64,000 nt of DNA, from assembly GCF_001194135.2 (NCBI RefSeq), contig NC_068993.1:28824672-28888671 (forward strand), read 5' to 3'. The number at the start of each line of letters is the position of its first letter. Position 1 is the stretch's first letter. The position numbers and the translations under genes are program-made. This DNA is from Octopus bimaculoides. Lineage: Eukaryota. Of this stretch, positions 1-64,000 are shown piece after piece. The notes below the pieces were generated by a model that made no database searches, was not told the origin of the DNA, and saw only the letters and a list, made by a program, of their open reading frames with translations.

Positions 1-12993: not shown

Positions 12994-13094
12994 TATACAT
13001 TTCATTCTCCATCTCAACTGCTTTCTCCATGACTTTTCTTGCTCACACTAAATTATACAAACTTCAATCACTCCTTCATCCTGTCCCACCTGAT

Positions 13095-16000
13095 GTAGTT
13101 CTCTTCAATTTCTTTATATAGGTTTTGTTCCCAATACTGAGTTTGCAAAGACTGGAGCAAATTGCGTCCCCATAGCTGTGCTTCAAATTTGGAGGTAGTT
13201 TTTTTCCGTTGAAAAGGAATGTATTGTTTTTGAGAATGAGGCTGACCATGAAGATTATAGTATATCTACTCAGGATATTTTATGACAGTAAGTCCCAAAT
13301 CATGTGGAATGTTTGTATATAAGTTTGTTACATCAAAACTAACTAGCAGTGAATGGGGTTCTGTTGTTTTGGGCAGATATGACAGGAAGTCAATGTCATC
13401 TTGAATGAAACTGAGTATGTGACTACATAGTGGTTTTAGGATAATGTCAAGAGGTTGCTCAGACAATGTGTAGGACAGGCCAGACCAACTATAATGAGTC
13501 TTAGTTTAAAATCCTTTGGTTGTGGTAGTTTTATAAATTCACAACCTTGTTCCTTTATAGTGTTCTGTATTTCTTTTGACTTATGTATTTTGGGTAAGTC
13601 ATAGAAGTTGTTGGATTTCAATTCGAAATTGGTAATATAGTCCCTTTCATTAGAAGTGAGGGAGTTATAATGTTGTGAAACTAAATAATTGAATTTCTTC
13701 ATAATGTGGTGTTCAATATTTGAGGGTATTTCATGGTAGAACGTTGTATCTTTTAAATGATCTTCAGCTAGATTCTGGTAATATTCTGTATCCATTATAA
13801 TAATGGCACCCCTTTGTCTGCTTGTTTGATGACAATTGTGTTGTCATTTGACAACGTATAAGGGCAGACTTTTCTAGTTTTGAAATGTTTGAAATGTCTG
13901 ACATTGATATTATGCTTCAGTGGGAATCTGGAGAGGATGTCAATGAACTGATCTAGATGTTTAAATTTTGTTTCATTTTTCACCAAGGATTCGTCATTCT
14001 CTTTATTTTTATCAGTAAAAAACTCCACAAGTCGTAGTTTCCAATAGAAGTTTTTGATATCTTCCTCCAATTCCTGATGGTTGACTGTAGGTGTAGGTGT
14101 AAATTTTAGTCCTTTCATCAATAATCAAAGTTTGTCACTGTCTATATTTCTTTTTGACAGATTAATAATTTTAGGATCTATCCTATCAATTGTTTCACAG
14201 TTGTTTCTTCTTGGAATTTTTCTTTCTTTGGTGTTTGCTGTCCTGATCTTAAAAGATCGATTTCTTTTTGTCTATTATTTCTTCTATTATCAACATCTTT
14301 CCTCTGGCAAGCTTTGTACTTTGGTTGTGGTGTTTGGTCAGGTATGTTTTTCTCTTGTTTCTAGGTATGGGCATATTATTTATATTTTCAGTTTGTGAAA
14401 AGAATTTTTGGGATTTATTTGACAGTCTATTTATTTGGTTTTTGTTGTTTCTAATAGGCTATTTTTGTTGAGGTCTTGAATGTGATTTCTTCCCAGTTTT
14501 ACTTCCTCTCATATTTTGATCAAATGAATAATTGTTTTGTTTACTAATGTTTTGATCTAAGAAATGTTTATTTTGTTTATGATATTCTTGTATGTTACAT
14601 GTATTGGTGTTTCTTTGTATATTTTAATGATAAAAAGTTCTTACTGTAGTTCCTTGTGGTTGACTGTTTTTGTTGCCAAGTGTTTTTGCATATGTTGTGT
14701 TGGTTAGGTTGCTTTTTTATATTTCTTTTATGTGGTACTGAGGTGTCATTACTATAGTTTTTAGCATATTTATCAAAGAACAATTGTTTCTTTTGCTATA
14801 AATGTCTTCATTTACTTTCTTCTTTTGTAATATCTTTAACCCACATCTCTTTCATTTTCTCAGCTTTGTTTCCTGTGGCTATTTTCGATATTGCCTTGAT
14901 AATTTCATTGTCTACTGTTTCATATTTTGTCTTGAATCGAGACTCTTTATTTAGATTAATAGAGATGTCTTTCTTCACTTTTGACATAGTCAGCACCCAT
15001 CTTAGTTTTGTTTCCTCCTTCAGTTCTATAATTTCTTTAATTAAGAATTTACGGGGAAGTATGGGTATATCTGACTCAATCTAATATGTGTATATCTCAG
15101 CATGTATTTTACATTTGTATGCCTTCCAAAAATTCCCTTTACATGTCAACCAAATTTGTTTTCTTTTTCTATAGGTTTCGTTTTCTAAATTTTTGTTAAG
15201 CTTTTGTATCCATGATGGCTGTGTTAGACTTTCTCTTGGAGATTTTACCACTTCTGATAGGGTCTCGGTCAATATACAGCTTAAGTCTCTGTCACAAAAA
15301 CAGGAAAAAAAATCAGCCTACTAGCTGTAAAAAAAAATGTGTAGAAAATGAATACAAATCAAACATTTGTGCGAACGAACGGGGTGGGGTGGGGAGAGGA
15401 CTTTTGGAAAATTCACATGATCCAATTTTTCTCTCATAACTTTATGGAAAATGGATATATATATATTACTGAAATTTTATAGAAATTCTGTTTAAATGGC
15501 ACAGATTATGATTATAAAGAAATTTCTGGGGAAAATATTTTCTGAAGGGGTGGAGAGAGGATGGTCAGAAAGTTCCATTTTTTTTCCCTCATAACTTTCA
15601 GGATCTAGTTTAGCGCCTGGTCACCAAAACGACAAAAAAACCCATTGTACTAGGTCTACAAAGACATGTAGAAAATGAATATGAAAACAAAAATTTGTGC
15701 TAACGAATGGGTGGTGGGTGTTGAGAGGACTTTTGGAAAATTCACATGATCCGATTTTTTCCCACATAACTTTCAGGGAAACATTTTCCCCACAAGTTTC
15801 TTTATAATCATAATCTATGCCATTTGAAAGGTGTTTCTGTAAAATTTTATCAAAAGCTATCCATTTTCCTGAAAGTTATGGGGGGAAAATATCGTATTGG
15901 GTGAATTTTCTGAAAGTACTCTCCCCACCCACCCCTGTTCCTTTGTGCAAATTTTTGCTTTCATATTCATTTTCTACACATTTTCTACATCTAGTACACT

Positions 16001-17150
16001 GTTTTTTTACGTTTTGGTGACCAGGCGCTAAACTAGATCCTGAAAGTTATGGAAAAAATGGATAGTGTGAACTTTCCAACAGTCCTCTCCCCGCCCCTTT
16101 GGAAAACATTTTACCCACAAATTTCTTTATAATCGTAATCTATGCTGTTTGAAAGGTGTTTCTGTGTAAAATTTCAGTAAAAGACATCCATTTTTCTGAA
16201 AGTTATGAGGGGAAAAAATCAGATCATGTGAATTTTCTGAAAGTCCTCTCTCCACCACCACACCCTCATTTGTTTGCATAAATTTTTGTTTTCTTATTCG
16301 TTTTCTACACTTTTTTGTATACCTATTAGACTGTCTTTTTGTTGTTTTGGTGACCAGGCACTAAACTAGATCCTGAAAGTTATCTGGGGAAAAAATGGAT
16401 CGTGTGAACTTTCCAACAGTCCCCACCCCTTCAGAAAACATTCCCCTCCCACATTTTTTTATAATCGTAAGGTGTTTCTGTAAAATTACATCAAAAGTAT
16501 CCATTTTCCTTATAGTTATAAGGGAAAAATTTGGATCATGTGAATTTTCTGAAATCCTCTCCCCACTCCTTCAGAAAAAACTTTCACCAGAAATTTCTTT
16601 ATAATCGTAATCTGTGCCATCTATAAAATTTCAGTAATATGTGTCCATTTTTCTTGATGTTATAAGGGAAAAATCAGATCTTGTGACTTTTCTGAAAGTC
16701 CTCTCCCCAAATTTTTATTTTCATATTCGTTTTGTACACATTTTTTTACACCTAGTAGGCTAGCTTTTTTTTGTTTTCATGACCGGATCTTAAACTATAT
16801 ATTGATTGGGTCTCAGATAAATCCTTGATTTCTGAATGTAGATTTGGACATATATCTTTATCTGTTGATTGTTTTTCCAGTTCCTGTAGGATAGTTGTTT
16901 GTTTTTCCATTATTGAGATAAGTGTTGATAATTTGCATAATATTTCTTTTAAGAGCAGTCTAAAAAGTACCAAAGTTGTCAAGAACTCAACTGTCAGTTA
17001 AACACATTAGAAATTTGATGATTACGCTATGTATGAAAGTGCTAAGTTAACTTTATGAGCATTACAAAATATATATTTTTTTAATGTTAAAATACCATAA
17101 TAAAAAACGTGGAAACCAGACCATGTTTTAACTTTAATCAACTGATATAT
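13095..17150 (-). mobile_element. Penelope-like retroelement (second RT subtype), 3'-truncated and interrupted by the 15285-16789 foldback
   Basis: KGLKFTPTP, VIKQADKG, FYDLPKIHK, LRLIIVGLACPT, LVSFDVTNLYTNIP, and about 13130-13240 NTFLFNGKNYLQI*STAMGTQFAPVFAN. The N-terminal frame joins across the TTAA insertion. Confidence 0.85.
15285..16789. mobile_element. TTAA-flanked foldback element made of inverted satellite-like units
   Basis: TTAA at 15281-15284 and 16790-16793. Degenerate TIRs (gtca..aaaaca..aaaaaaa..agcctactag). Marker ggatctagtttagcgcctggtcaccaaaac on + at 15601 and on - at 16011-16040 and 16344-16373. Confidence 0.8.
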
Positions 17151-17201
17151 ATATNNNNNNNNNNNNNNNNNNNNNNNNNNNNNNNNNNNNNNNNNNNNNN
17201 N

Positions 17202-17596
17202 TAAAGTTAAGAAAGAGAGAAACAAATTTTGAAGGTTGGTATTCATATTCATTCAATCCGTTTCAAATTGTTGAAATTCTCCACAACATACATAGATGCT
17301 TTCACATATATGAAACATAGCAAAAGTTCATAAGAGTTTATAAATATATATATATAAAAATTCATAAGTGTATAAAAACTTAAAATATATAAAACTTTAT
17401 AAACATGTAAATATAAATACATAGATGTACTTGTGAGGTTTAAATTTTTATATATTTATAAATTCTTATGAACTTTTACCATGTCTCATATATGTGAACA
17501 CATCTGTGTACATTGTGGAGAATTTCAACAATTTGAAATGGATTGAATGAATATGAATACTGACCATTGAAATTTGTTTCTCTCTTTCTTAACTCT
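17202..17596. repeat. Inverted duplication of the PLE terminal repeat (arms about 17202-17360 / 17443-17596)
   Basis: Arms about 155 bp, roughly 85-90% complementary by eye. The right arm overlaps the sequence repeated at the PLE 3' end. Confidence 0.85.
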
Positions 17597-19550
17597 ATAT
17601 TCCTGAAGCTCTATTAGCACGCTTATTAGTTGTGTTGTATAAAGTGAATAACTATACCATGTACTTCTTCATTATTCTATATCTGCTCAAGGTGAGCACT
17701 TCCTACAGCATCAACCTATGGAGAAACAATTCCTTGGTCAATTTATAAAAAATATCCTGGTTCCACCTAGGGATATGTACACCAATATGCTACTGCAGAG
17801 AATTAGAGAATTCATCAAAAGGTTGAGATAGAAAGCATTTTACTATGATTCAAAATTGGATAATTATAACTTGAAAACCTACAGAAACTTTCCTCACAAT
17901 CCTGCACTACTTAAACTGGAAAAAGACCTCATTAACATGGTAAAAAGACTAAAATTCTTGAGAATCACAAACCACATCCAGAAGAAATTAACTGACATTA
18001 TCTCTCAAATAAAACAAACTCTGATAACCTACATGTTCTTTCTGATAAAACAGAAACCTGTATTCACTACCTACCGACGCCTATAATAACTTTATCTTGA
18101 AGGAATTGAACTCTAAATATAAAATAGTGGCCAATAATAGACTGAATGAAATTAATAAGAACTATTTTGACTTAATTAAGGAGCTAAAATTGCTAGATAG
18201 GACGGAACCTTATGCCCCTAAAATCCCACATTTCACTTTTAAGGACCACAAAACTAACTTTGAGTGCAAACCCACCATTAGGCTAATCTGCCCAACCAGA
18301 TCTGACTTGGACAGAATTAGTAAGTCTATCATTGATAGAATTATCTCTTGTGTTAAAAGAAACACAAACCTCCCACTTTGGATATCCACAGGAGATGTCA
18401 TAACTTGGTTTTGCTCTTTGAATAACAAAAGGAAAACCTGCTTTATACAATTCAAGCTTAGTAATTACTACCAATCTATTAAGCCTGATTTACTCAACAA
18501 AGCAATTACTTTTGTGGAGAATTTTACTAGTATTACACCATTAGAGAAAAATATTATTTTTCACCGCAAGAAAAATACTGATATTCTTCAGAAATAGGAC
18601 TTGGACCCGATATGACCTTCATGACAACTTTGATGTTACAATGGGAAGCTCGGACTGTGTCCAGGTCACAGATATTGTTGGCCTATTTTTACTCTCAAAA
18701 ATTAATGAAGAATTTCCTAATATCAAAGGAGGTCTGTATAGAGACGATGCCTTATTCTCTATATCTGGTTCCTCTGCACAAGCAACTGATAGGATAAGGA
18801 AAAGATTAATTGAATTTTTTAAGTTATACAACTTAGATATTATATTTGAAAATGTTACTAAATGTGTTAACATATTGGATGTAACATTAAATCTAGATCT
18901 AGATGATGGCTTATTCTATCCTTACCATAAGCCTAATCAAACTATTAAGTATATCCACACCTTATCAAATCATCCCCAAAGTGTCATTAAGGGAATAATC
19001 AAAGTTATGTTGATAAGAATATCTAACTTATCTGCAAACAAAAAGATCATCGATGATTTTGCACCCCTTTATAATACAGCATTAAAAGACAGTGGATTCA
19101 ATAGGAAAATATATTATATTAAGAACACAATATTTTAAAATAAATCAGGCAAACGTTTTCCAAATATTTAAACATCGACACACCTCCCATAAACCAACCA
19201 CCCCGAATATAGGAACCAACAACATTTTAGAAGATACTATAATCTAATTATAATAACAATAACTATACTGGGCAGAATAGGAAAACCTTGGGGAGGAGAC
19301 AAGAAATTATATGGTTCACACCTCCCTTTTCCCTCCAGGTCAGAAACCTCCCTAAATTATTTTTTTAGAATTATTGACATGAACTTCCCACTAGGTCATA
19401 AATATCATTCCATATTTAATAGATCCTGCCTTAACTTATCACACTCAAACACTCCCAATCTAGGATCTATGATTGTGGCCAACAATAGACTTGAACTTAG
19501 AAATAACAGCATTAACAGAGATGATTATATAGCTGACCTTAATATAAAGA

Positions 19551-19740
19551 ATAATCCTTTTCTACTCTAGGCACAAGGCCCAAAATTTTTGGGGAGGGGG
19601 CCAGTTGATTAGATCGACCTCACGAACCTGAAAGGAAGAAAGGCAAAGTCGACCTCGGCGGAATTTGAACCCAGAATTTAAAGACAGACAAAATACCGCT
19701 AAGCATTTCACCCAGTGTGCTAATGTTTCTGCCAACTCGC
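19551..19740 (-). mobile_element. tRNA-derived SINE inserted in the PLE linker
   Basis: Minus strand gcgagttggcagaaacattagc...gggttcaaattccgccgaggtcgactttgcc. Same family as 36769-36981. Confidence 0.8.
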
Positions 19741-20422
19741 AAAACCCTGATATTAAAATTAGAAAGGCTAAACCTGGAAATAAAACATGTAATTGTCATA
19801 ACAGGGTCCTATGTCCCTTAAAAGGATTCTGTTTAAAAAGAAATGTCATATGTAAAGTTGAGGTTTCAACCCTTAATGAACCTAAAAATATATACATAGC
19901 AAGTACGACTGATTGTAAGATTAGATATAGGGCACACACAAATTCATTTATCAATCATAAAACAAAAACTTCAACCACACTAGCTACTCACATCAATAAA
20001 TTAAAAATGCGCAATAAAGAATTCATTCTAGATTGGTCTATCATAATGGAAACCACACCATATAATACATACTAAAAATTGCGATTTATGCATAAAGGAA
20101 GCAATCCACATACTCCATACCAACAAAAAGAGCTTACTTAATAAGATATCTGATGTCATAATTACCTGTAGACATAAATATCTTTCAACTTTTAAATTCT
20201 TCCCCAAAAATAATTAGCCTATAGGATTTTAATCTAGTCGCCTTTCATATTTTGGATTCATTGTAAAATACTATTATATAGAGCATCGTAATGTATCTTG
20301 ACATGTAACTTTAATTCTAATTATATCATCCACATGAACAGTATGGTCCAACAAAGCATTCTTTTTTTTAAAATTCTCAATCTTTCATGTCTCTAAAAAA
20401 TTTTAATAACTCTTTGAATCTT

Positions 20423-20516
20423 CTAACTCTGATGAGAGAAATATAGATAATTGCTATGGTTAGTGTTAGCTTGCCCATACCAACCTATATCTCCCTGAAA
20501 TGACCGTCAGACGTAG
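20423..20516 (+). ncRNA. Degenerate hammerhead ribozyme in the PLE 3' region
   Basis: CTGATGA (20429-20435), long imperfect stem II (gagaaatatag/ctatatctccct) enclosing a tatgg/ccata hairpin, GAAA (20497-20500), GTC (20506-20508). Stems I and III poorly paired. Confidence 0.5.
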
Positions 20517-20974
20517 CACTTATTCAGGATTTCTCTTAAATCATTTTATACTAACTTTCTCATCTACCCTTCTCATTGATTCTAATATGGACATTCAATT
20601 TCGCAAGTACATCTATGTATTTATATTTATATGTTTATATATTTATAAATTTCAACATTGAATGAAATGGATTGAATGAATATGAATACTGACCTTTGAA
20701 ATTTGTTTCTCTCTTTCTTAACTTTATATTCCTGAAGCTCTATTAGAGTGCTTGTAGTAATTAACCAAATTAATATAGTTAAATTAAATTAAATTTGGTT
20801 AAGTTCTATACTGCAAGTGATGAATTGAAACAATTGTAGGTCTGGTTTTGTCAATGTTAATAAACTTTTATTAATCTTATCTCCATTTTCTCTCTTGTTT
20901 TGTATATTACTAATACTATGTATGTATGTGCCTGAATATTTTTAATCCTTCTGAGGTTTATATCCTCTCTTGTA

Positions 20975-21034
<60 letters not shown>

Positions 21035-21037
<3 letters not shown>

Positions 21038-21240
21038 CCATGGGCATATGGCATAGTGGTTAAGAGCGCAGGCTACTAACCCCAAGATTCTGAGTTGGAT
21101 TCCAGGCAGTGATCAGAATAATAATAATAATAATAATAAACAACATTGGGAAAATACCTTAGGAATGAGAACCTAGGTTTGAAATTCCCCAGGACACTTG
21201 ATGAAAGCTGAAGAGTACATCCGTCAAATGTAAATAATGT
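21035..21240 (+). mobile_element. tRNA-head SINE with internal (AAT)n
   Basis: tggcatagtggttaag (A-box-like) and gagttggattcc (B-box-like), followed by non-tRNA body. Confidence 0.7.
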
Positions 21241-21284
21241 AACTAATGAATATATATATATATATATAACACATCTGTCAGATG

Positions 21285-21326
21285 GGACCTTGATGACTGC
21301 TATAAAGCATGAAAGTATACTAGTCC
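21285..21326 (+). ncRNA. Compact type I hammerhead-like motif with a one-base core insertion
   Basis: ggac-c(t)tgatga-ctgc tataaa gcat-gaaa-g tata c-ta-gtcc. Stem I ggac/gtcc, palindromic stem III GTATAC, CUA triplet. Confidence 0.5.
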
Positions 21327-22292
21327 TTTTATATTTAATACTCAATATTTTATTTATTCAATAAGACATTCAATACTTCATTTCATTATACTTCATTTCA
21401 TTTTACTATTTATATTATATATTCCATATTCTATATCACACATTAATTTTGTAAGAATATGAATANNNNNNNNNNTATATATATATATATATATATATAA
21501 TATTAGTTATAGAATAAAAACGCTGGGTTAATGACTCAACATATCACACCCCCTTAATGAACATATGTAAGATATACAACATAATCCATAATCCATAATC
21601 CATAAGGAATAAGAAATATATAAGAAGTGAGATGCAAGAAATAGAACAAAAAGTATAAAATTTTATACACAAATGTATTGTTTCAACTGATAACATACAA
21701 ATGAGTTAAAGATATAATACAATACACATAAATATCATTTCATAGAAGTTAAAATTAATACGAATAAAAATTAATACAAATAAAAGGAATAAAAATTTCA
21801 AATATATAATATTATATAGGTCAAACTAAAATAAAGAAAAATAAAATAAAGAAATGAGGTACCATAAAGTAGTCCATTGGTTAAAAATGAAGGACAGAAA
21901 TGATTTAACACTATTTAGAATTAAAGCACAAAGTTCTTCATCTCCCTGTAGACACCAATAGGCAAGTTCTTCATCTCCCTGTAGACACCAATAGGCAAGT
22001 CCGCACCAGTTAGGTATATACAAGAGTGAATAACAGGCACCCAGCAGGTATCAGCATGTAAAACATGTAAAATTTAATTCCGCTCACCAAGTCCAAAAGT
22101 TCACAACACATGGGTCAAAATACAATTACAGCACCCAGCAGGTATCAATCAGTAAAAACAATTTCACGAAAACCACATACAACACCTATGGCCATTTTGG
22201 GGGTACACCACTGTATTATAAACACAATAGAGTGCAAACTGGTGATGACCCCCTCGTCAGGGTAAACTTACGTACAAATGTCACGACATGCA

Positions 22293-23996
22293 ATTTCTTT
22301 ATTAGGCATAAAGCCCCAAACACAGATGAGGACACCACAAGGACAGACAAGACCACAGTGGGGACAAAAAACATAAAACAAATGTAAATGAAACGAAAGT
22401 TATATAAAAATGAGAAAATGAAATGGACGCACGGGCCCCACTCTCATGCATTACCATTTGAACTGTTATATGTACATTTTACAATTGTTCTTTTTTTTTA
22501 ATTTCATACTTTTCTCTTGTCTTTAGTAAAAGTTCATTAGGTGTTCAATTTCTCTTAACTCCACCACTGGTGGTAACTCTTTAAATTCCACCTTTACTCC
22601 TGGCGGGACAACGTTACCCCACACATCTCTTTCAATTTTCTATAGTTTTCTTCTTCGATCACTATTGCCTTCATATCCTCCGCGTAGATGTATGAAGGCA
22701 CCTTTACTCTTACTATTGAATGTAACTTGATTATTTTTTTCTCTATTTCAACATTTATTGAGTACGTTACATAATACCATACTCCTTCTCCTCCTCATAT
22801 CTTCTTTCCTTTCTCTTGGACTTTTGGTTCTCTCTTTTCTTCCTCCCTAAATAGTCTCTCCATCTCACCTTCATACAGTTGGGTTTCCGATACTTTCTCC
22901 ACTGGTAACTCCACTTTCTTTTTCCTTCCTACTGCCCTCCTTCACAATTTCTTTTCTCACCCCTTCCCTCTCCTTTTTCTGCTTCTCTGGCAGAGAACTC
23001 ATTCCTCCGCTCCTCCTTCTTTTCTTTTTAGCCATAGTGAATCCCTTCTCCGCTTCTTTTTCTGTTTCTTTTCTCGTTGCCTTGTCCTGTACTACCTGGT
23101 CCACACTCTCCTGTCTCTCCACCTGTTCTGTTTGTAGCTTCCTTTGGGTGCACCATGCCTTCATGTGGCCCCTTTCTCCACATGTGAAACACACTGGTGG
23201 CCTACCCTCCACCACGATCCGTAGTCGGGTGTCATCGGGGAGCACCAACTCCTCTGCAATATTATGTAGGTCCAGTAGGGTAATGTGGGTTAGGATTTCT
23301 ACCCCAAAACCCTACCATTTGATTTCTCTGGACCTTTCCACCTTGATTATTTTCACCTCATTTTTACATTTGTAAATCACCGCTGCTACCAACCATTCCA
23401 TGTCTATTTCTAGCGGTACTCTACCAATTCTTATTCTCGCCACCCTTCTACCGCAATATACTGGTAAAAGGGCCCACTCCTCTGTTTTCAAAGACATGGT
23501 AGAGTACTTATTTGCTCCTTCTTCAGTCTTGAAATAGACTTTTACTGTTCCATATTTCCTTCCTCTCATGAATAGTACCACTTCCTCCATAATTCTGTTC
23601 AAACAATTTTCAATTACTTCTGTCTTCGCAATTTCGATTTTTTTTAGAGTTAATATTCAACGTTTTATGTATAATAATTTTTTTCTCCGCTTCCTCCATT
23701 ATTTCTTTGGGTGGATTAACCCGCAGACAGTCTCCTTCTTTCTTCAAATACTTGAAATGTCTCTTCAAATTTTCCATTTTAATGTTAACTTCTCTCATTC
23801 CCATGTCACTGGCCGGCCGGCCGCTGCCAGCTGCAGCTGCGTAGCTAGTAGTCATTTAAACACTACAGCAATGACTTCCAACAACAAAATAATTCAATAA
23901 ACAGTAACAAAATAACAGTAACAATTCTTCAACAGTTTCATACAACGATTTCTTAACAACTACTCACACTCTCCTTCAAATTATCACAACACGACT
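22293..23996 (-). mobile_element. Unit A: ORF1/gag-only retroelement-like unit flanked by identical 18-bp direct repeats
   Basis: caaatgtcacgacatgca at 22275-22292 and 23997-24014. About 140-nt 5' UTR, ORF from 23855, T-rich 3' UTR ending cctaataaaagaaat on the minus strand. No RT/EN sequence. Confidence 0.75.
22540..23855 (-). pseudogene. Unit A ORF1/gag-like ORF with CCHC zinc knuckle (frameshifts and a stop)
   Basis: MTTSYAAAAG...GRKYGTVKVYF...LLPVYCGRRVARIRIGRVPLEIDMEWL...VVEGRPPVCFTCGERGHMKAWC (CX2CX4HX4C), basic KKKRRR tract, further C-terminal block YGYYVTYSINVE... Confidence 0.75.
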
Positions 23997-24014
23997 CAAA
24001 TGTCACGACATGCA

Positions 24015-25870
24015 CAAAGGGAAATATCTCTTTATTACCCACTAGGGGCTAAACAAAGAAGGGGACAAACACAATTGGGGAACTAAAATTATAATACAGA
24101 TGTATAAAGAAAGAAAAAAAAAACAAAACGAATGAATTATGGAAAAGATGATACAATGAGGTGGAATGCCCACTCGACCCCTGAAGTCGAGTGGTTAGAT
24201 TGCAACCGTTTTCTTTTTAATTGATCCACCTTAAGTCTAGCAGTTCAATGCCATAGTCCTGTTTAAGTTCAGTATAACAAATGCTTTTCGGCAACTTGTC
24301 TCTATCACCTTTTACTTTCCACAATTCAATCCCTTTATTGTTTTTCACTATTTCCTTTTGTTCCTCATTCAACAAATAACACGTCGCGGCCTTACCATCC
24401 TCCCAGAGTTCCACCTCAACCACATCCTTCTACTCTTTTACCTGTTTCATCAAGTCATCCTCCATGTCCTCATACAGAAGGCAAGCAAAACAAACAGGGG
24501 GAGGGGGAACCTTATTTCCATCGTGTGTGTTTGTATCTNNNNNNNNNNNNNNNNNNNNNNNNNNNNNNNNNNNNNNNNNNNNNNNNNNNNNNNNNNNNNN
24601 NNNNNNNNNNNNNNNNNNNNNNNNNNNNNNNNNNNNNNNNNNNNNNNNNNNNNNNNNNNNNNNNNNNNNNNNNNNNNNNNNNNNNNNNNNNNNNNNNNNN
24701 NNNNNNNNNNNNNNNNNNNNNNNNNNNNNNNNNNNNNNNNNNNNNNNNNNNNNNNNNNNNNNNNNNNNNNNNNNNNNNNNNNNNNNNNNNNNNNNNNNNN
24801 NNNNNNNNNNNNNNNNNNNNNNNNNNNNNNNNNNNNNNNNNNNNNNNNNNNNNNNNNNNNNNNNNNNNNNNNNNNNNNNNNNNNNNNNNNNNNNNNNNNN
24901 NNNNNNNNNNNNNNNNNNNNNNNNNNNNNNNNNNNNNNNNNNNNNNNNNNNNNNNNNNNNNNNNNNNNNNNNNNNNNNNNNNNNNNNNNNNNNNNNNNNN
25001 NNNNNNNNNNNNNNNNNNNNNNNNNNNNNNNNNNNNNNNNNNNNNNNNNNNNNNNNNNNNNNNNNNNNNNNNNNNNNNNNNNNNNNNNNNNNNNNNNNNN
25101 NNNNNNNNNNNNNNNNNNNNNNNNNNNNNNNNNNNNNNNNNNNNNNNNNNNNNNNNNNNNNNNNNNNNNNNNNNNNNNNNNNNNNNNNNNNNNNNNNNNN
25201 NNNNNNNNNNNNNNNNNNNNNNNNNNNNNNNNNNNNNNNNNNNNNNNNNNNNNNNNNNNNNNNNNNNNNNNNNNNNNNNNNNNAGTACAAGTTCTTCATC
25301 CTTCAATGAAGTTTCCGCATACTTCTTTACCGTGTCTCCGTTTGTGAATCTCACCTCCACTTAACCAAATTTCGGCCCTCTGGCAAGATATGATATTTCT
25401 TGCCAGATTGGCCTCAGCACCTTCTCCACCTGCGCCGTCAACATATGGTCTACCTTGCCTTTCTTAATTGAGAATGTTTTGTACATAATAGTTCTGCCTT
25501 TCATACTTTTTGTTATTTTGAGCGGAGGGGTCACATTAACGTTGTAACCGTCACGCTTCAACAATGTCTTATATTTCTTTGTGTCAATTTCTACATTTTC
25601 CTCTTCTTTTCGGGCAACCTCCGCAAACTTCCTTTTATCGAGGTCCACGTCCATAGCGTCAACCGCTTTCAATGATTCTTCCTCAGATGACGAATACTCA
25701 GACCCGCTAAAGTCTGAGTAAAAGGTATTCCTTTTACTTTTAGCCATACCAACTCTCAAAGAGAGAACGTAAGACTACACCGCTGCAAAGCAGCACGCAA
25801 CAAATACAACAATCCTTTCTGAACGATATATCACCAATAACCCAAACCTTTACTGGCCAACTCACACTTT
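24015..25870 (-). mobile_element. Unit B: ORF1/gag-only unit (middle in N gap 24539-25283)
   Basis: N-terminus MAKSKRN...TIMYKTFSIKKGKV...RPIWQEISYLARGPKFG*VEVRF; C-terminus PPPPVCFACLLYE...GIELLDLRWIN. 3' UTR nearly identical to unit C. Confidence 0.7.
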
Positions 25871-25886
25871 GAACATCAAGATATGC

Positions 25887-27388
25887 ACAAAGGGAAATAT
25901 CTCTTTATTACCCACTAGGGGCTAAACAAAGAAGGGGACAAACACAATCAGGGAACTAAAATTATAAAATGGAGGTATAAAGAAAGAAACAAAATAAAAG
26001 AAAAGAATGAATTATGAAAAAGATGATATAATGAGGCGGAATGCTCACTCGACCCCAGACGTCGAGTGGTTACATTGATACCGTTTTGTTGTTCAATGCC
26101 TTAAATCTAGCAGTTCAATTCCATAGTCCTCTTTCAGTTTAGTATAATTAATCTTTTTTGGCAACTAGTCTCTATCGCCAATGACTTTCCACCAATCAAT
26201 GCCTTTATCATTCTTTTTTACTATTTCACATTGTTCTTTGTTTACCATATAACTCATCGTAGTCTCACCATCATCATCCAAGAATTCTACTTCCACCATA
26301 TCCTTCCACTCGTTCAACCGTTTTACCGTGTCATCTCCCGCGTTCTCATACAGAACGCAAGCAAAACAAATAGGGGGAGGGGAAATCTTATTTTCATCGT
26401 GTGTATTTGTATTTTTTTCTGTTTTCTTGTTGGAGGGGATTGGGTAGGTTTGGTGTCTGTATTGGGAGGGTGAGGTGAAAAGGGAGCGGATGGGCACTGG
26501 GTGGGTTGGGGTTCACAATTACTTTCTTTCTTTTTCTTTTTTTCCTCCTCACTGCTGTTTCCCATTCCTTATTTCCTGGAGTTTCTTTTTCCACTTCTTC
26601 TTGTCTCCTCTCTTGTGGTGGTGGCTGTCGCTCCTCTACCATTTTGGGTGGTGTAGGGTAGTTCGCTCTTATGTGGTCCTTCAGGCCACATTTGAAGCAA
26701 CGTGGAACTCTTCCTTCTACCCTAACAGTCATAGTTATTTCATCCATGGTTATAGATTCTGTAATCTTTTCTACCGTTTCTTTTGACCCTTGGACTATCA
26801 TCTCCAATTGCTGACCTCTCCAGTTAATGCAGTCTTTTATTCTTGGCCTGGAGCACTACTATGTTGTCCTCATTACCACAGAGGACCGTATCTGCCACCC
26901 AGGACACATCAATCTCCGGTGGGATTCCTTCCACTGTGATCCTTGTCGCTCTCCTGCCTCTATACGTGGGCAACAGCACCACTTCTTCACTTCGAATTGT
27001 TGAAGCTGCATGTTTCCTTGCTGCTGCCGCATTCCGGAACCTTACTTCTACTGTTCCAAAAGTGGAACCTTTAGCCAGGTATGTTATATCATCCCAAATC
27101 TGCCTCAACGCCTGTTCTATTTTCTCTGTCGTGACGACATCAATTTTTCCTTTATTTATCGAATAGGTTCGATAGTTTATCGTTTTCTGCCTTATTCCGT
27201 CTTTTACTTCTTGCGGGGGCTTCAGCTTCACTTCGAACCCGTCTTGTGTCATTTCTCCTTTATGCTTTCCTAGTTCGCCAATATTCAGTTCCATCTCCTT
27301 ACACCTTGCTGCATCAGCAAAATTCCTGTTCTCTGTTGTCAGCATTTGGTCCATTAATTTCACAGCCTTCCGCAACTCTTCATTGGAT
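25887..27388 (-). mobile_element. Unit C: ORF1/gag-only unit (5' end runs into N gap)
   Basis: TINYRTYSINKGKI...RQIWDDITYLAKGSTFGTVEVRF...LLPTYRGRRATRITVEGIPPEIDVSWV...VEGRVPRCFKCGLKDHIRANY (last Cys mutated), RRKKRKRKK, PPPICFACVLYE...GIELLDLR. Confidence 0.78.
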
Positions 27389-28253
27389 NNNNNNNNNNNN
27401 NNNNNNNNNNNNNNNNNNNNNNNNNNNNNNNNNNNNNNNNNNNNNNNNNNNNNNNNNNNNNNNNNNNNNNNNNNNNNNNNNNNNNNNNNNNNNNNNNNNN
27501 NNNNNNNNNNNNNNNNNNNNNNNNNNNNNNNNNNNNNNNNNNNNNNNNNNNNNNNNNNNNNNNNNNNNNNNNNNNNNNNNNNNNNNNNNNNNNNNNNNNN
27601 NNNNNNNNNNNNNNNNNNNNNNNNNNNNNNNNNNNNNNNNNNNNNNNNNNNAATCTTCGAGGTTTCAAATCACCCTAACACAAACTATTACACTTGTTAT
27701 TATCTATTGCTTTTAAATTTATTTTTATTTCTATACAGTTTCAAGAAGGTGGAGGAAAACTTATGGTTGCAGAAGGGGATTACCTCGGTGAACTTATTTA
27801 TGGTTTTTGGTCCAAAAGACCTGAGTATCGCAAGGGATTCCCTAATACATAAAGAACATTTACTAATATTTGCCTTAAAGTAGGGGGCCCTCGATATAAC
27901 AGACCATTCAAGAGAGTACTTTATATTCTTCTTCTTTCATGCACTGTCAGGGACGAGAACAAACTAGATAGGTTTTATACAGGATGCATGAAGAACTTTA
28001 AGGCTAGATATAGAGCGCATATGAGTTTGTTTACAATTGAAAAATACCGTAACTCTACCACACTCGCCTCTTATTTACATGACCTCAATTTGATTATCTA
28101 TATTTGCTCTTTTATAAAAATTATTTTTCCCTTTGTGCATGCATAATTCTTTTTGAATTGTGTACATGATTTTGGATATTGTTACCTCATAAGTGGAGTA
28201 TTTAATTTGATTTTGATTGTTGTACTGTGTTTTGTTAATTTTATTGTTAATTT

Positions 28254-28545
28254 TTGGAAAAATTGTCACAGTTGGTGAAACCTGCAACGGTTTCCCCGTG
28301 TAGGGAAACCTACACGATGGCAGAAATGAGGAGCGAACTAACAGAACAAGAAATCAAAAGAATATGTGAGATAGAATTAATTCCGGACGAAGATGAACAA
28401 CTGAGAATTATAAGAAATCAGCCAGCAACGTTGAAAAGAAATATAGATGTAAAAAGCCTTAAAACAAAGGAATCAAATGAAAAAGAAAAGGAAAAAACGA
28501 CAAGAAAAAAGTTAGACTTTGCAGCGGTGGCTGGTGCCAAACAAG
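28254..28545 (+). pseudogene. Possible N-terminal fragment of a related ORF1-like element
   Basis: Charged open frame ending KKLDFAAVAG, similar to KRKFAEVAR / RNFADAAR / TSYAAAAG in units B/C/A. Weak similarity only. Confidence 0.3.
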
Positions 28546-28549
28546 ACCT

Positions 28550-29400
28550 CTTCCCAAGCGACCCTAGATTTCACTGTGGATGCTGAAGATAATCAACTGC
28601 CACTGCAAGGCCTACTTGCATGGCAACATAAATGAGTACCACTGGTTCAACCAAATATGCAACAACACCATTACAAATGACCGAAAGAAGCTCTGGGTGG
28701 AAGAAGCCAAGCATTTGGTGGCAGCAGCAAGGAACAATGAGATCAGCAAGGTATATAACATGCTCTGTAGAGCCTGTGCCAATCCCAGTTCAAGATAGCC
28801 TTAGTGAAGGATACTAATGGCAATGTCATCACCGCAAAAACTGCATGCTTCAAACACTGGAAGGAACAGTTCAGCCTTCTTCTCCATCGCCCACCTGACC
28901 AAATTGATCCCAGCCTAACCATTACTGCAGACACAGCTGCAACCAACAACACTTGTAAACTCGATCCTGCTACCCCTGATGAAGTCAGTTCTGCCCTGAA
29001 GAAGCTCAACAACTGCAGAGCCCCCAGAATCTGCATTATTATCATGGAGATGTTGAAGGCAGGCAGAGAAAATTTGGTCCATTGACTCACTCACATCATC
29101 AACCATGTATGGGTATTAGAGCAACTCCCAAATGACTGGACCTGAAGCCATCATCCTCCCCTTCTGGAAATAGAAGGGCAACAAACTCTTCTACAGTAAC
29201 CACAGGAGCCATCACCCTCCTCTTCATCCTAGCCAAGCTCTTCACCAGGATCATTCTCAACCATGCAATTTCTGCAGTTAGAAGCAGATGCTACCCACAA
29301 CAAGCCAGATTCATGCGAATCAATCTACTGCCAACCATATTTTTGCCTTTTGTCTCATTGTTGTAAGATCTCAGGAGTTCTGCAAAGATATGTTTGTTTT
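28550..29400 (+). mobile_element. RTE-type LINE internal fragment (second family)
   Basis: KDTNGNVIT...HWKEQFSLLL...EVSSALKKLNNCRAPRICIIIMEMLKAG, followed by a frameshifted LPNDW / IILPFWK..KG..SNHR region. Confidence 0.75.
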
Positions 29401-29439
29401 AGTGCTTTCACCAACTCCGAGGAAAAGATTCTTTTGGTA

Positions 29440-29760
29440 GAGTTGGTAGTAACAGTGGAAGGTGTCATGGGGTAGAAAGCTTTGAAGTGGCTTGAATTTC
29501 TACACACAAAACATTGAGTTTTCTGCCTTCTGTTAACACCAGCATCTGCTTCCTTTCTCCAAAACAGAAAAAAATCAAGAATGCAAGTGACTTCCTTAGG
29601 GGCAACCAGTTTCCAGAATTCCATAAGAATCTCATCTCTGTTGAGTTGGTGGAGTGGATTTCACTTACACATTCTCCCCATGTTCCTCCAGTATTACTAA
29701 AACTCTTGCCAGATCTCTATGAGCTGGCACATTCTTAAATCAAATTGAGCTAACCACCTA
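29440..29760 (-). pseudogene. ORF1-like zinc-knuckle fragment related to units A/C
   Basis: Across a frameshift: MLVLTEGRK-TQCFVCRNSSHFKAFYP, compared with VVEGRPPVCFTCGERGHMKAWC and VEGRVPRCFKCGLKDHIRANYP. Confidence 0.55.
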
Positions 29761-29804
29761 CCCTTATAAAAAGGCATCATAAAATTTTAGGAAGTGTACG
29801 TTAT

Positions 29805-30041
29805 CTTTTATCTTTTACTTGTTTCAGTCATTAGAGTATGGCCATGCTGTGGCATCACCTTGAAAAATTTTTAATTGAATGCATCAACCCTAGTACTCAT
29901 TTTTTTCTCTTTCACTTTAAGCCTGGTACTTATTTTATTAGTGTCTTTACTGAATCACTGAGTTGCAAGGACATAAACACACTAACATCAGTTGTCAAGT
30001 GGTGGTGGGGGACAAATTCTGACTCAAAGACACACGCACAC

Positions 30042-30084
<43 letters not shown>

Positions 30085-30090
30085 GGCTTT
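29805..30090 (-). mobile_element. SINE 3' half with (CA)n
   Basis: ttttacttgtttcagtcattagagtatggccatgctg...; same tail family as 8541-8943. Confidence 0.65.
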
Positions 30091-30269
30091 TTCAGTTCCC
30101 TGTGTGACAAATTTATTTCAACTCCAACTAGCCTGCCTTTAACATTATGTTCTACTGCCATGGCAATGATGGCATTTGAAATTAGACCTTTGAAATACTC
30201 TTCACCATTGATTATTATCATTGTTAAGTTCTGACATTTAAAAAATTTTGTAAGATTCTGAAATCTTTG

Positions 30270-33200
30270 GGTTTTTTACAGGTAATTCAAAATAAATATC
30301 AACATAGATACCCTCTTAATGGGGGTGCCTCTAAACAAAAATATCACCATCACAATCTGGACAATGTTTGCTGCATATGTACTGACTGCCTTCATAAGAT
30401 CATTTATATCTGTAACATTTACTACCTCCACATGATTGGTTATCGTATTTATTCTATCCACTATTGATTTCAATCTTCCTCGGTTAATTTTCTTATTTTC
30501 TGAGAACTCTCTCTTCTGTGCAATTTCTATGATCTCTTTCAAAGTTTGTTGTTCTTTGTTGTTTAATTGTTCTACATGTGTTAATGAAATGTCAGTTTCA
30601 GAATGAATTTAATTTCTTCTTTTCCCTCCTGTAGCTTCTTCACCCATATTTTGTTCATTATGTTTATCTTCAGTTGGTACTTCAATTTGGACTTCATTGA
30701 TTTTCCTCCTTATGGTTTTGAGCTCTAACTCAGTTAATCATTGGTTTTTGTGGATTGCTCTGGCTTGGTCACTCAGTCTTTGTTTTGTTGTTTCAAGCAG
30801 GCCTCACTCAGACCACTCTCAGAACATCATCCATCTATATCCTCTCTTTAGAACTCCATTTTCATCAACTGGGTTGGTCCTGTAATAGCAGAGGTTTTAG
30901 AGCGATTTGTGGAGTAGTAGAAAGGCACATAAATTGGATGCAAATTGGCTTAATGAACTGAAGCAAGAATTAACAGGTAGGGTCCAACACAAAGTTAGTA
31001 TCACACAAAAAATGGCCAAGATGCAGTGCTGCAAAATTCCTAATCGGAAGGCTCCTGGAGGTAATGGAGTTCAAGGGTACTGGATCAAGAAGCTTACAGC
31101 ATGCATGAAAAGATCACAGTGGAATTCAATGAAACTTTAAATAGCTCAAAGCCATTGCCCTCATGGATAAGACTTGTGGGGGACAGTGCTTTGTCTGAAG
31201 AATGCATCAAAAAAGGAATGCAGTAGACAATTTCCACCCTATTTTTTGCCTTCTAATTTTCTAAGTTTTTTGAAGTTATTGACAGGCATCTTGTCACAAA
31301 GCATATATTCCTTCTTGGAAAAAGAAAACATCCTTCCATAAGAACAAAAAGGTCGTAAACGAAGAAGTAGAGAAATAAAAGATCAGCTCTTGATTGATAA
31401 AGCCATTCTCAGAGATTACAAAAGAAGACTGTCAACCTTTCAATGGCATGGATTGAATGCTGAAAGGCATATGACCTCGTTTCCCATTCATGGAAAGTAG
31501 TGTGTCTGGCCCTTTTTGGAGTAGCCAATAATATAAGAGAATTTATTCAGCAGTAGATGGAGAGTTGGAAAGTTGCGTTAACGTCATGTGGTAAAGTGCT
31601 TCGAGAGGTCACAATCAAGAGAGGGATTTTTCAGAGCAAAAGCCTATCACCACTTTTATTTGTCCTGTGCATGACTCCTTTGTTTATTTTACTGAGAAAG
31701 ACTAGCCTTATTTATAAGTAGGGACAAAACCTTAAAGTTAACCATTTTTTATTTATGGATGACTTGAAGTTGTTTGGAAAGAACCAGCCACAAGTAGACT
31801 TATTGATCAAAACAGTACACCTGTTCAGTGAGGTCATAGGAATGGCGTTCAGGTTAAAGAAATGTGGAGTTCTAATACTTCAAAGAAGAGAGGTGGTGAG
31901 AACTGAAGTGATAGAACTACCAGATGGAAGTGTCATAAGGGATGTTGAAGAGAGTTGGTGTAAGTACTTTGGCATCCTGAAGGCTGACAGAATAAGAGAT
32001 AAACCAGATGAACTGAGAAATGAGGAATAAAATGACTATGTATGGAGCTTTACACTCTAAAAGTAACATGCACAGGATACACTTATCACAAAAAGATGGC
32101 GGAAGAAGTATGACAGGTTGCGAAGATTGCAAAAGAAGTGAAGAAAATAGTCTTGGTTGGTATATTCAGAACAGCACAGAACCATTACTCATGGGAGTTA
32201 AACTGGATGGGATCATAGAAACAGAGTTGTGTACCAACAAAGAAGAGTTCAAGAAAAATGCAGTTGAAAAGAAAGTTGCAAGGTTGCAAGACAAGGCGAT
32301 ACATGGACAGTTCCTAAGAGATGTAGATACTCTAATTTTTGGAAAGATATGATGGGGTACCCAAATGAAACCGGAATTTTGCAATATTATTTTATTCACT
32401 TAGCTTTACATATTTAAACTTTATCGCCTTCAAAGTATCTCCATTTGAAGCAATGCACTAGTCCAGATGTATTTTCCACTGTTTGAAGCAATCCTAGAAC
32501 TTTTGCGAAGTGATGCCTTTTAATGCCTCTGTTGTTTTATTCTTCACCTCTTCCACATCTGCAAAACGTTTTCCTTTAAGGACTTTTTTCATTTGGGAGA
32601 ACAAAAAAATGTTGCCGGGAGTAAGATCAGGTGAATAGGGAGGGTGGGTAAATGTGGTCATGCTGTTTTTGGTCAAAAACTGTTTCACACTCAAGGAACA
32701 GTGTCATGATGAAACCACTACTCACCACTTTGCCACTGCTTGGAGTGTTTCGCCATGTCTTGCAAATGCTTCAGAACTTCCAATTAAAATGTCTGGTTAA
32801 CAGTTTGATCAGTAGGAGCAAATACTATGTGGACAATATTTTTTGCATCAATGAAACAAATTAGCATTGTCTTGACATTGGACTTCATTTGATGCACTTT
32901 TTGGGGGTGTGGTGACATTGAATGCTTCCATTGACTTGATTGCTGTTTTGTTTCTGGGTCGTAGCCATCACACCAGCTTTCATCACCAGTGATGACCTTC
33001 AAAAGAAGGTCCAGATCAATTTCCAACTGTTCTTTCATTTCACGACATGCATTCAGTCATGACTGCTTTTGATGTGTAAGCAAGTGAGGCATAAATTTTG
33101 CTGCAACTCTTTTCATTTGCAATTCCTTGCTCAAAATTCATTAGGAGGAGCTCCAGGACATGCCAGTCATATCAACAAGTTCATCAATTATTTGGTGATG

Positions 33201-34392
33201 GTCCTCCAAGATCAGTTCATGAATTTTCAAGATGTTTCCATTTGTTCAGGAGGTCAACAGTCACCCTGGATGAGGCTGGTCTTCAAGTGACAAGTGACCA
33301 TTCCTAATGTATGAAAACCGCTCATAAGCTTGTGCTTTGCTCATGGCAGCATGTAAGCTGTTTGAAGCATGACAACTGTTTCAGCTACCATTTTCCCCAG
33401 CAGAAAACAGAATTTCATGGAAGCATGCTGTCCCTTCATTTCAGCCATCACAAGAATCGACAAGCAAGGGAGAATCACTGCACAACAAAGATGCACCATG
33501 TGATAGTATGACCTCAGCTGAAACCGCTGGGCAGCAAACTGATGCCTAAGGGTTACAACAAGTGGGTTCTAGTGGCGGAAGCCTGAACAACATCAGGTTT
33601 GTCCCACAGATTGTTTCTGATTACTTTTGGGTACACATACACACACACATGAGACACGGGCCTGGATGAGTAAGGGTGATTTGAAAGAAGGGACTGAAGC
33701 TCTTATTTGTGCTGCTCATGAGTAAGCATTAAGAACTAACTACATAAAGTTCCAGATTGACAAAATGATCAAATCGCCATTGTTTGGAGAAATCACAAAC
33801 CACATTGTATGTGAATGTAGCTCTTTGGCACAGCAGGGGTTCATGACAATGTTACTCGAGTTGTACATTGGTTTTTATGCAGGAAATACAACTTGGAATG
33901 AGCTGACAGATGGTCTGAACACCAGCAACTTGCTGTAATGGAAAACGGTATGGTGAAATTGCTATAGGATTTCAATGAGCAATGTGACAATGTGATTGAG
34001 GCAAGAAGACCTGATGGGATCCTGATTGAGAAAGAAGAAAGACAAGGCTAAATTATTGACATCACTATCTCTAGAGGACAAAGTGGAGAGGTACCAAGAT
34101 CTGAAGCATGAGGTAGCATGTTTGTGGGAACTGAGGAAGTGGAAGTTATACCTATTTTGAAAGGGGCACTTGGAACCATGACAAACCAATTTCAGATGTG
34201 GCTTGGCAAACTATCAAGACTGAGATGCTTCAGAAAACAGCACTACTTGGAACAGCTAGGATTTTGAGAAGAGTAATGTCAATGTAACTGGAATGAGAAA
34301 GTTGACAGGACCCATGGTCATTAATTATGACCCACTCCTGATCAAAAGATATTGACATCAGTCTGAAATATGATAATAATAACAATAATAAT
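30270..34392 (+). mobile_element. R4/Dong-clade non-LTR retrotransposon (RT + restriction-like endonuclease), decayed, inverted 5' segment, interrupted by mariner
   Basis: KAPGGNGVQGYWIKK, KDQLLIDKAIL, FMDDLKLFGK, YGALHSKSNMHRIHLSQKDGGRS, KGDLKEGTEALICAA, RPD..IID RLE region at about 33990-34130, TALLGTARILRRV. Ends in (TAA)n at 34370-34392. Confidence 0.88.
32351..33638 (-). mobile_element. mariner (Tc1/mariner) DNA transposon, full length, decayed
   Basis: ITGDESWCDGYDPETKQQSSQW, HPPYSPDLTPGNIFLF. Degenerate TIRs ggggtacccaaa.gaaaccgg / tgattacttttgggtac. Confidence 0.92.
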
Positions 34393-35132
34393 GAGCACTC
34401 AGAGAGCGCAAACCTCTGCCAAGGCAACATGAATGTCCTCTCAACAATTAGCTGGAAATGATTTTTAAAATGAGAATATCTGAAATAAACTGGACTGCTC
34501 TCACAAACGTGAATACTAAAAATGAACCTGATCGCTCTCAAATGGAAAAATAATCCAAATATATATATATTGAGTGAGAGGTGAAGGGAGAGGAGATGAA
34601 ATACTAATACAGTGAAGGAGTAGTAAGAGTAATAGCCATGACTGAGAGGGAGTGAGAGAAAGTAATGACAATGAGAAATACGAAACAAAGCGGCAAAGAA
34701 AGTGTTGTACAAATGAGAAAGGAAGGGTGATCGATGAATAACGAAGGAAGGAGTGAAAAAGACGATAAATGATGTTTGAAGTATGTAAAAGAGAAGTATG
34801 TTTGCATGTGTGTGTGTGTGTACAATGGAAATGGGATGATAATGTTCAACACTGAAAATGTGTGAGTGTATGTGTGTGCATGTACAATTGAACTATATGA
34901 AACTTTGCATATACATGTAAAGTAAAAGAAAATCAGAAAAATAATCTAGAATCCTTGTCAGGTACTGGGTCAACCCCAAAATCTAATGAAACCGTGCCAG
35001 TCACAAGGCCAAACATCCCTGAAAGTTTCTGAATCCATCCAGCAGTTCTTGAGATATCTTGTCCATGGACAAACAAACAAACAAACATGAGTGAAAACAA
35101 TACCTCCGCCTTTGCTAAGGCAGAGGTAATAA
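34392..35132. mobile_element. Probable Helentron-associated non-autonomous element (DINE/HINE-like)
   Basis: acctctgccaaggc near the left end, (CAAA)n core, terminal hairpin acctccgcc-tttgcta-aggcagaggt near 35102-35128. Confidence 0.45.
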
Positions 35133-35134
35133 TC

Positions 35135-35830
35135 TTGGCCTGAAATTTTGAAGGAGGGGGTGCTTGTCAATTGCATTGATCCCAGTACTTGACAGTATTT
35201 ATTTCATCAACCCCAAAAAATGAAAAGCAAAGTTGACTTCAAGTAGCATTTGAATAATAATATTATCCTTTCTACTATAGGCATAAGGCCTTAAGTTGTT
35301 TTTTGGGGGTGGGGAGTCGATTATTTTGACATCAGGTTCAACTTGCATTTGTTTTATCAATCCCCAAAGAATAAAAGATAAAGTTAACCTTGGAAGGAAT
35401 TTGAGCTCAAGAGAGAAAGAGATGGAAAAAAATGCTGCTAAATGACATGCTAATGATTCTGTTAGACCAGAAATTTTGTTGGGGAGGTAACAGTCAATTA
35501 AATTGACATAAATCATATACAGGTGTTGATTAAATCAACTCTAGTACTTGATTAATATTTTATTTTATTGACCTCAGAAGGATGATGGATTATTTTGAAT
35601 GGAAAGAGCCAAAATAAATACCACAAGTTATATTATCTCTTGCTTTAAGGATTCTGTCAATCTAATAATGATTATAATAATTGTTGTTGATATAGACACA
35701 AGGCTTGAAATTTAGGGGATGTGTTTAGTTGATTAAATTAACTCCTATACTTGACTGCTACTTTATTTTATTGACCTCCAGATGAACGAAAGGCAAAGTT
35801 GACTTTGGTAGGATTTGAACTTAGAGCATA
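35135..35830 (-). repeat. Three degraded SINE fragments of the 36769 family
   Basis: Repeated aaagttgac(t/c)tt..gg..ttga motifs at about 35230, 35385 and 35795. Confidence 0.6.
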
Positions 35831-49927: not shown

Positions 49928-51634
49928 TGTGATCTTTGCTACCTTGGTATCTATTAACCAATTTATTTTGTCGGAGTTAATTATTAACTAAGAGAAAATA
50001 AATACATATAATAAAATATACTTAAAACAGGCCATTACATAACCTGCTAATATAATAGTTACCACAAATGGAGTTATTTAACATCAATGCATCTCTTAAG
50101 GATATACCTATTCCACCAAGGAATACATTCCTTAAACACCTTATTAGTAAGACAAACTCTTTTATCAACCGAGTGAGATGACTAATCTTTTTCTTTGATA
50201 ACAAGAATGATCAACAAAAACACAAGGATTTAACTTCAGATTTTAAAAAACTATTCAAATCCAAAAACAACCCACCACCAAACCCGAGATTGAAGCAGTT
50301 CAAAGATCTTTGGACAATCGTGAAGAATGTTAAGTTCCACAAATCACCATTAAGAAATAGTCACCTCAGATACCTCAACAACATCACTAAGGAAATTAAT
50401 AGCATTGATGGCATACTAGTTAAGTCTGATAAAACAGGAAACATGTACAAACTATCTAAGGAACACTACAACGAATTACTCAAAAGAGAAATAGAAAAGA
50501 ACTATTGAATCACAAGTAAAACAGCACTTAGGAAAGCTAACCTGAAAGCCAAACAAATCATGGATAAATATAACTTACAAAAGAGGACTGAACCTTTGGA
50601 CCCTAAACAACCCCGATTTGTTTTAAAGGACCACAAGAAAAACTTTTGGAGTAGCCCCAAATTATGTCTTATCTGCCCATCTAAGTCGGACGTAGATATT
50701 CTTAGTAAAAACATACTAGACAAATATATACCTACTTTAGTCAAAAAATTAAAACTTAGTTTGTGGTCAAATTCATTACAGGTAGTAGATTGGTTTCGTA
50801 ACATCAATGATAAACATAACACCAAATTTATCCAGTTTGATATCTCTAACTTCTATTCTTCAATTAATCCCATTTTACTAAATAAGGCACTCTGGTTTGC
50901 TCGTAATAAGGCGGGTCTTTCTAGAGAAGAGATTGATGTTGTTTTAGCAGCTAAAAAATCTATAATTAAATTTAATAATAGACTATGGACATGCAAGGAC
51001 ACTCCCGATGGTTTTGACATGCCTATGGGAAGTTCCGACTCAGCACAGATAGCTGGTTTGGTCTGCGCATATATTCCCAACAATTAGGGGCGGTTTATAC
51101 CAGGATGACTGCTTGCTCTATCTCCATAATACCACAAACCAAAAAATACAAAAAGTTAAAAATAGATTAGTCAGGTTTTCTGTAGAATGGGTTTTGGTAT
51201 CATCTTTGAGGATGAAATCTCCATAACCAATTTCCTTGATGTCACTCTAGACCTACACACCAATACCTTTTTCCCTTACCATAAACCCTCCACTAATCCT
51301 AAGTATATTGGCCAGTTTAGCAATCATTCCAAAATGGTAACTAGAAATTTAGTTAAGAACATATCACTTAAATTGTCAAATCTATCCGCAAATGAAAATA
51401 TTTTCAACAAAGAAGCTGACTTTTATAACTCTGCCTTACTAAAAGCAGGATATAAAGAAAAGGTCAGATACCTTAATTCTACTTACGATCTTTCTGCCTA
51501 TGATAATAAGGATATTAAAATTGATAGTAACGATAAATACAATGATTGTCCTCATCATAACCCTATTGACAATAACATACAGTCAAACGCTTTTTTACAT
51601 TATAGGGGAGGTAACCGACAATTTAAACCCTTTT

Positions 51635-51667
<33 letters not shown>

Positions 51668-53773
51668 TGAAGTTTTTTAGGAATAATAACACATATACAA
51701 CACCTGAATCTGATAAAAAGTATCTGGTTAATAATTCCATTTGGAAAACAGATTAAATCAAATCTGGTTTCTCAGTTCCGAAATGCTGTTAATAAGAATT
51801 TTCCAAGACATTCTCACTACTTCCCAGTCATAAACACGCACAAGGTTAGATTTGGATTTTCAAACACTAAAAATATCTCGCAAATGATATTCGCACACAA
51901 TATGAGACTATTAAATTCGCACACGGGTACCGATAGCAACAACATTAATTCCGACAATACAAACCATCACCATTATAACAATAACAATACAGATAATAAC
52001 CTAAATAACAATAATTATAATAAGAAATATAATAATAATAATTACCGCAACAGCATCATTATTTCGGAAGTTAATAGCAACAGAATTAGTTTTTTAAGTG
52101 ATAATGCAAAATTCAAGAACACTATATATCAATGCAAAGTCACCACCCCTACTGCTGTATCTTTTTACATTGGATCTTCATCTTCGCCAATTTCCAGAAG
52201 AATATCAAACCATTATTCCTCTTTTAGGGATAGAAATAAACGCAACACAATGAGTCTTAGCAAATTAATTTGGGGACTATTATGTTATACGGAACTGTTC
52301 TTCATTTTATTCACAAAGAATAAACTTGTGAACACGTTCATCGAAAGAGCATACAGATGTAAACATTGGCAAGCTCATGTGTTTTCTTCATATAAATAAC
52401 CCTTACAAACTTATATAACAGAGACAACTTACCTATTTATCTATTAGTTATTCACATAATTCAAGCGATGCAAGTTAATTATACCTTTATATGTATAAAG
52501 GTATAATTGGCTTGTATCACTTATCTGAACACTTTCTATTATTTGAACCCAAATTAAGACACCCAGCACGTCTATAAACATGAACTTAAACATTACTTTC
52601 AGCTTAACTTAACATAAACATTACTTCCAACTATGTTCAATACGTTGTGCTCCAATAACCTTATACCTTTGATTTCATTGCTCCTTCGTAACTCCATCTC
52701 CTTCACTTGTTGCCTTCACTTTCTTCAGCAAAGATAGGAGTTATTTATCCTGTTTAGGCTATGTTAGTGGCATTATTCTGCGTCTGAGAATTTTAATTGT
52801 CTTCTTTAAATTTCTTAGACATATCTAAGATTCTGAAAGCAACCTTAGTTTGTTTGTTTACGTTTATCGTAAGATGAATTCAAAACATATAAATATTTTC
52901 TTCTCCCTGCTTTATTACGTATAAAATACTGCACCATGCAAAATTTTATTTTATCTATTGGAAAACCCTTGCATCAACAAATATAGAGGGTNNNNNNNNN
53001 NTAGTTCATACAAGCATCATTTTCCTATACATATAGCATTGCCTTAATCTTCATTTCCACATGACTATCGTGTGTATGTGCATACAAATGTATGTGTATG
53101 TATGTATGTGTGTGTGTATATATGTGTGTATATATGTATATATATATGTATGTGTACATGTGTATGTATGTATATGAACATGTGTGTGTATATATTTATA
53201 TGCATTTATGTCAACCCTACATGTATAAATACAAGATTAATTCCCCTTTGCGGTCCCATTATACATAAAACACTCTTCTCCCATTTTTAATCAGGTTTTA
53301 AATAATTTTTTTGACTTCTCATTCTAAATTCTAAATTTCTTTTCCTTCTTTTCTTCCCTCCTTGTCTAATGTACTGTTTCGTAGCGTTGCAACTTCCAAA
53401 TAAGATAGGTAGCAATCTTCTCTACCCACAGTTATCACATTTGGTTAAAATGTCTTACGGTTAAGTTGGCTCTTATATATTTCCCTGAAGAGAAAATTAC
53501 ATCTTTATCAACATCACTTATTCCTTTGGAAGGAACCATTTGTAATCTTCGAAACATATGTCGGAAATAAAAGAATTCATTTAACATATGCGTATTACTC
53601 CATTTATTAAATTTTATATTTACTCAAATGCCCAAAATAACAGGGAGTTTCTATCTCATAAACAGGAGTTACACCACAGTCATTTTGTGATCTTTGCTAC
53701 CCTGGTATCTATTAACCAATTTATTTTGTCGGAGTTAATTGTTAACTAAGAGAAAATAAATACATATAATTAT
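49928..53773 (+). mobile_element. Penelope-like retroelement (RT + GIY-YIG) with pseudo-LTR direct repeats, decayed
   Basis: LICPSKSDVDILSK, FIQFDISNFYSSI, MPMGSSDSAQIAGLV, ITNFLDVTLDL..YHKP, EN TIYQCKV...FYIGSS..RRISNHYSSFR. 85-bp repeats 49928-50012 / 53686-53770 with 2 mismatches. Confidence 0.92.
53478..53569 (+). ncRNA. Type I hammerhead ribozyme, apparently intact
   Basis: Stem I tatttcc/ggaaata (7 bp); core CTGAAGA (53485-53491); stem II gaaaattaca/tgtaatcttc (9 of 10 paired); GAAAC; loop ATAT; GTC with predicted cleavage after C53562. Confidence 0.88.
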
Positions 53774-54571
53774 NNNNNNNNNNNNNNNNNNNNNNNNNNN
53801 NNNNNNNNNNNNNNNNNNNNNNNNNNNNNNNNNNNNNNNNNNNNNNNNNNNNNNNNNNNNNNNNNNNNNNNNNNNNNNNNNNNNNNNNNNNNNNNNNNNN
53901 NNNNNNNNNNNNNNNNNNNNNNNNNNNNNNNNNNNNNNNNNNNNNNNNNNNNNNNNNNNNNNNNNNNNNNNNNNNNNNNNNNNNNNNNNNNNNNNNNNNN
54001 NNNNNNNNNNNNNNNNNNNNNNNNNNNNNNNNNNNNNNNNNNNNNNNNNNNNNNNNNNNNNNNNNNNNNNNNNNNNNNNNNNNNNNNNNNNNNNNNNNNN
54101 NNNNNNNNNNNNNNNNNNNNNNNNNNNNNNNNNNNNNNNNNNNNNNNNNNNNNNNNNNNNNNNNNNNNNNNNNNNNNNNNNNNNNNNNNNNNNNNNNNNN
54201 NNNNNNNNNNNNNNNNNNNNNNNNNNNNNNNNNNNNNNNNNNNNNNNNNNNNNNNNNNNNNNNNNNNNNNNNNNNNNNNNNNNNNNNNNNNNNNNNNNNN
54301 NNNNNNNNNNNNNNNNNNNNNNNNNNNNNNNNNNNNNNNNNNNNNNNNNNNNNNNNNNNNNNNNNNNNNNNNNNNNNNNNNNNNNNNNNNNNNNNNNNNN
54401 NNNNNNNNNNNNNNNNNNNNNNNNNNNNNNNNNNNNNNNNNNNNNNNNNNNNNNNNNNNNNNNNNNNNNNNNNNNNNNNNNNNNNNNNNNNNNNNNNNNN
54501 NNNNNNNNNNNNNNNNNNNNNNNNNNNNNNNNNNNNNNNNNNNNNNNNNNNNNNNNNNNNNNNNNNNNNNN

Positions 54572-55117
54572 CTGAGGCTTCAACCTCATCCCACCCCATT
54601 TTTTGGACCGCATAAAAGGTTTTGTAGCACATTATGAGGTCACAGGAATTCATTCAACGCAAAAAAAAAGATTTCCAATGATTCCGGGATGGGGGGTCCC
54701 CCCTTGCCCTACCCCCCTTTTTTCCGAACCAAAAGAAGGGATTTGCAGCATATTGGGAGGTCAGGGTACTTGATTCCACGCAAAAAATCCAAGTTTTTTT
54801 CTTATTTCTTAGTGAAAATTGTGCAGGTGCTAATCTAAAAATTTACCCTTTGTTTTTCTTTCTCACCATTGCCAAGACAGGTGACTTAACTCATATCTGC
54901 AAACTTAGAGATTTCACCGACGTGGAAATTTGTAAAAGTTATGGTTGAAAATCGATTTTTACCACTATCTGCAGGTGCCTCGGGGAAAATAAGTTGACAG
55001 AAACACAGCCATGATTGTGACCAATGTCCTCCTAAAATTGGAGCGACATGCGTGCTAATTTGTGGATGTGCATAAATTACATTCACGTACACACACACAC
55101 ATCCTGCCTTTTATAGA
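54572..55117 (-). mobile_element. Helitron-like element, 5' portion
   Basis: Minus-strand start A|TCTATAAAAGGCAGGATGTGTG at 55117; body duplicated at 55507-55717. Confidence 0.55.
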
Positions 55118-55506
55118 TAAATAGATAGATAAATAAGTGATTTAAAATAAGTATATTTTAATTGTTGTGTGAGAAAGTATATATAATCTGATTATAAAAT
55201 ATAGTGTCTTTCAAAAGCATCCTAAATTTGAAGACTATATCTCATGTTTGAGAAGAGAAAAAAACATTTTACATTTTTATTTTTGATGAATGCTGTCACT
55301 CTCTGTCCGTCACACACTTTCCCTTTACTGTTTTTTGTTAGACGCTTTCAAACTCTCTCTCTCTCCCTCTCACACACACACTCACACACACACACACACA
55401 CACATTCACTTCACTATGGCAAGAAGCGGACTTAACTCATNNNNNNNNNNNNNNNNNNNNNNNNNNNNNNNNNNNNNNNNNNNNNNNNNNNNNNNNNNNN
55501 NNNNNN

Positions 55507-55717
55507 TGTTAGCAAACTTCAAATTTGGTAAAAGTTATGGTTGAAAATCGATTTTTACCACTATCTGCAGGTGCCTTAGGAAAAATAAATTGACAAAACC
55601 CAGCTAGGATTGTGACGAATGTCCTAAAATTAGGGTGACATGTGTGCTAATTTGTGGATGTGCATAAATTACATTCATGTACACACACACACACACACAC
55701 ATCCTGCCTTTTATAGA
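55507..55717 (-). mobile_element. Second copy of the Helitron-like 5' end
   Basis: Near-identical to about 54897-55117, ending atcctgccttttatagat. Confidence 0.55.
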
Positions 55718-55934
55718 TTTACAGATTTCAATATTTTTGATCCTTTATTTACTTGGAATGTTTATTAAATTTTTTTGTTTTTTTGCTTTATACAGGGTGC
55801 CACATTTAAGAATTTCTACAAAATTTCTGAAGAATTATTTGCTAGAAAGTGGCAGAATAGGGTGAAACCTACTCCAGTACTATGGCTGACATCTACCAAC
55901 AATTATCTCTCCCAGATTTGTTAACAAAAAGACC

Positions 55935-57377
55935 ATGACACCTACTCCACCTCCTACTCTTTCTTCTGCTTCTTCAGCGAAAATGTCTGTGCAGGTGCAA
56001 CAGCAGAAGGTTATGAGTTCAAATTTGGCTGACTCTTCTTTATCTGACCCAAATTTGAACAGATTACAGCAAGATACTCCAAAAATCATTAGTCAAATAA
56101 TTATGGATAAAGCTGCTGATAGTAATAGGGTAAAAAATAACACCAGCATCACTTTTGACAGTGGCAGCAGTAATAACAACAGCAAGAAAAGCAGCTATCA
56201 AGAGAATTTTCAAAATATAGAAGGTTACTGGTCTGAAAGTCGCAGTACCACAGAAAAGTCCACTCAAACCAATAGGCTATCTCTGATGAGTATTCCAGGT
56301 GACTGGCTTTGGACAGAGCTGCAAAGCAACAATAACAAAACCAATTTACCTGCAAACACAGACAATCTTGTTGACCCAACACAAAATTCTAACTTGAAAA
56401 TGCTAACTACTTCAACACATACAGATAATCATATTAAAGAACCAAATTCAAATATGTGGCAGATCCCCAGCCCGGAGTTACAAGTAATGGTCAACACACA
56501 TACCAATGCTGTGGTAAAACGGAAGAATTCATTGAAGTATACCAAGAGTGAGAATAAAGATGAGAAAAAAGGGAAACAAAATAAACAGGATTTTCAAAGA
56601 AAGTTGGTGGCAAGAGCTTTGCATTCATTTGCCATGAGTAATAACAAAAGCAATAATAGGAAAAATAACATCAACAAAAATCAGAATAATTTTGATGATA
56701 ACTCTTTAATCATTAGTAACAAACCAGCAATAACAAGCCAAGAGAATTTACCTGTGATAGATTTACCTCAAAAGCAAGAATGTTCCACATTACAACTTTC
56801 AGCAGCAGAGTGTGAAAAAGATGGAGCTTCTGATAAACCTACAGAAGTTTGCAATGAAATTATTGGGAATAAGTCTGATCTCAAAAAATCTATGATAGAT
56901 AAAAAAGAAATTAACAATGCAGTTGAGTCAAAGAAGACCCCTAGTAAAAATGCAACTGTAAACAATTTTGATGATATTGCATGTTGCATAAAAATAACCC
57001 CTCCAAATGCTCACTCAAAAAACTTGTCAATTGATTCACAGCTTCCCAGGAATGCTACCTGGAGTGGCACCAAACGACTTAATATTGAAAAAACCATTTT
57101 AGATTGGATGCATAAAAGATATTGTGCTGAGCAGTATCGGAAGAAACGGTCATCATCAGCAGATACTGTTAATTATATTCATGGCCAACATTTTGTTCAG
57201 GTGCTCAACAAAACACTTAATGGAACTGGCAATGAAAGAGAAATCCCATTGTTTTCTGTCTACAAATTACCAAAATCTACTATTCACCTTGGTAATTACC
57301 AAACAGCACCACCATCATTTCGCAGAGAATTCAAACATAAGCACCATGGAATTATTACCAATGGAACTCTTGATAAA
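55935..57377 (+). CDS. Large coding exon of an unidentified host gene (N/S/K-rich, low-complexity N-terminus); exon 55796-57377, continues after a phase-0 intron
   Basis: 481 uninterrupted codons in AT-rich DNA. Acceptor ttttttgctttatacag|G at 55795/55796; donor AAA|GTAAGA at 57377/57378. No TE motifs recognised. Confidence 0.8.
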
Positions 57378-57820
57378 GTAAGACATTCATTTTAGCTATT
57401 TTGTTTGTTTTAAAATCATTTCTTGTTTTCTTTATATTTTATTCTTTAGCCCTTTTTATATCAACCTGAGAACTGGAAACATCTCTGCCTTGTTAAAACT
57501 CTTGTTTTAAAATGCATGCATTTAGATTAAAACCTTTCATCTTAATTTTATGTAAGAACTTTCTAATAGGTTAAGTCCCAAATACCAACTTAATTAACTA
57601 ATTGATGGGAATGTTTATTTTTATATTGTTATATTTCAGGATGGTCACTTTTTTTTTTTTTTNNNNNNNNNNACTTTATATTCATTCTTCACTTTAGCTT
57701 TATTATTGATCTTATTTTAGTGCCCTTTGTTTGAAATTTTTCGTCACATATCCTGTGACTTCTTCAGTTACTCTCCATCCCACATGTCAGGAGGAGACAC
57801 ATGGAATACGAAATCATGCT

Positions 57821-57930
57821 ATGAGTTTCATTACCTTACAGCTGTTTCTGCTATAAAATGATGCACAACAACTCCGCTCTAATTGCACCACATCTTATAG
57901 CAGAAACAGCTGTAAGTTAATGAAGTTCAT
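57821..57930. repeat. Intronic inverted repeat (36-bp arms, 38-nt loop)
   Basis: atgagtttcattaccttacagctgtttctgctataa / ttatagcagaaacagctgtaagttaatgaagttcat, 3 mismatches. Confidence 0.85.
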
Positions 57931-58019
57931 TGAATAATTTCCTGTTCCTTTGTCATTCACTTAATTTCATAGGTATTGCTATCTAGGTGACCAAATTAGC
58001 AGTGGAGGGTGGATATTCC

Positions 58020-58480
58020 AATAGTGTGGTAGCTAGAATAAAAATGGATTGGAGAAAGTTCAGTTCTTATCCCTCAAGATCAAAAGCAGATTTTTATGTT
58101 GCTTTTGTGTGCATGGTAGCACAATGTGGGTTTTGAGTGTGGGCCTTCAATGTGAAGAAATGCAAAGCTTTGAAAGAAATGAGGTGAGCATACTTTGCTT
58201 GATGTGCTTTGTTAGTGTGTGTGAAAGACAAAGTATAAATGATCTAAGAGTCAAACTGAGTATATAAGGAATCAAATGAAGTGTGCAAGAGAGGAGACAA
58301 TGCTGGTATAAGTATGTGATACAAATAAAGATGACTACTGCATAAGCAGGTGCTGAGCACTCAAAGTGAATGGTACGTGTGAAAGAAGGAGATCAAGGAA
58401 GCCTCAGGATGAAGTGGTGCAAAATAATGTGAAGATGTTACAACTGATGAAAATGACTGAAGGTCATATCAGCTGGTGAT
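58020..58480 (+). mobile_element. RTE LINE 3' coding fragment
   Basis: Similar to 6000-6430 (ttgaaagaaatga..., gtgtgcaagagag...tgctggtat). Confidence 0.7.
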
Positions 58481-59784
58481 ATATGGTGCTGTAGCAAACC
58501 CAGCCACTTGCACAAGCTTAGTCCATGCATCCCTCTCTGTGTTTTTTGTTCATATAAACCCACCCATCTGTTGCTCATTCTATACCCTCACATTCCACCA
58601 TCATTTATTCTCCCAACCACTATGTCTATTCTAAGCCCTTCCTTCCCATCTACTCGCCATGCCATGACACCCATAAGTGATAGGAAAGTACTTGATTTGT
58701 GGATATTGACTATATCCCTTCCCTATTCTTGCAACACCTATATCTCTCTACACATCCTTCCTCCTAAATCAGTGGGAAGGGATGGCAATCAGGCATATTT
58801 TCTGGTTTTTCATCATTCAAGAAACCAATTTGCAGTATTCTCCACAAAAGATTCTTAAAATCTTCATGTTTTTGGTCTTCAACTTCACTTTTATATTACT
58901 AAGGAAAACAACTGAAGAAGCACAATCTTTGACAAGCATCAGGGGTCAACTCTGTGTCACACACTCAGTATCAAGTTAATGAGAGAGCTTCTATATGGTC
59001 ACTTGACCAGTTAGGAATAAGCCCTAGATATAATGTACCTGAGTAAAAGATGAGATGATCTGGGGCTAAGCAATGAGGTAAACTGAAGTAATGTAGAATT
59101 ATGTGTACTGCCCTTAATTTTCTATCCAAGCATTTAGCCTGTTTCAATGCAAGGTACATTCATTTTTGCATTGACACAACTTTGATGTTGGACTAATTGA
59201 TTCATTGTTTCATCTAAAATTGGAGATTTGTCACCATTAGCAAGATTCAAGTTTCCATTTTCCTATTTTAGAAGGCAGTAATAGGAAGTGGAATTTGAAC
59301 TCAGAAGACTAAGAGGTATTTCATCTGACAGTCTAACAATTTTGCCAATCCACCACACTGGACTTTGTTGGACTTGAACTCAGACTACAGAGAACCAGAA
59401 CAAATACCGTGATGCATTCTATGCAACACTATAATATTTCTACTAATTTGCTGTTGCCTTCTAGCAAGCCAGAATACATAGAAAAATGTTGACATTGGAT
59501 TTAATCATCAGCACATAAATTTGAGAAACTGCACCATTTTCTTTTGATGGGTGTGCAGAACTGAGAACCATTCCTTTATTGCTACCAGCAGACAATTACA
59601 GACTCTGTTAGTGTGTCGAAAGTCAGTTGTTTATTGCCCATTAACACATCAACAAGGAGTCCAGTCTTCTTAGCTGTATTCATGTATATTTGTGTTATTT
59701 ACATAAGATACAGATCAAGTTTATTTAAACATCAGCATCATCTTGAAGCTTCACATTCTAGCAAACTGTTTCTTGAGTGACTTT

Positions 59785-59786
59785 GT

Positions 59787-59876
<90 letters not shown>
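59785..59876. repeat. Long (TG)n microsatellite
   Basis: Direct run. Confidence 0.95.
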
Positions 59877-59878
<2 letters not shown>

Positions 59879-60122
59879 ATGTGTTTGTTGGTGAGTGTTG
59901 TGTGTTTATGAAAGTTGAAGTTGAAGCATTTCCCAGTCAGGGTTTTATGTTACCTTCTGTGCTTGTGTGTAGTGGGTTTAATGGTGTGTCTGAGCATGCA
60001 TGCTCACAGAAGCATATACTTACAGATATACTTATTTATACAGTATATACTCACGTATTTAAAAAGATTATGGAGAAGACATAATGCATATTTTATCTAT
60101 CTACATACATGCATGCATGATT

Positions 60123-60163
<41 letters not shown>

Positions 60164-60419
60164 CATGCACACATTCACTATGAGTACATAAAGCTGCAAA
60201 GGTCAAAGTAATGATGTGTATATTTATCTTTAACATATTTCTAACACTAGAATGTATGTGCTGCAAGATTTAACCACATAGAACATGTTTCTCACCATAG
60301 ACTTTGTATGCAATAACACACCAAACTTCAAGTGATGTCTTGCAAACTATCAGATATGGTCTTTTGTGTGATTTCATTTCCATAACATAAGATACCATCT
60401 TGGCCTTGCTTGCACCTAC

Positions 60420-60451
<32 letters not shown>

Positions 60452-60809
60452 NNNNNNNNNNNNNNNNNNNNNNNNNNNNNNNNNNNNNNNNNNNNNNNNN
60501 NNNNNNNNNNNNNNNNNNNNNNNNNNNNNNNNNNNNNNNNNNNNNNNNNNNGAGTTGTTTTCAGCTTTTTGTCCCACCAGGTCATGAATAGGCTTGCCAC
60601 ATCTCCGGCCACACTGACACTCCCTGGACCTGCATGTATAGTTTTTCATTGAATTTAACTATATGGTTCTGCAGGGTGGTCTTCCGACTTGCACCTACAG
60701 CATGTGCAACCATTTTTCGTGTTTGGAGATTATCCTCTGGGTCGTGGGTGGGTGTATTCCATCCATTCCAATTCTCTGCGGTGGTTTTTCTAGCAGCTGA
60801 TATATATAT

Positions 60810-61364
60810 ATCATCATCATCATCGTTTAACGTCCACCTTCCATGCTAGCATGGGTTGGACGATTTGACTAAGGATTGGCAAATCAGATGGCTACACCAG
60901 GCTCCAATCTGATTTGGCAGAGTTTCTACAGCTGGATGCCCTTCCTAACGCCAACCACTCTGAGAGTGTAGTGGGTGCTTTTTACGTGCCACCAGCACGA
61001 ACGCCAGTCAGACAGTACCGACAACGGCCATGCTCAAAATGGTGTATTTTACATGCCACCTGCACAGGAACCAGTCCAGCGGCACTGGCAACGATTTTGC
61101 TTGAATGTTTTTCTCATGTGCCACCGGCACAAGTGCCATTGGGGTGACACTGGTAATGATCACACTCAAATGGTGCTATTTATGTGCCACTAGCATGGAA
61201 GCCAGACTGCTGCTCTGGCAATGATCATGCTCGGACGGTGCTCTTAGCGCTCCACTGGTACAGGTGCCAACACAATTTCGAATTCACTTGCCCGAACAGG
61301 GCTTCGCAAGCCGAGTTTAGTGTCCAATGAAGGAAGGTTGGCATGGATGCCAGTCATCGAATTT
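60810..61364 (-). mobile_element. RTE LINE 3' UTR with tandem subrepeats and (GAT)n tail
   Basis: Reverse complement of the 6540-7000 region, with repeated tgtgccacc.gcac..g..ccagt...ggca.tggcaa.ga units. Confidence 0.8.
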
Positions 61365-61976
61365 NNNNNNNNNNNNNNNNNNNNNNNNNNNNNNNNNNNN
61401 NNNNNNNNNNNNNNNNNNNNNNNNNNNNNNNNNNNNNNNNNNNNNNNNNNNNNNNNNNNNNNNNNNNNNNNNNNNNNNNNNNNNNNNNNNNNNNNNNNNN
61501 NNNNNNNNNNNNNNNNNNNNNNNNNNNNNNNNNNNNNNNNNNNNNNNNNNNNNNNNNNNNNNNNNNNNNNNNNNNNNNNNNNNNNNNNNNNNNNNNNNNN
61601 NNNNNNNNNNNNNNNNNNNNNNNNNNNNNNNNNNNNNNNNNNNNNNNNNNNNNNNNNNNNNNNNNNNNNNNNNNNNNNNNNNNNNNNNNNNNNNNNNNNN
61701 NNNNNNNNNNNNNNNNNNNNNNNNNNNNNNNNNNNNNNNNNNNNNNNNNNNNNNNNNNNNNNNNNNNNNNNNNNNNNNNNNNNNNNNNNNNNNNNNNNNN
61801 NNNNNNNNNNNNNNNNNNNNNNNNNNNNNNNNNNNNNNNNNNNNNNNNNNNNNNNNNNNNNNNNNNNNNNNNNNNNNNNNNNNNNNNNNNNNNNNNNNNN
61901 NNNNNNNNNNNNNNNNNNNNNNNNNNNNNNNNNNNNNNNNNNNNNNNNNNNNNNNNNNNNNNGTTGAGATGTATTG

Positions 61977-62203
61977 AAAGATACAGAAATAAACTTTTTT
62001 ATTTTCAAATGCATGATAATGCTAATAAATAGCGTGTTCAGGATAAATTATCCATACATTGCGTAATCACAGGGATGTGAGTTTGAGTCTCATGGCTGGC
62101 CGGTAACATATTTTTCTGCAATGTATGGATAACTTATCCTGACCACACTATTTATTAGCATTATCATGTGTTTGAAAATAAAAAAATTTATCTCTGTATC
62201 TTT
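61977..62203. mobile_element. MITE with 86-bp TIRs
   Basis: Arms 61977-62062 and 62118-62203 are near-complementary (aaagatacaga.ataaa...tatccatacattgc); 55-bp spacer. Confidence 0.8.
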
Positions 62204-63807
62204 ATATATATATATTCCTCTGTGGAATTTAAGAATATTTAAGGCATGAATATTCAGGTGGGTCCTCACTAATGGATGGGCTATGGGAATTACTTACGGA
62301 TATGTGAGTAGCGTTTTATTTAGTTATATCAGAGATACACATCCAGTCAACAAATAAATATCGGCACAAGAGTCATGGAGGGAGAAGCAATTAGCTGAAA
62401 AGTAAATAAATGATAAACAGACACTAAAGGGTTCTATCATAGAAAAGTAGTCTTAAAGTATATTATCGTACTAAGATGCATAGCTAAGTCATACACTAGA
62501 ATAGTGTTTATGAAGTGTTATTACGTTGTGGGTAGGTCTGAGTACTAATTTCAAGCTTATGAGTAAAGTCCAAAATACAAGGGTTAATGTGGACAGGTCT
62601 AAGTTAAAGCATATTTAGGCTTGTAGACTATAGTTGAAGTGGGGTAACTGTGTATTGCAAAACTAGTGTGTAAACCATTCATAGACACAAAAAGTAAGGT
62701 TGAGATTAGTATCAATTCTGGATAGAAGCAGAAAGTATTCATGTGACGTATTATAATTATATCAGGTTGTAAAGACTGTAACTTTGTAACCACATGGAAT
62801 TAATTATAGTTACAATGGGGGTTATCCTGGCTCATGTGGGGATGATGGGATGTACATGTAGTATAGATGTTAGATGTATTTTAATCCACCTAGGTATACA
62901 AGTACTAGTAGTTATACATATCCAGACACATGGATATATTCCTAATGAGTGTTTAAAATATATGCATAGAAATTTATGCTAAGAAGAATATGGAATATGG
63001 AGTAACATCCCAAGGATAAACTGGTGTTATATTGTCCAATCTCTGTCCAATGTTTGTTCATCTCTGTATATCACTGACGTGATGAGGATGACTTTGAAAA
63101 TTCTGAGGCCTCATGGTAGAAACATCCGTAAGGGATTTGTATCTGTACACTCATTTATTATTATTCATTCATCTATATATATATATATATATTGGGCATG
63201 ATAGATGAGTTCAGCAAAAATTTAGATTCAGATGGTACTTAAGTTGAGGCACCAAAATTTAGTATGGTATTATCCATATAATTTCAAAGTAAGGTGATTA
63301 AAATCAAAATAAACAAGAAGGATATCCAGAGGTAATGCAGTACGATCGTTTCATGCAGAGCAATCCTCAGCTGCACAAAGACATAGAATTTAATTAAACT
63401 TTAACTTTATCCAATAATGACATATTGTTTTACTTAAATTATTATACATTTTCTATAAATATTTGCTATTGAAGTTAATAAGGTATGGATTTTTTATTAT
63501 GGTTTCAGTGATTAGGCTGTCTTTATTCCTTTTCTATTATGCTCTAACCTAACTAATCATTTTATTATTATTGTTATTATTATTTTATAGTAGCCTTAAA
63601 TAAATCTAATCCTTGTACCTCTATTATTTCCTACTCAGCTTATATAAGGTAATACCATTATCTCGCCAACATAAAATAGTTCAATTTAATTAAATCAGTA
63701 TACAATTAACATGTTCTTTAACTTCAGTTGGTCCATTATTAAATACCAGATAAATCCAATTGATCAATCTCTATAGAAACCATATAAGTTGATATTTAGA
63801 TAAGTAA

Positions 63808-63950
63808 TCTATATATATAAAAATGAGAATGTGTGTCTGTGTGTGTGTGTGTGCTTCTCTAAAACTCGAGAACTACACAACCAATTTCATTCAAATTTTA
63901 CACATGCCTTACTTAGGGTTCCGGTTGTGTTTTAGTCAAAAAAAATTTCT
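63808..63950 (+). mobile_element. Helitron-like 5' end
   Basis: A|TCTATATATATAAAAATGAGAATGTGTG..., the same 5' architecture as the other Helitron-like ends. Confidence 0.55.
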
Positions 63951-63962
63951 TTCACTTTAATG

Positions 63963-64000
<38 letters not shown>

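What the first reader, a model, noticed from the sequence alone, without database searches (positions are those of the whole stretch)
22275..27388. Head-to-tail array of three diverged gag/ORF1-only retroelement-like units with no polymerase
Seen: three minus-strand units of about 1.7-1.9 kb in tandem. Each has one ORF of roughly 450-480 codons (B partly in a gap) and a T-rich 3' UTR ending in AATAAA; A and B show short 5' UTRs, C's 5' end is in a gap. A and C show TFG/KYG-TV-V-F...LLP.Y.GRR..RI...P.EID..W, VEGR.P.CX2CX4HX4C and a basic tract; B matches C at both ends. No RT or endonuclease in any sequenced part, and the gaps (745 and 263 nt) look too short to hold one. The units differ strongly in protein sequence, so this is not a recent tandem duplication. 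Known precedent: ORF1-only non-autonomous LINEs (mammalian HAL1; Drosophila HeT-A, which forms head-to-tail arrays). Inference: a family of non-autonomous, probably site-specific retroelements that supply only an RNA chaperone, borrow an RT in trans and stack at one target. I cannot tell whether it has been described.
Basis: partly seen in the sequence, partly recalled or inferred. Interest (0 to 1): 0.8.

Follow-up and report, generated by a model that had tools for sequence, protein, structure and literature searches.

The report
Stacked ORF1-only octopus LINE copies
Three dead, head-to-tail copies of an octopus LINE retrotransposon that kept its first gene and both ends but lost the reverse-transcriptase gene; a real but fairly ordinary kind of parasitic DNA, with an unusual habit of inserting next to earlier copies.

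Summary
The window is Octopus bimaculoides-like DNA. The three minus-strand units are real, and their junctions lie in contiguous sequence. None has an intact ORF: A has 3 frameshifts and 2 stops, B has 2 stops, C has 2 frameshifts and 1 stop.

The protein is ORF1p of an octopod L1/Tx1-like LINE (two RRM-like domains, a CCHC knuckle, a basic tract, a C-terminal domain). In four other loci, ORF1 is followed within about 60 nt, or overlapped, by an endonuclease/RT ORF2.

The window units keep the 5'UTR, ORF1 and 3'UTR, including the family's 3' terminal box. ORF2 is cleanly absent at its canonical place, whatever the gaps hold.

ORF1-only units also occur elsewhere. Three of them have their own target-site duplications, in O. 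sinensis and O. bimaculoides. They therefore move as ORF1-only elements, presumably using ORF2p supplied in trans. At least three different deletion junctions exist.

Stacking is a family trait. Full-length copies stack too, and one O. sinensis array mixes both kinds. Unit A has a perfect 18-nt duplication, so it inserted separately beside unit B.

Strict site-specificity is not shown. I rate it a new member of a known kind, of moderate interest.

The parts
25899..27388 (-). Unit C, sequenced part: ORF1 remnant plus 3'UTR. The 5'UTR and about 25-30 N-terminal codons are lost in gap 27389-27651.
26093..27388 (-). C ORF1 remnant. Frameshifts near 26830 and 26420, in-frame TAG at 26165-26167, final TGA at 26093-26095. 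CCHC knuckle at 26658-26699 with its last Cys changed to Tyr.
25899..26092 (-). C 3'UTR. Stem-loop at 26045-26069 (CCACTCGAC/GTCGAGTGA). Terminal box AGCCCCTAGTGGGTAATAAAGAG at 25901-25923. Terminus ...AATAAAGAGAT at 25899.
25883..25898 (-). 16-mer ATTTCCCTTTGTGCAT between C and B, repeated at 24010-24025 after B. Possibly the TSD of B, but B and C are identical over the last 66 nt, so it cannot be separated from homology.
24026..25882 (-). Unit B. 5'UTR 25748-25882. ORF1 5' part 25284-25747 (ATG 25745-25747, TAA stop at 25361-25363). Gap 24539-25283. ORF1 3' part 24217-24538 (TAG at 24430-24432, final TAA at 24217-24219). 3'UTR 24026-24216 with a 9-bp stem-loop at 24170-24194 and the terminal box at 24028-24050.
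24010..24025 (-). Second copy of the 16-mer ATTTCCCTTTGTGCAT. Its last 5 nt overlap the 18-mer TSD of A.
23997..24014 (-). Upstream copy of the perfect 18-nt direct repeat TGCATGTCGTGACATTTG (TSD of unit A).
   Evidence: (family D12)
22293..23996 (-). Unit A (1704 nt). 5'UTR 23856-23996. ORF1 22523-23855, about 444 codons after repair, with 3 frameshifts and 2 stops. CCHC at 23150-23191. 3'UTR 22293-22522, ending GGGGCTTTATGCCTAATAAAGAAAT.
22275..22292 (-). Downstream copy of the 18-nt TSD of A. The sequence beyond it (22274 down to 20501) has no similarity to any family locus.

Best explanation
The three units are old, inactivated copies of ORF2-less (ORF1-only) derivatives of an octopod L1/Tx1-like LINE group.

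What each unit is. Each has a LINE 5'UTR, ORF1 and a LINE 3'UTR. ORF1p has two RRM-like domains, one CCHC knuckle, a basic tract and a small C-terminal domain. The 3'UTR has a stem-loop at its start and the conserved terminal box G(C/G)CCYT..TGGNYAATAAAGA(A/G)AT, with no poly(A). The 3.4-kb EN/RT ORF2 that sits between the ORF1 stop and the 3'UTR in full-length relatives is missing almost exactly.

How they move (inferred). Such RNAs keep the promoter-bearing 5' end, their own RNA-binding protein and the 3' module. That module is presumably what the family's ORF2p recognises to start target-primed reverse transcription. They would therefore be copied in trans by ORF2p from full-length relatives.

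How the stack formed (partly shown). New copies of this LINE group, full-length or ORF1-only, tend to integrate at or within a few nucleotides of the termini of resident copies. Each makes its own 13-19 nt TSD. This builds head-to-tail stacks of unrelated subfamily members. Here, A inserted 11 nt downstream of B's 3' terminus, and B lies directly at C's 3' terminus.

Shown: homology, architecture, absence of ORF2, TSDs, recurrence at other loci.
Inferred: trans-mobilisation, 3'-box recognition, and the cause of the end-homing.
For: Organism and family:
- The named homologues looked up are all octopod proteins.
- A profile search found 875 representatives at E<=1e-3.

ORF1 identity:
- ORF1 is followed within about 60 nt, or overlapped, by an ORF2 starting M..(I/V)GCLNV(R/K)GL. 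This is seen in L002, L003, L001, L004 and L009 u2-u4.
- ORF2 has Exo_endo_phos, RVT_1 and zf-RVT domains.

Fold:
- The AF2 model of the A-like ORF1p P0014 has pLDDT above 90 over residues 30-230.
- Top PDB matches are tandem RRMs with probability about 1.
- zf-CCHC is detected.

ORF2 absent here:
-.
- In all three units the ORF1 stop and 3'UTR are contiguous.

Shared ends:
- 3'UTR and terminal box are shared with full-length LINEs.
- A small terminal hairpin is 88.9% paired, against 17-47% in slid controls, with CG:4/GC:4 at one pair.
- A's 5'UTR is homologous to the O. vulgaris LINE 5'UTR (score 46; shuffles 25 +/- 4).

Mobility as ORF1-only units:
- L008: solo 1.6-kb unit inside a SINE, with a 19-nt TSD.
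- L009-u1: 1691 nt, with a perfect 16-nt TSD.
- L006-u1: 13-nt TSD.
- L005: three stacked ORF1-only units.

Selection on ORF1 between ORF1-only lineages:
- dN/dS is 0.13-0.17 (A vs L005) and 0.38 (B vs C).

Separate insertion of A:
- A has a perfect 18-nt TSD.
- Apart from the B/C homology tract, it is the only non-low-complexity exact repeat of 16 nt or more at 1.5-2.1 kb spacing in the window.

Stacks elsewhere:
- L003: three full-length units, 99.0-99.6% identical.
- L009: one ORF1-only unit, three full-length units and a fifth that starts with ORF1 and runs off the locus, from different subfamilies, in a gapless assembly.
Against: - Only nine other loci were sampled. They were reached through annotated gene models or Logan contigs, so frequencies are not known.
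- No full-length parent close to A, B or C was found. The best ORF1 identity to a full-length LINE is about 35-40%. The deletion breakpoints are therefore inferred across large divergence.
- The low dN/dS could reflect selection in full-length parents, if ORF1-only copies are made repeatedly.
- B's 16-mer 'TSD' is embedded in a 66-nt stretch where B and C are identical.
- C's 5' flank is in a gap.
- Trans-mobilisation and recognition of the 3' box are untested.
- RT phylogeny (L1 versus Tx1) was not done.
Confidence: 0.85

Rival explanations
1. The ORF1-only copies are not a self-perpetuating non-autonomous lineage. They are recurrent dead-end by-products. Full-length LINE RNAs repeatedly lose ORF2, either by RT template switching between short repeats at the two ends of ORF2 or by splicing. 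Each product is inserted once.
For: - At least three different ORF1-to-3'UTR junctions exist. B/C have TTAAGG followed by GGATCA/CATTG. L008 and L009-u1 keep GGTAAG(T/C)GATG, including the ORF2 ATG, and run straight into the 3'UTR hairpin. The A type differs again.
- A short repeat AGTGATG / AGTGGTG brackets ORF2 in L003.
- A consensus-like 5' splice site TAAG|GTAAGT lies between ORF1 and ORF2 in L003 and L004.
Against: - Window A and L007 share the same post-stop sequence, although their ORF1s are only 38-51% identical. That suggests one old ORF2 loss followed by diversification.
- L008 and L009-u1 share one junction type.
- The GTAAG motif is retained in L008 and L009-u1, so splicing at that site did not make them.
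- No good 3' splice site is visible at the end of ORF2 in L003.
Confidence: 0.3
2. The whole C-B-A array was laid down in a single integration event. The reverse transcriptase jumped from the 5' end of one LINE RNA to the 3' end of the next.
For: - The C/B junction is direct: a complete 3' end is followed at once by a 5' end.
- In L005 a complete 3' end abuts a 5'-truncated unit.
- The density of disabling mutations is similar in A, B and C.
Against: - A has its own perfect 18-nt TSD inside the array.
- L009-u1 and L006-u1 also have private TSDs within stacks.
Confidence: 0.12
3. A local tandem duplication of one element, followed by in-situ deletion of ORF2 and divergence, with no transposition of ORF1-only units.
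For: - B and C share an 82%-identical 3' 530 nt.
- The O. vulgaris array L003 is clearly a recent duplication, 99% identical.
Against: - A is only 29% aa identical to C and does not align at DNA level.
- The N halves of B and C are 42% aa identical.
- ORF2 would have had to be deleted separately in each unit.
- ORF1-only units with TSDs exist elsewhere.
Confidence: 0.03
4. A tandem cluster of host genes domesticated from a retroelement gag/ORF1, now pseudogenes, or an assembly artefact.
For: - Public annotations call relatives 'uncharacterized protein' or 'CCHC-type domain-containing protein' genes.
- The window is a gapped draft.
Against: - All three ORFs are broken.
- The units carry LINE UTRs and TSDs.
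- Relatives are followed by ORF2.
- The junctions lie in contiguous sequence.
- The same structures occur in a gapless O. sinensis assembly.
Confidence: 0.02

Closest known systems
HAL1 (mammalian 'half-L1', an ORF1-only L1 derivative; recalled from Bao & Jurka 2010)
   Same: 5'UTR, ORF1 and 3' end of a LINE, with ORF2 missing. Dispersed copies with TSDs. ORF1 appears to have been kept by selection. Presumed mobilisation by the parent's ORF2p.
   Different: The parent clade differs. ORF1p here is Type I (RRM + CCHC), not Transposase_22. There is no poly(A) tail. ORF2 was lost at least three times. Copies stack head-to-tail.
HeT-A of Drosophila telomeres (recalled)
   Same: A gag/ORF1-only non-LTR element that relies on an RT supplied in trans and forms head-to-tail arrays mixed with RT-bearing relatives.
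   Different: HeT-A joins chromosome ends through oligo(A) and has no TSDs. Here the junctions have no A tracts, units have TSDs, and the arrays are interstitial with ordinary repeats on both sides.
L1/Tx1-group LINEs with Type I ORF1p, including target-specific Tx1 lineages (PMC5203782 for ORF1 types; Kojima & Fujiwara 2004 recalled)
   Same: ORF1 with RRM(s) plus CCHC. ORF2 with APE endonuclease, RT and zf-RVT. One subfamily (L001, L002) is followed by (ATT)n, and in L002 also preceded by it, like microsatellite-targeting Tx1 relatives.
   Different: The window units lack ORF2. Clade placement by RT phylogeny was not done. No single target sequence is shared by independent insertions.
SpIREs (spliced integrated retrotransposed L1 elements; recalled from Larson et al. 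2018)
   Same: Internally deleted LINE copies that are retrotransposed.
   Different: SpIREs arise by splicing and mostly lose 5'UTR/ORF1 parts. Here ORF2 is lost, and two lineages retain the splice-donor-like motif.

Membership tests
L1/Tx1-group LINE (non-LTR retrotransposon) | ORF1p of Type I: RRM domain(s) plus a CCHC knuckle | tested here: met
   zf-CCHC detected. The AF2 model shows two RRM-like domains, and the top PDB matches are tandem RRMs. Definition taken from PMC5203782.
L1/Tx1-group LINE (non-LTR retrotransposon) | ORF2 with APE endonuclease and reverse transcriptase (plus zf-RVT) | tested here: not met
   Absent from all three window units. Present in relatives L001, L002, L003 and L009; only the endonuclease start is seen in L004. 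The units are derivatives, not autonomous members.
L1/Tx1-group LINE (non-LTR retrotransposon) | Insertion by TPRT leaving target-site duplications | tested here: met
   18-nt perfect repeat around A. TSDs around L008, L009-u1 and L006-u1.
L1/Tx1-group LINE (non-LTR retrotransposon) | RT phylogeny placing it in L1 or Tx1 | not tested
   No reference RT set was on hand.
ORF1-only non-autonomous LINE (HAL1-like) | Keeps the parent's 5' end, ORF1 and 3' end; ORF2 deleted | tested here: met
ORF1-only non-autonomous LINE (HAL1-like) | Dispersed copies of the same architecture, each with its own TSD | tested here: met
   L005 (3 units), L006-u1, L008, L009-u1, and probably L007. The sample is small.
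ORF1-only non-autonomous LINE (HAL1-like) | ORF1 maintained by purifying selection within the ORF1-only lineage | tested here: inconclusive
   dN/dS is 0.13-0.38 between ORF1-only copies. Selection in full-length parents cannot be excluded.
ORF1-only non-autonomous LINE (HAL1-like) | Mobilised in trans by the parent's ORF2p | not testable with these tools
   Needs a retrotransposition assay.
HeT-A-type telomeric array | Terminal attachment with oligo(A) junctions and no TSDs | tested here: not met
   The junctions have no A tracts and A has a TSD.
Sequence-specific (target-specific) LINE | The same target sequence at independent insertions | tested here: not met
   The TSDs differ: TGCATGTCGTGACATTTG (window), CAGAAAYGTTAGCACGCCG in a SINE (L008), GGATGTGATATAATGA (L009), ACACAACMCAGTT (L006). 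The common feature is closeness to the termini of resident copies. TGCA(T)GTCGTGA recurs in the L003 flank but was not evaluated genome-wide.
Domesticated gag/ORF1-derived host gene | Intact ORF under selection at a fixed locus | tested here: not met
   All three ORFs are broken.
LTR retrotransposon (gag-only, shared LTRs) | Long terminal repeats flanking each internal region | tested here: not met
   The inter-ORF regions B/A and A/downstream are not repeats of each other.

The most novel reading that the evidence does not exclude
This octopod LINE group 'homes' to its own copies. The integration machinery prefers the termini of resident elements, whose 5' ends begin with GTCGTG-like sequence resembling the window's target. 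Interstitial head-to-tail stacks therefore grow by successive insertions of unrelated subfamilies. Within this system, ORF1-only derivatives have arisen several times, by near-exact loss of ORF2 between short repeats. At least some have persisted as long-lived parasites of the full-length elements, with ORF1 under selection.
Probability: 0.3. Interest if true: 0.65.

Novelty: new member of a known kind. Interest (0 to 1): 0.48.

Why it matters
ORF1-only LINE derivatives are rarely documented; HAL1 and HeT-A are the textbook cases. They bear on two questions. What does ORF1p contribute in cis? How are non-autonomous RNAs chosen by a LINE's reverse transcriptase?

Octopus genomes are very repeat-rich, and their LINEs have been linked to brain expression. 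Yet the paper read here (PMC9115989) covers RTE and Dong elements and does not mention Tx1.

If end-homing stacking is confirmed genome-wide, it would be a compact natural system for studying target choice in a non-telomeric, non-rDNA LINE.

There is also a practical point. Several UniProt and RefSeq 'uncharacterized protein' or 'CCHC-type domain-containing protein' entries in four octopod species are ORF1s of this LINE group, or chimeric models spliced across stacked units.

Tried and rejected
- Rfam scan of the whole window at gathering thresholds found nothing: no ribozyme, tRNA or snRNA target.
- LTR reading rejected. The inter-ORF regions are not repeats of each other.
- Look-ups of P0001 and P0002 found no contigs. 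The second homologue search with alignment A4 was swamped by low-complexity words and returned only 4 proteins.
- Idea: the sequence downstream of A is the 5'UTR of a fourth unit. Local alignment was not above shuffles, and blastn against all loci found nothing.
- Idea: GTCGTGACATTTG is A's own 5' end rather than a TSD. I considered this because of its collinearity with the O. vulgaris 5' end. I now think it less likely, because other copies end at AATAAAGA(A/G)AT and carry private TSDs.
- Idea: ORF2 was removed by splicing at TAAG|GTAAGT. This is weakened, because L008 and L009-u1 retain the GGTAAG(T/C)GATG motif.
- Logan contigs of 1.9-2.3 kb are not ORF1-only transcripts. L004 runs into the ORF2 start.
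- Pfam found nothing at E<=0.01 for the other window ORFs I tested.
Full report
**1. What the window is.**
The window is 35% G+C, has CpG o/e of 0.31 and contains 16 runs of N. The repaired unit-C protein hits only two proteins, both from Octopus bimaculoides. This is a draft octopus scaffold rich in repeats.

**2. The observation.**
Three units lie head-to-tail on the minus strand.
- Unit A is fully sequenced: 22293-23996. Its 5'UTR is 141 nt, ORF1 is 23855 to 22523, and the 3'UTR is 230 nt.
- Unit B is 24026-25882 and is interrupted by the 745-N gap.
- Unit C is 25899-27388. Its 5' end is in the 263-N gap.
- Both inter-unit junctions lie in contiguous sequence.

None of the ORFs is intact.
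- A has three frameshifts and two in-frame stops.
- B has two stops in about 260 sequenced codons.
- C has two frameshifts, one stop and a Cys-to-Tyr change in its zinc knuckle.

Divergence is large.
- A vs C is 29% aa identical.
- B vs C is 42% aa in the N half, 63% aa in the C-terminal part and 88% nt in the 3'UTR.
- A is not alignable to B or C at DNA level.

The flagged gap lies inside ORF1. The part it replaces is 564 nt in C, so the 745-N estimate is of the right order. Frame across the gap cannot be known. It does not affect the ORF2 question, because in B and C the ORF1 end, stop codon and 3'UTR are contiguous.

**3. What the protein is.**
A profile of the repaired proteins finds 875 representatives at E<=1e-3. 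The named ones looked up are all octopod: O. bimaculoides, O. vulgaris, O. sinensis and Argonauta hians.

DNA around annotated members shows what they are.
- O. sinensis (L002): an intact 615-aa ORF1 is followed 40 nt later by ATG-ANLRIGCLNVRGLG, the start of an APE endonuclease, and then an RT.
- O. vulgaris (L003): ORF1 of 503 aa and an overlapping intact 1132-aa ORF2 with Exo_endo_phos, RVT_1 and zf-RVT.
- O. bimaculoides (L001) and a Logan contig (L004): the same ORF1-then-ORF2 layout.

An AlphaFold model of the A-like ORF1p P0014 is confident (pLDDT above 90) over residues 30-230. It shows two beta-alpha-beta-beta-alpha-beta domains. Its best PDB matches are tandem RRMs such as IMP3 RRM12, Sxl and HuD, with probability about 1. 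With the CCHC knuckle, this is a Type I ORF1p as defined in PMC5203782, which notes that such proteins fit the Tx1 clade. The family is an L1/Tx1-like LINE, but the clade was not resolved by RT phylogeny.

**4. ORF2 is missing and both ends are kept.**
- tblastn with the O. vulgaris ORF2 finds no family ORF2 in the window.
- The 3'UTRs of B and C align with the full-length LINE's 3'UTR. The alignment runs from a stem-loop just after the ORF2 stop to the terminal box.
- Across nine elements, ORF1-only and full-length, the box G(C/G)CCYT..TGGNYAATAAA is conserved.
- A 4-bp hairpin in the box is 88.9% paired, against 17-47% for slid controls. One pair splits CG:4/GC:4. This is modest evidence from few sequences.
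- A's 5'UTR is homologous to the O. vulgaris 5'UTR.
- No unit has a poly(A) tail. The family-wide terminus is AATAAAGA(A/G)AT.

**5. ORF1-only units are mobile entities.**
- L008 (O. sinensis, gapless): a solitary 1.6-kb unit with 5'UTR, ORF1 and 3'UTR lies inside a SINE. It is flanked by CAGAAA(C/T)GTTAGCACGCCG.
- L009-u1: a 1691-nt ORF1-only unit with a perfect 16-nt TSD, inserted at the very 5' end of a full-length LINE.
- L006: an internally deleted B/C-type unit with a 13-nt TSD, sitting just upstream of an A/P0014-type 5'UTR and ATG.
- L005 (O. bimaculoides): three stacked ORF1-only units with no ORF2. Two are 97% identical and one is 5'-truncated.
- L007: an A-type ORF1 whose post-stop sequence matches A's and has no ORF2 start. 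A 2.1-kb gap follows.

The ORF1-to-3'UTR junctions are of at least three kinds, so ORF2 was lost more than once.
- B and C have TTAAGG, then sequence resembling the last codons of ORF2.
- L008 and L009-u1 keep GGTAAG(T/C)GATG, including the ORF2 ATG, and then run straight into the 3'UTR hairpin.
- The A type is different again.

In L003, short repeats AGTGATG and AGTGGTG bracket ORF2. This suggests template switching or recombination (inference). Splicing at the donor-like TAAG|GTAAGT is weakened, because the motif is retained in two ORF1-only lineages.

dN/dS between ORF1-only copies is 0.13-0.38. This is consistent with ORF1 mattering for propagation. It does not exclude selection acting in full-length parents.

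**6. Stacking.**
- The 18-mer TGCATGTCGTGACATTTG flanks A exactly (22275-22292 and 23997-24014). Apart from the B/C homology tract, it is the only exact non-low-complexity repeat of 16 nt or more at unit spacing in the 64 kb. A therefore integrated on its own, 11 nt downstream of B's terminus.
- B lies directly at C's terminus and is flanked by the 16-mer ATTTCCCTTTGTGCAT. B and C are identical over the last 66 nt, so this TSD is only possible, not shown.
- Stacks are a family habit. L003 holds three full-length units at 99.0-99.6% identity, most simply a recent duplication.
- L009 holds one ORF1-only unit, three full-length units of different subfamilies and the start of a fifth unit that runs off the locus. 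ORF2 identity of the three full-length units to O. vulgaris is 68-80%, 89% and 95%.
- In L009 and L006 the newcomer sits at the 5' terminus of a resident copy.
- The targets share no clear sequence. TGCA(T)GTCGTGA does recur in the L003 flank, and several 5' ends begin with GTCGTG-like sequence. Whether this is a target preference needs a genome-wide test.

**7. Age.**
CpG o/e of the units is 0.57-0.72. That lies between young copies (0.81-0.86) and the window background (0.31). With 2-5 disabling mutations each, these are old, dead copies.

**8. Verdict.**
These are ORF2-deleted, HAL1-like derivatives of an ordinary autonomous octopod LINE group. They are stacked by repeated integration next to resident copies. 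I rate this a new member of a known kind. I could not check Repbase or Dfam.

Noticed in passing
L003 4445-19184 (O. vulgaris OX597840.1): Three head-to-tail full-length LINE units with a 5.28-kb period, 99.0-99.6% identical. The first unit has intact ORF1 (503 aa) and ORF2 (1132 aa), so it may be an active element. An internal A-run of about 21-36 nt in the 5'UTR varies in length between units.
   Followed up: partly
L009 2479-20850 (O. sinensis CM016867.1): A gapless mixed stack: one ORF1-only unit, three full-length LINEs of different subfamilies and the start of a fifth unit, all in one orientation. Junctions u2/u3, u3/u4 and u4/u5 share GAATACTCGTCAT.
   Followed up: partly
L002 9700-9780 and 15346-15375; L001 16985-17040: The P0004/P0154 LINE subfamily ends ...GGCCAATAAAA(A/C)GAATTA followed by (ATT)n. 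In L002 it is also preceded by (ATT)n. This could be microsatellite targeting or a templated 3' tail.
   Followed up: no
L003 11326-11342; L004 1847-1861; L009 4027-4040; L008 10896-10910: A conserved TAAGGTAAGT(G/C)ATG motif joins the ORF1 stop to the ORF2 start. It looks like a consensus 5' splice site, or a termination-reinitiation signal. It is retained in two ORF1-only lineages.
   Followed up: partly
Proteins P0001, P0012, P0018, P0045, P0048, P0058, P0133: Public gene models are artefacts of this repeat. P0001 (A0A0L8G4Z0) is spliced from a B-like unit into an A-like unit, each about 90% identical to the window's B and A, which implies a paralogous B-to-A pair elsewhere. Other models fuse ORF1 fragments to LDL-receptor, WD40, C2H2 zinc-finger or Helitron helicase sequence.
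   Followed up: partly
window 24010-24075 vs 25883-25948: B and C are 100% identical over their last 66 nt, while the rest of their shared 3' part is about 80-90% identical. This points to strong constraint on the 3' terminus or to gene conversion.
   Followed up: no
window 28254-29085 and about 31300-32000 (+): LINE-like ORF fragments of other families lie head-to-head with the array. The stretch at about 31.4-31.9 kb matches RVT_1 (E 1e-10), and it is only 28% identical to the O. vulgaris ORF2.
   Followed up: partly
window 18097-19138 and 50560-52399 (+); 43087-45451 (-); 55935-57395 (+): Two related ORF sets look like another repeat family (..KDHK.NF...P...LICP..SD.D..SK.I.D.). There are also two minus-strand ORFs of unknown nature and a 486-aa low-complexity ORF. 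None has a Pfam hit at E<=0.01.
   Followed up: partly
window 21931-21996 and 22037-22157: Just downstream of the array there is a perfect 33-nt tandem duplication and an 85%-identical 27-nt repeat 94 nt apart. Their origin is unknown.
   Followed up: no
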